A DNA stretch of 64,000 nt from a virus: the IMG/VR virus record IMGVR_UViG_3300010396_000007, positions 34,678-98,677 of that record; one strand, 5' to 3'. This document shows positions 1 through 64,000 of the stretch, in pieces; positions within the stretch are counted from its first letter, which is position 1; every line of letters starts with the position of its first letter. A program made the translations under genes and the position numbers. The notes beneath the pieces are model-generated. The model was not told where the DNA came from, did not search any database, and saw nothing but the letters and a program-made list of their open reading frames with translations.

Positions 1-260
1 AGTTCGTCAAGGCTTTTGATTCTACTGACTAGTGACAAATCCCATTTATCATCATGGAACGTTTGTTGCACAGACTCATCCGATGTGTGACCAGATGCAG
101 CCGCTACGAAGTCTGTAAATGTAGGAAAATACTTCCGATATAATTCCGGGTATGCCCCTTCTTTTCTATAAAAGTCTCGTGTGACCTTAGTATGTTTAGC
201 TAGAAGCTTTTGCATATCTGCAATCAATGCTTCCTTTGACGTATCGTTTACGCTACTCAT
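1..260 (-). CDS. Partial hypothetical protein (runs off the left edge)
   Basis: ATG at 260 preceded by GGAGG; open frame MSSVNDTSKEALIADMQKLL... to the window edge; promoter upstream. Confidence 0.7.
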   Translation of the reverse strand, partial: MSSVNDTSKEALIADMQKLLAKHTKVTRDFYRKEGAYPELYRKYFPTFTDFVAAASGHTSDESVQQTFHDDKWDLSLVSRIKSLDE

Positions 261-292
261 TACCCTCCGATTGAATTTTTAACTACACACCA

Positions 293-321
293 AGTATACC
301 ACACATGGCTTTGTTTGTCAA
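293..321 (-). promoter_or_regulatory. sigma70-like promoter TTGACA-17-TATACT
   Basis: Reverse complement reads ttgacaaacaaagccatgtgtggtatact. Confidence 0.75.
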
Positions 322-684
322 TTATTTCTTTCGTGCTGCCTTTTTGCGCTTGGCGCGAACGGGCATAAGGGCGGCAGGTTGCTGCATCTGTTGCATTTGT
401 TGCATCATCATTACCGGGGCGTAGAACGTTCTAAAGTCTTGTCTCTGCTCGGATAATGCTGTAGCAATGGTTGATGTTTGACTTTTAATGTCCTCTCTCA
501 AACCTGTAATATGTACATCCATGGAATTTTTTAGCTCTACTACATTATTATCAATACTCGTGAATTTATTCTTAATCCATGTAATCACTTTAAACACTCC
601 AATAATGAACCCAGAGAATGTTGCTATACCACCAGCGATTTTGAGAATCAATAAAATTGTAGCAAGTGAAATAAAATCCGGCAT
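322..684 (-). CDS. Membrane protein with coiled coil (possible holin/lysis accessory)
   Basis: N-terminal hydrophobic helix, coiled coil, basic tail; adjacent to cell-wall hydrolase-like gene. Confidence 0.5.
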   Translation of the reverse strand: MPDFISLATILLILKIAGGIATFSGFIIGVFKVITWIKNKFTSIDNNVVELKNSMDVHITGLREDIKSQTSTIATALSEQRQDFRTFYAPVMMMQQMQQMQQPAALMPVRAKRKKAARKK

Positions 685-696
685 TACTTCTCCAAT

Positions 697-1104
697 CTAT
701 CGAAAAAGCATTAAGCTATTCATGTTGCCCACTTTTGGATGAGCAAATGAGTCACTTAAAATTTTATCTTGGAACCACGGGTTATCAATTGGTTTGGCGG
801 TATCGCACCAATATAACGCTCCTTTAGCGTAGTCTTGAGAGCCATCATAGATAGCTTCAACTTCATGGAGGAGTCTTACAAATGCCATATCCCAAATGGA
901 AGGTACACCTGAAGGCTGCTCGATAGTAGCAGAATACTTAGGTATACTATCAACAATATCTAACCAGTTTCCCCATCCTAAACGCTGACGGTTAGCAAGA
1001 CATGACATTATCATGCAACTTGCTAGATGGCCTCCGTACTCACGTCCATGTTTCCATCCCGCGAGTACGAGTTGACCTTTTTGAAAATCATCCTGTCTGA
1101 GCAA
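697..1104 (-). CDS. SleB/Hydrolase_2-like cell wall hydrolase (divergent)
   Basis: ...CLANR...W...D..KGALYW...PWF...GN...F pattern resembles the SleB family. Confidence 0.5.
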   Translation of the reverse strand: MLRQDDFQKGQLVLAGWKHGREYGGHLASCMIMSCLANRQRLGWGNWLDIVDSIPKYSATIEQPSGVPSIWDMAFVRLLHEVEAIYDGSQDYAKGALYWCDTAKPIDNPWFQDKILSDSFAHPKVGNMNSLMLFR

Positions 1105-1113
1105 TCTCTCTCC

Positions 1114-3216
1114 TTATTGCAATGCACTAGATGTTTGTGAGTAAATATCTCTCAATTTATCTTTACTCTGGGTTGCGTTGAGCGCATCGGTTGCACCTTT
1201 GGCAATAACCTTCGCAGCCGTACCCGGAGCACCACGTTCTGCCATTTGCCCTGCTTTTTGATAAAAGTTCCAAACTTCAGGGTGCGTTGCTATCTTATTC
1301 AGCAAAGCACGTCCAGCAGCGAATCCGCCACCTTCAGCTACAGTTAAACCAAGTAGCGCTCCCAATCCCATATGGGCTATACTAGCGCCCCCTGCCGCAC
1401 CAAGCGGAACAAGAACGCCCGCACGAGTTAGGTGCTGTAACTGTTCGCCTGCGTGAGCATCTTGTGCAAGTTGTTTCAAACCATTTTTAGCATCAGCAAC
1501 ATTGAATAAATCATTCTTGCTATCATCAGTAATTCGGGTCCATGCTTCAGAAAACTTTGCTGGATTAAACTGTCCATCGTCCAGTGAGTCTTTCATCATG
1601 GTTTGAAATACATCTTTGCCAAACGCTTTTACACCATCTGCACCAATTACTCTTTTCAGAACATCTGTATTAAAGTTTGCTTTACCTGCGGACGGCAATG
1701 CCGAACCCGCGCGTTTCAATCCTACGAAAGCCTTTGCTGCATCATCCATCTTACCGTCACGCAGCGCTGCAATAACAGGATTGTCGAATAAATTAACCTT
1801 ATCGCGGTAGCCTGCTCTCAATTCCTTGTAATCATTTAGAGCCGTTGGGTCACCACTTTTCTGAGCCATCTGACCAATTGTGTCATCAAGGGCATTGTTA
1901 ATCTTTCTTAATACACGACCATTGATATCACCAAGCTCATAACTATCACCTAAAGTACGAACCTGCTGACGAAGCGCCACTAAATCATCAATATTGAGAT
2001 TCTTTACTGGTTTCGTTTCAGGAGCTAAATCTTTAGAAGATTGAATAGGCTTACCGGAGGCATCGAGAATTTTAGGCGCTTCCGCAGTTGCTTCTTTCTC
2101 TACAGGTTGTGTGCCTGTTGAAAGTTGCTCTAGCAAGTCCTTAGTACTTTTATCAAGCTTGTCGCCTGTGGCGTTCTTAGCAGTGACAACAAAAGGATGT
2201 TCTTCGGGATTAGGCTTCGCTAGAAGCTCTTTGGCTTTCTTTTGAAGAGGATTGTCTGTTGGGTCAATCTCCTGCCCGCTTAGTCTGTCCTTAATATCCT
2301 TGATACCAGTTTCAAAATCGGTATGCATTTGGGCGTTAGATGCTTTAATACGATTGCCCATTTCTTCTACGATTTCCTGCTTACCTTTCGCGCCCTCGGC
2401 CACTTGAGATAGATTTTTAACCTTACCAGCAACTTGCCCTGCTTTCTGCAAAAGCTCGCCACCAGCTTCTAATGGGACACCTACGGCTGTACCAAATGCG
2501 GTAGCTTCCGCGCCCTGCTTTAAACCTTCTTTAGCTTTATCTTCAATGCTCCCTTGTTCTCGGGCAGCAGATTGCGCACCTTGTACGATGCCACCTTCTG
2601 CACCATGGATACCAGCAAGAGCAAGCATTCTAGCGCCAATGCGGAGAGCATTTACCAGTCTAGGAGAGCCTTCTACAGTCTTAATAGCTTTTGCTGCCGT
2701 CTCAAGTCTCTGAGCAACAGGGAGTGCTTTTAAAGCTTCATCACCCATTAGGAATTCAGCAAGTGTCTCACCGCCATAGCCAATCTTAGCAGCAGGAGGA
2801 AGATTTTCTTCTTTTGCTACATTATCATCGGCAATGTGATGCAGGAATTGTCTTGCTTTATCAGGTAGACCTAGGGTGTCCGCAGCCTTGGACGCCGCTT
2901 GAAAAACACCTTGTCCAACGCCGCCGAGAGTATTTAAAACCCCCGCACCCGCACCTTCTAGCGTTTCTCCGACTCCTACACCTGCATTTCCTACAACTTT
3001 ACCGGCTGTAGTCAGAGCGGAATCTTCTGGCTTAAACTCTAACCCATGCGCCGCTTTTTCAAAACCGTCTTCAGTGTTCTGTTGTGTTGGCGGTTGTCCT
3101 ACAGTTGCGCCTTGTGGGATAGGCGTAGAATACTGATCTTGATTCGAAGCCTGTCCCACAGTTGCGCCTTGAGGCAATGGTGTAGAATATTGGTCCTGCT
3201 GTTGGTTATTTTCCAT
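1114..3216 (-). CDS. Putative internal virion/ejection protein
   Basis: Ala/Gly-rich helical 700 aa with N-terminal repeat QDQYSTP[LI]PQGATVGQ; follows the SLT ejection gene. Confidence 0.6.
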   Translation of the reverse strand: MENNQQQDQYSTPLPQGATVGQASNQDQYSTPIPQGATVGQPPTQQNTEDGFEKAAHGLEFKPEDSALTTAGKVVGNAGVGVGETLEGAGAGVLNTLGGVGQGVFQAASKAADTLGLPDKARQFLHHIADDNVAKEENLPPAAKIGYGGETLAEFLMGDEALKALPVAQRLETAAKAIKTVEGSPRLVNALRIGARMLALAGIHGAEGGIVQGAQSAAREQGSIEDKAKEGLKQGAEATAFGTAVGVPLEAGGELLQKAGQVAGKVKNLSQVAEGAKGKQEIVEEMGNRIKASNAQMHTDFETGIKDIKDRLSGQEIDPTDNPLQKKAKELLAKPNPEEHPFVVTAKNATGDKLDKSTKDLLEQLSTGTQPVEKEATAEAPKILDASGKPIQSSKDLAPETKPVKNLNIDDLVALRQQVRTLGDSYELGDINGRVLRKINNALDDTIGQMAQKSGDPTALNDYKELRAGYRDKVNLFDNPVIAALRDGKMDDAAKAFVGLKRAGSALPSAGKANFNTDVLKRVIGADGVKAFGKDVFQTMMKDSLDDGQFNPAKFSEAWTRITDDSKNDLFNVADAKNGLKQLAQDAHAGEQLQHLTRAGVLVPLGAAGGASIAHMGLGALLGLTVAEGGGFAAGRALLNKIATHPEVWNFYQKAGQMAERGAPGTAAKVIAKGATDALNATQSKDKLRDIYSQTSSALQ

Positions 3217-3230
3217 GTCCTACCTTTTTA

Positions 3231-6107
3231 TTACTGCGTTTGTAATGCTCGATATCCCTTTGCACCGGGGACAGTAAACCCAAGAACTTGACCATTGTTA
3301 CCGTAAACAGGAACCTCTTGCGGAGTTAACTGTCCGGGTAACATTTGCTGTGTTCCCTGCGCTTGCTGTCTTTGCGACCACGGAGTTTCATAACCGTACT
3401 TCTGGCTTAATGTAGTAAAGCTAGAAGGAATGTTAGCTAGGTGCTTGTCGGCTGCTCCCGACATTTGATTGTATTGTTCGTCGTAAGGAGCAACTTTTCC
3501 ATGCATAACACCTGTGTACAGTCTAGCAAGGTCATCAATTTGCTTCTCTGAGTTTTCAGGAGTCATGTTCTTCATAATAGCTTCAACTTGTCCCTTTTGA
3601 GGAGCGAAGCCACCTGACAGAACCTTACCCATTTCATCGTTTACCGCGCCGGTTAAGGCCGCGAGCCTGCTATAATCACTTCCACCTGTATGATAATTTA
3701 ACTCATTCTCTAATTTATTAATCAGAGGATATTGACCGGCCCCGCTCTTAATGGCGTGTGCCAATTCAGTTAACATATTCAAGTGGTTTGAAACAGCAGC
3801 GGCAGCTTGGAATGTCTGCGCAGGTTTACTATTAGCACTCGTAAAGGAGTGTAAGTCCTTGTAGTTGTCCACATTATATGTTGGATTAAACTGTCTTACC
3901 ACATTCAACATATCCTGCTGTGTAAGTGATTGATCTTTGAACCATAGTTTGTTCGAAGCAACATTAATAGGAGCATCATAACGAGCAATAGCCATAGCAT
4001 CACGAATAGCTTCAGCCGGTAATGTTACGCCTTGGGCTTGTAGACTCTTATATACATCTTTAGGGTCCATCTTCAAAGCATCTTGCGGAACATTAGCTGT
4101 TTCCAACGTATCCAACATAGCTTGTTTCTTAGCATGAGCGGCCTCATCGTTGGCATTCTTAGCGGCTGCTCTTGCTTCAATTGCTTTTGTTTGAACATCA
4201 CTCTTACGTTGTTCTGCTTGTGTGGTTACATAATCGTCATGCGTTTTGATCGCATCGGCACCACCTTGCTGCAAGTAAGCTGCGATGTTATTAGCAGCGT
4301 CCCCTTGTCCTGATTGACGTAGGTGTGCTAATGCCGCGCCAACCTGTCCTTCGGAACCCGGAGGAAGACTGTTGTATGCACCCATGAATTTCTCTACATC
4401 AGAGGCAAACGTCGCGTGCTCTTTAGCAAAGTCTGTTGGCAGAGGATGCTTTTTATCAGTCGCTACATCTGGTGCTTGCAGAAGTCCTACACGTCCCGCA
4501 ACTGAGTCCACATACTTCTGCGTGTCTGCTGCTGAATGGTCTTTTGTGTCCTGAATGGCACCGTTTGGACCGATAGCTCCCGGACCACTATAATACGCCG
4601 CTAGTGCCTTCTTAGGGTCACCTTGGTATTGCTTTAGTAAGTCAGAGAAATAATGAGCCGTGGCATCAGTATTCTTAGCCGGGTCTGTTCTATTGTCATT
4701 ACCATCTGCGTCAATTAATCCATACTGTTTAGCCGTTGTTTTGGTAAACTGTCCGACACCTGTAGCACCTGTAGCACTAATTGCATTTGGATCGCCGCCT
4801 GATTCTTGTGATACAAGGCCGCGAAGCAGCGCTTGAAAGTTATCAGGAGTTATTAATGTTTTAATAGACGGTGCGTACTTCTCTGCTACATTATCAACCA
4901 TGCCTTGAATTTTTGTGTTCTTAACTTCGGGTGAAGTTAGAGTCCCCGGCTTGGTTACATCGGCAGAGATTTGATGGTTCACTCCGGTTGCTTCGTCAAC
5001 AGTGTCAAAGAAGTTGCTAAACATCTGCTCGGCTACACCCAATTGAGTAGCCATCGACTTCTTATTTAGTGCCAAGCGCGCGTTAAGAGGAGCATCTGTA
5101 ATGTTTTGATTGTCCATTCCCGGTTGTCCCCAAGCTGACAAACGTTTAGTGTCTTCAGGACTCAACATTCCTGTAGTCTTAAATGAAGGGTCCAGAATTA
5201 GATAATCCATATCCCATTGTGGTTTACCGTTAATCTCTACTTGCTTTCCCTCACTATCAAGGCGAGGTACGCGTTTATAAGGAATTGCAGTATCCGCAGT
5301 GACATTATACTTAGCCAAATCCTTGTAGGATGCTATTGCTTTAATATAGCCGGGAAATTCAGATTGAATCTTATCGACTAAATCTTTGTACTGCCCAATG
5401 TATGCATCTGCTGCGTCAGCATCCATCTTCCCAATACTGCGAGCATTGTTGTACATGCGCATATTCAATTCAGTGGTCTGTACGCGGCGAGCATAATCCT
5501 GAGTAGCTTGGTCTTTAGCATTCTGTGTGATCTGTTGACTCTGTTTTGCACCAGCAGCAAACCCGGCTGAAGCTGCGCGCCCAAGATTACCCGGACCATT
5601 TTGTACACCAAATCCGGCAGCAGCGCCTGTTAAAGCTTCCATGGCGATAGCAAGAGCTAAGTGTCCGTTACTTATCGGAACTTGCTTCTTTTGCATGTTA
5701 CCCATTGAATCGACAGAATAGGTGTAACGTGGTCCTCCTGCAAGTGCTTCCGCAATATCATGGAACATGCTCGCCTTTTTAACAGCAGGCGGTGGTCCTT
5801 GAGGGGCGGGAATGCCATTAGGCTGCTGCGGCCCCGGAGTCTTAGACAAATCTGAAGGTTTACCGGGTTGCTGTCCGGGACCATTAGAGGTGTTTCCCTG
5901 TACCGGCGAAGAATTGACACCTTGGGGAGCGGTGGCAGTTACAGGTGTGGGAGCAGGAGTAGGAGGAATATTTGGCGCTGCTGTTTGTGAAACGGTAGCA
6001 GCGTCATTCGCCTCTGGATTTGCAATGTCAAGTACCTGTCCTCCATTTGGCGGATTAGAGGTTCCTTCCATTGGTTCCTGATTTTGAGATTGTGTTTGTG
6101 CGTCCAT
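3231..6107 (-). CDS. Internal virion protein with lytic transglycosylase (SLT) domain
   Basis: QESGGDPNAISATGATGVGQF and ALAAYYSGPG SLT motifs. Confidence 0.85.
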   Translation of the reverse strand: MDAQTQSQNQEPMEGTSNPPNGGQVLDIANPEANDAATVSQTAAPNIPPTPAPTPVTATAPQGVNSSPVQGNTSNGPGQQPGKPSDLSKTPGPQQPNGIPAPQGPPPAVKKASMFHDIAEALAGGPRYTYSVDSMGNMQKKQVPISNGHLALAIAMEALTGAAAGFGVQNGPGNLGRAASAGFAAGAKQSQQITQNAKDQATQDYARRVQTTELNMRMYNNARSIGKMDADAADAYIGQYKDLVDKIQSEFPGYIKAIASYKDLAKYNVTADTAIPYKRVPRLDSEGKQVEINGKPQWDMDYLILDPSFKTTGMLSPEDTKRLSAWGQPGMDNQNITDAPLNARLALNKKSMATQLGVAEQMFSNFFDTVDEATGVNHQISADVTKPGTLTSPEVKNTKIQGMVDNVAEKYAPSIKTLITPDNFQALLRGLVSQESGGDPNAISATGATGVGQFTKTTAKQYGLIDADGNDNRTDPAKNTDATAHYFSDLLKQYQGDPKKALAAYYSGPGAIGPNGAIQDTKDHSAADTQKYVDSVAGRVGLLQAPDVATDKKHPLPTDFAKEHATFASDVEKFMGAYNSLPPGSEGQVGAALAHLRQSGQGDAANNIAAYLQQGGADAIKTHDDYVTTQAEQRKSDVQTKAIEARAAAKNANDEAAHAKKQAMLDTLETANVPQDALKMDPKDVYKSLQAQGVTLPAEAIRDAMAIARYDAPINVASNKLWFKDQSLTQQDMLNVVRQFNPTYNVDNYKDLHSFTSANSKPAQTFQAAAAVSNHLNMLTELAHAIKSGAGQYPLINKLENELNYHTGGSDYSRLAALTGAVNDEMGKVLSGGFAPQKGQVEAIMKNMTPENSEKQIDDLARLYTGVMHGKVAPYDEQYNQMSGAADKHLANIPSSFTTLSQKYGYETPWSQRQQAQGTQQMLPGQLTPQEVPVYGNNGQVLGFTVPGAKGYRALQTQ

Positions 6108-6119
6108 TATTGATACTCC

Positions 6120-6866
6120 TTATCCACCAAAGAATCCTTTTCCTTTCCCGAGATTAGCCATCCCGCCTGTTGCAACAGCACCGCCAATAGAACCGACAGC
6201 GCCAAGAACACCTTGTAAAACACTGTTATCCGCTTGGGCAACATCATTTTGTGATGTGGTAGCGGCTTCACCGGCTTGTGTCCCGGCTCCTGTAGCTCCG
6301 GTTGCCGCACCAAATACGCTTGGTGCTGCTAATTCACCTTGTACAGCAGTGGCCCAGTTTTGTCTTCCTTGGGCATAGTTCTCTGTAGTAATTTCATTAA
6401 GCTGATTTGCAGTTTGTGATGCGCCTGCATTAGCAAGTTGCAATTCTTCATTAGCTGCCACGCCGCTAGGTAATGCGGTGTTACCGCCACCTTGAGCCGC
6501 AAGATTCTCACCAAGAGCTTGTCGTGCGTTCTTAAAGCTTTGACCAGTTGTTGTAATTGCGGCTGATCTTTTAGCAGCAAGTTCCGTAGGAGAAAACCCT
6601 TGTTGATTTGGGCCTGCGTTGACAATTGGCGCGAATGTATTCATCAGCCCTTGAAAGACTTGAGAAGCATCGCCAAAAACAGTCTTAGCTTGATCCTGAG
6701 CTTGTGTCATAAAGCTTGTGGTGCTAGCTGCTACCTGCTTCTGTCCTGAAGTTGCACCACATGCTAATGCGATAGTTCCATTATACTCGAAAGAGGATGA
6801 AGTGTCAAGCACGTAACGACCCATGCCGTCATCCCAGTGATACTCAAGCTTCGTAAATATTCTCAT
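6120..6866 (-). CDS. Putative DNA ejection/pilot protein
   Basis: Ala/Gln/Gly-rich with a C-terminal glycine-zipper-like segment; podovirus synteny. Confidence 0.55.
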   Translation of the reverse strand: MRIFTKLEYHWDDGMGRYVLDTSSSFEYNGTIALACGATSGQKQVAASTTSFMTQAQDQAKTVFGDASQVFQGLMNTFAPIVNAGPNQQGFSPTELAAKRSAAITTTGQSFKNARQALGENLAAQGGGNTALPSGVAANEELQLANAGASQTANQLNEITTENYAQGRQNWATAVQGELAAPSVFGAATGATGAGTQAGEAATTSQNDVAQADNSVLQGVLGAVGSIGGAVATGGMANLGKGKGFFGG

Positions 6867-7300
6867 TATACCATTTCCTCTTTCGGTGTGTCAATGAAAA
6901 GTTTTCCAAGAACCCCTTCACCGAAGTCCTGAAATCCTAATCGCTTGATGCAAAAATTTCGCAATAACGGGACGGTGCTTATAAAAAAGAAGCCACTGAA
7001 TCCATTGTCTTTAGCTTTATTCTCTAATTCAGGAAAACCCGTTAGCATCGCTTTTAAATTTCGTCTACCATCGTCATTATTTAGATATTGAATGTCTAAC
7101 TGTATAATGCCTACACCTTTTTCAACAATGGGCTTGCCGCGTACAAAACATATCGGCCCTTTCTCATCTTCATACACAGAACACACAGTACCATCTGCGT
7201 AAAAGAAACTAGCGGGTGTATCTTTGTGGTGCTCGTCAAGCATTAAAGAACTTGCTAACAAACTGTAATCATCATCTGTAATGTATCTACTTGTTATCAT
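6866..7300 (-). CDS. Hypothetical, possibly GNAT-like virion assembly protein
   Basis: Position between nozzle and ejection genes; ...KRLGF motif; likely start ATG 7300. Confidence 0.4.
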   Translation of the reverse strand: MITSRYITDDDYSLLASSLMLDEHHKDTPASFFYADGTVCSVYEDEKGPICFVRGKPIVEKGVGIIQLDIQYLNNDDGRRNLKAMLTGFPELENKAKDNGFSGFFFISTVPLLRNFCIKRLGFQDFGEGVLGKLFIDTPKEEMV

Positions 7301-7890
7301 TACCTTCCTTTTGCTTCCCAATACGCGAATCCACTTGAGCCGTTGTTAGAGATAGTAAAGCCAGTGATGGACTCAGAACCTTTAACAACAAACGTGATAC
7401 GATCTGTAGGCGACCAAGTTGTTACTAAAATCATTTCAATAGTAGATGGGAAAGGAATTGGGAACGTAACAGCTATTGTACCAGCATTAATATCAGTCGT
7501 TACTGCACCCCATTGTGTTATAATTCCGAGTGGGTCTTTCTCCCAAAACCCATTAGCATTAGACCCTTGACTAAATCCTGCCGTTGGGTCCGTGTTTGTG
7601 ATATTAGTGACTTTAGTTGTGTTCGTAACATTGGTTACAGATTGCACAAGATTATTTGGTGGAGTAGGAGGGATAATTCTATTCTGGGGAACTACCCCTC
7701 CATTGAAATAAGTTCGCAAAGAATCACTTGATGCGTGCCATATAGGAGGTATAGGGGTACGCATATAAACACTCTGCCCCGGTGCTGCTTGGGATGTTTG
7801 TGCAAATCCTGTTAAAGAAGTTACGGGCGCTGTAAGAACAGGCTCGTAACCGCTAGTATCAGCATTTGTTGATTCTTGTAAACTTGGCAT
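7300..7890 (-). CDS. Tail protein with gp53-like C-terminal fibre domain
   Basis: NGFWEKDPLGIITQWG...VTFPIPFP...W.AKG motif. Confidence 0.65.
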   Translation of the reverse strand: MPSLQESTNADTSGYEPVLTAPVTSLTGFAQTSQAAPGQSVYMRTPIPPIWHASSDSLRTYFNGGVVPQNRIIPPTPPNNLVQSVTNVTNTTKVTNITNTDPTAGFSQGSNANGFWEKDPLGIITQWGAVTTDINAGTIAVTFPIPFPSTIEMILVTTWSPTDRITFVVKGSESITGFTISNNGSSGFAYWEAKGR

Positions 7891-10662
7891 TATAACTCCT
7901 GCAAATATGTACCAAATACGGTCATTGTTAGAAGTTCATTCATAACGGTGTCCGCAGGACTAAATATAACCTGTATCTGCATGTGTCTCAGTGTTGCTAA
8001 CACATTTTCGTTATCCGATAAATAGAAACGCTGACTATAAAAAGATTTGCTTGTGGGCAAATTAGGAGGGTCAGATTCCCAATTTTTCAGAATATCAATT
8101 GGACCTGTATAATAAGGCAATGCCTCATCAATGAGTACGCCCAATGAGATAGGACTTCCAACTCTTACAGAATCGGTAACAATATGTGCTACTTGTGCTA
8201 CTTGTCCCGGCTGAGTAAGTACCGCAGAGCCTACAACTGCATATGCCGAATATGGTGTTCCGTTATCTGCATACACACTAAGGTCACGTTGTAAAAGTTC
8301 ACCTGTTGACACAGGACCAAGTAATAGTCTATGTACACCCGGAGATACCTCAATTGATTGAACCGCTTTGACACCGCCACTAATTTGTGCGAACGGTGAC
8401 CATGTATATCCTGTCTCCGGTGCCGGTGTAGTCATCAACCTGTACCAGCCGTTTGCTCCGTCACATACGTACCAAGCTTGATCTTCACCTTGGACATGCC
8501 ATGCAACGTAAGCATTCTTAGGATTCCACGATGTGCCTAATCCGCCATTATTTAAGCGAAGTTGGTCACCAATCGGGAATCCTGCGTATACTGTACCGGC
8601 TGACGGGTCTAGAATGAGGAATTGATTGTCTGTAGTAAACAGACCAATAATTGCTCCATTTACATCTAAAGCATTATAACTAAGTAAACCAATGCCCGGT
8701 AGCAAGGGTTGAGAGCCTTGAATTGGACTTGTTTGTGTTCCTAGTCCTTGTATAATGTATACATCTGAAACGGTAAATACTAACATTCCAGAAGTCGTAG
8801 GAACCAAGCGCGTAACTAAGGATGGCATGGAGTCAAAATTCAAAGGACTTGACCCATTTAGTCCATTGCCTTCCGGCGCATCTGGTCCTGAAGTCCAATA
8901 AACTACGTTTCCGATGCTGTACCAAATTCTATTTAAGTGGTATGTAAGATTAATAGCCCCTGTTGCCGGAACAGTGTTTTCTCCCGCTATCGGTGCAGAA
9001 ATTAGGTTATTCAAACCCGTGTCTTGAGTATTGTCCCAAAATCCGTGTATTAAATAATCACTTAATCTCATAGTCCAAGTCGTACCGTCTTGCCCCGGAA
9101 TTAAAAACGGCGTGGCCTGTCCATCGGTTGTTCTAAAAATAGCAACATAATCAGCTTGGAAATCCAGTGTCGTACCGGGGATAATCGTATGGGGCGCTCG
9201 TACTATAGACGGCAGTCCCATTCCCGGTGCTAGATAAACATTCTGCGCTCCATTGAAATTACCAGTAGGAGGAGATAGGGGCGAAACATTCGAGTAAGTA
9301 TCATCCAGACTGTTTACCAAAGCTACGCAGTATTGATATCCCCCATTGGAAGGACTCAAAGCACTCTGGTAAATCATTGTCCATGTGTTACCACCATCTA
9401 CAGTCGTATCACCAATGATCTTTGACCAATTAGGCTCCGGTCCAGCCGGTGTACCTGCAAATGTCAATTGCTGAAGATTGTTGTTTGAATCAATTACAGT
9501 TTGTCCTGCTATATAAGCTGTGCCCGCTGTCCAATTTGGGAAGGGCAGCGTTCCTACAGAACCTAATCCCGCATAATTCTGGTTAAACACAGTCGAAATA
9601 GGAATCGTGGGAGTATTTGTAATCCCCCAGTTTTTGACTAGAGGACCATGATTCACCCAAAGAACCGTATTATCAACTGTCCAACCGCCTTTATATTTAT
9701 TAGGAGCAATAGCTACCACGCCCGGTTGAACGTTACTGAATGTAGGAATTGTAGCACCAGATTTGGGTGTACCTCCGTTAAAAGCAATTACGTTGCCAGT
9801 AGTTGCAGTTGTTGTAACAGGAAGTGTAAAAGGGCTAATGGTAGGAAAAGGCCAAGTCGTTGTCATACTTGTACCTGAAACCGTAAGTACTGTTACATTT
9901 GCAAAAAGCTCTTGTCCTACTATGATACCAGAATCCCAATATGTAATAAACGGTGCTGCGTCAATTGATACTGTATCCCCTGCTGCAAAAAAGTTGGATA
10001 GAGTTATACTAGATGTTAATGTAATAACAGGCCCGCTAGTGGTAGTGGGGGCAGCAATCGAGTATGACACTAAAGGTGCAATAGTACCAAGAAGCTGTTG
10101 TATATTTCCGTTTGAATCTACAATGAAAGTAGTTAAGAATGGGGTAGTTTGCTGCCCGTACAGAAAGTTAGCCTGCCAAGTCTGCAAGGTTTGCATGTAC
10201 TTTTTATTGTCGATTCCATTTGCAAAGTAGAGAATATTTCCTACCGACTGCATATAAGTTTGACCAGCACCAATACTCTTATCAAAAATATCCGTCTTAA
10301 CTCCACCAGACAATGAGTACAAAGCGTTCGCTTGGTCAACCATCAATATAATTGTTTCTGTATTCTGGTCAAATAGGCGAAATTCATAGAAGCGATCTAC
10401 ACCTGTGTAACTGTTAGAATCGTACACTGATGTACCGGGTCTACGCGCTAGTGTCAATTTATTTGTAATTTCAACGTTCAATCCGGCAATAAGGGCATCC
10501 CCTGCTTGACCATAAAACTTTTCGACAATACGGCTGGTAGTGGCATCTCTTAAAGGGGAACGATTTGTCCATAAACCACTAGACCAACGACCTGTATACA
10601 AAGGCGCAAACTTCGGCTGCTTACTTGGTGTTGCTCCTGCTAGTCCGAGGTTGTTACTCAAT
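7890..10662 (-). CDS. Tail nozzle / DNA-stabilisation protein (P22 gp10/T7 gp12-like) with inserted CBM-like modules
   Basis: LARRPG N-terminal motif, beta-propeller-like composition; likely TTG start at 10662 behind GAGGAAGG. Confidence 0.65.
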
Positions 10663-11208
10663 TTGACCTTCCTCAAGCATAACAACTTTAGCCCACTCAC
10701 CGAGTAAAATAAGTTCTTCTAATGAGGCATTGCTTTTCATTGTGTTAGCTTTATTTGATATTATGTGAATATTACCTTTAACATATCCTCCATTCGGGTC
10801 AATTCTATCTAAGCTAGGAGAATTTGGCAAAGGACCATGAGGCCCAAAGTTTTTCACAATCGGTATATTAAGTATTGGACAATGTGTAGGTATTTCGATA
10901 TCCTCTACTTTTATCGTAAATTCTATACCCCTTTGATTAGCACGCTGTCTAGCAGAGGCATAAACCGCTATACGATTATCTTCCTTGGTTTTTTGAATTC
11001 GGTGTTTATTGGCTTGTTTATTAATTTTTTCTCTAACGCCGGGTTTAGATTTATACAGATCACGAGACTTTTTGTTACACACTTTACAATAAGACCGTCG
11101 CTTTTCACCGCGTCCACATTTGGTGTAACTTGTAAATGTTTTAACTTCTCCGCATTTTGAACATTTCTTAGTTTCCATAAATATTTCCTTTAAGCGTTTG
11201 GCACCCAA
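10654..11208 (-). CDS. HNH-type homing endonuclease
   Basis: CSKC..., CPIL, SPSLDRIDPNGGYVKGNIHIISNKANTMK; real start probably ATG 11178. Confidence 0.85.
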   Translation of the reverse strand: MGAKRLKEIFMETKKCSKCGEVKTFTSYTKCGRGEKRRSYCKVCNKKSRDLYKSKPGVREKINKQANKHRIQKTKEDNRIAVYASARQRANQRGIEFTIKVEDIEIPTHCPILNIPIVKNFGPHGPLPNSPSLDRIDPNGGYVKGNIHIISNKANTMKSNASLEELILLGEWAKVVMLEEGQIE

Positions 11209-11534
11209 GCACCGATATCAAATGGACTAGGTGAGCTTAAAATCTGCTGTACATTCGGTCCCCATACGCGCTCTCCGTTTTTAGTATATGCGGATACAGT
11301 ATAAAAGGAACCGGATGGTGTTATTAAATCGTTGGGCCAAAATGAATGTGCAGGGGACGTTACAACATTACCATTAGAATCTAATGGAACCTTCACCACA
11401 AGCCCTGAGCAAATCAAAGTACTTGTATTCACAACTTCATCTTGATTTAGCTGAAGTAAAAGGTAACCATTAGCTAAAAGGTTACCTTCACTATCGGCAA
11501 AACTTCCTCCAACAATCTGATTAATTGTTGACAT
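11190..11534 (-). CDS. Virion structural protein (paralog of 17621..17902)
   Basis: Shared GYLL..LN.D...LD..GN...FWPN..I.PSG..Y. Confidence 0.6.
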   Translation of the reverse strand: MSTINQIVGGSFADSEGNLLANGYLLLQLNQDEVVNTSTLICSGLVVKVPLDSNGNVVTSPAHSFWPNDLITPSGSFYTVSAYTKNGERVWGPNVQQILSSPSPFDIGAWVPNA

Positions 11535-11913
11535 GTTGATACCTCTTCAAATAATTCTCTATGCCCCTAACCATATCAGGATCATCAAGTAGAAGTCCGA
11601 TAGCGAAATTGCACTGCTTACATAATAAACCACGCACTTCATTTGTAGCATGATCGTGGTCAATATATTCCGCTGGTCTTTTACATTGCTCATTCGCACA
11701 TTTTCCGCCCTGTAATTCATACATTTCTTTATATTATTCAGGGGTTAAACCGTATCGCCATTTGAGCATGTATTTTTGACGAGCCTCACGAGTAGCTTCA
11801 GGATGATCTTTCTTCCACTTAGCTGCTCGCTCGCTCCGTTTTCTTTTACGTTCCGGGTCTTGGTTACGCTTATGTTCGTATTCTTTACGTACTTCCGCAT
11901 CTTTGTGCGACAT
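11521..11913 (-). pseudogene. Endonuclease VII-family gene with in-frame TAA
   Basis: ATG 11913 is in frame with the DHDH..VRGLLC..CN domain; reads WRYGLTPE*YKEMYELQGG with TAA at 11734-11736. Confidence 0.75.
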
Positions 11914-12188
11914 TACGCCCCCGGTTTATTATCTTTATTCTTTAACCAATCAGCAGCTTTATTGGCCCCGTAAAGAGGACCACATGTGGTTACAATAAAA
12001 GTAGCCCCTGAATTAAGAAAGTTATTGAATTGTTCTACTGTGATGCGCTTTTGATAAGTAGCTATACCGAAAGAAATACCTACCCCCAAAATGAACGCAA
12101 CTAGCATTGTTATATGGATACGAGTTGAAGACCCGCTTCCATCAGGTTCGCTCCAAATAGAACGAACCCATGTCCAAAATTGATTCAT
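11913..12188 (-). CDS. Putative holin (two TM segments)
   Basis: GSSTR motif, two hydrophobic helices, charged C-terminus. Confidence 0.5.
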   Translation of the reverse strand: MNQFWTWVRSIWSEPDGSGSSTRIHITMLVAFILGVGISFGIATYQKRITVEQFNNFLNSGATFIVTTCGPLYGANKAADWLKNKDNKPGA

Positions 12189-12196
12189 AAAATCCT

Positions 12197-14221
12197 CTAT
12201 TGTACTACTTGTCCTGATAAACTAAGGACTCCAGAAAATGATGTTCCGGGTGTAACAGGCGATGTTGCCGGATAGCAGGTATTTGCATCAAAAGCGAGCA
12301 CCGTTGACGATCCATTCGTCAGTCCACCCAGGACATTCAGATAGCAGTTAGCCGCAGGGTTCAGCCACGCATGGCCTGCGGTGTTCGCAATGTTGCCGCC
12401 TGTGACTTCCGGGCCGATACCGGGATAGGGAGCCCCCGAGCCCGATGGAAACACCCACCATGGCGGCGTGCCGCTTCGGTAAAGCGATGGGTAGCTTGCA
12501 TACGACGTTGACGGGCTTGCGAGTCCGGGGTACGTCGAGGCGGTTGAGGCTGTTTGGCAGGCATGAATCCCCGCTGTGACCGCATCCCAGTTGCCGCAAA
12601 GCATGGAGGAATCAGACGGCCCAGCGTTCGCCACCACATCGTTAGGCACAGGGCCGGGAGGGCTGAGAGTTCCCCCGTAGCAGGTCGAAGAATACTCGCT
12701 TCCAATCTGGCCGGTATCTCCCAGAAGAAACACCATCCCATTGTTGCCGGTTCCGCAATCAGTAGTCGAAGCCATTGCATAACTGTAAGTCGAGGCATGG
12801 CCTCCGTACCCGAGAACATTCATCACGTAATTCAGGTACCGGGCATAGCCCATCGTGTTCGTGGAAAGAAGATTCTGCGTCTTTGCGGCTGTCGAGGTCG
12901 AAGGATCGAAGCCGGAGAGAGCGTTGCGGAAGATCGTGTTTGCAAACGCTGTGCCGTGGATCGAGTCTTCCGTGTGGCACGTTCCGATGTTGCCTTCCCA
13001 TAGGTTGTAGTAGTCGCCTGCATTGTGGTGGAACTGATCGCATTGCTGCCACGCCGGGTCGCCGTTGTCGTAAAAGTTATCGACGGCATAGTGATAGCCG
13101 AAGACGTTCCCGGCGCCGCCCTCCATGATTTCGCAGGTTGCGATTTTCTGGCAGATGTTGTTCTCTGCCAGCGAATCCGAGGATTGCCAGAAGTCCACCC
13201 CGTAAGCTTCTGACGATGGACTGGACCCATACTCGTAAGAATCTCTGACCGTGATGTGCGAGGAGGCTGCAACCCATACATGCTTGTGCATGGCGGTTGA
13301 AGTCGTCGTCGCGTTGACCATCGCAACATTTTTGATCCATGAGTTTGTGGCCCAAATGTACTGAATCATCGCCGCGTCGGACGTGCTTCCGGTGATTCCC
13401 TGTGTATCTACCGTCAAGTTCTCAAGGCCGAATCCGGTCAAGGGCAGCGACGAAGAAAAGGTCGCGAGAGGGTTTTTAGAGTTCGACCAGTTCGGCGCAT
13501 AGAGAGCCGGGGTAAAGGTGACGGTTGATCCCGAGATTCCCGTCACGGTCACAACCTGAATCTCCGATTGCCCCGGAAAGACGTTCCCGCCGTCACCCTG
13601 CTGCGAGTAGGTTGTGGACCCGTTGAAGAAGGCGTTCCCGGTGTCGGTTGAATCGTCAATTTGATTAAAGGAAATCAGCGAACCGACATGTAGATTCGAG
13701 ATTGAGCCCGAGCACACACTTGACCCCGAGCCGCAGATATTTGAGACAGGAGCCGAGCCTAAAACAACGGAAGTTGAGCCCTGTGCCATGCCGCTTGAAA
13801 CAGTCAGCACGTTGGCTGCGTAGCCAATGGCTCCAGAGTCGCCGTTGTAGAGACACATCGCCACAGGGCCAATGCCGAGGCAGTTGGTTGAGGTTCCAGT
13901 GAAAACCAGCTTGGTTGAGTTTGGCCCCGCACCTCTGAGCGTCACGTTCGATGCTGTCGAGACGAGCGAAGATGACCAGTTGTACGTCCCTGCCGCCAGA
14001 GAGACGGTTTGCCCTGCCGTGCAACTGGAAAGCGCCGACTGCACAGCAGCGGGTGTAGCGGTTGAAGTCAGCGATGCGCAGATCGTAGTACGCGCTGGGA
14101 TGGTTCCCGCGCCTGCGTTCGACCATCCAGCGGAGGGATAGCGATTCGTATTCAGCAGCCCAGAGGGAGACTGTGCCATCGCAGGGAGAGAGACGAGGAG
14201 CAGGATGAGAAGTTTCTTCAT
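12197..14221 (-). CDS. Signal-peptide-bearing right-handed beta-helix (pectate lyase/depolymerase-like) protein
   Basis: MKKLLILLLVSLPAMA-Q; VSLAAGTY...VTLRGAG; PbH1-like repeats; visibly GC-richer than flanks. Confidence 0.7.
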   Translation of the reverse strand: MKKLLILLLVSLPAMAQSPSGLLNTNRYPSAGWSNAGAGTIPARTTICASLTSTATPAAVQSALSSCTAGQTVSLAAGTYNWSSSLVSTASNVTLRGAGPNSTKLVFTGTSTNCLGIGPVAMCLYNGDSGAIGYAANVLTVSSGMAQGSTSVVLGSAPVSNICGSGSSVCSGSISNLHVGSLISFNQIDDSTDTGNAFFNGSTTYSQQGDGGNVFPGQSEIQVVTVTGISGSTVTFTPALYAPNWSNSKNPLATFSSSLPLTGFGLENLTVDTQGITGSTSDAAMIQYIWATNSWIKNVAMVNATTTSTAMHKHVWVAASSHITVRDSYEYGSSPSSEAYGVDFWQSSDSLAENNICQKIATCEIMEGGAGNVFGYHYAVDNFYDNGDPAWQQCDQFHHNAGDYYNLWEGNIGTCHTEDSIHGTAFANTIFRNALSGFDPSTSTAAKTQNLLSTNTMGYARYLNYVMNVLGYGGHASTYSYAMASTTDCGTGNNGMVFLLGDTGQIGSEYSSTCYGGTLSPPGPVPNDVVANAGPSDSSMLCGNWDAVTAGIHACQTASTASTYPGLASPSTSYASYPSLYRSGTPPWWVFPSGSGAPYPGIGPEVTGGNIANTAGHAWLNPAANCYLNVLGGLTNGSSTVLAFDANTCYPATSPVTPGTSFSGVLSLSGQVVQ

Positions 14222-14224
14222 AAA

Positions 14225-14539
14225 TTATTTACCAATTAAATGCCAGAGTCGTGCTCGCAGCGTTGGGATTGGAAGCGGGCGTAATGGTAGCGACCCGGCG
14301 CCCACCCAGTTCAAGCCCTTGTTGTCCACCACAGTAGAAGGCCATGTTACACTTCCTGAAGTTGAAGGAATGTGTAGCGTGTCACCGGGAGAGGCGGCAG
14401 TGATACAATCCGTTATGTCAGTTTGGGCGGCTGAGGCGGCTGTCCAATTGGGACTCGAACCTCCACATACCGCCATAGCTGATGCAGTACAGAGTAACAT
14501 CAACAGAAGAAGCTGAAGAGTTTTCATGCTTGGCTCCAT
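14225..14539 (-). pseudogene. Truncated signal-peptide beta-helix gene remnant
   Basis: N-terminus AASAAQTDITDCITAASPGDTLHIP...KGLNWVGAG is typical of beta-helix starts, then ends abruptly. Confidence 0.5.
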
Positions 14540-17500
14540 TAGTAATTAAATGCCATAATCACGTTTTGTCCTATTCCGCCAGAGTTTGTGTAGGGCCAAC
14601 TATTTCCCATTCCGCCAATAAATGTTCCAGCGGCTGGAACAGCATAGGATTCACACGCGTTAGTTGCAATTGATGGACCCACGCCTTGATCGCTCCAATC
14701 CAGATGTGCTAAATTCCCGGCAATCATGCCCGGAAATCTTCCCTGTTGATCCGCCCATCCGCCGCAGAACACGACGAATGTTCGCTGCGTGGTTGTAGTC
14801 GAAGCGGAAGTCATGTACGACGTTCCAGTTCCAATACCGTTAGTTGTTGGAGTTAAATTTGTAGTTGGACTGGCAAGTGAATATTCCACCACCGTCATAG
14901 ACATAAACGTGTCCGCTGAGTTAGGCGTACAAGTGAAAGTAGTTGAACCTGCCGATGTAGCTGCCCATGCGGAACCAGTTGACTGCGACCCTCCTGCTAT
15001 GCCGGTATTTTGATTCCAAGAAAGCGTAGGAGTGCTCGACACTGTAAATGTTCTAGTTGACCCACTACGGCAAAAGACAACAACAGTATGATTCGCTGCC
15101 AGCGTAATCGCAGGACTTGTAATTGATGCGCTAGAAGGTGTGGTCAAGCCGACATTTGTTCCCTGCACAAAGGCAGGTACAGTACTACCTCCTCCACCAG
15201 AACCTAACACAATATGACCACTCACATCAGTAGCCAAAGATGAAAGATTTGCGGCTACAGTGGCGCCATTAACTTCATTTGCGTTGACGATGCCTGTACC
15301 CGTAGGACCAAATGAGCCGCCAGTACCTATATTAAGAGCGTTAGTGTTAGTACCAGATGCGATAGCTGACCAAGCAGTTGAACCGCTTCCCGGACAACCT
15401 GTAGATTGAGTACAGATAAGAGAAAAAGCAGCCCCTGCATTAGACACTTCAGCATTACCCGAAGCATCAACAGCATAAACCGTTGTAGTAGCAGACCCAA
15501 CTACAGGAGCAAACCCTGTAGAATAAGTCATATTCATTTGCGTTGAACTTGTAGTGCATGTACTTACAAATGCACCAGAAGCATTTACTTCCCATCCACA
15601 TCCATTAGCATCAGCTTTGAATGGTATTTCCGTAGAGCCACTGGCAGTATAGACATGGAATAATACTCCCGTTCCGGTATTAGACGTAGTATCAGTCAGG
15701 CCAAATAAGTCACTTGAACCTGTGGCTGCGTTGTATGTAAACAGACTTGTATCTGCTCCCATTGCCAATGAAAGGTTGCCAGTTGGATTTGTTAGTGCAG
15801 ACCAAGCCGAGCTTCCACCAGTATTGCAGTCTGGACCAGTGTTTGTAATATTTCCGGCAGTGTCTATGTGTAAACATGAATGACCTGAGGCGGCTGCTAT
15901 TGCAGTTGCCCTGAGTCCAGCAGAAATCAAGTTGCCACTTGCATCTACATACATTGCACCTGTTACGCAAAACGGGGCGAATGAGGGGCAAATAGCATTC
16001 CCGTTAAACACGCGAAGAGTTGGTACATACATACCAACAGCGTGGATTTCGGCATTTATTGTTCCTAAATCTGGAGAACGAAAATCAAATATAGGATCAC
16101 TTAAAGACCCTGCCCATGTATAACCAGCTACACTCGATCCGGGAGGAGCAGCCCAAACCCAAGGTTGGTAATTGACAGGAGTTCCTGCGCCGTCATTTAT
16201 AGCGGCTGCATTAGCATCAGCGACCCTTCTTTGAGAACCCGTTTGTTGTGGTTGGTTGGAAGGATCAGTTCCGTCCATTGTTGGTGTGGATGTATCCACT
16301 ATAATGTCCCAATATTGACCGCTGGCAGCGTTAGCTACGGTCTTGTACATACCGAATAACGCCTGTCGATTGTAGTTCCAAAGCTGCCAAGCTGTAGCAC
16401 ACCCTATAGTTTGGTTGAACCCTTGTTGCGACACTCCAGCGCCGACAACTACTATGTAACCATCAGCGTGAGCTTGCGCGAACAAACTTTTGTATGCCGC
16501 CTGAACTGTAGCTGTGGCAGTACAAAGCTGGTCGTCGTTTCCGTGGTCATTAATAATCAGGTAAGCGGGACGGCCTCCATTTGCCGCAGGACTGAGCGCG
16601 TGGTAGTTCACGGTATAGTTACTGGCAGCGCCGGGTATTGTTACCGGATTTGGAATAGCTGTATACGTTCTACTTACGGCCCCAGAAGGAAATGTTGCAC
16701 GGTTTGTTGTCATAAATGGTGCGTAGCCCATTGCTGACTCAGCATAACCGCAACTTGAAGAACAAGGACTTTCTGTAAGAGTTCCAATATCTATTTGAAA
16801 TGTAGTACCGCTAAGACCTGTGGATAATACCTTGAAAATGTTGTAACCAGTTCCAAAAAATACTCCGGTGGGAGCGCCAAAAGACCATCCCGTAAGGAAG
16901 CGCGTATTTATCCAGTCTCCCGCTGAGAAGTTGTTAGTTCCGCTGTTGACGAATGAAACAACAGTACCAGTTTGAGTCCAACTGTTAACTGCTACATGTG
17001 GTGCTAGCACTCCTAAATCATCATCGTTTATTGATGTTCCAGTGAATACGAAAATAGCATTAGAAGGTATAGTACCTCCTCCTGTAGATGCAGCTTGTAA
17101 ATTAATTAATCCCGGAGACGGTGTAATTATCACAGAACCATCTGTTGACTGTAAATTAATGGACCCGTTTAGGCCATTTAGAAGCGTAACGCCAGCAACG
17201 CCAGTTCCAATATCAGAAAACATAGTTCTTACGTCTAGGATACTTGTAATATTTCCACCACTAGCTACAACTACTGCGATTGGAAATTGACCAGAAGTAA
17301 AATTAGAAGTGCTAGATGCTAAGGCACCTGTGGTAGAATTAAGGTAAACATAGTTAGTCCCATTTACCATTGTTATTGTTTGCGCACCGTCTGTTCTATA
17401 AGTGGAACCAAAGAATGACGTACCTGCGCTCACATTCAGGGTAAGACCAGTTGATGCGGCAGTAGGCCAATAACCCGGTGCCACGCCGTTTACCAATTTT

Positions 17501-17613
17501 GCATTTGTGGCATAAATAGGCTGTGTTGGGGGTAAATCATTAGCTTGTGGTTGCTGAGAATAAACTAACGATGCCACGGCAAGCGTCAATGATGCAATGA
17601 TCTTTTTAAACAT
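14539..17613 (-). CDS. Large fibre-like protein with SGNH-hydrolase-like domain and N-terminal signal peptide
   Basis: FVFTGTSI, LIINDHGND blocks; GVTLLNGLNGSINL fibre repeat; Ser/Thr/Gly-rich. Confidence 0.6.
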   Translation of the reverse strand: MFKKIIASLTLAVASLVYSQQPQANDLPPTQPIYATNAKLVNGVAPGYWPTAASTGLTLNVSAGTSFFGSTYRTDGAQTITMVNGTNYVYLNSTTGALASSTSNFTSGQFPIAVVVASGGNITSILDVRTMFSDIGTGVAGVTLLNGLNGSINLQSTDGSVIITPSPGLINLQAASTGGGTIPSNAIFVFTGTSINDDDLGVLAPHVAVNSWTQTGTVVSFVNSGTNNFSAGDWINTRFLTGWSFGAPTGVFFGTGYNIFKVLSTGLSGTTFQIDIGTLTESPCSSSCGYAESAMGYAPFMTTNRATFPSGAVSRTYTAIPNPVTIPGAASNYTVNYHALSPAANGGRPAYLIINDHGNDDQLCTATATVQAAYKSLFAQAHADGYIVVVGAGVSQQGFNQTIGCATAWQLWNYNRQALFGMYKTVANAASGQYWDIIVDTSTPTMDGTDPSNQPQQTGSQRRVADANAAAINDGAGTPVNYQPWVWAAPPGSSVAGYTWAGSLSDPIFDFRSPDLGTINAEIHAVGMYVPTLRVFNGNAICPSFAPFCVTGAMYVDASGNLISAGLRATAIAAASGHSCLHIDTAGNITNTGPDCNTGGSSAWSALTNPTGNLSLAMGADTSLFTYNAATGSSDLFGLTDTTSNTGTGVLFHVYTASGSTEIPFKADANGCGWEVNASGAFVSTCTTSSTQMNMTYSTGFAPVVGSATTTVYAVDASGNAEVSNAGAAFSLICTQSTGCPGSGSTAWSAIASGTNTNALNIGTGGSFGPTGTGIVNANEVNGATVAANLSSLATDVSGHIVLGSGGGGSTVPAFVQGTNVGLTTPSSASITSPAITLAANHTVVVFCRSGSTRTFTVSSTPTLSWNQNTGIAGGSQSTGSAWAATSAGSTTFTCTPNSADTFMSMTVVEYSLASPTTNLTPTTNGIGTGTSYMTSASTTTTQRTFVVFCGGWADQQGRFPGMIAGNLAHLDWSDQGVGPSIATNACESYAVPAAGTFIGGMGNSWPYTNSGGIGQNVIMAFNY

Positions 17614-17620
17614 GTGTCTC

Positions 17621-17902
17621 CTAAACTGTGACCTTGCTAGGTCCTGAAATTAATTGCCCATTAGCGCCATAAACTGACTGTATATAATAAGTACCCGATG
17701 GGGATATACTTGAATTGGGCCAAAATGTCGGACTACCTGTTATATTTCCACTTGCATCAAGAAGAATTTTCGTAGTCTGTGAGGATATTTGCGTATCGTT
17801 TACGGAACCATCTGTATTCAATTTAAACAGAAGGTAGCCACTGATAACAGGGCTACCATCGGGGTTCTGAAAATTCGTAACTGTTAGTGGAATTCTAGGC
17901 AT
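17621..17902 (-). CDS. Virion structural protein (paralog of 11190..11534)
   Basis: Direct alignment by eye with the 114-aa ORF. Confidence 0.6.
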   Translation of the reverse strand: MPRIPLTVTNFQNPDGSPVISGYLLFKLNTDGSVNDTQISSQTTKILLDASGNITGSPTFWPNSSISPSGTYYIQSVYGANGQLISGPSKVTV

Positions 17903-18825
17903 TAGAGTGCTATTCTCCCCTGTCGTCCTTGGGCAATGTTATCTGTCATAACAGTTGACGCCCCTGTAATCTGCTGCCAATTGTTGAGCATAATATTGAC
18001 TTCTGTTTCCGTCAAACCTTCGCTTGTGCTCAAAAGATTAGCAATGAATTTTTGGTTTGCAAACTGAAAACGAGTATCATCTGCGAACATATACATTAAG
18101 GCTAGAAATCCCCAATTATACAAACGAGAATATTCATCCGGTATTGGTGCCCATGTATCTTGTAAACTAGCAATGACAGGAGGCTTCTGTTGTATCGTAA
18201 TGGACACTGGATACGCCTTGTCAGGGGCAGGCATCAAACGAAATGTGGTATTACCGTTGCCGTCGTCAAATTCTGCTGAAATACTGTGAGGACGTGCTTG
18301 AGCGGAATCCAAAGCTAAGTCAATTTTAGGGCTAATTTGTACCCATGCAAAATTACATGTATTTTGGTTTACATCTCGTACAGATGCATTTTCAATCCAA
18401 CCGAAGTTGTAAGTTGTATTAAAATGAGAAACACCAATGGACCCCATATTTGTCCATACGGCTGTGCCGTCTGCTGTTGTTCCTCCTACAGTCTGGTTGA
18501 ATGTGGGCAGAGAGCTACCAGTTGTACCGGCTGTAGTTACTTGTTGTGAAAAACCATTACTATCTACAAGAACATATCCTACTCTAACCGCTGTGTTAGC
18601 AGTCCAATTAAAAATTGTATAGTCTTGCACGCCTGCTTGTGTAACAAAACCAATGACGGCGCGGTTCCATCTCCATTTGAAAGGAGCGCCAAGGATGGTC
18701 TGTAAGATAATATTCGCACTGGTAATGGCAGGTTCTAAATAATTTCCGATAGCCACGGGGCGCTGAAATATAAAACGCTTAACCCACTCAGTAGACTGTA
18801 ATAATGTATAGGAAGAACTCGCCAT
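17902..18825 (-). CDS. Head-tail adaptor protein
   Basis: WRWNR, RLMPAPDKAY, PIPDEY motifs typical of phage adaptors. Confidence 0.65.
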   Translation of the reverse strand: MASSSYTLLQSTEWVKRFIFQRPVAIGNYLEPAITSANIILQTILGAPFKWRWNRAVIGFVTQAGVQDYTIFNWTANTAVRVGYVLVDSNGFSQQVTTAGTTGSSLPTFNQTVGGTTADGTAVWTNMGSIGVSHFNTTYNFGWIENASVRDVNQNTCNFAWVQISPKIDLALDSAQARPHSISAEFDDGNGNTTFRLMPAPDKAYPVSITIQQKPPVIASLQDTWAPIPDEYSRLYNWGFLALMYMFADDTRFQFANQKFIANLLSTSEGLTETEVNIMLNNWQQITGASTVMTDNIAQGRQGRIAL

Positions 18826-18837
18826 TTGGCTCCTTAA

Positions 18838-18880
18838 TAAAAAAGACGGCAGGCGGCTAAAATGCCAAAGCCTGCCGTTA
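18838..18880 (-). terminator. Rho-independent terminator
   Basis: gacggcaggc/gcctgccgtt stem with A-tract on + (U-tract on -). Confidence 0.55.
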
Positions 18881-18885
18881 GGTGT

Positions 18886-20240
18886 TTACCAACCTGTCCA
18901 TGGACCCCATGGTTGTGCCGGAGTTACAGGGTTGTAACCAAACCCAGTGTCCATTACCATTCCTCCGGGACCCACGTAGAAACCAAAATCATCTGGTTCT
19001 CTATCGTATTGACGCACCGCTTTATCGAGAGATTCCAACCACCACATTTTCTCTTGCTGATATTTCGCGCGTACTTTTGGGTCTGGATTTCGTCTGAAGC
19101 ATTCTGCAAAAAAGCCCTGTTTAAAAGCCCATTCCATTGCATCAGGGATAGGGTTCAAATATTGTTGTAAATTATAAAAACGCGGTGCTACCATCTGTCC
19201 AACAGCTTGAACTGCCCATACGACGCCGGATTGCGGCGGTACTGGGCTAAGTCTCATGCCTTGTCCTTTAGGATTAATTGCTGTCCATACACATGTTCCA
19301 TCAACCACCGTAGTAGGTAGGATATTTGGATTACGAAGTGTAGGAAATGTTGGATTAGACGGCCACACAGGTTCGGTACTACCACAAACGCCGTATGTCG
19401 TCAAGCACCACAAGTTTCCGTAAGGGTCCGTTATCGCTGTAGTAGCGTTATACGGAGTAACCAACGTTCCCACTGGGTTCGTAAAGATTACACCCGGTCC
19501 CGGATTCTGCAATCCTGTAAGGTCCGGTCCTGCTACCGTTGTCTGCCCCGAAGGGAAGCCAGCAGTAGGGCCTAGAGGCGCTGCACCCCACGTCCCAGTC
19601 TGAAGCATACTATTTGGCAACCATGCGATCTTAGCCATGTATGTGCCCGCCTGATACGTTAGTAAAAGGTCTTTGTCTACTTCTAGAGGGAAGTTCTGTT
19701 TAGGAACAGATGTTTGATTGATATTTACTGCCCATGCCGATTCTAGCCAACCAAGGTTAACCAAACCGGGGATGAAATAATCTTGCTGCAAACTATTAGT
19801 GTAGAACACAGGTAGATTATAACGATTCCATTTCCAGTTGTAGGGCTGCCCTCCGGGTCCTCCGTTAATCAATGCCTGCATTACGTCATTGGCGATTGAT
19901 AAGGCGGGTGCCATAGAGAATCCGCCCGTAGCCAGCGCGGGGGCAACATCCCCTAACGTTGCCGCATCGTCTACAACTTCCTGCAAACGAATAGTTGAAT
20001 TACCATACACCACACACTGAGGAGTCACACTCGCAAAGATAATTGCAAAGCCTGTTATTCCCGCGTCCGACGCTACTAAATAAAGGTTACTTGCATCATA
20101 TTTAAGTGGAGTTTGGAACCAAACGGCACCGCCTGACGTAAATTCAAAGATAACAGAACCGGGCGTAACTCCAAGATTATGTGGTAGAGTAAACGGTCCC
20201 GGTGCCGAAGTTGTGAACGCTACTTGTGTTTGAGATGCCA
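18886..20240 (-). CDS. Second head-tail adaptor paralog with N-terminal extra domain
   Basis: WKWNR, QQDYFI, RLSPVP, PIPD shared with 17902..18825; likely start ATG 20240. Confidence 0.6.
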
Positions 20241-20252
20241 TTTTTTTTCCTC

Positions 20253-20474
20253 TTAACAACCGCAGTCTGCGAATATGATAACAACCCCGGTAATACCGGC
20301 GTCTGAAGCTACTAGGTAAAGATTTGTTGAATCATAGCGCTGTGGCTGAAACCACACTGTACCGCCATCAGTGAATTCAAAAATAACAGTAGAGGGAACT
20401 ATACCTAGATTGTGAGCTAGAGTAAAGTTCCCCGGTGCTGATGTATTGAATGGGATAGTAGCGTTTGCTTGCAT
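20253..20474 (-). CDS. Small structural protein, duplicate of the N-terminal domain of the downstream adaptor
   Basis: TSAPG.FTL.HNLG..P..VIFEFT.GG.VWFQ...YD..NLYLVASDAGITG near-identical in both. Confidence 0.7.
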   Translation of the reverse strand: MQANATIPFNTSAPGNFTLAHNLGIVPSTVIFEFTDGGTVWFQPQRYDSTNLYLVASDAGITGVVIIFADCGC

Positions 20475-20482
20475 TTTTCCTC

Positions 20483-21082
20483 TTATCGAAGTGTCGTAGC
20501 TTTAGTCACTTCGCGGTAGTATTGTCCGTTGTCGGAGAAGCGGAAAGTTACAGACCCAGAGGGCACATTACGTGTCTGGAAATTAACTGCCGTCTCGTAT
20601 TCTACAACTGCCTTCAGGAACAATGCCTCACTCTCGTAATCTTCCTTAACGGGTGGTTTCCAAGTCTTACCGCAACGCAGACAACGTACCCACATATCGC
20701 CGTTAGCGAACGTGTGCTTCAATACAGCGTACTGAGAGTCGTCTCCCTGTCCTGCAACCACGCCTTGTGCTCCGTTTCCACCTTTACGATGATTGCAACG
20801 TTTCTGAGCAGCAGTATCATTCTGTGCAAGCTGCTTCAATGTTTGACCATTGGTAAGGCTGCGCTGTCTCTTATTCTCACGCTTTAATTCGCGCTCTGCT
20901 AGACGTTCCTCTACGTCCTGTAGGTTAGCGGTACGTTCTTTTAGCTCAAGTTGCTTTGCAGCAAGCTCTGCTTTCTTAATTTCAATATCAAGTAGCTCAC
21001 CCTCTGTGAGTACTTTCTTTTTTTCGGGAGCAGGACTTCCGTTCTGCTTCGGCTCTCCTGCAATGTCATTTAAATTACTCAT
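20483..21082 (-). CDS. Coiled-coil protein with putative Zn-binding C-terminus
   Basis: Heptad region then CNH...RCLRCGK. Confidence 0.6.
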   Translation of the reverse strand: MSNLNDIAGEPKQNGSPAPEKKKVLTEGELLDIEIKKAELAAKQLELKERTANLQDVEERLAERELKRENKRQRSLTNGQTLKQLAQNDTAAQKRCNHRKGGNGAQGVVAGQGDDSQYAVLKHTFANGDMWVRCLRCGKTWKPPVKEDYESEALFLKAVVEYETAVNFQTRNVPSGSVTFRFSDNGQYYREVTKATTLR

Positions 21083-21094
21083 AGTCTCCTCTAA

Positions 21095-21790
21095 CTATTC
21101 ATCAAGTCTGCTACCAGCATTACGAAATGCTTTTAGCAACGAATTGTATCTATCGAAAGCTTTATCCTGTCTAGGTCTTCCGAATACCTCAATCGCTTTT
21201 TCCTCTGTGATAATCCCTTTCAGGATAATCTGAAGCAAACAAGTTCTCCATCCTCTGCGTCTTTCAGCTAGAGGAGCACCGTATTGGTCAAAGTTCATAA
21301 TGGACAATTCAGGCATTTGTCCAAACTGTGCCCAACATGCTACTTCAGGTTTCTCTAATCCACGTATTTGATATAATAGAGTAACCTTATCGGCATGTGG
21401 ATGCTGCACATACCAACAATGTACGCCAGCTTGTCTTAGCTTCGTAATGAACTCGGCATGAGACATTACTTTTCCTATTCTGGCTTCAACATCTGCGTAA
21501 TCATTCGGATTCAGCCATTGGTATTGTTTGGCTATTTCCGAGTTGATTTCTTGATTCTCAGCAATAATTTCCTGAGTTTGATTACTAGGTTTAGTATCTT
21601 GGTGACGCTTTGTAGCATACTCAGCAACTTGTGCCGCCAACTCCGGGGTCATTTTCTGCCCGGTTAGTTCTGCATCGTAAGACTCCCACGGAGCGGTTTC
21701 GCTCAAACGTGTGCCTTGCGCTTTCTGAATTTCTTGTGCGCTTGGTTGTGTCATGCTCTCCTCAAAGCATTCAATAATATGTTCCCCCAT
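21095..21790 (-). CDS. Hypothetical protein
   Basis: Long ORF co-oriented in the late operon. Confidence 0.6.
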   Translation of the reverse strand: MGEHIIECFEESMTQPSAQEIQKAQGTRLSETAPWESYDAELTGQKMTPELAAQVAEYATKRHQDTKPSNQTQEIIAENQEINSEIAKQYQWLNPNDYADVEARIGKVMSHAEFITKLRQAGVHCWYVQHPHADKVTLLYQIRGLEKPEVACWAQFGQMPELSIMNFDQYGAPLAERRRGWRTCLLQIILKGIITEEKAIEVFGRPRQDKAFDRYNSLLKAFRNAGSRLDE

Positions 21791-21931
21791 CCACCTGAAG
21801 TCTATAACACTCTAACTGGTGAGGGTCTTTTCACCCGGCTGTACACACCTGACAGGAAAAGAAAAACTGTATAGTCTTTCATAATTCAGGTAATCCACCC
21901 TACTATAGTATTCCCTATACAGCAAAAAAGT

Positions 21932-21949
21932 GCGGCCCCGTAAGGCCGC
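21932..21949 (-). terminator. Rho-independent terminator
   Basis: gcggcc-ccgtaa-ggccgc with adjacent A-tract on +. Confidence 0.55.
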
Positions 21950-21952
21950 GAT

Positions 21953-22219
21953 TTAGCTTTGGTCTATGGGGTTAAGTGCTCTCACGCAACTCTCGACTAT
22001 GAAATCATAATCCAATGGACCGCATTCAAATCCCCCAAGCGTCCACAGTTTTTCCAAAGCAATTTCGGCGTCCGATTTTACTTCTAGTATCTGTAGAAAG
22101 TTTTCATCAGCCTGTTCTTGTATTTTTCTATGTGTACTACGGAGAGATTTATTAACTTTCCGTAGTACACGATTGTGATGCCTGATTACCGATACTTGCT
22201 CGTCATCCATTTCTGCCAT
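21953..22219 (-). CDS. Hypothetical protein
   Basis: ORF with GGAGG RBS. Confidence 0.6.
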   Translation of the reverse strand: MAEMDDEQVSVIRHHNRVLRKVNKSLRSTHRKIQEQADENFLQILEVKSDAEIALEKLWTLGGFECGPLDYDFIVESCVRALNPIDQS

Positions 22220-22243
22220 AATACCCTCCCGTATTAAGACTGA

Positions 22244-23188
22244 TTAAGCTACAACAGTTACGCTGTTTTCCGCGTAAATCTTCGCAATTGGAAGACCGTT
22301 CATAGGGTTGCCGCTAGAAACGATATCCCCAATTGAGTTGTTGAACGTTGGATACGAAGTTTCTACAACAGAACCACCTTCTGCAACCGCAGTCACAAGA
22401 CCACTTGAAGAAACAGTAACAACCGCAGTAGAAGTACCTGAGGGCTGATATGTGTTACCTGTTAGAGTCTTAAAACCGTAAGCTACATAGGTAAGAGCGT
22501 TTCCACTCTCCTGTGCAGTAGCAGTTCCAGCATGTGTTTCTGAGGCTCCGTTCGGATTCTCAAGTGTTAGAGTTGTAGTTGTAGATGCTGTAGCAATGAA
22601 CGTTCCATTGTTAGAGGCAGTTGCAAATCCTGCTACTACAAATGTTTCACCCTTGAATGCGTTAGAACCACCACCTGTAATAGTACCAGTGTATACAGTT
22701 GTCCCCTGTTCATCTTGTGCAGTTCCAGCATGTGTTTCTGCAACACCGAATTCGTTAACAAGTGTAAGAGTAGTAGTTGTGCTAGCTACGCAAATAAATG
22801 AACCGTTGTTCGATGCATTTACAAATCCAGCAATGATAAAGCTGTGGCCTTGGAATGCGTTAGAACCACCACCTGTGATTGTTCCGGTATAAACCGTTTG
22901 GTTACCACTTGCTGCTGCTACGGCTGATAGTGTAAGTACAGGAGCGGAACCCGCTGCTGCTGCCGTAAGCACGAACTGTGTTCCGGCTGTTACTTCATTA
23001 CCGGCTACGTCCTCTAGCTGTGGATTTAGTTGAAAGGTTTGAGGCCCATTAAGTCCGCTCAAAGACAGTCTAATCTTATTGTAACCATTGACACCGGCCT
23101 TTGCTTCTTGACCCGGAGGTGTTACGTTACCTTGAGATACAATCTTTGCAGCTACGCCCAAACCTGTAGTTTGACTAGGAAAGCTCAT
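22244..23188 (-). CDS. Putative capsid decoration protein with internal duplication and Ig-like C-terminus
   Basis: Two ~60-aa repeats (VYTGTITGGGSNAF...ETHAGTA); VVTVSSSGLVTAVAEG Big_2-like motif. Confidence 0.65.
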   Translation of the reverse strand: MSFPSQTTGLGVAAKIVSQGNVTPPGQEAKAGVNGYNKIRLSLSGLNGPQTFQLNPQLEDVAGNEVTAGTQFVLTAAAAGSAPVLTLSAVAAASGNQTVYTGTITGGGSNAFQGHSFIIAGFVNASNNGSFICVASTTTTLTLVNEFGVAETHAGTAQDEQGTTVYTGTITGGGSNAFKGETFVVAGFATASNNGTFIATASTTTTLTLENPNGASETHAGTATAQESGNALTYVAYGFKTLTGNTYQPSGTSTAVVTVSSSGLVTAVAEGGSVVETSYPTFNNSIGDIVSSGNPMNGLPIAKIYAENSVTVVA

Positions 23189-23206
23189 GTTTTTCTATTC
23201 TCCTTA

Positions 23207-23707
23207 TTAACCTAGGAACTCTACGCGCGCTTTTAGCGTGTAAGTAAGAGTTGCTGCTGCCGCAGATGAAATGACAATATTTGTCCCTGCCTTTGCGTTA
23301 ATTACAAGTGACCCACTCTTGTTGTCACCAGCATTTGTACCCGTGCCAGTTGCCTGAATAGCCGCACCTGTCTCAGCTACGCCAGTATCACCTTCTGTAT
23401 AAGCTGCCGCAGTAGATGGAAGTGTTCCACCTGTTGCAGTCATCTGCACAGCATAAGTAGTTAGGCGGTATAGTCCAGTTGCAGGAACCGCAAATGTCAG
23501 CACATTAGCCTGTGTTGCCGCTGTCTGACTTGACAAAATTGACTTAGCCAGAGCATCGGAAAAAGGTTGCCATCCGTTACCAGCACTGATATATAGTGCA
23601 GCGTTAACAGTATCAACCGCAATATTTGGAGCCTGTTGCGAACCACCAGAAGCTACTGCTCCTAGGGCGTTTGGGTTCCCTTGAAATACTTGATTCAGTA
23701 AACTCAT
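23207..23707 (-). CDS. Putative capsid-associated structural protein
   Basis: Immediately downstream of capsid gene; Ala/Thr-rich beta composition. Confidence 0.5.
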   Translation of the reverse strand: MSLLNQVFQGNPNALGAVASGGSQQAPNIAVDTVNAALYISAGNGWQPFSDALAKSILSSQTAATQANVLTFAVPATGLYRLTTYAVQMTATGGTLPSTAAAYTEGDTGVAETGAAIQATGTGTNAGDNKSGSLVINAKAGTNIVISSAAAATLTYTLKARVEFLG

Positions 23708-23789
23708 TATTTCTCCTTGATGAGTGCACCCATCTTAGGATGCGTGGGGAGTATATTTCAACTCCCCTCAGTTGCTTAATCAGCCCTGA

Positions 23790-24824
23790 TTAGCTGATGG
23801 CAGATGCCGCGTCGATTTCACGGATGCGGATTGTGGTATCCGGTCCAAGTGAAGTCGTAAAGTGAACACGGTAGCTAGTCCATCCGGGGATTAGACCTTC
23901 AGGGTCAGCTACAGTTGGTTCTGCGTTCTGCACAATGTTGCACTTGATGTTCTGCCATTCTCCGTCACCGAAGCCTGTATCTCCCTGCGCACCAAGCTTA
24001 ATGCTGAAGATGCCATCACGTCCGAAGATATAAGTACGTAGGGCCGTTAGACCTGTTACGCTCTTATAGTTCGAAGTTGTGGTAACCTGATTGGTCTGGA
24101 AGAAACGAACACCCGTTGAAGGAAGTTCGATCATTTCAGTTAGGTCTACAGAGATAAGGTCTTCCATGCGAGCAAGACCTACCGGGGTGTGCTTCAGAAT
24201 GTCGATAGGTGAGTCGTTGCTGTTGTCAGCAAGAACGTCGCCAAGGGCAAACGGATGAATTACACCGCAGAATGTCTTACTTGCTTCGTCAAACGGACGT
24301 ACCGAACGACCAGCAAGGCTCTGCACAGAGTTACGAATCTGGTTAAGGCTTAGAGTTGTAAAGCTTGTAAGTGAAGTTGCGCCAAGCTGCACAAGTACAC
24401 TTGAGTCAACAGCATTTGCACCGTCAGCAGTTGCACGGACAAGACCGCTTAGAGACTCGCCAAGGCGATACGCAAGTTCACGCGCAACGTTCTCAACAGT
24501 GTTGTCAATTGCGGTAGCAAGAGACAGACTTGAGAAGTTAGCGTAGTCCGCATATTCACCGATTGTTGCTGTGGTTGTAAGCACGTTGATAGCAATACCG
24601 CTTCCAACAGTACCCTCAGTTGTCTGAGTTGTGTTGGCTGCTAGAGGAACGTACATAAACATTTCGTACTGGTTACCAGACTTCATTGGTAGGTCCAGAC
24701 GCTCCGAGCAAGCAACGAACGGAGTTTGCGCCTTCAGGTTCTCACGGAACTTCTTGTCGTAGTAACGAACCGTTGACTGAGGCAAATTTGACTGACTATT
24801 ACTAGATGGGCTATAACCGGCCAT
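23790..24824 (-). CDS. Major capsid protein (N4-gp56-like)
   Basis: LPMKSG, TEG, EYADY, GVIHP, GVRFFQT, ADP.G motifs; follows scaffold and portal. Confidence 0.85.
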   Translation of the reverse strand: MAGYSPSSNSQSNLPQSTVRYYDKKFRENLKAQTPFVACSERLDLPMKSGNQYEMFMYVPLAANTTQTTEGTVGSGIAINVLTTTATIGEYADYANFSSLSLATAIDNTVENVARELAYRLGESLSGLVRATADGANAVDSSVLVQLGATSLTSFTTLSLNQIRNSVQSLAGRSVRPFDEASKTFCGVIHPFALGDVLADNSNDSPIDILKHTPVGLARMEDLISVDLTEMIELPSTGVRFFQTNQVTTTSNYKSVTGLTALRTYIFGRDGIFSIKLGAQGDTGFGDGEWQNIKCNIVQNAEPTVADPEGLIPGWTSYRVHFTTSLGPDTTIRIREIDAASAIS

Positions 24825-25049
24825 GTTGGTTATTCCTTATAAAAGTGGTTGGTTACGCTTCTCCTCCCAGAGAATAAACACCCATGTCCTTATCGCGTCA
24901 CTTACTTCACGCCAGTAATCCGACTGTGTTTTTCAGTGACCAAGGTTAAGACTTCAACCTTAGTTGCCTCACGCTTTTGGTGGCTCTACAGTAATCCGAC
25001 TGTGAATTCCATTTGTATCGTATTGTTTACGCTAGTCTATCTAGGGTCA

Positions 25050-25505
25050 CTAAGACGATACGTTCCAGATGGGTCTAGCGCTTTTTGCCATACATATAGC
25101 ATGTTTGCCTTTCCCATAATAATTCTCATCAACCGAGTACACTCTATATCCCAAATCGAAATACAGTTTTTGTGCAGGGTTGTTTGCGTCAACCTGAAGC
25201 CAGAAAAAAATGTTCTCAGGTTTTTGATTCATTCCATAAACTGATTCAAATTGCTTAATCAATTTAGTGGCAATTCCTTTACCGCGATGTGCGGGTTCTA
25301 CAGTAACATTGTTAATGTAAGCCGCTCCATGTTTAATCTTACCAATGATAAAACCGATGACTTCACCATTTTCTTCTGCTACCCATGCGTGTCCTTTTTC
25401 AATAGACTCTAATACAAATGATTTAGGAGCAGGTACGTCTTGGTATTTATCATTTATTTCCATGACTTTCGCAAAGTCTTGCATAACAAAATCGCGTATT
25501 GTCAT
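25050..25505 (-). CDS. GNAT (RimI-like) acetyltransferase
   Basis: VTVEPAHRGKGIATKL, LQVDANNPAQKLYFDLGY, NYY; likely start ATG 25505. Confidence 0.9.
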   Translation of the reverse strand: MTIRDFVMQDFAKVMEINDKYQDVPAPKSFVLESIEKGHAWVAEENGEVIGFIIGKIKHGAAYINNVTVEPAHRGKGIATKLIKQFESVYGMNQKPENIFFWLQVDANNPAQKLYFDLGYRVYSVDENYYGKGKHAICMAKSARPIWNVSS

Positions 25506-25506
25506 G

Positions 25507-26430
25507 TTAGCCTCTCGGCTTTCTAGCATCAGCTTCTAGTTTATCTACTAGCTTTCCAAAATTCTTATCACGCAGCAGACGAGTTTTGTACTCTTCTCCC
25601 GGCATAGCTGCAATAGCGGCTAGACCAGTAAGAACCTGTCCGTTTGGCAGCTTATAGGTAATTTCACTACCTGCTTGTAGTGGAACACCAGAGTCCGAAC
25701 TCATTTCACGGGTTAATCCCGATGGAATACGATGTTGCACAACCTGCTCTTGTACAGGTTCTAACGGAGCAATTGGGACTTCAACCACGGGAGCAACTAT
25801 CTCTACTACCGGGGCAGCACCTTCAATTAACAATCCTTGTGCCTTCAACGTATCATATGCTTTCTGGAAGTTAGCTTTTACAGGGGCCAAATCATATCGT
25901 ACCATCCAAGATGTAATAGCTTCGAAATTCTCTTGGCAACGATAATAGTCTGGGTTATCTGCAACGAAAGCATTAGCTTCTAGTTTCGCGCGAAGTGAAA
26001 TTACTTCCTGCTGAGTACTCTGAAGTGTCTTACCGATGGAGTCCAGCGGAGCGCCAACTGAGGCTTCAATTAATTCCTGAGTTGCCTGTGCTGAAGTCGT
26101 AGGGTCTGCTAATCTACGGGCAATATCATAACGTTCTTCGTCTGAAAGGTCGCGCGGGGCAAATTGAATAAATCCATCTGCGTGCTGAATATCTTCCGGT
26201 AATTCTTCCCTTTCTTCGATACCAAGGCGAACTTTCTTAGTCTGTTCGCGCAGCTTGCGTACTAGAAGAACATTCTGCTCAGTAAGCTTGTCGCGTAGTT
26301 CATCTACCGTTGTGTATTTAATTACCTGCGCTCCTCCGATTGGTCTGCCCTCTGCATCGGTAGGCTGATATTTATAAATCTTTTCCTCAACAGGCACAAT
26401 TACCTGTTCAATTTGCTGTGAATTTTCCAC
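25507..26430 (-). CDS. Putative capsid scaffolding protein
   Basis: Acidic, helical; lies between portal and capsid genes. Confidence 0.55.
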   Translation of the reverse strand: MENSQQIEQVIVPVEEKIYKYQPTDAEGRPIGGAQVIKYTTVDELRDKLTEQNVLLVRKLREQTKKVRLGIEEREELPEDIQHADGFIQFAPRDLSDEERYDIARRLADPTTSAQATQELIEASVGAPLDSIGKTLQSTQQEVISLRAKLEANAFVADNPDYYRCQENFEAITSWMVRYDLAPVKANFQKAYDTLKAQGLLIEGAAPVVEIVAPVVEVPIAPLEPVQEQVVQHRIPSGLTREMSSDSGVPLQAGSEITYKLPNGQVLTGLAAIAAMPGEEYKTRLLRDKNFGKLVDKLEADARKPRG

Positions 26431-26953
26431 TGTTCTCCTCCAGTCGATTCACAAAACTCTTCCACTCTTGTAGTGTTAGGTTTCGTTTAATTGTGTTAGC
26501 TTTTTGGCTAACTACCCATACATTTCCTTTAACATAACCCAAATTTGGATTAAAACAATCAAGTGATGGGCTATTATTTGTAAGTTTACCACCTTTTTTA
26601 GATATAGGAATATCCAATAAAGGGCATACATCAGGAACTACAATATCCTCAACTTCTATATTAAAAGGAATATCACGTAACTTTGCTCTTGATTTAGCAT
26701 TTTTCCATGTTTTGTATTCGGGAGTTGTGGATAATCCATGGGTAATTCTAGACTCCCCTAACCGTTGTAACCCTATGCAGCCGCAACTTGTTGTATGTCC
26801 GCTCTGAATCGCTGCTCCACGTCCAATAAATTTATTCCCACAAGAACAAACACAGTGCCAAAATGACCCTTGTTTGTTCGAATGACTATAAGACTTAATC
26901 GTTATATGGTTAAATACCATGTCGGATAAGTCTATATACTCTCCTTTTCTCAT
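26408..26953 (-). CDS. HNH-type homing endonuclease
   Basis: WHCVCSCG, TTSCGC, SPSLD..GYVKGNVWVVSQKAN; C-terminus paralogous to 10654..11208. Confidence 0.85.
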   Translation of the reverse strand: MRKGEYIDLSDMVFNHITIKSYSHSNKQGSFWHCVCSCGNKFIGRGAAIQSGHTTSCGCIGLQRLGESRITHGLSTTPEYKTWKNAKSRAKLRDIPFNIEVEDIVVPDVCPLLDIPISKKGGKLTNNSPSLDCFNPNLGYVKGNVWVVSQKANTIKRNLTLQEWKSFVNRLEENSGKFTAN

Positions 26954-26962
26954 GTTTTTCCT

Positions 26963-27310
26963 TTAAAACAAATTTTCCTCTACCGCGTTACCCTCGTGGG
27001 TAAATTCACCAATATCTAGTGATGCTGCTACGTCAACTGGTTTATCTTGTGGTTGTGCGTGTATATATTCATCTACTTGAAGTTTAATTTCACTTATGAA
27101 TGCTGTATAAAGTTGTGCTGCTACTTTTGCATGACGATGTGCACGAAGAATGTCTTCATCTGTTGTCTGATTTATCCATTTCACTACAAATTGGTCTACA
27201 CAGGCTCTGCCAATTTTCTGAATCACAGCAAATCCCGGTTGGGACGTTACTGAGGCCAGTGCCGATTGCTCTGCTCTGTCCAGATTAACTTCTGGATTAA
27301 AATCTTCCAT
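26963..27310 (-). CDS. Hypothetical protein downstream of portal
   Basis: ORF with strong GGAGG RBS. Confidence 0.6.
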   Translation of the reverse strand: MEDFNPEVNLDRAEQSALASVTSQPGFAVIQKIGRACVDQFVVKWINQTTDEDILRAHRHAKVAAQLYTAFISEIKLQVDEYIHAQPQDKPVDVAASLDIGEFTHEGNAVEENLF

Positions 27311-27438
27311 CTCCCCTCCCCTCCCAAGGATTATTGAAGGTATTTCTCACAATGCCACGCCCGTATGGTAACCTTCTGGCATCCTCACAATTTAAGGGCC
27401 TTTTTTAAAGAAGGAGGCCCACAACCTCTAGCTGGTGA

Positions 27439-29547
27439 CTACTGTACTTCTGGTTCTCCACCGCCTAAACCAACATCGGTGGCTTGTCCTTCATTAGCTT
27501 CGCCTTTTGCGCTATTCAGAACTGCACCTACAATCAATCTTTCCTTGATGCGAGCATCGGCGGATTCTTGCTGTAACTGAGATTTCTGTTCTGCGTTTTG
27601 CTTACTAATAGCGGATTGTGTTGCTAATTTAGACTGCTGTTGAGCCGCCTGCGACTTAGCTGCCATTCGGTCTTTCATAGCTTGAGTCATAGGCTTCACA
27701 ATATCATTGAAGTCTTTCCATTCACTTGCTTCCATCCACATCTTGAGAATCTGCTTGAAGTCAATATACTCTTCGTTAATTTCGGCAAGATTCTGCTGAA
27801 TTGTTGGGTTCTCGAATATCTGAGTAATCAAGGTCATTGATTGGCTCATAGTTCTCTTAGCGGCTAATGAAGCACCCGCTAGAACCTCGTATTCTACAAC
27901 ACCTTCATGGAATTCTTCTAAGTCAACTTCGAAGTCTTTACCCTTCTCTGCACCTAGAATTCTATAAATTTCAGCATCAGAGAAGAACTCAAATACCAAC
28001 ATATCTAGGATGTACAACCAAGGCTTGAAAACCTGCTCAATAAAATTATCAAGTGGCCCGTCAAGTCGTGTTGCACTAGCTCCTGCCAAGTTGGTAGCAC
28101 CTGTTGCCGTGCGTCCCATTGATGATCTTGGGCCTGCTGTTGAGCCTTGAACAAGCTGTTGATCGGCTCCAGAGCTACTTTCGGTAGCTTTCTCGGACTC
28201 TGCCAGCGCGGACCACACATCGGGTGGAACTTTAGGCGAATCAAGTAATTTATACGCCTTATCAACTTCCGTATCTACGGTCAGGATTTTACCCAATCCG
28301 GTGCGAATCATTTGAGTAGGCGAGTTTGAATCGCGCTTACGCAAATACACAGGATTGACACCAAATGACAGTATTTTCAGGATAGCATTGATTGTTCCCT
28401 GATCTACACGTTGGTTTTGTCCTACAATTAGGCCCAGTCCCATTCCGTAAAATGCTCTTGGTCTATTCCACCAATTAGCTGAAAGGAAAGGGATAACTCC
28501 AAATTGATTTTCCCCTGAGTAAAGCTTTTTCTTTCGTTGGATTACAATGATTTTGCGCTGCTTATCCCAGTACTCAAGAACTTCCAACTTCTTAAATAGA
28601 ATGTCTGGGGTTACTTGAATATTGATATCTTCTGCGTGGTGTACTACGCCTTTAACGTATGCTGCCTGTTGGGTAACTGATTCTCCCATATCGCCAGCAT
28701 TAGAAGGCGGCATGAACCATGATTTTAACTCGGTTTCGCTAGGAAGTTCCCAACCCTTTTTATCAGGATGGCCTGCCGGTAATTCATCAATACCTTTAAT
28801 CAAGGCTTGAAGTTGGTAGAAGTCCATGAATCTCTGGTCAATGGCCCAATCCGCTCTACGAATGTCTCCGTAAGAAGTATGAGGGTCCACAAGTACTCTA
28901 TCAATAGGACGGCTCTCTATATAAGGTCTGGGAGCATATCGTTCCGTAATAGTGATCTTAGGTGCGTCCTCTGTAGGGATCATAGCCTTGTCCTGATAAC
29001 CTTCAGGACCAGCTTCTACTTTTGTAACCGTAGGGGTTCGTTTCTTAGTGATAATTTTCTTGTATTCAATACCCCATTTCCAGATTCCTGTGCCAAAAAG
29101 GGCCATCTGTTCAAGGCCAATTTTAGTTTCCATCTTGAAATTGCACTGATCTAACAGGGCCGAGAATAGCGATGTTTTCGCATCCACTACGTTCTGTGAC
29201 GTTCCGGGACGCGGACGCAACACCATTGGAGGGTCCTGATAGAACAGTCCTTTATATAACTGAGGTACGATAGCATTTACAACTTTTGCGACTGTGAAGC
29301 GTTGTACATTAGGTTCCAAAATGTATGTATTTTCGAATACAGACATTGGACGAGGGCTTTGAAAAAGTAGGTCAGAATCACGCCACAATAGCGCGTATTG
29401 CTTATTCTGAATAAATTGCTCTGCCTTACTTGCTGCTCCTAGAACCAATTTTACTTCGGCGCTTTTATTTGTTAATTCACCTTCAGTATTGTAATCTTTT
29501 GGTGTTAAATCCGCACCTGTTTTTGGGCTATCTGATTCTAGTAGCAT
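27439..29547 (-). CDS. Portal protein
   Basis: 702 aa after terminase; LFGTGIWK, VDP, FYGMG, RTATGA motifs of podoviral portals. Confidence 0.8.
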   Translation of the reverse strand: MLLESDSPKTGADLTPKDYNTEGELTNKSAEVKLVLGAASKAEQFIQNKQYALLWRDSDLLFQSPRPMSVFENTYILEPNVQRFTVAKVVNAIVPQLYKGLFYQDPPMVLRPRPGTSQNVVDAKTSLFSALLDQCNFKMETKIGLEQMALFGTGIWKWGIEYKKIITKKRTPTVTKVEAGPEGYQDKAMIPTEDAPKITITERYAPRPYIESRPIDRVLVDPHTSYGDIRRADWAIDQRFMDFYQLQALIKGIDELPAGHPDKKGWELPSETELKSWFMPPSNAGDMGESVTQQAAYVKGVVHHAEDINIQVTPDILFKKLEVLEYWDKQRKIIVIQRKKKLYSGENQFGVIPFLSANWWNRPRAFYGMGLGLIVGQNQRVDQGTINAILKILSFGVNPVYLRKRDSNSPTQMIRTGLGKILTVDTEVDKAYKLLDSPKVPPDVWSALAESEKATESSSGADQQLVQGSTAGPRSSMGRTATGATNLAGASATRLDGPLDNFIEQVFKPWLYILDMLVFEFFSDAEIYRILGAEKGKDFEVDLEEFHEGVVEYEVLAGASLAAKRTMSQSMTLITQIFENPTIQQNLAEINEEYIDFKQILKMWMEASEWKDFNDIVKPMTQAMKDRMAAKSQAAQQQSKLATQSAISKQNAEQKSQLQQESADARIKERLIVGAVLNSAKGEANEGQATDVGLGGGEPEVQ

Positions 29548-29555
29548 TTTAGCTC

Positions 29556-29714
29556 CTACTTCTTTGCTCTCTCATAAATCTTAAACATTAGCGTAGCGTA
29601 CCTATCAAGAAGATATAATGAGAAAACCTTGCCATATACCTTCTCTTCTGGAAAGTCTTTTTCAAATTCTCTAATGATAGACTCTCTAATGGTTTTAATA
29701 GTTTTCTCTGCCAT
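29556..29714 (-). CDS. Small hypothetical protein (52 aa)
   Basis: AGGAGG-ATG MAEKTIKTIRESIIREFEKD...; fills the gap between terminase and portal. Confidence 0.5.
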   Translation of the reverse strand: MAEKTIKTIRESIIREFEKDFPEEKVYGKVFSLYLLDRYATLMFKIYERAKK

Positions 29715-29722
29715 GAAGCCTC

Positions 29723-31774
29723 CTAACCAAGTAAATCGGATAATGGGTCTACAAAAGGCTCGTGTACCTGTTGCGCAATCTGCTGTGCTTGATATTGCGT
29801 TACAGGGTTATCGTCAACTAGCCCTGCTTCATTTAATTTAGCAAATTTACCAAGACAATACATCATATCGTGCGCGGCTTGAGATTGAGCGTTTGCTACA
29901 TATGAGGTTTGTATAGAATTAATTTTGCTATCAACATCGGCATAACCAATAAACTGCTCAACTAATAGAGATATGGCAGACACAATATCATCATGTGCGT
30001 CTTCACCTGTACCTGTAAATTTCTCAAGTTCATTATATATTTCTTCTAAACCTTCACAAGAATTCAGAAAGTACAAACGTTCGTCACCAAGCAATCTTAG
30101 GACGGGCTTGGCTTTAAGCTGTTTTGATCTAAGCTTACTACCTGTTCCTAGAGACACATATTCAACAGGAATGACAATTTTAAGATTGTCCATTTCCCGT
30201 CTAAGTTCTCTGCCCATCCATTTCACGCCTACTGAATCTTCAATTACAATTCGTCTTGGCTTCCACTTGTTGCCTACTTGAGCAATAATCTTCGGTAAAT
30301 CATATTCATTGAATCGTCCTCTTACCATGTTGATAATGTAAAATCTACCACCAAAAATAAGAGCAGTCAAAATGACTGTGTAATCAGCCCAAGATTTAGT
30401 GCTGTACGCGGTATCTACCGCCGTTACAACGATTCCCTGCGGAGGAAACTGATTATGTGGAATTGTGCGACGAGTTAGTAGTTCACGAGGGAACTTAATT
30501 CTATTCGCCTTGCGCGGGTTATTCAGATACTTAATAGCAAAGTATCCAGTGTCCCCCTCCTCGTCATCTAAATCAGAATCATCTTTCTGCTTATTGCGTA
30601 GAAACTCGTAGCTAAGTCTTTCTGGGAACCAAAGAACCCAATCACTCTTAACCATTTCATCTTCAATTTTACCTTCCTTGGTAGCAGCCTCTGTAGGCCA
30701 CCAGCAGGCTCTAAGATAAATCTTGAAGCTAAGGTTTGCGTTGAAACGCCCGCTATCCACACTGCCTATAATCGACCCGGATAGTCCTTCATCCTTGGCA
30801 CGTTTCTCAACCTTTCTGATCGTTACACCGTAATAATCTCGCTCATCATACCACGTACCAATTACGTCATAAAAACCATTCGGGTTCAATAGACCGTTAT
30901 CAATACTAATTTGCTTAATAGTATCTTTGATTCTAGCTTCTGTCTTGGTGTTCTCATTGGTCACAACGTCATCTAACTTCAAGACGTTATAGTGACTACC
31001 CGACAGTGCTTGGTCAATAGATGCGGCTCTTACGCTAGGCTCCTTTGCCTCTTCGGCAGCAGGAGTCTGAAATTCTAACTGGTTGCCTTCTAACGGTGAT
31101 AGACAGTGCTCCGGGAACAGACACTGAAATAAGCTGTCAGACCAGTCTCCGGTTTGTTTATCCATGATCTGTCTAACGCCGTATACTGGCTTGCCTTTTG
31201 TATCTGTTCCAGACTCAACATAAGTAAAGTGCATTTTCACTTCACCTACGAAGTCTTTTGCGAGTTGCAAAACACCTGTTAGAATGGCAATCGTTATAGC
31301 AGGAAAACAAATAACCCATTGTACGCAATCCGCCATGTCGATAGAAGACTTGAATCCGCCTCTTGGGACTAATAGCATTCTCTGCTTCAAGTCAGTATAT
31401 TGATCGGCAAAATGATCGAAGGTAATATAGGTTGGGTCTTTCTGCACAAAAAAAGCGTTACAAATATCTTCATGCGTGTTTAAGGTGGTAGAGTTATAAC
31501 TCTCAAGTAGATGGCAAAGAAAGAACAAATTAGTCTGAGCCATAAATCGGTATAGAACTAAATTGTTAGCGCATTCAACAGAGAAAGGGTCCAAACCTTC
31601 CTTCTGCATCTTTTCGCCCCATTTTGTTACCACTTTGTTCTTTTGTTGCTCCGGTAGTTTGCTAAAGCTTTTCTTAGCCTTAGCCAAATATTCTTCGTCA
31701 CTTAAATCTTTGAAGTGATAATTAGGGTTCGCTTTACACGATGCGTATAGTTGTTGTAGCTTTTCTAGACGCAT
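29723..31774 (-). CDS. Terminase large subunit
   Basis: LLVPRGGFKSS Walker A, VLKLDDVV Walker B, VIGTWY, AVDTAY and HDDIVSA nuclease motifs. Confidence 0.9.
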   Translation of the reverse strand: MRLEKLQQLYASCKANPNYHFKDLSDEEYLAKAKKSFSKLPEQQKNKVVTKWGEKMQKEGLDPFSVECANNLVLYRFMAQTNLFFLCHLLESYNSTTLNTHEDICNAFFVQKDPTYITFDHFADQYTDLKQRMLLVPRGGFKSSIDMADCVQWVICFPAITIAILTGVLQLAKDFVGEVKMHFTYVESGTDTKGKPVYGVRQIMDKQTGDWSDSLFQCLFPEHCLSPLEGNQLEFQTPAAEEAKEPSVRAASIDQALSGSHYNVLKLDDVVTNENTKTEARIKDTIKQISIDNGLLNPNGFYDVIGTWYDERDYYGVTIRKVEKRAKDEGLSGSIIGSVDSGRFNANLSFKIYLRACWWPTEAATKEGKIEDEMVKSDWVLWFPERLSYEFLRNKQKDDSDLDDEEGDTGYFAIKYLNNPRKANRIKFPRELLTRRTIPHNQFPPQGIVVTAVDTAYSTKSWADYTVILTALIFGGRFYIINMVRGRFNEYDLPKIIAQVGNKWKPRRIVIEDSVGVKWMGRELRREMDNLKIVIPVEYVSLGTGSKLRSKQLKAKPVLRLLGDERLYFLNSCEGLEEIYNELEKFTGTGEDAHDDIVSAISLLVEQFIGYADVDSKINSIQTSYVANAQSQAAHDMMYCLGKFAKLNEAGLVDDNPVTQYQAQQIAQQVHEPFVDPLSDLLG

Positions 31775-31791
31775 TTACCCTCCCGGTTGCG

Positions 31792-31992
31792 TTAGTGCTT
31801 AAAATGTTCCATTGTAGCTGCGAAGTGTGCCATGTGCGCTACATGAGGATTTTTCGAATTCTTCGCTGCGGCTAACTTTTCAGCAGGAATTGGTTCGTTC
31901 TCTGGTACACCTAGCGCGCGGTGCAAACCTCCTTTATTAAGGTGGTGCATTGCACGATAAAGTGATACGTTATGTTTCTTTTCTGTTGCCAT
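31792..31992 (-). CDS. Small basic phage protein
   Basis: KGGLHRALGVP..E.IP..KL motif of small phage proteins found near packaging genes. Confidence 0.6.
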   Translation of the reverse strand: MATEKKHNVSLYRAMHHLNKGGLHRALGVPENEPIPAEKLAAAKNSKNPHVAHMAHFAATMEHFKH

Positions 31993-32001
31993 TACTATTC
32001 C

Positions 32002-32709
32002 TCACATTTGAGGAGCCGCTGCTGGTGCAGGAGATGGTGCTCCGCCCGCTGCGCCCGCCGCTACTCCGCTTTGTCCCGCATCTGCGTCTGCTTCTCCGGG
32101 ATTAGGTGTCCCCATGTGCTCCATCATGTGAGCTACCATGCCATCTTGGTCAGGAGTCACATGTTGTTCATCTGGGTGATGCTCTGGATGAGTATGCACA
32201 TGAGTATGGATATATCCACCACTCTTAGCTTTCTCTGTTTTAATATGTTTAATCTCTTTCTTGGGCTTATCAGATTTACCACCAAGGGCATCCTGTGCAC
32301 CACTCATTGCATTGACTTTTGTCATAGTTTTTCCTTTAGCTGCACGATGCTTCGCTGCCTCTTTCGTATCTAAAACCGCCTCACCTTTCTTCAAAACAGC
32401 AGGCCCCGTCTTCGGTACGTAATCCGTTCCTTTGTGATACTTAGGCATTTTCGGTTTAGCCGGTGTTCCTTTTGGTGCCGGTTTTGATGATTCAGATTTC
32501 AAATTAGAATCACGATTATCGTAAGTTGTATCCCCACCAGCTAGGACTTTGTGCAACGGACTTGTATTCCAAGCAGCTTGCGCTCTGCCTGCTATTTTAT
32601 CCATAGCAGAAGAAGCATCAGTTTTGGCATTTGTGATTTTATCACCAAGGTTTTGAAAAGGCGCTTTCAGTGCTTCCATTATAACTCCATACGGTCTAAC
32701 TCTGCCCAA
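32002..32709 (-). CDS. Hypothetical His/Lys-rich protein
   Basis: YHKGTDYVPKTGPAVLKKGEAVL motif; HTHVHTHPEHHP. Confidence 0.6.
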   Translation of the reverse strand: MGRVRPYGVIMEALKAPFQNLGDKITNAKTDASSAMDKIAGRAQAAWNTSPLHKVLAGGDTTYDNRDSNLKSESSKPAPKGTPAKPKMPKYHKGTDYVPKTGPAVLKKGEAVLDTKEAAKHRAAKGKTMTKVNAMSGAQDALGGKSDKPKKEIKHIKTEKAKSGGYIHTHVHTHPEHHPDEQHVTPDQDGMVAHMMEHMGTPNPGEADADAGQSGVAAGAAGGAPSPAPAAAPQM

Positions 32710-33173
32710 TGACTTCTAGCCACTTGGCGCATACCCATTCCGGGGTCATATTTATGATACAGGGTTCTATAAATTCGTTCTGACATGTGAAAATTATGTG
32801 GCATGTCACCTATTGCACGCAAAAACATAAGGCCCGTTGTAGGGCCTCTGCTGTGTCCTGAATTGCAGGCAATTAGTATTTTGTAACCTTCATCTAATTT
32901 TTCCTTAGCGTAATTTAGTGCGGTTGTGATGCACTCCCAAGGAATCATGTTGGGGTCTTCCATATCGAGAATGTTGATGGCTATTCGATTTGGCGCTTCT
33001 ACAGAAAGGTAATTTTTACCTTTTGGAGCGCCGGGTGTATCGTACCCAAGAGTTTCTTTGTGCCCTCCGGGTCCATATTTACACATTCTGACTGCTCGCC
33101 AATCTTTTTTATCCTTCACCTTTTCATAATCCGAATCGTCTCCGACCCAGACATTATCATAAATTTCTTGCAT
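32679..33173 (-). CDS. Dual-specificity (Cys-based) phosphatase-like protein
   Basis: ILIACNSGHSRG = CX5R loop; start ATG 33173 because the upstream extension overlaps a tRNA. Confidence 0.8.
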   Translation of the reverse strand: MQEIYDNVWVGDDSDYEKVKDKKDWRAVRMCKYGPGGHKETLGYDTPGAPKGKNYLSVEAPNRIAINILDMEDPNMIPWECITTALNYAKEKLDEGYKILIACNSGHSRGPTTGLMFLRAIGDMPHNFHMSERIYRTLYHKYDPGMGMRQVARSHWAELDRMEL

Positions 33174-33176
33174 ATA

Positions 33177-33253
33177 TGGCTCCGCAGATTGGATTCGAAC
33201 CAATATCATTTCGGTTAACAGCCGAAAGCTTTACCAAGTTAAGCTACCGCGAA
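33177..33253 (-). tRNA. tRNA-Asn(GTT)
   Basis: TTCGCGGTAGCTTAACTTGGTAAAGC-TTTCGG CTGTTAA CCGAAA-...GGTTCGAATCC...GCCA. Confidence 0.9.
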
Positions 33254-33263
33254 TTAAAACTTT

Positions 33264-33893
33264 TTATACACCTTCAATAATTAATTTCTTCGGCTTGTTT
33301 AGCTCCGCTTCTTGCTGTGTCTGCTCTTGACACATTTGAATAAAATTACGCAACACAACATTGCTAAAATCTGTAGCAAATTGGCAATCAGCATCACTTA
33401 ATGGGATGTAAACACCTTTGTGAGTCCATATTTTTGAAAACTTTATAGCTTCTTCTAAATTTACTTTAAATGGTTGCATTGCTTTCGATACCTCCAAATA
33501 TCTAGCAGCTTTTCTCAATCTCTCGGGATCGTCGTCAAAAGCACCCAATCCTATATTACATTTTTCATGCAACAACCCTCTTACACATTTTCCACACGTA
33601 TAAATAGTTGGGCAACATGCATGGTCATGGTCTACAGATATTTTACCATTTAAAGGTTTCTCACAAACTAAACATAGTCCATTTTGAGCAGAAATCAATG
33701 CATTATATTGAAATTCTGATAACCCATAGTACATTTTTATATGTGAATATTTATGTTTTCCAGAAGAAATATAATGAGCACTTCTGCATTCTGTTGTGCA
33801 ATAAAAACGCCGTGCTTTATAAGAACGTCCTAGTTTATCCACAGAAATTGCTTCAAATTCTTTATTGCAACCTCTGCAAATTACCAAACTCAT
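33264..33893 (-). CDS. Endonuclease VII-family protein fused in frame to a ~70-aa downstream ORF
   Basis: VDHDH...VRGLLHEKCN; internal GGAGG-N10-ATG (MQPFKV...) near 33479. Confidence 0.8.
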   Translation of the reverse strand: MSLVICRGCNKEFEAISVDKLGRSYKARRFYCTTECRSAHYISSGKHKYSHIKMYYGLSEFQYNALISAQNGLCLVCEKPLNGKISVDHDHACCPTIYTCGKCVRGLLHEKCNIGLGAFDDDPERLRKAARYLEVSKAMQPFKVNLEEAIKFSKIWTHKGVYIPLSDADCQFATDFSNVVLRNFIQMCQEQTQQEAELNKPKKLIIEGV

Positions 33894-34201
33894 TCTTTCT
33901 CCTCTGAAGACAATAACTTTAGCATATTAGCGGCCATGTTATTGATGACTTCATCACCAGACCCGGTTAAATCGGCTTCTGATACTCTGTATCCAATCTT
34001 GGACATACACTTAATCAATCGCTCTAGACGGTGTAAATTCCTGTCAACCACTGTTTCGGCTGAAAGGAACATTAACTTGTCAGTAGCTTCAAGAATCTGT
34101 GCAGGAGTAGAGTCAACGTGTTCGATGACTTTTTTACAATCGCTTTTAAGTAGATTTATCCCTTGATAAAACTCTTTACCTTCTGGCTTCTTAAATGGCA
34201 T
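33890..34201 (-). CDS. Hypothetical protein
   Basis: GGAGGAGGATT-ATG at 34201 (MPFKKPE...). Confidence 0.6.
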   Translation of the reverse strand: MPFKKPEGKEFYQGINLLKSDCKKVIEHVDSTPAQILEATDKLMFLSAETVVDRNLHRLERLIKCMSKIGYRVSEADLTGSGDEVINNMAANMLKLLSSEEKE

Positions 34202-34218
34202 AATCCTCCTCCCAGAGT

Positions 34219-34638
34219 TTATGTATATATGATTTCGCAGGGCAATGAAGATGTTGGTGTCCAAAAACGAACGCGCGTCTTCTTGTCGTACACGGAGCAT
34301 ATGCCGCAAATGTTTAGTGAATCTAATATACAAGCTTTATAATCTTGCTCGCTCATCACTGCATCCCAACTGGGATGTGAATGAAGATCACCAACTATAA
34401 GTTTATTAGCTGCCGCTGCTCTTTCTTTCAGATTAGCATATTCATCGGCAGTCCATTGCACACTATTTCCAGTCTGTAAATTGTACTCACGAGGATAACG
34501 AATGTCTGTCACTTCTATCTCATTAACAGATTTAACTTGTCCCAAAAGATAGGCGTGAATCTCTAGTGGAAAGGATTCTCTAGCACGCTGTCTGAAGTTA
34601 TTTAGAGCACCTTTCTTGATACGGACCCTAGAGAACAT
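34219..34638 (-). CDS. JAB/MPN+ metalloisopeptidase-domain protein
   Basis: P.E...LLG ... VGDLHSHP...MSEQD = JAMM E-HxH-S-D motif. Confidence 0.85.
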   Translation of the reverse strand: MFSRVRIKKGALNNFRQRARESFPLEIHAYLLGQVKSVNEIEVTDIRYPREYNLQTGNSVQWTADEYANLKERAAAANKLIVGDLHSHPSWDAVMSEQDYKACILDSLNICGICSVYDKKTRVRFWTPTSSLPCEIIYT

Positions 34639-34800
34639 GTCATTCTCCCGTTCTCAGCGGGGATGATATCTAAACCATCCCCGCACAAAATTACCGGGTC
34701 TTCCCCGGTATGACCACACTGTTAGGTATAATGATTATACGGTGGTCCTTATAAAAACACATTACATTTAGTACGTTACCCAGTTCGTTCCGTTCAATTC

Positions 34801-37458
34801 CTAGTATGGTTGCGCCGTGAATTGAACCACATCTCCGCTTACTACTGTTCCCGTAAGCGTGCAGGTCGTGGTAGACGAGGCGGATTGTGTGATCGTGTCA
34901 GCAGGAGTCGTTAGATCATGCCCGGAGCAATTAAATCCCGTTCCCCGGCTGGTATACCCCGGCGTAATTACAACTGTGACTGTTCCCGAAGTCGAACTCG
35001 TGTAGCTTCCAATCGTCACGCCATTGTTCGTTGCTCCTGCGCTGGCGCTGATTGTTCCCACAGATGCAGCAGCAGAGAATGTCGCGGTGGTTGAAACAGG
35101 AACAAAGATTGTGCCGTTTGAGACCATCTGCCCGGTCCCATAAGTAGCATTGATGTTCTGGATTTGAGAGCCCGCCGGATGTCCAAGACGCGCATTGTCT
35201 ACAGTGACAAACCCGTCAAGCGGGGCAAATAAGTTAAATGTTGGCGTTCCACTTGATGCCCCTATAAACCTATCCGTTCCTGTATTCGAGGTATTGCCTC
35301 CCAGAGAGTTGACCGTGCAAGTGATTGAACCGCCGCAACCGACAAGCCAACCGTGATTTGCCTTATTGTTTGAGAGCAGAAAGGTGGTCGCCGCACTGGC
35401 CTGCAACATGCCTTGCACTGTACCCGATCCGCAATCCCAATAAATGTTGTCGGCCTTGACTTGTGGGCCTGCCGCAGACACATTTACAACGGAACCGCAA
35501 GCCGTATCGGTGCCGTCGTGAACGTGAATGCTTGCCACGCCTGTAGCAGCGGAAGATATAACGTTGGGGAATACACTTCCCGAAGGAGCGGGCACGTAAA
35601 AATGAGAAACATCGATATTGGTTATTACGCTGTTTGCAGGAATGCTAAAAGCCACGTCCCCTGTATTGTGCGGTCTGAAATCCACGCCGTCTGCAATCAG
35701 ATTCTGAATTGTGGTTCCCGAACCGGCGCTGGTAAATAAAGTGACGTTGCTGGAATTGTTGGCCTTTGGACCTGAAATGCGGCGGATATACAAATTAGCG
35801 ACGGTCACTGGACCGATTCCAATACAGGGAGAAGTCCAGTCCATCGTGCAGGTTATATCCTCAAAACTCATAGTCCCCGCGAATCCTCCGCCCGCGAGGG
35901 TAAAGAATCCCGGCGATGCGGTTCCCCCCTCAGAATGACAGTCGCCGTTTTTTACTGTCACCTTATCGAACCAATAACCGGATGGAGCAGCCGTGTTCAA
36001 GCTCACACAGTGGACGCCTGTGATCCCATGCACGCCATCAATGTTGACATTCAAGAAATCTCCGGCCCCAAAGTAATTAGGGCTCAACGTCCAAAACTGA
36101 TAGCCTCCATCGTCAGCATAAAGAGCGAAGATATCGTCAGAACTGTAAGCGTAGGTGTTTTCAAATGAACTATTGGTGACTGGTCCCTGTCCTTGCAGGC
36201 CATCTTTGAACTCGTTAGTCGGATCGTAAAATCCGCGCATGTGGAAATCATCCACGCCAGCGAACATCATCCCGTATCCCGTGGTCAGCGAGCCGTTCAA
36301 GACTTGATATTGCCCGTAGTGCTGAAAGCCATGCACGCCTAAAAACAGGGATGCGTGGGAGTTGAGCCCCACTCCGGTTCCTGAACTATAGTCCAGTGTC
36401 ACGTTCTCAGCTTGCAGGTTCACATCGGCGTGCTTCACGTAATAAGGTCCAGCCAAAGCCGCTGCTGGAATACGGTTTAACTTAATCACGACGTTATTTG
36501 CGTCGGTCACAGATACCACGCGAAATACTCCGCTAAACGCCCCATCCGTATTCACTGTTCCTGTCGCGTTGAATGTTGCCGTTCCAGTGCAGGTTGCTAC
36601 AGTTCCGCTATATGGCGAAGTGAATCCCCATGTCGTTCCGACGTTAGTAAAAGTGATTGTCCCGGTCGGCACTCCACCGCTTACCGTGATCGTGCCAACA
36701 TTCGGAAACGCCACATTTGCCGCGTTTGTCAGAGACACATTCTGTGTGCCATTCGTGCACGCGCTAGCGCCTGACGCATAGGTCGCTACTGTCGAAGTAC
36801 TTATGAACCATTCGCTTGCTTGTGCGTACACCCATTGGCCGCCAAATCCCGTACCGCTACCGATTGGGAAGCCGTGAGCAGGGAAATTCAGCGTACAGGT
36901 ATCCCCACTCGTCCAAGTGCATCCCGTACTCGCAATGAAGGGTTGAGTGTATCCATAGTTCACCCAAACTGTTGTATTGTTGTTGCTCTTTACAATCACT
37001 CCGGGGTCCATCTTGAGTTTGGTATTGGAGTACTGCACCATCGGGCCATTAATGTAATACACCGTTCCCGCTGTGCCGGAGATATAGCACGTTCCCCCGG
37101 AAGTCGAGAGGCAGGTATTTATCACTGCGATATTCGCGGCTGCCGCCCCTGCGGAACTCGGCGTGAGCGGAAGCCCGATACTTCCTACCGCAGATGTTCC
37201 ACTCACCGCCGCTCCATTTCCGGGGTAGTATGCAATCTGCCCTGTCGTGCCTGCGTTGACGGTGCCCGAACCTGCGCCCGTAAATGTACAGGTTGTAGCT
37301 GTGCAATTGACACCTGTTCCATTAAAAATAAATGAACCAGCGGCCCCATTAATACTTTTTACTCCACCTGAAAGTTGAGGGGGACCAATAACAGGAGTTT
37401 GAGCAGAAGCTAGGACTAATCCAAATAAAAACAATAAACTTACAAAAATATTCTTCAT
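34801..37458 (-). CDS. Signal-peptide-bearing tailspike/beta-helix depolymerase-like protein
   Basis: MKNIFVSLLFLFGLVLASA-Q; GVKSINGAAG, GTTGQIAYY fibre motifs; DGLQ..SDD GH28-like beta-helix motifs. Confidence 0.7.
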   Translation of the reverse strand: MKNIFVSLLFLFGLVLASAQTPVIGPPQLSGGVKSINGAAGSFIFNGTGVNCTATTCTFTGAGSGTVNAGTTGQIAYYPGNGAAVSGTSAVGSIGLPLTPSSAGAAAANIAVINTCLSTSGGTCYISGTAGTVYYINGPMVQYSNTKLKMDPGVIVKSNNNTTVWVNYGYTQPFIASTGCTWTSGDTCTLNFPAHGFPIGSGTGFGGQWVYAQASEWFISTSTVATYASGASACTNGTQNVSLTNAANVAFPNVGTITVSGGVPTGTITFTNVGTTWGFTSPYSGTVATCTGTATFNATGTVNTDGAFSGVFRVVSVTDANNVVIKLNRIPAAALAGPYYVKHADVNLQAENVTLDYSSGTGVGLNSHASLFLGVHGFQHYGQYQVLNGSLTTGYGMMFAGVDDFHMRGFYDPTNEFKDGLQGQGPVTNSSFENTYAYSSDDIFALYADDGGYQFWTLSPNYFGAGDFLNVNIDGVHGITGVHCVSLNTAAPSGYWFDKVTVKNGDCHSEGGTASPGFFTLAGGGFAGTMSFEDITCTMDWTSPCIGIGPVTVANLYIRRISGPKANNSSNVTLFTSAGSGTTIQNLIADGVDFRPHNTGDVAFSIPANSVITNIDVSHFYVPAPSGSVFPNVISSAATGVASIHVHDGTDTACGSVVNVSAAGPQVKADNIYWDCGSGTVQGMLQASAATTFLLSNNKANHGWLVGCGGSITCTVNSLGGNTSNTGTDRFIGASSGTPTFNLFAPLDGFVTVDNARLGHPAGSQIQNINATYGTGQMVSNGTIFVPVSTTATFSAAASVGTISASAGATNNGVTIGSYTSSTSGTVTVVITPGYTSRGTGFNCSGHDLTTPADTITQSASSTTTCTLTGTVVSGDVVQFTAQPY

Positions 37459-37880
37459 TATCTGGTCCCTGTAAAATGAAATACTGCTTTTGTCGTTCCA
37501 TCACCAGCAGTCCATGATACAACATTTACACGTAAAAATAAAACAGGCTTGTATACAATACTTTCCATATTAGAAGTTGTACAATCTGTGGTTGCAGGAG
37601 CAGTTGTATCCAACCCAAACCAATTTACACCATCAAAGCTTCCTTCTACGCGGAATGTACACGCGCTAGGAGCAGTTCCAGAAAGACTCCAATCAATAGA
37701 GTAATTATTAGGAGATGGTGAACTAGAATCAAGTGATAAAATAAGATAATTACCTAATTGGCCCGTTGCTGTGGGAGTTTTCCAAGCGTAAAGTAAAGCT
37801 TGGCTTGGTTTATCTTGAGCCTGCAATGTTGTAGCAATTAGCCCAAAAGCCAACATTAATACTGCAAAAATCTTTTTCAT
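37458..37880 (-). CDS. Signal-peptide-bearing small beta-sandwich protein
   Basis: MKKIFAVLMLAFGLIATTLQA-Q; VEGSFDGVNW...FLRVNV motif of phage structural domains. Confidence 0.6.
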   Translation of the reverse strand: MKKIFAVLMLAFGLIATTLQAQDKPSQALLYAWKTPTATGQLGNYLILSLDSSSPSPNNYSIDWSLSGTAPSACTFRVEGSFDGVNWFGLDTTAPATTDCTTSNMESIVYKPVLFLRVNVVSWTAGDGTTKAVFHFTGTR

Positions 37881-37888
37881 CTTGCTCC

Positions 37889-38206
37889 TTACTTGATAAT
37901 ATTTGAGTCTTTTTCTGTTTCTGAAATTACGTTCGCCCTTGCTTCATCCCCCAGAATTGCCTGTGCTCCGTGATTCTTTTGAAAAATATCTAAAAACTTA
38001 CTCATCCAAATGCCCCAAAGTTTACCTTCCATCGCTGCTCTAGCAGAATGCGCTGATATAGTTTCATCTAGTCTCCCTTTAAAGAAAACCACATTACACA
38101 AAACATCAAATGCTAAAAGACAACGGACAATGTATCCATGCTCAAGTGATTGGGTTTCATACTTTTTTACTTCGGAAGGGTCGATTTGGGTAATTCCGGT
38201 TGACAT
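37889..38206 (-). CDS. Conserved phage membrane-associated hypothetical protein
   Basis: LLAFDVLCN...DETISA...LD.FQKNH motif. Confidence 0.6.
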   Translation of the reverse strand: MSTGITQIDPSEVKKYETQSLEHGYIVRCLLAFDVLCNVVFFKGRLDETISAHSARAAMEGKLWGIWMSKFLDIFQKNHGAQAILGDEARANVISETEKDSNIIK

Positions 38207-38472
38207 TGCTTCTCCGTATTCTTTACGCTCTGTTCAAGAACCACTTGGTCGCGGTCTTTACCTTGAAGATTTTTAACGCAATTAGATGCTTTCATTAACT
38301 TCCAAAAACGAAAGGGGCTAGCTGCATAACAGTCCTAGCCCCGTCCTCTCAATATCAACAGGGGGAACGTACCGAAGTACGTTGGAGGAGGCCCCCTGCC
38401 GTTTCTCTATCTATTCTATACTACCCATTATACAGCAGGTTATGCAAAAAAGCAAGCATAAACTTTTACTTA

Positions 38473-39039
38473 CTATTGTAAATCATTGATTTTATTATTT
38501 TTCCATGATTTTATAGTTGTACCTATGGAGAGCCATTCTTCATATGTAAATCTATTTCCTTTAGCCATATTGCATCTGGAACAACATACGACACAATTTT
38601 CCTTTGAATAGCCAAGACTGTTATCCTTTCGATCTAAATAATAAGCACTGCTACGTCCTAACCAGTCGATTTCTGCCCCGCAATAATGACATTCCTTATT
38701 TTCTGACAACTCATGGTATTCATTTAAGGTAAGATTTATGTCATATGCTCCATTTTTTCTATTATGTACTAAAAGATTATATCGAGTAGTAATTTTTTTA
38801 TTAATATACTCATTTGATCTTTTCCGTTTACTAAATTTTATCTTTTTAGGATTATTATGAGCAATACCGCCACAATTAGTCTTATTACCAGATATTAAAT
38901 CTTCTTTGTTCACTTTTAAAAATGATCCACACTGGCACCAGCAATCGCAAAGTACCCCTTTAAAGTACTTATGCTCATCCATTACAAATAATTCTCCAAA
39001 AGATTTATACTCTAAGTCTTTAGCGATAACTTTATTCAT
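38473..39039 (-). CDS. HNH homing endonuclease
   Basis: CHYCG...LDRKDNSLGYSKENCVVCCSRCNMAK. Confidence 0.85.
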   Translation of the reverse strand: MNKVIAKDLEYKSFGELFVMDEHKYFKGVLCDCWCQCGSFLKVNKEDLISGNKTNCGGIAHNNPKKIKFSKRKRSNEYINKKITTRYNLLVHNRKNGAYDINLTLNEYHELSENKECHYCGAEIDWLGRSSAYYLDRKDNSLGYSKENCVVCCSRCNMAKGNRFTYEEWLSIGTTIKSWKNNKINDLQ

Positions 39040-39463
39040 TAAATCCTCTATTTGGGTACACCTACGGCTATCCTTATGCCAGTATCTCTATACTTTATAC
39101 TATCCTAATGGTTAGTATACTGTATTTCATGCCTGAATGGGTACTATAGTAACCTATACCCATGAAACACTGTTTAATAGGCTTATCACGAATAAGGCTA
39201 AACATAGCCTTTTCAAGCGGTTAAGATGATACCGGACGGGGCCAACCGTTAGTTCCGGCCACTGTTTACAGACAATAAGACAATCAATCTTATTGACTCC
39301 ATTACTGGTTACATGATTTCTTCGGATACCGGGCGCGATTAAACGCGCAATCAACTAGGACGCTGCCGTAGGATAACAGGATCAAGTACCTGTTCGTTGC
39401 CTAGAAAAGACTCGCTACTAAACACCTTGGCGAGAGAGAAATCATTTTCAACTTTTTTCACCA

Positions 39464-39886
39464 CTACTTGCTGTATGCCGTTGATAACGCATCGGCTTGC
39501 GTGTTCATTTCACGAGGAACCCAATCAATCGAAACGAAGATATTCTTACTACGAATTCTAGTAAGCTCTTTTGCTGCATTGAGATACGCAGGATAATAAA
39601 TACCATCCTTTGCTCTCCAACGTTTCGACATGACATTAATGACAAGTTGGGAATCACCACGAATGAATAATCTGTCAGATTGTGTTAAAATAGGACCTAT
39701 GTGTTCAAGACCTTTGTACAAGGCATGGAACTCAGCATAGTTATTACTGAAGGTTGCGTCCTTAAGTTCTCCGCTATCTTTAGCAAAAGAAACACCATCC
39801 TTGGTGGATGTATAGCCGTAACCTGCATGTGGACCGGGGTTTTTAGGACCACACGAACCATCAAAGTGCAAAACAAAGTCTGACAT
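39464..39886 (-). CDS. rnhA: Ribonuclease HI
   Basis: FDGSC.PKNPG, SNNYAEF, RGDSQLV, WVPREMNTQADALS. Confidence 0.9.
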   Translation of the reverse strand: MSDFVLHFDGSCGPKNPGPHAGYGYTSTKDGVSFAKDSGELKDATFSNNYAEFHALYKGLEHIGPILTQSDRLFIRGDSQLVINVMSKRWRAKDGIYYPAYLNAAKELTRIRSKNIFVSIDWVPREMNTQADALSTAYSK

Positions 39887-39895
39887 TCAACTACC

Positions 39896-39968
39896 ATTCT
39901 ACCACAAGTCAATTCAAATGTCAACAGGTATTTTTATATTTGACAAACTTTTTTTTCCATGGTAGAAT
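39896..39968. promoter_or_regulatory. Divergent sigma70-like promoter pair (TTGACA-17-TAGAAT on each strand, both with extended -10 TG)
   Basis: + ttgacaaacttttttttccatggtagaat (39940-39968); - ttgacatttgaattgacttgtggtagaat (39924-39896). Confidence 0.75.
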
Positions 39969-39975
39969 AGGGTTA

Positions 39976-42762
39976 ATGATTATTGCGGAAAGGGAACTTA
40001 CCCCGCTAGTCCTCAACCCTCCTTCAAATATTACTAGAGTAAAGGATACGGAGACAGAAGTCAAGCTTTTTGACTTCTTAGAGAAAACAAAGGACTTCGG
40101 GTTCGACGTAGAAACAAATCCCGTAAAAGACTTCTATTGGCGACGTATGCGCACTATGCAGTTTGGAACTGCACAGGAGCAGTATGTCGTAGATTTGAGA
40201 GATTACTGCGATGGTAACTCTGACATTCTATTTGCATGTCAAGGCAATTTTGGCGAGAAGCTTAGGCTACTAGCTCCACGTCTGTATGAACTACTACAAA
40301 AGCTAACGAAGTACTTATGCTCTAATGCGTGGGTCAAGACTGGTGTAAACCTTGGATTCGAATACATGTGTATGTATTGGCTCTTTGGTATTCGCATCTT
40401 TGGTCTGTATGACTGTATGCTTGCTGAGAAGTGCATCTACGCCGGATTGGGCGGTCATGCGTCTCTGAAGAACTACGACTTCTATTCGATGGAGTCTATG
40501 TTCGAACGTTACTTCGGCATGAGTATTGACAAGTCGCTGCAAATGTCATTTAACCTTGAGGATGATATTTCAGATGCGCAGTACGAATACGCCGCACTTG
40601 ATACGCGCACTCCCCTTGCTATAAAACTATTGCAGACAGTGATTGCTAGTGGTGAAACTCCAAAGAGCTTGAAAGCGAAAGGCAAGCCAAAGCTAGCCGA
40701 TTACCTTTGCTATCTTGATTCAATCATTCTTGGGGACAATCTCCATGAAATCATTGGAATCGAAAATGAAGCAATCTGCGGATTCATTGATATGCACATT
40801 CACGGCGAACGGATTGACCGTGATCGTTGGAAGGCGCGCGTTCAAAAGTCTAAAGACCGATTGGTTATAAATCTAAAAGAGCTTGATAAGATATTCTTAC
40901 CTATTGTCGGTTCAAAGAACGAAGCCATTAATGATAAAGAAATTGAGTTACGAGAGGCTGAGTGGAAAACACTAGGAGCCACACGCACAAATGAAGAAAT
41001 TCAAATGGCAATGGAGATTCGTAATCTCAATAAGTTAATCAAAAAAGATTCAATGAACATGGACCTAGCTCTGCAAAAAGCCGAGTTAGAAATTAAGTTA
41101 GACCAGTGGACACAGGCGCGCAAGGGACAGAAGGACATTCTCAAAGCTCAATGCAATGAGATGAAAAAGAAGCGCACCAAGATTAATAAGCTTAAAGACC
41201 AATGCGAGGGCGAAGCACTTATTAACTATGGTTCGGATGCGCAACTACGTGACGTGTTACAGGACCCTGAGAACGCACATATCTTCCCTCAGTTGTTCCG
41301 AAACGAACGTAAGGAAGGTAAGGCTACTGGCAACAAAGTTTCTCAAATTGAGAACCTTGATGATGACACTCTAGAAGAATATAACCATGTCCCTGTGATG
41401 AAGCTTATTCAGGAATACCACGGTCTGTCAAAAGAAATTGGAACATACGGAGATGCGTGGGCTACGGAGTGGGTAACTCATCCTTGTAAAGAGGAAGGAT
41501 GGCTGCACCCCGGAGATGGCCGCTTACATTCTACATTTAACCAGCTTGATGCTGCAACTGGGCGTTCAAGTTCAAGTCAGCCGAATGGTCAGAACCTCCC
41601 GCAAGATAAGGAAGTTCGCGGTTGCTTTATTGCAGACCCGCCTGATGAGAATATTCGAATAAGCAATTGCTGCGAATCAGAATGTCAGTACATGCCGGGT
41701 ATCAACACTAGGTATACTTATCGTTGTCTTGAGTGCGCAGAGTGGTGTGATACTCATGCCGAAGAATATGTAATCGTTACGGCTGATATGTCTGGTGCCG
41801 AGCTTCGTATCATTGCAGATGACGCGAATGATACATTGTGGATTCAAGCGTTCGCTCGTGGTGAAGATGTTCACTCAGTAGGAACTGAAATTCTTTATGA
41901 AGTAGAGTGGCCTAGGGAAGCTTTACCAGATTGTGCTTACTTCAAACTTCACACTGAAGAAACTGTAGCAAAAAATCCACTGTGTAAAGTAGGAGATGCG
42001 CAAAGACAGAAGTGTAAATGTCCGGGACACAAAGAGCGTCGTGACCATAATAAGGCTACGAACTTTTTGCTCGCGTATGGGGGCGGTCCTGCAACACTAG
42101 CGCTTAACATCAAAAAGAAGCTGAGTGAAGCAAAGCAGTTGATGGCGTTGCATGAAATCAAGAATCCTAACATCTGGGCATATCTTGATAAATCAGGCAA
42201 GCAAGCTGCAATGAATTTCAAAGCGTTCGATTTGTTTGGAAGACGCCGTTTACTTCCAGAACCTACACGCGAGCGCGCGGTAGAGAATTGCAAAGAGTAC
42301 AACGAAAAGAAACTGCGACTTACTGACGAGGCTTGTGAAAAAGCAATTGCTACCTTTGTTACTGTGAAGGGGCGCAAGCCTACTAAGTTAGAAGAATTTG
42401 AACTAACACATAGACCACCAACGGCGAATGAAGTTAGTAACAGTTTCTTTCAAATGTCAAGTAGCATCACGCGCCAAGGAAAGAATCACAGAATTCAAGG
42501 CACTAACGCAACGATTGCTAAGAAGGCTATGGGAGCAGGTTACTGTCCTGATGGGAAACCATTCTTGTTCCACACTCTGCCGCAATATAAGGCAAAGCTT
42601 ATCAAATTCGTGCATGATGAATTAGTCGTACAATGCCCGAAGAGATTTGGTAAGAAAGTTGCAGCGCTTATTGGGGATGCATTCAAGAGAGCAGCAGCAA
42701 TCAAAATGAAGCGTGTTGTCATGGAGTTTGACTACAACATTGACACATACTGGAAAAAGTGA
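39976..42762 (+). CDS. polA: Family A DNA polymerase with 3'-5' exonuclease
   Basis: FDVET and YAALD exonuclease motifs; TGRSSSSQPNGQNLP; ADMSGAELRI (A), KATNFLLAYG (B), VHDE (C). Confidence 0.95.
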   Translation: MIIAERELTPLVLNPPSNITRVKDTETEVKLFDFLEKTKDFGFDVETNPVKDFYWRRMRTMQFGTAQEQYVVDLRDYCDGNSDILFACQGNFGEKLRLLAPRLYELLQKLTKYLCSNAWVKTGVNLGFEYMCMYWLFGIRIFGLYDCMLAEKCIYAGLGGHASLKNYDFYSMESMFERYFGMSIDKSLQMSFNLEDDISDAQYEYAALDTRTPLAIKLLQTVIASGETPKSLKAKGKPKLADYLCYLDSIILGDNLHEIIGIENEAICGFIDMHIHGERIDRDRWKARVQKSKDRLVINLKELDKIFLPIVGSKNEAINDKEIELREAEWKTLGATRTNEEIQMAMEIRNLNKLIKKDSMNMDLALQKAELEIKLDQWTQARKGQKDILKAQCNEMKKKRTKINKLKDQCEGEALINYGSDAQLRDVLQDPENAHIFPQLFRNERKEGKATGNKVSQIENLDDDTLEEYNHVPVMKLIQEYHGLSKEIGTYGDAWATEWVTHPCKEEGWLHPGDGRLHSTFNQLDAATGRSSSSQPNGQNLPQDKEVRGCFIADPPDENIRISNCCESECQYMPGINTRYTYRCLECAEWCDTHAEEYVIVTADMSGAELRIIADDANDTLWIQAFARGEDVHSVGTEILYEVEWPREALPDCAYFKLHTEETVAKNPLCKVGDAQRQKCKCPGHKERRDHNKATNFLLAYGGGPATLALNIKKKLSEAKQLMALHEIKNPNIWAYLDKSGKQAAMNFKAFDLFGRRRLLPEPTRERAVENCKEYNEKKLRLTDEACEKAIATFVTVKGRKPTKLEEFELTHRPPTANEVSNSFFQMSSSITRQGKNHRIQGTNATIAKKAMGAGYCPDGKPFLFHTLPQYKAKLIKFVHDELVVQCPKRFGKKVAALIGDAFKRAAAIKMKRVVMEFDYNIDTYWKK

Positions 42763-42768
42763 GGATAT

Positions 42769-43167
42769 TTGAAAGAGTTTAAAACAATTGTGCCGTTTTC
42801 ACCTTATAGATATCGTGTGTACGTATTGTTTACCGATAGTTTACAAGGATCGGCTGACAATTTAGCTAATCAAGGATTTTTAGCAAAAAACCATGGGATT
42901 TCTAATGACGGAACCACGGGAGGGTTTACTGTACGACTTCCTAACCAAAGTTGTACCTTTGTAGTTTTAAAGTATCGCGCTCCTATAAACGATATAGTCC
43001 ACGAGTGTTACCATGCTGTTTGTAATATGTTTAAATGGATTGGTGCTGAACATGAAGAAGAGGTTTTTGCCTATCACTTGGATTATCTAGTTTATCAAAT
43101 ATTACGTGACCAAGAAAAAACATTAAAAAAGATTGAAAAAAGTCTTGACAAATCAAAAGAAGTGTGA
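42769..43167 (+). CDS. HExxH-motif hypothetical protein
   Basis: IVHECYHAV...EEVFAY. Confidence 0.6.
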   Translation: MKEFKTIVPFSPYRYRVYVLFTDSLQGSADNLANQGFLAKNHGISNDGTTGGFTVRLPNQSCTFVVLKYRAPINDIVHECYHAVCNMFKWIGAEHEEEVFAYHLDYLVYQILRDQEKTLKKIEKSLDKSKEV

Positions 43168-43179
43168 TAAGATGGTTAT

Positions 43180-43719
43180 ATGCGTGGAAGAAAGATGAAA
43201 ATAAATTTAGAGGGAAAGCGATTCGGACGATGGATTGTTAATAAAAAGAGTCCTCTAAAGAAAAGAGAAATTTTCTGGACATGCACATGCGAATGTGGTA
43301 CAGTAAGAGATGTAAGAGGTAATGATTTAAAAAATGGCGATTCTACTTCATGCGGCTGCAAACGGGATGAAAAAAGAGGACAAAATAGGTTGCGACCATA
43401 TGAATCTATTTACAATCTTATTTTAAAAAATCCAGATAAACATAAAGTTGACTTAACTTATGAGCAATTTGTTAAGTTTACAGAAATTAACGAATGTTCA
43501 TATTGCAAGTCGAGTGTTAACTGGTCTGCATATGATTACAAAAAGAACGGTAGTGCTTATAACCTTGATAGAAAAGACAGCAATTTGGGCTACTCTATCG
43601 AGAATTGTGTAGTATCGTGTAAACGATGTAATAGAGCCAAAAACAATCACTTTACTTATGAAGAATGGGTTAAAATAGGAGAGTTAATACAATCATGGAA
43701 TCTATCATCAAAAGGATAG
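43180..43719 (+). CDS. HNH homing endonuclease (paralog of 38473..39039)
   Basis: WTCTCECG, STSCGC, LDRKDSNLGYSIENCVVSCKRCNRAK; own promoter TTGACA-17-TAAGAT at 43145-43173. Confidence 0.85.
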   Translation: MRGRKMKINLEGKRFGRWIVNKKSPLKKREIFWTCTCECGTVRDVRGNDLKNGDSTSCGCKRDEKRGQNRLRPYESIYNLILKNPDKHKVDLTYEQFVKFTEINECSYCKSSVNWSAYDYKKNGSAYNLDRKDSNLGYSIENCVVSCKRCNRAKNNHFTYEEWVKIGELIQSWNLSSKG

Positions 43720-44138
43720 AAATTGATACATGGAAAAGCAGTCATTTAATCTTTATTGATAATGGACCCGTGAGCGTCGGAGCTAAAACACGTCAATTCA
43801 GTGTTTTATCAAGTTCAACCAAAGCGCTACTGGGGTACGTTAAATGGTACACACATTGGAGGAAATATTGTTTTTATCCCCTAAACTCTCTTTTCGATGA
43901 CCAATGCCTTGAAGAAGTTGCACAATTTATGTGGGAAGCAACTGATGCTCATATGGGAAGGTTGCCTAACATCAAGCGTGCCAAGGCTTTAGAGCAAAGA
44001 AAGAGACAACGAAGAATTGAGCAGTTGACAAAGCGAAAGAAAAGTAGTACAATGGTTTCAAAGGTTGAGGTTCCGGCTCCTGAAAAGCCGGTGGTGGAGG
44101 GCGGCGGTTTAGCCCCTGAAATACAAGGAGATGTATGA
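43695..44138 (+). CDS. Hypothetical protein
   Basis: LGYVKWYTHWRKYCFYP phage-type motif. Confidence 0.6.
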   Translation: MESIIKRIEIDTWKSSHLIFIDNGPVSVGAKTRQFSVLSSSTKALLGYVKWYTHWRKYCFYPLNSLFDDQCLEEVAQFMWEATDAHMGRLPNIKRAKALEQRKRQRRIEQLTKRKKSSTMVSKVEVPAPEKPVVEGGGLAPEIQGDV

Positions 44139-44350
44139 TTCTAGGAATTGTAACTGTAGTGGCAGTAGGCGTTGCGGTATATGAATATTTTACAAATGCC
44201 GCATTCAAAGCGGAAGTAGAATCTTCAATTACAACTGCAAACGCAGAAGTAGCTAATCTTGAAGCAAAGGCAAAGAGTGGCGTAGCTGTAGTTGAAGCAG
44301 ATTTTGCAAAAGTAAAGACAGCAGTGGCAGCAATTATCGCAAAGCTGTAA
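44135..44350 (+). CDS. Small membrane-anchored protein
   Basis: N-terminal TM helix, Ala-rich; GGAG RBS. Confidence 0.6.
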   Translation: MILGIVTVVAVGVAVYEYFTNAAFKAEVESSITTANAEVANLEAKAKSGVAVVEADFAKVKTAVAAIIAKL

Positions 44351-44355
44351 AAGCT

Positions 44356-44431
44356 GTGGAGAGGTTGTTGGTTCGAATCCAATCCGCCGCCCTTTAGTGG
44401 ACGGAGGTAGCTCACTGGTAGAGCGCTCCAC
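44356..44431 (+). ncRNA. Circularly permuted tRNA-like RNA (T arm, closed acceptor-like stem, D arm; YrlA-like topology)
   Basis: GTGGAG-aggtt-GTTGG TTCGAAT CCAAT-ccgccgccc..ggacggagg-TAGCTC ACTGGTA GAGC-g-CTCCAC. Confidence 0.65.
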
Positions 44432-44436
44432 TATAA

Positions 44437-44510
44437 TTTCCCGTAGTGGTAAACACCAAGCCATGACTACTTGCAAAGGTTGTGCAGGTTCGAAAATCCT
44501 GCCGGGAGAG
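44437..44510 (+). pseudogene. Degenerate tRNA-like element (possible TGC loop)
   Basis: TTTCCCG/CGGGAGA acceptor; GCAGG TTCGAAAAT CCTGC enlarged T arm; weak anticodon stem; no CCA. Confidence 0.4.
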
Positions 44511-44514
44511 CTTA

Positions 44515-44599
44515 ACTCATATACTTAACATCTGTAGCGGTTCGAATCCGCTCGAACCTTGGCTTGGGCAGATATAAGGCTAGCTTCTGGTATATGAGT
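44515..44599 (+). ncRNA. T-loop-containing structured RNA with 10-bp closing stem
   Basis: ACTCATATAC/GTATATGAGT; ATCTG/CAGAT; AGCGG TTCGAAT CCGCT. Confidence 0.55.
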
Positions 44600-44604
44600 G
44601 ACGT

Positions 44605-44915
44605 ATTGATTACGCACGTTGAAGGTTAGTTTGTTTCCAATAAGACGCGGGTTCGACTCCCGCCTAGTCCACCAATTTATGTAACATTGTTTTTACTATG
44701 GGCTAGTCATGGTTTCGATTGTTGGATGAATGAATTGTAACTTGCTTGCCGATAGCTGACTATCGTAATAAGCAGAAAAACAATAGACGGCAAATCCGTT
44801 TATGACAAGATGGTAGCAGCCCTTTCTGTGGAAACACAGGAAGTTGCTTCCGAACTTGTAATGGCCTAAACAGCCGGGGTCTAGACCACGGACCTAGCAA
44901 CAGAAGTCTCGCAGT
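44605..44915 (+). ncRNA. ssrA: Circularly permuted (two-piece) tmRNA
   Basis: Acceptor piece ends GACGCGGGTTCGACTCCCGCCTAGTCCACCA (44674); coding piece starts GGGCTAG (44700) with G3:U70; PK1 CGATAG/CTATCG; tag ORF 44789-44869; outer boundaries approximate. Confidence 0.9.
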
Positions 44916-45082
44916 GCCTTCACAGGCCGAGAGATAGTGGTATAAGATTGAAGCAGAGGGGATTGTACTGGCGGAAGCTTAAAACCCCGGTTGTGGAACG
45001 GCGCAGCGAATCAACGAAGCATGTACATGACTTTTAGGTGCGTAAGACTTTTCAATAGTAAAACTTCGCACAAACATTGACT

Positions 45083-45159
45083 GTGGGGCAGGCAACTATT
45101 GGCTTGTTGCGGAGGATTGTGACTCCTCTTCTGGGCGTTCGATTCGCCGCCTCACCCCA
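45083..45159 (+). tRNA. tRNA-His(GTG)
   Basis: GTGGGGC/GCCTCAC-CCCA; GAGGA TTGTGAC TCCTC; GGCG TTCGATT CGCC. Confidence 0.8.
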
Positions 45160-45160
45160 T

Positions 45161-45239
45161 CAGGGACAGGGCCATGAAGCAGGCCACTCGCTTTGGAAGC
45201 GAGAATATCGTCAGAGTGCGAATCTCTGGTCCCTGACCA
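45161..45239 (+). tRNA. tRNA-Pro(TGG), atypical D/T loops
   Basis: CAGGGAC/GTCCCTG-ACCA; CTCGC TTTGGAA GCGAG. Confidence 0.8.
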
Positions 45240-45340
45240 TATTGAGCCGCTGGCGTGGGCGTGCATGAGGGACAGAGTGGGGTCCAATATCAGGACCCCT
45301 AGTTGACCACGACAACTGCCCTGCGATTTTAGGAGAAGGA

Positions 45341-45541
45341 ATGCCGCTGTATACATATAAATGTCCCGTATGTGATCGGACAAAAGAGGTTTTGCAAAAA
45401 GCACAAGATGCGGCACCTGAATGTGAAGTACATGATGACGCTCGCGGTGGTAGTCCTGTTTACATGACGCGCGTATTGAGTACGCCAAGCGCACCGCAGT
45501 GGAATTGCCGTACAGCACATTCACGTAGTAAAGGATTCTAA
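45341..45541 (+). CDS. FmdB-like zinc-ribbon protein
   Basis: MPLYTYKCPVC...PEC...MTRVLS. Confidence 0.75.
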   Translation: MPLYTYKCPVCDRTKEVLQKAQDAAPECEVHDDARGGSPVYMTRVLSTPSAPQWNCRTAHSRSKGF

Positions 45542-45741
45542 TGGAAAATATTGATTTCACTAAGGAATTAACAATTGGTATAAACGATCATCCTTCTATT
45601 AAATTTCATTTTGATACCAAGAATTTCCATAGTCCTGATACCGTTTGGTTTTTAGATTCTATTTCATTTGATGGGTGCAACCAAGACTGCCCTAAAGAAT
45701 TTTACCAAGAGATTATCAAATTTTGTCAAGAAAAGATTTAG
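45541..45741 (+). CDS. Hypothetical protein
   Basis: Translationally coupled ORF. Confidence 0.5.
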   Translation: MENIDFTKELTIGINDHPSIKFHFDTKNFHSPDTVWFLDSISFDGCNQDCPKEFYQEIIKFCQEKI

Positions 45742-45744
45742 TTC

Positions 45745-45816
45745 GCCGGTTCCCGTGGCGTGGAGTGCAGGCTCATACCCTTGCGCTGCTAGGCTCGTTT
45801 CCTAGGACCGGCACCA
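45745..45816 (+). tRNA. Atypical tRNA with CAT anticodon (Met/Ile2), reduced D arm
   Basis: GCCGGTT/GACCGGC-ACCA; CTCATAC loop; CTAGG CTCGTTT CCTAG. Confidence 0.6.
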
Positions 45817-45824
45817 AGAGGTAA

Positions 45825-45923
45825 GTACGCCACTTAAAAAGTGCAATATACCTTCGCTGTGATGGCGGTAGGGGCAGTGGCTAACTTTGCAAATCCTAGT
45901 GATCCCTGCAAGGAGTGGCGTAC
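45825..45923 (+). ncRNA. Unidentified structured RNA
   Basis: 10-bp closing stem GTACGCCACT/AGTGGCGTAC with internal helices, between tRNA genes. Confidence 0.45.
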
Positions 45924-45935
45924 ACGGCCTATTTC

Positions 45936-46011
45936 GCGGGATTAACTCAGTGGCTAGAGTATCTGCTTTACACGCAGAGAGTCCGGGGTTCGAATCCCTG
46001 ATCCCGCACCA
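45936..46011 (+). tRNA. tRNA-Val(TAC)
   Basis: Canonical cloverleaf; TCTGC TTTACAC GCAGA; CCA end. Confidence 0.95.
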
Positions 46012-46234
46012 AGCAGGTATATCGGGTTGAATTGACAACCTATCAGCGGGGGCACGCGATATACCGTAAGAAGGCTCAACGCTTTCACTTGCTGTTTGAT
46101 GAGCCATTCAAATTAAATGCAACAGCAGGGGTTGTGAATGGTTTGCCTTAAAATCTTTCTGACTTGCGGCATGAATAGAAACCGATGACTTTTAGCCGGG
46201 TATTTTCAATATGTAAAACCTGGAAACATTTTGT

Positions 46235-46325
46235 GGGGGTTTGGCTCAGTGGCGACGGCAGCAGGCTGTAACCCTGCGACCCTAAGCGGTGAACACCAGA
46301 GGTTCGACTCCTTTAGCCCCCACCA
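46235..46325 (+). tRNA. tRNA-Tyr(GTA)
   Basis: GCAGG CTGTAAC CCTGC; long variable arm; ACCA. Confidence 0.9.
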
Positions 46326-46333
46326 AACGAAGC

Positions 46334-46420
46334 GCCGGTATGGTGGAATTGGCAGACACAGCAGACTTAGAATCTGCCGCCCGTAAGGGCATAGGGGTTC
46401 AAGTCCCTTTACCGGCACCA
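46334..46420 (+). tRNA. tRNA-Leu(TAG)
   Basis: GCAGA CTTAGAA TCTGC; long variable arm; ACCA. Confidence 0.95.
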
Positions 46421-46422
46421 AG

Positions 46423-46507
46423 TTAGGCATACGCGCATCGTAAGCGCATGGGATGTAGTGGTATAGGCCGGTTCGAATCCGGCGCATTCTGTTACGAGTA
46501 TGCCTAA
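46423..46507 (+). ncRNA. tRNA-elbow-mimic RNA with long closing stem
   Basis: TTAGGCATAC/GTATGCCTAA; CGTAA/TTACG; GGGATGT/GCATTCT; AGTGGTA D-loop-like; GCCGG TTCGAAT CCGGC. Confidence 0.6.
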
Positions 46508-46512
46508 GTTTT

Positions 46513-46600
46513 GCCCTTGTGATGGAATTGGCAGACATAGCGGACTTAAAATCCGCAGCCCTCAGTGGGCGTAGGGGTTCAAGTCCCTTCAGGGGCACCA
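46513..46600 (+). tRNA. tRNA-Leu(TAA)
   Basis: GCGGA CTTAAAA TCCGC; ACCA. Confidence 0.95.
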
Positions 46601-46602
46601 GT

Positions 46603-46679
46603 CGCCGTATAGCTCAATCGGCTAGAGCACTTCGCTTATAACGGAGAGGTTAGGAGTTCGATGCTCCTTACGGCCACCA
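46603..46679 (+). tRNA. tRNA-Ile(TAT)
   Basis: CTTCG CTTATAA CGGAG; canonical D/T arms; ACCA. Confidence 0.85.
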
Positions 46680-46701
46680 AATTATTAACTTCGTTTTCTT
46701 C

Positions 46702-46730
46702 TTGACTTCCCCAAAAAAATTTAGTATAAT
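46702..46730 (+). promoter_or_regulatory. sigma70-like promoter TTGACT-17-TATAAT
   Basis: Near-consensus, 9 nt upstream of tRNA-Ser. Confidence 0.8.
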
Positions 46731-46739
46731 GGTGTCAAT

Positions 46740-46829
46740 GGAGCGTTGGGTGAGAGGTTTAAACCAGTGCTTTGCTAAAGCACCGACCCCGAAAGGGGTC
46801 CGCACGTTCGAATCGTGTGCGCTCCTCCA
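46740..46829 (+). tRNA. tRNA-Ser(GCT)
   Basis: GTGCT TTGCTAA AGCAC; long variable arm; TCCA. Confidence 0.9.
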
Positions 46830-46838
46830 TAGGATTAA

Positions 46839-47231
46839 ATGAGAAATACAAAACGAATTGGAGATGTTTCGACTGCCAAAATTGCGGCAGCTTTATTAGC
46901 AAAAGGATATACGGTTTTATACCCATTCGGAGATAATGAACGTTACGATTTAGTAATAGAAAACCATAATGGATTTGAAAGAGTGCAGTGCAAGACAGGA
47001 AGACGGACAAAATCAGGTAATATTTCATTTAATACAAAAAGTGTTTCCTGTAATGGTAAAACTGTAAAAGATTATAAAGGCCAAATTGAATACTTTGGAG
47101 TCTACTATCCGTTAGACGATAGTTGTTATTTGATACCTCTTGATGTTACTGGAACTAGCGAAACAACACTTCAGTTAACACAATCGAACATGGCTCGCAG
47201 TACTAGATTGGCGAGTGATTTTAAAATTTAG
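46839..47231 (+). CDS. PD-(D/E)XK endonuclease (group I intron-associated type), free-standing between two tRNA-Ser genes
   Basis: GD..., PFGDNERYDLV, RVQCKT, YKGQIEYFGVY. Confidence 0.85.
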   Translation: MRNTKRIGDVSTAKIAAALLAKGYTVLYPFGDNERYDLVIENHNGFERVQCKTGRRTKSGNISFNTKSVSCNGKTVKDYKGQIEYFGVYYPLDDSCYLIPLDVTGTSETTLQLTQSNMARSTRLASDFKI

Positions 47232-47235
47232 GTTT

Positions 47236-47329
47236 GGAGGGTTGGCAGAGTAGAAATGCTGCGGTCTTGAAAACCGACGACTGCGCCGACAATCGGACAG
47301 CGAGCGTGCAAATCGTTCACCCTCCTCCA
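47236..47329 (+). tRNA. tRNA-Ser(TGA)
   Basis: CGGT CTTGAAA ACCG; long variable arm; TCCA. Confidence 0.85.
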
Positions 47330-47342
47330 CATTAGGAGTATT

Positions 47343-47567
47343 ATGGAAAAAGAATATGTACGAGTTTTAGGGGTAGAATTCCATCAGACAGTTGATGCTC
47401 CTCTAAATCATGTTGAAATTCACCCGCTGTTGTTTAGTGATCTTCTTAACGCTATTCCGGGTACAGATACCATAGATATTTTGATTCACAACGCTATACT
47501 ACCTGAAATCACTATGGAGCAGAAGGTAGAGCAGTTGAAGCAGCAGTACGAAGCGCAGAAAGGATAA
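47343..47567 (+). CDS. Hypothetical protein
   Basis: AGGAG RBS. Confidence 0.55.
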   Translation: MEKEYVRVLGVEFHQTVDAPLNHVEIHPLLFSDLLNAIPGTDTIDILIHNAILPEITMEQKVEQLKQQYEAQKG

Positions 47568-47568
47568 C

Positions 47569-47802
47569 ATGTCTAGTACAACAACACATACTTGTGACCG
47601 ATGTGGCAATAGTTGCAATGGCGACACCTACATCAAAGAACTTAGACGTAATTACAAAGAATATAGATTAAAGAATACAGTATTTTATTTTGAAATGTGT
47701 GAAACATGTTGGAAAGAGTTTCTAGACTTTATAAAAATTGTGGACCCGAAGCCGGTAGAGAAGCTACCTAGACGTAGTTATCTTAGAGCATTTTGGGGAT
47801 AA
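47569..47802 (+). CDS. Small zinc-finger protein
   Basis: CDRC...MCETC. Confidence 0.6.
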   Translation: MSSTTTHTCDRCGNSCNGDTYIKELRRNYKEYRLKNTVFYFEMCETCWKEFLDFIKIVDPKPVEKLPRRSYLRAFWG

Positions 47803-47813
47803 GAAAGGGAAGT

Positions 47814-48491
47814 ATGTCAGATAGAATTTGGTTTACCAGTGACGAGCATTTCGGGCACGCGAACATCATTCAGTTCTGCAACCGTCCATTTAAGGACACC
47901 GTAGAGATGCAAGAAGCACTTATTGACCGCCACAACGAAGTGGTGAAGGCCGGGGACCGTGTGTACCATCTCGGTGACATGTATTGGCGCTCCACTTCAG
48001 AAGAACAGGCTCTAGCTATTAGATACCGTTTGAATGGGCAGCATTATTACATCTATGGCAACCACGATGAAGTCTTCCATAAATCCCAACGGGTTAGAGA
48101 ATCATTCATCTGGTGCAAGGAACGTTTCAACCTGAAGGTGCCGGGATATCCGAACATTGTGCTTGACCATTTTGCCATGGAAACTTGGAATGGCTCCCAC
48201 AAAGGGGCCTATCAGTTATTCGGACACGAGCACGCTGCGCGCTCCATGGATGTTATTTCTGGTTTGAAGCTAGAAGTCGGTGTTGATTGCTGGAATTACT
48301 ATCCTGTATCGTTCGAAACGGTAACGGAGATTCTAGGTAGGAAGGCCGAAGCAACTGTCCACAAGTTTTGGTCCTGCAATAATGTTGAATGCAAACATCG
48401 GTTCAATGCTGTAGATAAGGAACCAAAGATTTGTGCGAAGTGCGGTTCGACTATGAAGTTAATGAGTAGATTTGAGGAGGCAAGACCGTGA
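47814..48491 (+). CDS. Calcineurin-like metallophosphoesterase with C-terminal Zn ribbon
   Basis: SDEHFGH, LGD, GNHD, FGHEH, VGVD; start ATG 47814. Confidence 0.9.
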   Translation: MSDRIWFTSDEHFGHANIIQFCNRPFKDTVEMQEALIDRHNEVVKAGDRVYHLGDMYWRSTSEEQALAIRYRLNGQHYYIYGNHDEVFHKSQRVRESFIWCKERFNLKVPGYPNIVLDHFAMETWNGSHKGAYQLFGHEHAARSMDVISGLKLEVGVDCWNYYPVSFETVTEILGRKAEATVHKFWSCNNVECKHRFNAVDKEPKICAKCGSTMKLMSRFEEARP

Positions 48492-48619
48492 TAGATGAGG
48501 ATGAAATTTATACGGAAGAATGCCCACTATGCAGTTGGTCTACTCATTGCAACGACCCGATGAAAGCAGATGAGAATTTAGATAAACACATGAAAGAAAA
48601 ACACTCGGAGGTAAAATGA
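48488..48619 (+). CDS. Small C2H2-type zinc-finger protein
   Basis: GTG start; CPLC...HMKEKH. Confidence 0.5.
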   Translation: MIDEDEIYTEECPLCSWSTHCNDPMKADENLDKHMKEKHSEVK

Positions 48620-49257
48620 AGATTGTAGCATTTTCAGACACTCACGCTCACCATCGGGAAGTTACTTTACCTGATGGTGACGTTCTTGTGTTTGCCGGGG
48701 ACTTGATGACGTGTGGGCGAAAGTTCAACGAAGTGGTCAGCTTTGCCGATTGGTTTATGAAGCAGCCTCACAAGCACAAAATCCTTGTGGCAGGCAACCA
48801 TGACCGCTTATTTGAAACGCAGCGCCCTCTCTGTGTCGGTGAATTTCACAACAGAGGCCCGGTTTCATACTTACAGGATAGCGGAACGGCTATTGACGGT
48901 GTTAAGTTCTGGGGTAGTCCAGTGCAGCCGTGGTTTTACGATTGGGCATTTAACGTGCATCGCGGTCCTGAAATTATGAAGCATTGGAATTTGATTCCTC
49001 ACGGAACGGATGTGCTGATTACTCATGGACCGCCAAAGGGACACGGAGATTTGACGGCTAATCATTGGGGAAACGAAAGTGTAGGATGCGAAGACTTACT
49101 CTATCGCATCAACGATGTGAAGCCGAAGATTAGTATCTTTGGGCACATCCACAATGGATATGGAATTACTACAAACGGAGTCACTTCTTTTCATAATGTC
49201 TCCATTTGTGATGAAGAGTACAGCCCTGTTAACGAACCACATGTGATTGAACTATGA
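48616..49257 (+). CDS. Metallophosphoesterase (MPPED/239FB-like)
   Basis: SDTH, AGD, AGNHD, LITHGPP, FGHIH. Confidence 0.9.
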   Translation: MKIVAFSDTHAHHREVTLPDGDVLVFAGDLMTCGRKFNEVVSFADWFMKQPHKHKILVAGNHDRLFETQRPLCVGEFHNRGPVSYLQDSGTAIDGVKFWGSPVQPWFYDWAFNVHRGPEIMKHWNLIPHGTDVLITHGPPKGHGDLTANHWGNESVGCEDLLYRINDVKPKISIFGHIHNGYGITTNGVTSFHNVSICDEEYSPVNEPHVIEL

Positions 49258-49354
49258 TTTACATGCTTGATAAACAGTGGAGCACACCTATTAGGAACTT
49301 TATTGGGCGAATTAACAGGGTAGTATTTTGGGGTAAACCCGGAAAGGTAATTGA

Positions 49355-50023
49355 ATGGCCGTCGATTTTAGAGCAGGAGCCTACACGGCGCTCCACAAAT
49401 ATATCAGAGCCGGGGGAAACGAAAATATAGTCCTTCACGAAATAATATCAGTCGATGGAGGACCAACACGTTATGCTGTAAGATGCAACGTTTGTAACTA
49501 TTCAGCGGAATGGACGTATAATATCCATGAGCAGTATGGAATCGAGCTTGACCTTGTAAATGGCTTTTGTAAGGCGCACGAACATTTACCGAAACTATCG
49601 CAGCCTATAACCAACGAAACTGTGCTAACGAAGAGTATGGTTCAAAATTATTCTGATATGCTAATACACCCAAAGATGAAAGAGGATATCGAGGCAGACG
49701 GCGACCCGTTCAACCTGCTAGGAGACATTAAAGTACACGTAGCCAAGGCGCGGCAGATAGTTGCAATCTCTTCTACTGGTATTAAGTTTGTAGCAAGAAA
49801 GTCGAACTTCAACGTCGATGTTCAAAATAAGAACGGACTGTATCGAGGATATTGTAACATATGCGGGAAGGATATGTCCCTTACGCGCGAAGAAATTCTT
49901 GACTTGGACAAAGAAAAAGCGTCCTTGGATTTTGATGAGTTCCTAAAAATTCATTTGCACGATGGAAGCGATAGGGAATTACCGAAGGGAAGAAAATTCA
50001 GACATGCGAGCAAACAGGGATGA
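49355..50023 (+). CDS. Hypothetical protein with two CxxC..H modules and GRKFR near the C-terminus
   Basis: CNVC...FCKAHEH; CNIC...FLKIHLH; ELPKGRKFR. Confidence 0.6.
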   Translation: MAVDFRAGAYTALHKYIRAGGNENIVLHEIISVDGGPTRYAVRCNVCNYSAEWTYNIHEQYGIELDLVNGFCKAHEHLPKLSQPITNETVLTKSMVQNYSDMLIHPKMKEDIEADGDPFNLLGDIKVHVAKARQIVAISSTGIKFVARKSNFNVDVQNKNGLYRGYCNICGKDMSLTREEILDLDKEKASLDFDEFLKIHLHDGSDRELPKGRKFRHASKQG

Positions 50024-50705
50024 AATACTCAGTCTAGTCAAAGCGAATCTCCCTTTGGGCACGAGCGCAAACATGACAAGCACGGAGCTTGATTATATTG
50101 CGAGTCTGGAAGGGGACTACCGACAGCTTGCGGTTCTTCAGGCGGTGGAGGGTCAGCTTATCCGCAATGGATTACTGAAGGAATCCCAGATTCTCAAGGC
50201 TGAGATAAATTCCCTTGGTGCTCTCATATCCGCACAAGAGGTAAAAGCCTACAACGATAAACAGGCGTGGGCGGATAAATACGGGAACTACCGATACGGA
50301 ACTATTAACAAGGTACACGATAAACTGAAAGCTGCTGTCAGCAATGAACCGATACCTTGGGAAGAGTTTGATTGCGTAAAGTGTAACGACACCGGATGGT
50401 TAGCTAATTACAATACCATCGGGCCAAAGGGAAAGGTTCCTTGTTCTTGTGAGAAGGGACAGGAGAAGACTAAGAAGACTGATTACATGGGGCCGGTTAC
50501 TCCCATTCCGACGAAGCCTAAACCTAATCCTTACGGAGAGGCAGAGAAAAAGCAGAAAGCCGCTCTAGCCGCGTTAGAGAAAAAGATTGCAGCAGAAGAG
50601 GCTAAACTGGCTGACATACAGACAGCAACTGGGATAGCCATGGTAACCCAGATGATTGCACAGGGACCGCCTGAGTTGCCGAGAAAAGGAAGGAAGTTTA
50701 GATGA
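50004..50705 (+). CDS. Hypothetical protein with CxxC..CxC and C-terminal GRKFR
   Basis: CVKCNDTGW...CSCEKG; ends ELPRKGRKFR*; likely start ATG 50004. Confidence 0.6.
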   Translation: MRANRDEILSLVKANLPLGTSANMTSTELDYIASLEGDYRQLAVLQAVEGQLIRNGLLKESQILKAEINSLGALISAQEVKAYNDKQAWADKYGNYRYGTINKVHDKLKAAVSNEPIPWEEFDCVKCNDTGWLANYNTIGPKGKVPCSCEKGQEKTKKTDYMGPVTPIPTKPKPNPYGEAEKKQKAALAALEKKIAAEEAKLADIQTATGIAMVTQMIAQGPPELPRKGRKFR

Positions 50706-50831
50706 GGTATAAACCATTACCAGATATACATTGCATGAATTGCTTTAAACTTATAGTAGATAGTGTCAAGAAAGGTTACCTTAAGTACTTCTGCGATACT
50801 TGTCTACAGATAGACACGAAAGAGGAGGAAC

Positions 50832-51431
50832 ATGAACAGCAACAACAAACCATGGTCGGCAGACTTCTTTAACGCGCAGCTACAGGCAAGCATCGAGCTT
50901 GAGATGTTACGTAGAAACTCTAACCAACACGCCATCGAGACTCTAGTAAAGATGTATACACGAGTGATTGACCAGCTTGAGGAGCAACTTGAGTATGAGA
51001 AGCTGAAGACTGATGCTTATCGGATGGTCTGGTCTGCTAGAGAATACCTGAAATCTCTGCCGCAAACACAAGGCACAGATATTGCCATCCACCAAGTTCT
51101 ATCCCGCGCACTTAATACGCTTGACGCCGAGCGCGTGGACGGTATGGCTATCCGGGAGAAGTATAACCCCAAGGTAGCGAAGCTGAAGAAGAGATGTGCC
51201 TGTACGTATCCCAATCAAGCTTGCTCCGAATGTGTTGATACTAAGGAATGGACAAAGCATTGGCGTCCTTGTGATCTAGTATACCCTGCACCCAAACGTG
51301 ACACAGATACAAAGGTTTATTACGACCAATCTAAGTGTAATACCGGCATGACCCTCTGCAAAGACGAACCGAAGGACCAAGAAGCTGCTCCACAGGAACC
51401 CAAATGGCGTCCTAAAGGTCCGCGCTGCTAA
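50832..51431 (+). CDS. Hypothetical protein
   Basis: GAGGAGGAAC-ATG. Confidence 0.6.
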   Translation: MNSNNKPWSADFFNAQLQASIELEMLRRNSNQHAIETLVKMYTRVIDQLEEQLEYEKLKTDAYRMVWSAREYLKSLPQTQGTDIAIHQVLSRALNTLDAERVDGMAIREKYNPKVAKLKKRCACTYPNQACSECVDTKEWTKHWRPCDLVYPAPKRDTDTKVYYDQSKCNTGMTLCKDEPKDQEAAPQEPKWRPKGPRC

Positions 51432-51468
51432 TACAACCCTCCTTCCTGCCCTTCCTAGACAATAAACG

Positions 51469-51496
51469 AGCCTCCGGTCATCCGGGGGCTTTTCTG
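51469..51496 (+). terminator. Rho-independent terminator
   Basis: agcctccgg-tcat-ccggggct-tttct. Confidence 0.6.
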
Positions 51497-52239
51497 TGCC
51501 TCTACGGGGCTAAAATCACATATCCCCTACTACAACTAATAAATTAATAGGTCTATATCCGACTATAGTACTGTGCGCCATACAGTGTATGCCAACTAGT
51601 GTACCATCCTTTTCCCAAGAGGACCCATATGGGACCCTAAAGCCCTTACGTATCTATACGTTATAGGGTCCCCTTTCCCTACTACCATCCTAATAACAAC
51701 CTGTTAACGTGTGGCCGGGTCCGCTTGCACGCGCGAGGCGAAGGGATGGCGAACCCTGCCGGGTAGGGCTAAAAGCAGGGTTGGTTTGGAGTCCCATGAT
51801 TCTAAAGGGTTTAACCTACGATGAGTTTCGTAGACTCACATTCTGTTAGTGAGTGTCGGCAGATATCGGCATCTGTTACCATGTGTCACATTCTGTAAGT
51901 TATTGATTAAATGGAGGGTAACCCTCCGTGTATCCATTACGTAGTATTGAATACAAAATTAATAAACTAGTTGATAACGGCTAATCCTTACCTGTTAACC
52001 TTTGTGCCTAGCCAATCACCGGACATATAATACAGGCAAAGCGTACACGATACGCAAGTAAAGCTATTTATCTCTTCTCTGTTATAGGGTATATTCGCTA
52101 TTCCCATTGCTCGGGATTGGCTCACTTGCGTATAGTATACGTTTAGTAATGGTCTGTTACGCTTCTATTGTCTATCTAGTATATAGGGTATTTCCATTGC
52201 CCCATTACCCCTGTATGGCGAGTTAGAAACGCGTATTGT

Positions 52240-52593
52240 TTACGCTCGGGATAGATAGGCTATTGCGCTAGTGAGCGTATCTGTACGGTCATTAGATGCC
52301 CCTAGCAGGGTATTGCAGGAATGACACAACAAACCCCGCACACGTCCGGTAATGTGACAATGATCTACCATTAGCCCATTACGTTTTGAACGTCCGGGAA
52401 GCTTGCAATCCTCATGCCATTTACTACATATTGCACATCTATAATCTTGACTCTTAAGTAACGTATTATATACGTCTAAAGTAATCTTGTAATTCTTCCA
52501 AAGGTTAGCGGCAAATCTACATTGAACGCATTTTATATCCCTTGCGCGTTTAGTTCTCTCTGCCGATGCCATGCCACATATTTTACACTTCAT
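52240..52593 (-). CDS. Endonuclease VII-family protein
   Basis: CAIC...VDHCHITGRVRGLLCHSCN. Confidence 0.85.
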   Translation of the reverse strand: MKCKICGMASAERTKRARDIKCVQCRFAANLWKNYKITLDVYNTLLKSQDYRCAICSKWHEDCKLPGRSKRNGLMVDHCHITGRVRGLLCHSCNTLLGASNDRTDTLTSAIAYLSRA

Positions 52594-52717
52594 AGCAATT
52601 TAGATGCCAAATTCAGTAATTCGATTCATTTATTTTAACTATTTTCTATAACTGTATTACACATAGTATGACAATCTACATGTGTTCATTACCGGACAAT
52701 TGTTATAAATATCCCAT

Positions 52718-52865
52718 AGTAAAGCGATTTATCTATTCACTAAAAAACAGTGATTAAGTAAAGCGATTTACTTGAGGGTTTCGTAAGTCCTTTAGAATTG
52801 ATGGTAAATCGGTTTACTGTTCATTTTCGCACATATCCATTGCTCGCGAGATAAATCGCTTTACT
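52718..52865. repeat. Cluster of quasi-palindromic AGTAAAGCGATTTA(CT) repeats
   Basis: Copies at 52718, 52757, inverted at 52804 and 52852; further copies at 52057 and 58107. Confidence 0.8.
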
Positions 52866-53202
52866 TGAATTTGGGCGTTTTTTGGCTAGGGTAGGACGTT
52901 TTTATCGCCCCCGATGCCATACAGAGCTTTATAGGAATTTCCATTCTAATATACTACATAGGGTATTCTAAAGGAGTTATGAGCCATTCTCAAATTGAGA
53001 AAAAAGCGAATAAATAGCGAACGGTTCCAAGCATGGCGAGCGCATCTATATAGAGCATGAAAAAAAAGTTGTTGCATTAGAGCTTTTCTATGCTAGACTC
53101 TGTTACATGAAATCAATCATCGAATATCGAAACGAGTTAGTAATTGGAATCGGCATGGCTGCATTTATCATCGGATTTGCAATTCAACTAGGATGGTAGA
53201 CA

Positions 53203-53592
53203 ATGAATCAACGTAAACACGTCTCACAGATGAGCCTAGAGGAAAAGCAAGCTCTAGAGAGCTTTGCCCATTCTCTACCCCGGTACAATTGGCAGCATAA
53301 CCCGCATGTGAGTCAACGGATGATCGAAAAGCGTATATCGGAGCATGAGCTAACGTTAGCATTGCGCAAGGGTACAGTAATTGAATGCCATGCCAACAAT
53401 TACCCCGATATACGCTTTGTACTCCGGTACACGATAGGGAATCGCGCTATATGTGCTTGCGCGTCACATCGGGGTAACGTAGTAACGGTTTGGGCTAACA
53501 ATGCATCGGATAACCATAAGACGTTAGATGCGTCACAGTATCAGTGGAAAGCAGATTTAACACGCGTATTGGATACGCTGAAAAGAGGATAA
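53203..53592 (+). CDS. DUF4258-like protein
   Basis: HVSQRMIEKRISEHELTLALRKG.VIE...VVTVW. Confidence 0.6.
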   Translation: MNQRKHVSQMSLEEKQALESFAHSLPRYNWQHNPHVSQRMIEKRISEHELTLALRKGTVIECHANNYPDIRFVLRYTIGNRAICACASHRGNVVTVWANNASDNHKTLDASQYQWKADLTRVLDTLKRG

Positions 53593-53783
53593 CCCATGCT
53601 TTTAACAGGTAACTGGTATAAAATGAACTTTGAGCGTAACGGGGATATTGTTACCATTACGATTAAATCAACCCGTAATTCATGGGGGACAAAGATTAAA
53701 CTAGCCGTTAGCCTAGCCGAAAGAATCAGGGACGGATTAAATCTAACCCTCTAACCCATAGGGGCATAGTTGCCCCTGATCTA

Positions 53784-54041
53784 TTGGAGGATAGCACTAT
53801 GGTCGTTGTTCTAGTAATTCTCGCCTTTATCGCCGTATTTGCTGTAACGGTGATTGCGTTAACCATACACAATGCAAAGCAAGCGGATAAGCTAGCCAAA
53901 CTCGAAGAACAAAAGCAAGCTCTTACATTGCTAGCACATGCAATGGAATATCTCACTAAAGAGGGCATTGGATATAACCTTGAATGGACTAGCGCGCGTG
54001 TGATACTCGAAACCGCTATGTATAACGTATTGTATACATAG
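53784..54041 (+). CDS. Small membrane protein
   Basis: N-terminal TM helix; likely ATG 53799. Confidence 0.55.
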   Translation: MEDSTMVVVLVILAFIAVFAVTVIALTIHNAKQADKLAKLEEQKQALTLLAHAMEYLTKEGIGYNLEWTSARVILETAMYNVLYT

Positions 54042-54126
54042 GGTTTAAAATGGGGGTTGCATTATGCCCCCTGATCTAGTAATCTTGTATGGTATCAATT
54101 TGCAGTAATGAGAGGACGGGGAAAAG

Positions 54127-55689
54127 ATGACGAAATTTGCAAAGCAATTCAAAGCAGCACATGCTGTGAGTACTCCACTGGTAACGGTGCGCACATTTGA
54201 CGCAAAAAGCACCATTGACCATGTTTCTACCATGCCGTTACGCTTTAAGGATAAGGACGATAACCCCATTTTCGCCCCTGCTACAGAGCATGTATCTATC
54301 ATTGTTTGGGATTGTATATACGGCATGGTCGCGAAGAATGATAGGGGCAAAGCTAGCCTTAAACAAGCTTTGAGCACTATTGGTGTGCCAAGCTTGGATG
54401 CTACCGCAGATTTACCCATCGCCTTAAGGGTTGCAGGGGTTATAGGGGAGGACGTGATTCTATTCCTCTCTAATGCACATCTTTGGTGGAGTGAAAGAGA
54501 AATCATTCAAGGGGTTTGGAATTTGCGCGATAGCTTTAAGCTCTGGGGTTCTATGCTTGTTTTGCTTACAGGTAACGGCGCTATTCTACCCTCAGAGCTT
54601 ACAAACGATTTTCTAGTATTAGATGAGCCATTACCCACTAAAGAGGATTTGACGGGCATTATCCGGGATACATTCGAGTTTGCCTCACTTTCTGCCCCGT
54701 CCGATGCCGTTATAAACGATGCCGTTAAAGCTCTTACGGGTTTGCCTGCATTCATCGCAGAGCAGAGCACAGCTATGTGCTTGGATATAGATGCTGCCAA
54801 GCTAGACTTGGATGGGCTATGGGAGCGCAAGCGTACCGCGATTAATCAAACGCGTGGACTCACAGTACTCCAAACCGATGCAAACCTTGATAACATCGGG
54901 GGTTTAGAACAGTTCAAGCAATATCTAGAGCGGATTATGAACGGTAAAAACCGTCCTAACGTGATTTGCCTATGGGATGAAATTGAAAAGAGCTTTGCAG
55001 GCATGGGGACCGATACATCAGGAACAACTACAAAGATGGGTGGAAACATCCTTACATGGTCTAACGATATCGCCATGCAGGGTATTATTGCGCTAGGCGT
55101 ACCGGGGGCAGGTAAAACGGAAATCGTTAAAGCTATCGGCAACAAATACGGGGTTTTAGTTATCGCCGTTAACCCTGCCGATATGGAATCGGGCATTGTC
55201 GGCAGTAGTAACGAATATCTCCGTAATGCACAAGCTATGCTTGACTCCATTTCAGACAAGAAAATTCTATCCATTGCCACATGCAATAAAGCAGAATCAT
55301 TGTCCCCAGAATTGAAAAGACGGTTTGCCAATAAGGGGTTGTTTTTCTTCGATGCGCCTACAGAAACAGAGCGCAAGAGCATTTGGGATATCTACATTTC
55401 GAAGTACAAGCTTGATGCGCAAAACATGCCTAACGATAACGGTTGGACGGGGGCGGAAATTAAAGCATGCGCGATGCAAGCATACGATTTGAATATCTCG
55501 CTTGAAGATGCTAGTAAATATGTCGTGCCCGTTACGGTGTCCGATGCCTCTACAATCGAAGCTTTACGGGTTTACTGCTCGAATCGTATGCTTTCGGCAT
55601 CATACCCCGGAACGTATACGTATAAAGAGCAAGAAACCCCCTTGCAGGGGCAGGAAACCATATCTCATACGGGCCGGAAGATGAGATAA
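54127..55689 (+). CDS. Ycf46-like AAA+ ATPase with rearranged Walker motifs
   Basis: VICLWDEIEK (54961) precedes GVPGAGKT (55096); ATCN sensor 1, PELKRRF, WTGAEI. Confidence 0.85.
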   Translation: MTKFAKQFKAAHAVSTPLVTVRTFDAKSTIDHVSTMPLRFKDKDDNPIFAPATEHVSIIVWDCIYGMVAKNDRGKASLKQALSTIGVPSLDATADLPIALRVAGVIGEDVILFLSNAHLWWSEREIIQGVWNLRDSFKLWGSMLVLLTGNGAILPSELTNDFLVLDEPLPTKEDLTGIIRDTFEFASLSAPSDAVINDAVKALTGLPAFIAEQSTAMCLDIDAAKLDLDGLWERKRTAINQTRGLTVLQTDANLDNIGGLEQFKQYLERIMNGKNRPNVICLWDEIEKSFAGMGTDTSGTTTKMGGNILTWSNDIAMQGIIALGVPGAGKTEIVKAIGNKYGVLVIAVNPADMESGIVGSSNEYLRNAQAMLDSISDKKILSIATCNKAESLSPELKRRFANKGLFFFDAPTETERKSIWDIYISKYKLDAQNMPNDNGWTGAEIKACAMQAYDLNISLEDASKYVVPVTVSDASTIEALRVYCSNRMLSASYPGTYTYKEQETPLQGQETISHTGRKMR

Positions 55690-55752
55690 ACCCATTCCGG
55701 GGGTTGCAATATTACCCCCGGTATGATCTAATCTAGTGAGATGAGGTAAGCA

Positions 55753-56181
55753 ATGAGCGCATATAGCACAAATCAAACGCAATTCCGGGAATTGCCTTTA
55801 CTGCTGAAAGCATTAGAGGAAATGGGATTTGATGCTTCAAAGGTCGAAGTACACGAAACCGCGCAACCTTTGATAGACTTTCAAGGTCATCGTACACATT
55901 ATGTGGACGCTACCGGGGATAAGGCGGAAATTATCATCCGTCGTAAGTATGTAGGCGGTATGGCTAATGATATCGGGTTTAGGAAAACGGCATCGGGGAC
56001 CTATGAAGCTATCATTTCCGCCTATGATAGCAGCAGGTATTCTCAAGCATGGTTAGGTAAGTTATCTGCTGCATACGCTCGCCATGGGTTGATAGTTAAG
56101 ATGGCTAGCAAGGGTTTTAAGTATGCAGGTAATGGGGTTAAACAGGGAACTAAAACCCAAATGCAATTTGTGAAAGCATAG
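55753..56181 (+). CDS. DUF1257-like protein
   Basis: MSAY...LLKALEEMGF...AEIIIRR...DIGF...YEAIISAYD. Confidence 0.7.
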   Translation: MSAYSTNQTQFRELPLLLKALEEMGFDASKVEVHETAQPLIDFQGHRTHYVDATGDKAEIIIRRKYVGGMANDIGFRKTASGTYEAIISAYDSSRYSQAWLGKLSAAYARHGLIVKMASKGFKYAGNGVKQGTKTQMQFVKA

Positions 56182-56198
56182 AGAGGACGAGGGCAGGT

Positions 56199-56393
56199 AT
56201 GGCTCAAATTGTAAAAGTGACCGTTGACGATAATACCGGGGAATTCGACGTTGATTTAACGGGGTTCCATGGTAAAGGTTGTGACGCAATCATTGCAGCA
56301 TGTGGGGAGCTTGGAGAGATTAAAACCCATATCCACAAATCCGAGTATAACGAAAAAGAAAAAGTTACCATCGGCAGGGTTGTAAAGCAGTAA
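56199..56393 (+). CDS. DUF2997-like protein
   Basis: V.VD..GE..VD..GF.G.GC......LG......SEY. Confidence 0.7.
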   Translation: MAQIVKVTVDDNTGEFDVDLTGFHGKGCDAIIAACGELGEIKTHIHKSEYNEKEKVTIGRVVKQ

Positions 56394-56456
56394 ACATTTC
56401 GGCTAGGGACCGTTTACACGGTTTAAACATCCTAGCCGAATGATCTAGAGGTAAGC

Positions 56457-56786
56457 ATGAATCACGTTACTGTAAGCTTGGATGAGTCTACCGGGGATTA
56501 TACCTTTTTGGTATCTGACGATACACGGAGCTTGCTAGACGCTACCAGTACCGTTAGACGCGCGTCCCATGTAGAACCCGTTAACCCTATCGCGCGCGCT
56601 GCATTCTATACGCTCCGTGCATTGTTTGGCGAGTATGGCAGGGTTGCAAGTTTTACACGGGTTTGGGGTTGTCTATGGCGAGTAAATCTCTCTCCGGTAA
56701 ACGGTCCGATACTCCCCGATACATACCGCGATAGGCAAAAAGCGATAGACGCTGAAATCATATGGTTGGAAAATAACTTTTTATAG
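56457..56786 (+). CDS. Hypothetical protein
   Basis: GAGG RBS; RRASHVEP...W.V.L....GP.L....DR..AI.AE..WL. Confidence 0.6.
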   Translation: MNHVTVSLDESTGDYTFLVSDDTRSLLDATSTVRRASHVEPVNPIARAAFYTLRALFGEYGRVASFTRVWGCLWRVNLSPVNGPILPDTYRDRQKAIDAEIIWLENNFL

Positions 56787-56861
56787 CTTGCACGGGGTAA
56801 CGATCATACTGTATATTCGTATACAGTAATAAATTTCGATTTGAGAGGACGGGTTAAACCC

Positions 56862-57907
56862 ATGGAAATAACGGAATTAAGCAGTATGGCAGCATCGTAG
56901 AAAAGACAGTTTTGCTCCGTGTATCATTCCGTACCATCGGCAATTCTCGCAAAGTGAATACACGGAGCTTACTAAAGCTCTCCCCTGCCGCTAATGGGGC
57001 ATTACTGAAAATTCAGAAAACCCTTTTTGAATCAAAAGAATTACAGGCAATTACCAAAGCAGATAACGAATTGCGCGCAACCCTGCATAATATGTGCGTC
57101 CCCTATGATATGGGGTTAGATTTACTTCCCCGTCAAAGCGTAGACAATGCGCGCGCGATTATGATTGAATACCGGGGAACCCGTAAGGAGCTTGTCAACG
57201 TATTTGTGGCAGCATACCCCGAATTGCAAAAAGCTACAGAGGATAGGTGCATTATCCTTGCCTCAGAGCTTGGAATTCCCGTGGAATACCTTTATAACCC
57301 TGCCGATTATCCCCCGGTTGAGTATGTTGCAGGCAAATTCGGGTTTGATTGGGATTTCCTTGAATTGACGGTCCCTGATGAGCTTAAGATGAGCGGAAAA
57401 TTCCAAGAGGCATCTGAGGAATTAGCGTCTAAGATTTCGAACGTTACCGAGGAAATCACGCTGGTAATGCGTCAAAGCTTGCTAGAGCTTGTAACGCACC
57501 TTAAGCAAGCATTGGAACCCTCTACCGATGGCAAGCAAAAAAGGTTGCACGCCACTACGGTCACTAACTTGCAAGATTTTCTCGCAACCCTCCCAAGCAG
57601 AAACATTACCGGGGATACAGAGCTTGAAAAGCTTGCAGGGGAGGTTAGCAAGCTCATTACCCCCGGAGTCAATACGGATATCCTCAAAAAGGATGAAGCT
57701 TTCAAAGCTAGCGTTATTGAGTCCATGGGCAATGTAGCAGGGGAACTAACTAAACTGGTAGAGATAGTACCGGGAAGAAAATTTAGGGGGGCAGGGGCGA
57801 AACCCATTACCCCCGTCTCTACCCCGGTAGAGTCTACCCCAGAGATACCCCTGCAAGATTTGCTTATCCCGTCCGATGAAACCCTTGCGCAAGTAATGCA
57901 GGGGTAA
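56862..57907 (+). CDS. DUF3150-like protein; 5' end appears frameshifted
   Basis: LLP, F...YP, YNPADYP...KF.F motifs; RBS-linked ATG 56862 is out of frame with the long ORF (TTG 56912). Confidence 0.6.
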
Positions 57908-57928
57908 ATTCTCTCAATTGCAGTACCT

Positions 57929-57960
57929 AACCCCCGGATAATACCGGGGGTTGTTTTTTG
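57929..57960 (+). terminator. Rho-independent terminator
   Basis: aacccccgg-ataata-ccgggggtt-gttttttg. Confidence 0.75.
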
Positions 57961-58268
57961 TGCTAACAATGCCCCTAGAAACGCGCGCTGTAAAAAAGTG
58001 ATACCTAGGTATCACCCATGCCCTATCGACGCAAATAAACCGTTTTATCTTGCGAAGAATTCACGCTATTTGGAATAGGTTTTATGCAATGGGCAGGGTT
58101 GAATCTAGTAAAGCGATTCAGTAAAGACTTTACTAAATACTTTACTAAAACGATTTTCTAATTCTAATCGGATTCCGGGGTTTGCTAGGGTAATTCCTTA
58201 TACAGTAATGTCACATGGAACATGCTGGTACTAGTGTGGTACTCATGGTACTACCCAGAAAGTTGTAT

Positions 58269-58297
58269 TTGCATTCTGTAAAAGCTCATGGTACTCT
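58269..58297 (+). promoter_or_regulatory. Early sigma70-like promoter (TTGCAT-17-TACTCT)
   Basis: Related promoters near 53072, 54057, 58649, 59480, 61085 and 63481, several with TGG before the -10. Confidence 0.65.
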
Positions 58298-58695
58298 GAT
58301 TATGCAAGTGAGGACAGCATGAGCAAAACGGAAAAGCTAATCGTATTGGATACGCTAGCGAGCACACTAGGGTTGCTCAATAGCCTAAATATGGAAGATT
58401 TAACCCCGTTGCAGCAAGTAATGCTGCCGATTGTTCGTCTCGACTTGGAAACTTCGCACAAGATTGTATTGGAAGAGGTAATAACATGACTCCTAAAAAG
58501 TTTAGCGCAGTAACGCAAGTTAAAATGATTAGCAGGCAAGTTATCGGGGTTGTCCCTGCTACAACCTTTGTACCTAACAAGAAGCGCAAGCCTCTCAAAC
58601 ATGTGAAACGCGAGCGCGATTCATGGCAGTACTAACTCGAAAGTTGTATTGAGTACCGGGGAACATTCTGGTACTCTGATCGAAAGTGAGGACAC

Positions 58696-58899
58696 ATGGA
58701 AGCTACAATGATTGCCCGTAAGGTCACAAAGAACTTTACGACCTATGGCGAAGCGGTTTCTTTTCAGGATGGCGTTAATGCCGCACTGGGGTTGCTTGGA
58801 AGTGACGCGACAGTGACGTTAGGTAATATTCTTCCATTGGAAGTATCAGGTTACACCACAACTATTACCGCAGAGCAGGATTTCCGGGAGGACTTGTGA
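58696..58899 (+). CDS. Hypothetical early protein
   Basis: GAGGACAC-ATG. Confidence 0.55.
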   Translation: MEATMIARKVTKNFTTYGEAVSFQDGVNAALGLLGSDATVTLGNILPLEVSGYTTTITAEQDFREDL

Positions 58900-59081
58900 C
58901 ATACGAATTAGCACGAGTGAGGGCGCAGGTACTAGCGAATAGGTTACAGCGTAAGGTTTCCGTGTATCGCTCCGACTATGGTACAAACCCTTATCATGCA
59001 TCGCACATTATCCCAGTATGGGGCAAGCCTACCGGGGACCATTTTACCCCGGAGCCTCAGAAAGGCATGGATGGACTGTGA
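58896..59081 (+). CDS. Hypothetical early protein
   Basis: GGAGG, coupled GTGA start. Confidence 0.5.
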   Translation: MTYELARVRAQVLANRLQRKVSVYRSDYGTNPYHASHIIPVWGKPTGDHFTPEPQKGMDGL

Positions 59082-59217
59082 AAGCTCAAACTGTCAAAAC
59101 AGAAATCATGGGTATTCCTGTGGTACTTAAGGTACTGGGAAATACGACCAAACTGGTACGAGTGGAGGGTAAAAAACCTTATGCCCGATGATGAAGATTT
59201 CACGAGAGAGGACGGCG

Positions 59218-59505
59218 ATGACCCAGACTTCAACGAAATTTGACCGTGTAACATGGTTAGCCGAAATCCTTGCTATCCTTGATGAGTCACAGGGAATTCG
59301 AGAGCGCTTGGATGAACTTAATAAGCGCGTGCAACGTTGTTCTCCGGTATTATCTTTAGGTCCTTCTATTAGGAATCTTCTGTTAGTAGAAAAGATTCTG
59401 GGGGATGCAGTGGATAATGATTTAGCAGAAACGGCCAAAAATCTTTCAAAGATTTCCACAGAAAAAAGCAAAAAAGTAGTTGACAATCAACCAGAAGATT
59501 GGTAA
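59218..59505 (+). CDS. Hypothetical early protein
   Basis: GAGAGGACGGCG-ATG. Confidence 0.55.
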   Translation: MTQTSTKFDRVTWLAEILAILDESQGIRERLDELNKRVQRCSPVLSLGPSIRNLLLVEKILGDAVDNDLAETAKNLSKISTEKSKKVVDNQPEDW

Positions 59506-59796
59506 AGTTAGGACATCAAAGGAGAGGAAACCTAGAGCATCCCGGAGATAGGGACCGAACCTAATAACTATGCACTGTAGCCAAGCAATCGACAGCTATG
59601 GAGGGGTTATGATACCGAGCAGGGAAAGCCTGCTGATGGGGACAGACGGAATTAGTCCCCTGATCTGAAAGAGAGGGAATATGGGCTGGAAAGAAACGTT
59701 GTATCGTGGCACACTCCACGTACTCTATTCGCTCGCAGGGTTGAGCTTGATATACGGGTTGCTCTTACCTGCAATCTTTACACATGGAGGGCGGTA

Positions 59797-60102
59797 ATGC
59801 CGAGTCTTACAGGACAAACATTAGTAGCATTGATAGAATCATCTGGATTTGAGCCAAGCTCTTACAGTGGGGGCGGAATGTATGGTAAGGAATGCGTATC
59901 TGTACGGGGAGTACGGGGAGATGTTACTCCATGGGATGTGGCGTGGAATCTTGCCATGACGGTGCAGGATGAGCACGAGGGCAGCATTTATATACCAGAG
60001 CCGCGCATTGACTCTCTTGGACTGGGAGTAATTATATACTGGCCTAGTGTCGAATGGCCTAAAGAAACCGGGAACGATAATGCGGAGGGTGGCAATGGCT
60101 AA
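59797..60102 (+). CDS. Hypothetical early protein
   Basis: SYSG.GMYGKEC...DSLGLG.I.YWP phage-type motif. Confidence 0.65.
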   Translation: MPSLTGQTLVALIESSGFEPSSYSGGGMYGKECVSVRGVRGDVTPWDVAWNLAMTVQDEHEGSIYIPEPRIDSLGLGVIIYWPSVEWPKETGNDNAEGGNG

Positions 60103-60387
60103 CGTGTACGCAGTACTCAGAACCCGTTTGCAGGATGTGAACCGTCCTATCGTGTGCTCGCTAGATGATGAAGAGGACGAACCCAGAGAGGCTAACCCGG
60201 AGCATGATTGGGTTGCATTGGAACTTTTTGTAGGATTCATTATCGTTCTAACCATGCTCTGTAACGTGTAACACTAAAAGGGGATTGTCCCGAGAGGGTA
60301 ATGAGACTAGGATGCTTCCTAGACAGTCCCCGACAAAAACAAACTCTGGTACTAGCGATCTGTAAAAATCTTTCTAGGAGAATGACC

Positions 60388-60585
60388 ATGGATAAGACAG
60401 CATTGGAAACGACAGAGAGCATCTTGGGGCATATCGTGGCGAGTGGCAAAGGTGAGGACAGTGACCCACGCGGGGATTACTCTAAGGCATACAGCGAGGC
60501 TTTTACCCTTGTCGCAGCCGCGCAGAGTGTGGTGAGGGCAGAGCAAAACCTGCAACACATTGTCAGCGCATACAAGGCGCTGTAA
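60388..60585 (+). CDS. Hypothetical early protein
   Basis: AGGAG RBS, MDKTALETT... Confidence 0.5.
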   Translation: MDKTALETTESILGHIVASGKGEDSDPRGDYSKAYSEAFTLVAAAQSVVRAEQNLQHIVSAYKAL

Positions 60586-60613
60586 AACCTAGGGGCGCAA
60601 TGCCCCTGATCTT

Positions 60614-60856
60614 ATGCTAACCTGCATTCATTGTGAGCAAGCGATACGTCCACCGGAGCCGAACACGGATGAGACTTACTATCGCCACATCGAAACAAAT
60701 CAAATAGGCTGCTATGAGTGGGGACAGGAGCCATATGCAGAACCGAGTGAGGGAGCTTTCACGGATTATGTTGCAGAGCTTCCTATTAGTAAGACTAAGG
60801 ACGTAAAGGTTGCAGTAAAAGTTATTACCCCAAGCAAAGGACGGAAATTCAGATGA
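60614..60856 (+). CDS. Small Cys/His protein with C-terminal GRKFR
   Basis: CIHC...H...C...AEP; ends PSKGRKFR*. Confidence 0.6.
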   Translation: MLTCIHCEQAIRPPEPNTDETYYRHIETNQIGCYEWGQEPYAEPSEGAFTDYVAELPISKTKDVKVAVKVITPSKGRKFR

Positions 60857-61136
60857 GCAGTGAAGTAATCCAAGCATTCTTGGACAGCGATTACAGCGAT
60901 GCTATTGATATTGTGGAGCATCTTGACAACGACCAGCGTTTAGCCCTATCGCTTGCTCTGGAAAGATTTAGCGAAGCGCTAGACGAAACCAGACGCGAGA
61001 GAGGGGTTGCGTGAGAATACTTTACGAGTTTCGCATCGGCAGTGATAAGGTAATTGTTTTTAAACCGAGCAAGTAACTTTTCACTTGACACTCAACAAAT
61101 CCATGTGGTACTAATAGTAATGAATGGAGGATACAA

Positions 61137-61418
61137 GTGTTTGTAGGAATTGATTTTCCAAGTTTGTTTGACAAGGATAACTTTACACTGCGTCGTACTA
61201 CCGGGCATAACATGCACGACCCGGAAAGCTTTATCACAGGTAAGGAACTTGCGCAGGGTTATACCTATACAAATTCCCGCAGGAATTGGGCAAATGAGAA
61301 ACATTATCTTGCGGCAGTTGTCGGATTCCTTACCCTTGAGGAGATAGCAAAGACCGCTCCGCGCATCTCCTATATGCCTGAATGGATTTCAACGGCAGTA
61401 CCGGAGAGTGCGCTGTGA
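61137..61418 (+). CDS. Hypothetical early protein
   Basis: GGAGG-GTG behind a TTGACA promoter. Confidence 0.5.
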   Translation: MFVGIDFPSLFDKDNFTLRRTTGHNMHDPESFITGKELAQGYTYTNSRRNWANEKHYLAAVVGFLTLEEIAKTAPRISYMPEWISTAVPESAL

Positions 61419-61597
61419 CCGTCGAAACGTTAGTACATGGTCCCAAAGAGTTTGCAGTAACCTTGCAGTATAAGGAACTTGCGCAACCTATCACCGAAAC
61501 CTTTTATACGGAGGATTGAGTTAGAAGCATTCCTCAAAGGCATCGAAATTGCTTCGCATTATATGGGAGCACCAACCCTAATACACAAGGTATTTCC

Positions 61598-61849
61598 ATG
61601 ATTCGAATTATCACCGAGGACAAAAACCGGGAAGGAATATATCGTATCCTTAGTAACCATGCGGCAGATAGCTTTACAGTAATCCCTGCCGTGGGGTTTT
61701 GGAAAGGCGAAAAAGAGAATGCGCTTGTTATCGAGATAGTAGGCGCATCTCTTGAGACTGGTACTGCCATCGCGCAATCCATCAAAGGATGGAACCAACA
61801 GGAAACTGTACTGGTACAGTATATACCAGTAGAATCGAGATTCGTGTGA
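61598..61849 (+). CDS. Hypothetical small alpha/beta protein
   Basis: FTV....GFWKG..E...VIEI...NQ.TVL. Confidence 0.55.
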   Translation: MIRIITEDKNREGIYRILSNHAADSFTVIPAVGFWKGEKENALVIEIVGASLETGTAIAQSIKGWNQQETVLVQYIPVESRFV

Positions 61850-62262
61850 AAGTGTATCAAGTACGCATTGGCGGCAGTGGGTCAATCCAAGAGCAGATTT
61901 ACCGTCTCATTGCCGAGAGTCTGGACGCAGCCGAGCAGTCAGCAGTATTCGGCCACGATGTAGCTATTCACGGACCTATCAGCTATATTGCAGTTAGTGT
62001 AGCCTAGAGGTAGAGAATGGAAAAACCTTGTAATTGTGGCGTATCAACGAATATTGCCGACGAGATTTCATGTGGTACTGGGGAACTGGACTTTAATGGA
62101 TTCTGGGAATTCCCGTGTACTCATGGTCTAGAGGAATATTTCGAAGCTAAGTTGAAAGAAGACAAAGAAAATAAAACGGGGCAGTAATGCCCTGATCTGC
62201 CGAGCAAGGCGCTTCCCTATGGGTTGCGCGAGACTACAACCAGCAACCCATAGAGAGGAGCA

Positions 62263-62463
62263 GTGATGACCGTTAAGCGTCCAAAGATTCATTGGAAGAA
62301 GTACCTTACCCGCAAGATGTTTATTCTTGCAGTGTTCGCGGTGGCGGGTTATACCATCGAACACTTTTTCCACATTTGGTTTCTTGGCAAGGGTGCGGAG
62401 TTTGCAGTTGCTACCATTGTCGAGCACACCATTTTCGATATCCCAATGGAAGGTGTAAGCTAA
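62263..62463 (+). CDS. Small membrane protein
   Basis: GAGGAG RBS, hydrophobic segment. Confidence 0.5.
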   Translation: MMTVKRPKIHWKKYLTRKMFILAVFAVAGYTIEHFFHIWFLGKGAEFAVATIVEHTIFDIPMEGVS

Positions 62464-62735
62464 TGCACATCGACCATCTGGAATTCGCGGAGCCTACAGA
62501 TATGTGCGAAATCCATGCGGGGACGTTCTACTGGACTTCCCCGCAAGGACAAGACACTGTGACGCAGAGTTTTACGTTAAGACGTTAAGACTTGCGCCGA
62601 TGATACGAACAAATCCAAGCGCGTTGATGACTTGAATGAGCAGATGACGGATGAGTGGTCTAACCTCATCTGTGAGGGTAACACTAACATTCGGTACGTT
62701 GAAATCGTACCTAACCCTATCTTCTAGGAGGACTC

Positions 62736-63206
62736 GTGGAAAAGTATTTTTACCATGGAACCATCGACAAGTTTGTCCCGGAAATTCTGTCCGAGGGATT
62801 GCAGCCAAAGAAGCAAAACGGATGGAATGCTTACATGGAAACGTTTTTCGGCAGCAAGATTAACCCTGCAAAAGATGATGTACCGGGGTTCGTGTATATG
62901 ACTTCTGACGAAGCGTGGGCTAACCGTTACGCTGAAGGGAAAGCAGCATACTTTCGTGCTAAACCGGGAACCCGTTTTACCATTGGGAGCCTTGAAATGC
63001 AAAAAGCATTAGATGCCCCGGTTATACCTGATGCAGTTGGTACTATCCTACGCATCAAAGCCGAGCCACAGATTTACTTTAATTTGGTGCGAGATGAGCG
63101 TGATTCTATGGGCCGCAAACTACACGGACACGTACCCCCGGAGCTAATCGAAGTGGACAAAAACCCGACTAAGCAGTTAGAGGGACTTGCAGCAGAGCTT
63201 TCCTAG
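62736..63206 (+). CDS. Tpt1/KptA-like (ADP-ribosyltransferase fold) protein
   Basis: FYHGT...ILSEGL.P...VYMTSD...A..YA...ILRI...VPPELI. Confidence 0.6.
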   Translation: MEKYFYHGTIDKFVPEILSEGLQPKKQNGWNAYMETFFGSKINPAKDDVPGFVYMTSDEAWANRYAEGKAAYFRAKPGTRFTIGSLEMQKALDAPVIPDAVGTILRIKAEPQIYFNLVRDERDSMGRKLHGHVPPELIEVDKNPTKQLEGLAAELS

Positions 63207-63542
63207 CACTACAGACTATAGCGCCCGACACAGGGTAGCAGTCTGATCTGAAAGGAATTAAGAATGAACAACGTGAGGGTAAACACAAATCAAGGCAATG
63301 TAGAGTTGAAATGGGACAATAACGGCAGAGGTATTATTGATTCCGACGCTATCACAGCGTTCGAATGGGGGCATTGCCATAGCTTCGCCTAGAAGACACT
63401 GATATAGCAGCGGCTAAAGAATTTGCCGAGCAGTGTATATGCGCTGGAAAAGAAAAAATCGTCGCAGTGCTAGAAAGTGCTTGACAAAACGTAGCACATT
63501 TGGTACTATAGAAAGCGTACAAGATACGCAGAAGGAAAGAGA

Positions 63543-63875
63543 ATGAAGCAAACCAGCAAAGCTTTTACAGATACGGATTTTGTAGTCAGGCCGCAGGACC
63601 CGCCCGCGTTCGAAGAGGATATTGACGCCGCAGAGGATACAGGTGGGTTCAAGATTGAGCAGGTAGAGATTCCCAAACGTAGTAACGTTAAGAAGACTCT
63701 AGCCTATCCGATTGGTACTCTCAAAGCAGGCAGCAAAGATTCGTTCTTTGTTCCTACAACCCCGGAAACTGCAAAGGCGATTACTTCGAGTATTCGAACC
63801 TTTGCTTATCGAAATGGATTTAAAGCAATCATACGCCAAGAGAAACTTGGTGTAAGAGTTTGGAGAAAGGAATAA
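63543..63875 (+). CDS. Putative small DNA-binding phage protein
   Basis: IP...YP...L..G..DSFFVP...GVRVWR motif. Confidence 0.6.
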   Translation: MKQTSKAFTDTDFVVRPQDPPAFEEDIDAAEDTGGFKIEQVEIPKRSNVKKTLAYPIGTLKAGSKDSFFVPTTPETAKAITSSIRTFAYRNGFKAIIRQEKLGVRVWRKE

Positions 63876-63877
63876 TC

Positions 63878-64000
63878 ATGGAACTGAAAGATAAAAATGG
63901 TGCAGTAGTTTTTGCATCGGAAGATTTTAGCTTGGTGGAAACATTAGTCAAAGCCGCTAAAAGTAAGTATAATTTTGACTTTAGTCGAATTGTATTGAAT
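63878..64000 (+). CDS. Partial ORF (runs off the right edge)
   Basis: AAGGA RBS, MELKDKNGAVVF... Confidence 0.5.
   Translation, partial: MELKDKNGAVVFASEDFSLVETLVKAAKSKYNFDFSRIVLN

What the first reader, a model, noticed from the sequence alone, without database searches (positions are those of the whole stretch)
53760..63250. Eight intergenic hairpin+TGATCT elements punctuating the early region
Seen: a GC-rich stem-loop followed within 0-2 nt by (or overlapping) TGATCT at 53777, 54072, 55724, 56441, 59661, 60607, 62193 and 63244 (e.g. AGGGGCA-tagt-TGCCCCTGATCT; CGGCTAGG...CCTAGCCGaaTGATCT; CAGACT...AGTCTGATCT). All are on the + strand, between genes, usually shortly before an RBS or start. 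Stems vary in sequence but keep pairing, and there is no U-tract, so they are not ordinary terminators. Inference: RNA-processing or protein-binding signals, hairpin promoters, or recombination sites delimiting single-gene cassettes.
Basis: partly seen in the sequence, partly recalled or inferred. Interest (0 to 1): 0.78.

Follow-up and report, generated by a model that had tools for sequence, protein, structure and literature searches.

The report
Hairpin-plus-TGATCT elements between phage genes
Eight short GC-rich hairpins, each followed at once by the same six letters TGATCT, sit between early genes of an uncultured soil phage; they are real and non-random, probably mark where the phage's long messenger RNAs are cut or stabilised, and may be read by a small RNase-like protein encoded in the same operon.

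Summary
All eight sites exist at the stated coordinates. Each is a stable hairpin with no U-tract, followed within 0-2 nt by TGATCT, on the coding strand, in a gap between co-directional genes or in a 5' leader. TGATCT alone is at chance frequency, but no other six-letter word follows intergenic hairpins more than twice. The genome is a 98.7-kb phage distantly related to Tunturiibacter phage Tunturi_3. No phage RNA polymerase or sigma factor was found. Host-type promoters drive the region and ordinary hairpin-plus-T-run terminators close its operons, so these are a separate class.

My best reading (about 0.35) is intercistronic RNA processing and stability sites, cut in the single-stranded AUCU tail. 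An RNA-level signal of some kind is about 0.7.

A new lead: the first gene of the operon holding four elements encodes a DUF4258 (RelE/MqsR-fold) protein. Among some 240 related loci its homologues occur only in two other phages, and both also carry hairpin+TGATC[T/G] elements. The background is 3 in about 1,400 gene junctions.

Unexplained: TGATCT is the most strand-skewed hexamer genome-wide (32:3), whatever the gene direction.

There is no RNA-end evidence, and the closest relatives could not be fetched.

The parts
53759..53782 (+). E1: 8-pair hairpin (4-nt loop) plus TGATCT, between a 52-aa gene and an 80-aa membrane-protein gene
   Evidence: The upstream stop ends at 53754 and the next ATG is at 53799.
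54052..54077 (+). E2: 6-pair hairpin (8-nt loop) plus TGATCT, between the 80-aa gene and the AAA ATPase gene
   Evidence: The upstream stop ends at 54041 and the ATPase ATG is at 54127.
55697..55729 (+). E3: 8-pair hairpin (9-nt loop), 2 nt, then TGATCT, between the ATPase and DUF1257 genes
   Evidence: At this junction relatives carry a hairpin+T-run terminator, often with a TTGACA promoter.
56398..56446 (+). E4: 11-pair outer stem with an inner stem, plus TGATCT, between DUF2997 and a conserved 109-aa gene
   Evidence: The nearest relative G001 has only about 24 nt and no element at this junction.
59638..59666 (+). E5: 6-pair hairpin (11-nt loop) plus TGATCT in a 5' leader, 14 nt before a 38-aa gene
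   Evidence: It lies about 150 nt downstream of the TTGACA-17-TGGTAAAGT promoter at 59480.
60590..60612 (+). E6: 7-8-pair hairpin plus TGATCT; the ATG of the next gene (80 aa) follows after 1 nt, with no Shine-Dalgarno sequence
   Evidence: No earlier in-frame start is possible.
62177..62198 (+). E7: 7-pair hairpin (4-nt loop) plus TGATCT; the stop codon of the upstream 56-aa gene lies in the loop
   Evidence: The + strand fold is 3.9 kcal/mol better than the - strand fold.
63212..63249 (+). E8: 6-pair outer stem with an inner stem, plus TGATCT, between the 156-aa gene and a 42-aa ORF
58652..58682 (+). Possible ninth element: 11-pair palindrome followed by TGATCG. It coincides with the -35 to -10 region of a promoter, so it may instead be an operator.
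   Evidence: The sequence downstream resembles that after E5 and E8.
53203..53592 (+). Candidate trans-acting factor: a 129-aa DUF4258 / BECR-fold (RelE-MqsR-like) protein, first gene of the operon that holds E1-E4
   Evidence: Pfam PF14076, E 6.8e-6, above its cut-off. The AF2 model has pLDDT 89.5. Best structural matches are MqsR at Z 5.9, the colicin E5 RNase domain at Z 5.6, then colicin D, BrnT, RelE and YoeB. Homologues occur only in G001 and L141 among the fetched loci.

Best explanation
The elements are RNA-level punctuation marks inside polycistronic early transcripts made by the host RNA polymerase.

Each consists of a structure-only hairpin. Its sequence is free, its pairing is kept, and the first two letters of the motif close its foot. 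An invariant single-stranded AUCU tail follows.

Inferred mechanism: a sequence-specific endoribonuclease cuts in or next to the tail. The upstream cistron is left with a 3' hairpin that blocks 3' exonucleases. The downstream cistron is left with a short leader holding little more than its ribosome-binding site, and for E6 an almost leaderless AUG. Neighbouring genes thereby get separate stabilities and translation rates. T7 achieves the same with host RNase III sites, and T4 tunes early mRNAs with RegB.

The nuclease may be the phage's own DUF4258 (RelE/MqsR-fold) protein encoded at the head of the operon, or a host enzyme.

Shown: the anatomy, the non-randomness, the position inside operons, the absence of a phage polymerase, and the co-occurrence with the DUF4258 gene.

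Inferred: that RNA is the acting form, that cleavage occurs, and who does it.
For: Orientation and position:
- All eight lie on the coding strand in gaps between co-directional genes or in a leader. Hairpins start 4-10 nt after stops, and the motif ends 1-64 nt before starts.
- E1-E4 lie inside one operon that ends in a canonical terminator at 57928.
- The region is driven by TTGACA-17-TGGTAnnnT promoters. No sigma or T7-type polymerase family was found.

Structure:
- Stems differ in sequence but keep pairing.
- The + strand RNA fold is the more stable in 7 of 8, through G-U pairs.

5' ends:
- The E6 gene has no SD and starts 1 nt after the motif.
- The genome also has a promoter placed 6 nt before an ATG, so leaderless starts seem to be in use.
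- The base after the motif is a purine in 7 of 8.

DUF4258 link:
- The DUF4258/BECR protein heads the operon (family status from PMC11980606).
- Its homologues among about 240 related phage and Acidobacteriota loci are only in G001 and L141.
- L141 carries two hairpin+TGATC[T/G] elements in the same operon, within 5.5 kb. G001 carries one, directly before an RBS.
- Background is 1 in 922 junctions in other phage loci and 2 in 476 in bacterial loci.
Against: - There are no RNA 5'/3' end data.
- There are only eight copies and two further lineages, and G001 is the nearest relative, so it is not independent.
- G001 shows no enrichment (1 element in about 24 junctions) and has other tails after similar hairpins.
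- Firmicutes phages encode 29%-identical homologues of the protein, yet Bacillus phage DZ1 has no GATC at all. Any link is therefore not general to the family.
- RelE-superfamily proteins may be ribosome-dependent, or may target tRNA or gyrase instead.
- TGATCT shows a genome-wide DNA-strand polarity that is independent of transcription direction. This hints at a DNA-level reader of the same word.
- Most intergenic hairpins in this phage group lack T-rich tails (18 of 397). Lack of a U-tract is therefore weaker evidence against termination here than it would be in E. coli.
Confidence: 0.35

Rival explanations
1. Weak or factor-dependent transcription attenuators. The hairpins stop a fraction of host polymerases after each gene, giving a step-down expression gradient, and TGATCT serves as a pause or factor-binding element in place of the U-tract.
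For: Hairpins start right after stop codons and look like terminator stems. At the ATPase/DUF1257 junction, relatives carry true hairpin+T-run terminators. U-tract-less intergenic hairpins are the norm in this phage group. No canonical terminator exists between 58 kb and the end of the window.
Against: An invariant hexamer is not explained by hybrid weakness; the tail has only 3 U in 6. Four elements precede conserved module genes that have no promoter of their own. E5 sits in a leader directly before its gene. Canonical terminators are used where units really end.
Confidence: 0.17
2. Translational operators. A phage or host RNA-binding protein binds hairpin+AUCU next to the ribosome-binding site and represses or activates translation of the downstream gene. 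This would resemble T4 RegA, coat-protein operators, or Com of Mu.
For: In five of eight elements the Shine-Dalgarno sequence begins 1-13 nt after the motif, and in E6 the AUG follows after 1 nt. The invariant tail with a free stem sequence fits a protein that reads shape plus a few bases. UGAUC is complementary to the GAUCA stretch of the 16S rRNA 3' tail (established knowledge).
Against: E2 and E7 lie 49 and 64 nt from the start codon. For 16S pairing TGATCC would fit better than TGATCT, yet T is invariant. No candidate RNA-binding regulator was identified other than the RNase-fold protein.
Confidence: 0.13
3. DNA-level elements: REP-like or recombination/nicking sites read on one DNA strand (hairpin plus adjacent fixed word, as HUH/Y1 enzymes read their sites). 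They would spread by duplication and mark places of gene gain and loss.
For: TGATCT is the most strand-polar hexamer genome-wide (32:3), irrespective of gene direction. Hairpins fall into look-alike groups (E1/E6/E7 and E2/E3), suggesting copying. E1 and E2 bracket a gene absent from all relatives, and E4 is an insertion relative to G001.
Against: E3 and E4 lie between syntenic conserved genes. Stems are not one conserved family as REPs are. There is no inverted partner of the motif as in attC. The + strand RNA fold is favoured by G-U pairs. The 24 hairpin-less TGATCT copies show no shared context. No matching multi-copy contigs were found in IMG/VR.
Confidence: 0.12
4. Promoters for a phage-specific transcription system, either N4-type hairpin promoters or a compact phage-polymerase promoter ending at TGATCT.
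For: The base after TGATCT is a purine in 7 of 8. At the candidate ninth site the predicted start of a host-type promoter falls right after the motif. The elements sit just upstream of ribosome-binding sites.
Against: No T7-type polymerase or sigma family was detected and no giant virion polymerase ORF is present. Loops vary from 3 to 22 nt and stems from 6 to 11 pairs. No conserved -10/-35 or -24/-12 spacing is present (by inspection). Six conserved bases are too few for a promoter.
Confidence: 0.04

Closest known systems
T7 early-region RNase III processing sites (R0.3-R1.3)
   Same: Hairpins between early genes of a host-polymerase transcript. They cut it into monocistronic mRNAs and leave a protective 3' stem.
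   Different: T7 sites are long irregular duplexes of about 20 pairs or more, read by shape alone, with no invariant flanking word. Here the stems are 6-11 pairs and a fixed hexamer follows.
T4 RegB endoribonuclease and its GGAG targets
   Same: A phage early gene product that cuts a short fixed motif lying in intergenic regions next to ribosome-binding sites of early mRNAs.
   Different: The motif differs (GGAG, within the SD), the protein fold differs, and no obligatory upstream hairpin is involved. Cleavage here is only inferred.
MqsR and other BECR-fold (RelE/ParE superfamily) mRNA interferases
   Same: The 129-aa protein matches Pfam DUF4258 of this superfamily. Its model aligns best with MqsR, a ribosome-independent sequence-specific mRNase.
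   Different: There is no conserved antitoxin partner in L141 or G001. The target is unknown and structural Z is only 4-6. MqsR reads GCU, not a hairpin-flanked hexamer.
Intrinsic (Rho-independent) terminators
   Same: A GC-rich hairpin placed a few nt after a stop codon.
   Different: There is no U-tract and an invariant non-U-rich tail. The elements are internal to operons, and the genome uses canonical terminators elsewhere.
Bacterial REP/BIME elements
   Same: Repeated extragenic hairpins with an adjacent short conserved word, lying between co-directional genes. REPs are known to act as mRNA 3' stabilisers.
   Different: REP stems are one conserved sequence family with a 5' GTAG-type word and occur in both orientations, with a RAYT transposase. 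Here the stems vary and all copies share one orientation.
T4-type PeSL cassettes (promoter-early stem-loops) and phage N4 hairpin promoters
   Same: Repeated stem-loop motifs punctuating small early genes.
   Different: PeSLs contain an early promoter. N4 promoters have a fixed 5-7-pair stem with a 3-nt loop and need the virion polymerase. Neither feature is present here.

Membership tests
Intrinsic terminator | GC-rich stem-loop | tested here: met
   Stems of 6-11 pairs, MFE -10.8 to -22.5 kcal/mol.
Intrinsic terminator | U-rich tract (about 5 or more U in 8 nt) directly after the stem | tested here: not met
   None of the eight is reported by the terminator scan on the + strand. The tails hold 3-6 T in 12 nt.
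Intrinsic terminator | Sits at the end of a transcription unit | tested here: not met
   E1-E4 lie inside an operon that ends at the canonical terminator at 57928. No promoter fits between the element and the next gene.
N4-type hairpin promoter | Fixed 5-7-pair stem with a 3-nt loop and conserved loop bases | tested here: not met
   Loops run from 3 to 22 nt and stem sequences differ.
N4-type hairpin promoter | Phage-encoded (virion) RNA polymerase | tested here: inconclusive
   PF00940 and PF04542 gave no hit in the genome, but the PF00940 control rang nowhere. The largest ORFs are about 1,000 aa.
RNase III processing site (T7 type) | Long duplex of about 20 pairs or more, with an internal loop | tested here: not met
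   Stems are 6-11 pairs.
REP/BIME | One conserved palindrome family with a conserved 5' tetranucleotide, in both orientations | tested here: not met
   There are at least five different stem sequences, and all copies share one orientation.
REP/BIME | Associated RAYT (Y1 transposase) | not tested
   No family search for Y1 transposases was run.
Integron attC | Paired core sites (RYYYAAC / GTTRRRY) forming the stem ends | tested here: not met
   TGATCT has no inverted partner upstream of the hairpins.
T4 RegB target | GGAG motif as the cut site, plus a regB gene | tested here: not met
   The invariant word is TGATCT. The candidate nuclease has a different fold.
rrn/lambda boxB-boxA antiterminator | boxA consensus with the CUCUUUA core | tested here: not met
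   Only TG.TCT is shared, and the bases after the motif are not conserved.
Any Rfam family | Covariance-model match | tested here: not met
   No match up to E 5 in 53000-64000 on either strand.
DUF4258 / BECR-fold toxin (the 129-aa protein) | Pfam PF14076 match above the gathering score | tested here: met
   26.7 bits against a cut-off of 25, E 6.8e-6. Precomputed PF14076 is recorded on 8 of 11 homologues.
DUF4258 / BECR-fold toxin (the 129-aa protein) | BECR fold | tested here: inconclusive
   The top structural rows are almost all BECR RNases (MqsR, colicin E5/D, BrnT, RelE, YoeB), but Z is only 4-6. Foldseek E is above 0.2.
DUF4258 / BECR-fold toxin (the 129-aa protein) | RNase activity and a cognate antitoxin | not testable with these tools
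   A 52-aa gene follows in this phage. In L141 the ATPase gene follows directly, and in G001 other genes follow.

The most novel reading that the evidence does not exclude
A phage-encoded RelE/MqsR-fold (DUF4258) endoribonuclease has been turned from toxin into an mRNA-maturation enzyme. It recognises a shape-only hairpin plus the tail AUCU and cuts the phage's own early polycistronic transcripts into separately stable, separately translated units, including leaderless ones. This would be a self-contained processing system comparable to RegB or Cas6 but built on a toxin fold.
Probability: 0.18. Interest if true: 0.8.

Novelty: new variant of a known kind. Interest (0 to 1): 0.55.

Why it matters
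How tailed phages that rely on the host polymerase set different expression levels for neighbouring early genes is known for only a few model phages, such as T7 with RNase III and T4 with RegB. Here a compact signal that is easy to mutate, a free-sequence hairpin plus a fixed hexamer, punctuates the early genes of a phage from a barely studied host phylum (probably Acidobacteriota). It comes with a concrete candidate reader.

If the DUF4258 protein cuts these sites, three things would follow. It would give the first function for a 6,000-member toxin family whose target is unknown (PMC11980606). It would show a toxin fold recruited for phage mRNA maturation. And it would supply a small programmable RNA-cutting pair.

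If instead the word is read on DNA, as the genome-wide strand polarity hints, it would point to an orientation-dependent host defence or a phage nicking system.

Tried and rejected
Searches and tests that led nowhere or argued against an idea:

- **Rfam.** Nothing in 53000-64000 at E up to 5, so no known ribozyme or leader.
- **Close relatives.**
  - megablast of the region against phage records gave no match.
  - A single-protein scan of IMG/VR found none.
  - Profile scans found only relatives at 61% ATPase identity or less.
The contigs of the 65-89%-identical ATPases and of the 52-91%-identical DUF4258 proteins could therefore not be read.
  - Profile scans for the DUF4258 protein in IMG/VR returned only G001, and the scan of GTDB genomes returned none.
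- **Exact-pattern scan of IMG/VR** for the E1/E6-type hairpin+motif: 110 single hits and no contig with several, which I estimate to be chance level.
- **Family-wide motif after intergenic hairpins** in about 160 related loci: no TGATC enrichment. Early 'hits' were coding tandem repeats.
- **Antisense partner** for the C-run plus motif: none in the window.
- **Promoter readings.** Inspection found no consistent -35/-10, extended -10, sigma-54 spacing or MotA-like box plus -10.
- **16S rRNA pairing.** UGAUC pairs with GAUCA of the 3' tail, but TGATCC would pair better than the invariant TGATCT.
- **boxA, attC, CRISPR-repeat mimic and tRNA-like minihelix** were considered and dropped because defining features are missing.
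- **Cassette breakpoints.** Only E1 and E2 coincide with a variable gene.
- **Covariance model.** None was built. Loops of 3-22 nt align poorly with MAFFT, and a descriptor search (hairpin plus motif with at most one mismatch, both strands, whole genome) had already returned the eight sites, the 58677 candidate and a few weak one-mismatch in-gene hits.
- **Firmicutes-phage homologues of the 129-aa protein.** Bacillus phage DZ1 has no GATC at all, so the co-occurrence does not extend to them.

Full report
**Setting.** The window is the last 64 kb of a 98,677-bp IMG/VR phage record whose ends repeat 30 bp, so it is effectively a circular assembly. Late and structural genes lie on the - strand. 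A + strand block runs from window 39.9 kb to the end and on into the first 28.5 kb of the genome.

The only named relative is the podovirus Tunturiibacter phage Tunturi_3 (ATPase 41% identical; PMC11924767). The nearest IMG/VR record, G001, has a 61%-identical ATPase. Homologues of the AAA/DUF1257/DUF2997 module, at 42-46% identity, are chromosomal in many Acidobacteriota MAGs. That points to this host phylum.

**The observation.** TGATCT occurs 26 times on the + strand and 3 times on the - strand of the window, which is no more than chance in total. The other 18 lie in genes without hairpins.

- Stems have 6-11 pairs and loops 3-22 nt.
- MFE is -10.8 to -22.5 kcal/mol, with z from -1.2 to -4.2.
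- Seven hairpins begin 4-10 nt after a stop codon, or overlap it in E7. E5 lies in a leader downstream of the promoter at 59480.
- The motif ends 1-64 nt before the next start codon.
- In six elements the first two motif bases pair at the stem foot. The invariant unpaired part is therefore AUCU, followed by a purine in 7 of 8.
- Among intergenic hairpin ends genome-wide, TGATCT is the only hexamer that recurs: 5 by a strict automatic mask, against 2 or fewer for every unrelated word.
- No copy lies elsewhere in the genome.
- A one-mismatch candidate at 58677 coincides with a promoter.

**What they are not.**
- Canonical hairpin+T-run terminators close units at 57928, at about 51470, and at genome position 27960. 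The host-type termination signal is therefore in use, and the elements differ from it.
- TTGACA-17-TGGTAnnnT promoters are spread over the + strand blocks.
- No sigma-70 or T7-type polymerase family is detected. The polymerase control did not ring anywhere, so that negative is weak.
- Rfam finds nothing.
- Loops and stems are too variable for N4-type promoters. There is no inverted copy of the motif as in attC, and the stems are not one family as in REPs.

**Surroundings and relatives.** E1-E4 lie inside a single operon: DUF4258 gene, 52-aa gene, E1, 80-aa membrane gene, E2, ATPase, E3, DUF1257, DUF2997, E4, 109-aa gene, 331-aa gene, terminator.

- At the ATPase/DUF1257 junction, Tunturi_3, L014 and L007 have a hairpin with a T-run, in Tunturi_3 and L014 followed by a TTGACA promoter. 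G001 has a hairpin with another tail.
- At the DUF2997/109-aa junction, G001 has only about 24 nt.
- E3 and E4 therefore sit between syntenic genes, which argues against cassette boundaries. E1 and E2 do flank a gene that no relative has.
- The motif is not a family-wide tail of hairpins, nor a feature of Acidobacteriota loci.
- Tunturi_3 has its own local family: a variable hairpin followed by a conserved box of about 20 nt.

**A candidate reader.** The first gene of the operon (53203-53592) matches Pfam DUF4258 above its cut-off. A 2025 survey places this family in the BECR/RelE-ParE superfamily and says its target is unknown (PMC11980606).

- A confident model (pLDDT 89.5) aligns best with MqsR (Z 5.9). 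Next come the colicin E5 RNase domain, colicin D, BrnT, RelE and YoeB. The theme is consistent but the scores are modest.
- In about 160 phage loci and 80 bacterial loci built around the ATPase, iterative searches find this protein only in G001 and in L141, a 5.5-kb soil contig whose ATPase is 39% identical.
- L141 carries, in the same operon, a hairpin followed by TGATCG before a ribosome-binding site. It also has a perfect 7-pair hairpin followed by TGATCT, and a third hairpin with a two-mismatch tail.
- G001 has one hairpin+TGATCT directly before an RBS.
- Under strict rules (hairpin just after a stop, start within 90 nt, same strand) the background is 1 in 922 junctions in other phage loci and 2 in 476 in bacterial loci.
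- This association is suggestive but small. G001 is not independent, and 29%-identical homologues in Firmicutes phages do not come with the motif: phage DZ1 has no GATC at all.

**Mechanism.** I favour RNA-level punctuation, roughly 0.7 in total, for four reasons:
- coding-strand orientation;
- tight placement between stop codon and ribosome-binding site;
- free stem sequence with kept pairing;
- G-U pairs that make the + strand fold better in 7 of 8.

Within that, endonucleolytic processing with a protective 3' hairpin (0.35) best explains three things:
- the invariant single-stranded tail;
- the E6 gene, which has no Shine-Dalgarno sequence and starts 1 nt after the motif, in a genome that also places a promoter 6 nt before an ATG;
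- the RNase-fold gene at the head of the operon.

Attenuation (0.17) and translational operators (0.13) remain open.

**An unexplained complication.** TGATCT is the most strand-skewed hexamer of the whole genome (32:3, z 4.9). The skew is 16:3 in the late region, whose genes run the other way, and 16:0 in the + strand blocks. Relatives show no such polarity. The bias is therefore tied to the DNA strand, not to the sense strand, and it keeps a DNA-level reading alive (0.12).

Separately, all RGATCY sites, CGATCG and TGATCA are absent (141 expected). RGATCY and CGATCG are also absent in G001 and G002, which looks like restriction avoidance shared by the group.

**Limits.** There are no transcript data. 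No covariance model was built.

**Verdict.** This is a real, lineage-specific element class, a new variant of intercistronic hairpin signals. It comes with a testable link to a toxin-fold RNase.

Noticed in passing
whole genome (window 1-64000 plus L176, L177): TGATCT is the most strand-polar hexamer: 32 on the + strand against 3 on the - strand. The bias holds in both gene orientations (16:3 and 16:0). Relatives G001-G005 show no such bias. It could reflect a one-orientation rule like T7's against type III restriction, strand-specific nicking, or a polar DNA signal.
   Followed up: partly
whole genome; also G001 and G002: All RGATCY sites (four hexamers), CGATCG and TGATCA have zero copies against 141 expected, and GATC overall stands at 0.27 of expectation. 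RGATCY and CGATCG are also at zero in G001 and G002. This probably reflects avoidance of type II restriction systems shared by the hosts of this phage group.
   Followed up: partly
whole genome: CCGAG against its complement is 71:15, the most skewed 5-mer. GCCGAG is 33:5 and CCGAGC 30:4. This is a second strand-polar word of unknown meaning.
   Followed up: no
window 58225-58300, 58649-58682, 61085-61120, 63481-63509: TGGTACT boxes serve as extended -10 elements of TTGACA-type promoters. Three copies lie within about 30 nt at about 58228-58256. An 11-pair palindrome spans the -35 to -10 region of the promoter at 58649 and is a possible operator. TGGTACT is 23:6 strand-skewed.
   Followed up: partly
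L005 5524-10480 (Tunturi_3 record about 73.6-78.5 kb): Tunturi_3 has its own repeated early intergenic element: a variable hairpin followed by a conserved box of about 20 nt that holds a small palindrome, then the RBS. There are 4-5 copies, alternating with TTGACA promoters.
   Followed up: partly
window 53203-53754: The DUF4258 (RelE/MqsR-fold) gene is followed by a 52-aa gene that could be an antitoxin. The relatives L141 and G001 lack that partner. Full-length 27-30%-identical homologues occur as unannotated genes in Bacillus, Brevibacillus, Geobacillus and Staphylococcus phages.
   Followed up: partly
L289-L368: The AAA ATPase of the AAA/DUF1257/DUF2997 module has 42-46%-identical chromosomal homologues, sometimes several per genome, in many Acidobacteriota MAGs (Bryobacteraceae, Terriglobia). 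This supports an Acidobacteriota host and a cellular origin for the module.
   Followed up: no
window 56787-56911: The 125-nt gap before the 331-aa gene holds an AT-rich 8-pair palindrome at about 56808-56827 and a promoter-like TTGCAC/TATATT pair. An ATG at 56863 runs into a stop after 12 codons, so the long ORF starts at a TTG (56912). This could be a sequencing frameshift or a real upstream mini-ORF.
   Followed up: no
window 59570-59668: A 32-codon ORF without an RBS in the E5 leader ends in a TGA that overlaps the last base of the E5 motif. It is probably not a gene.
   Followed up: no
window 62205-62262: Between E7 and the next gene lies a second perfect 11-pair hairpin that ends right at the Shine-Dalgarno sequence. 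It is a possible translational control structure.
   Followed up: no
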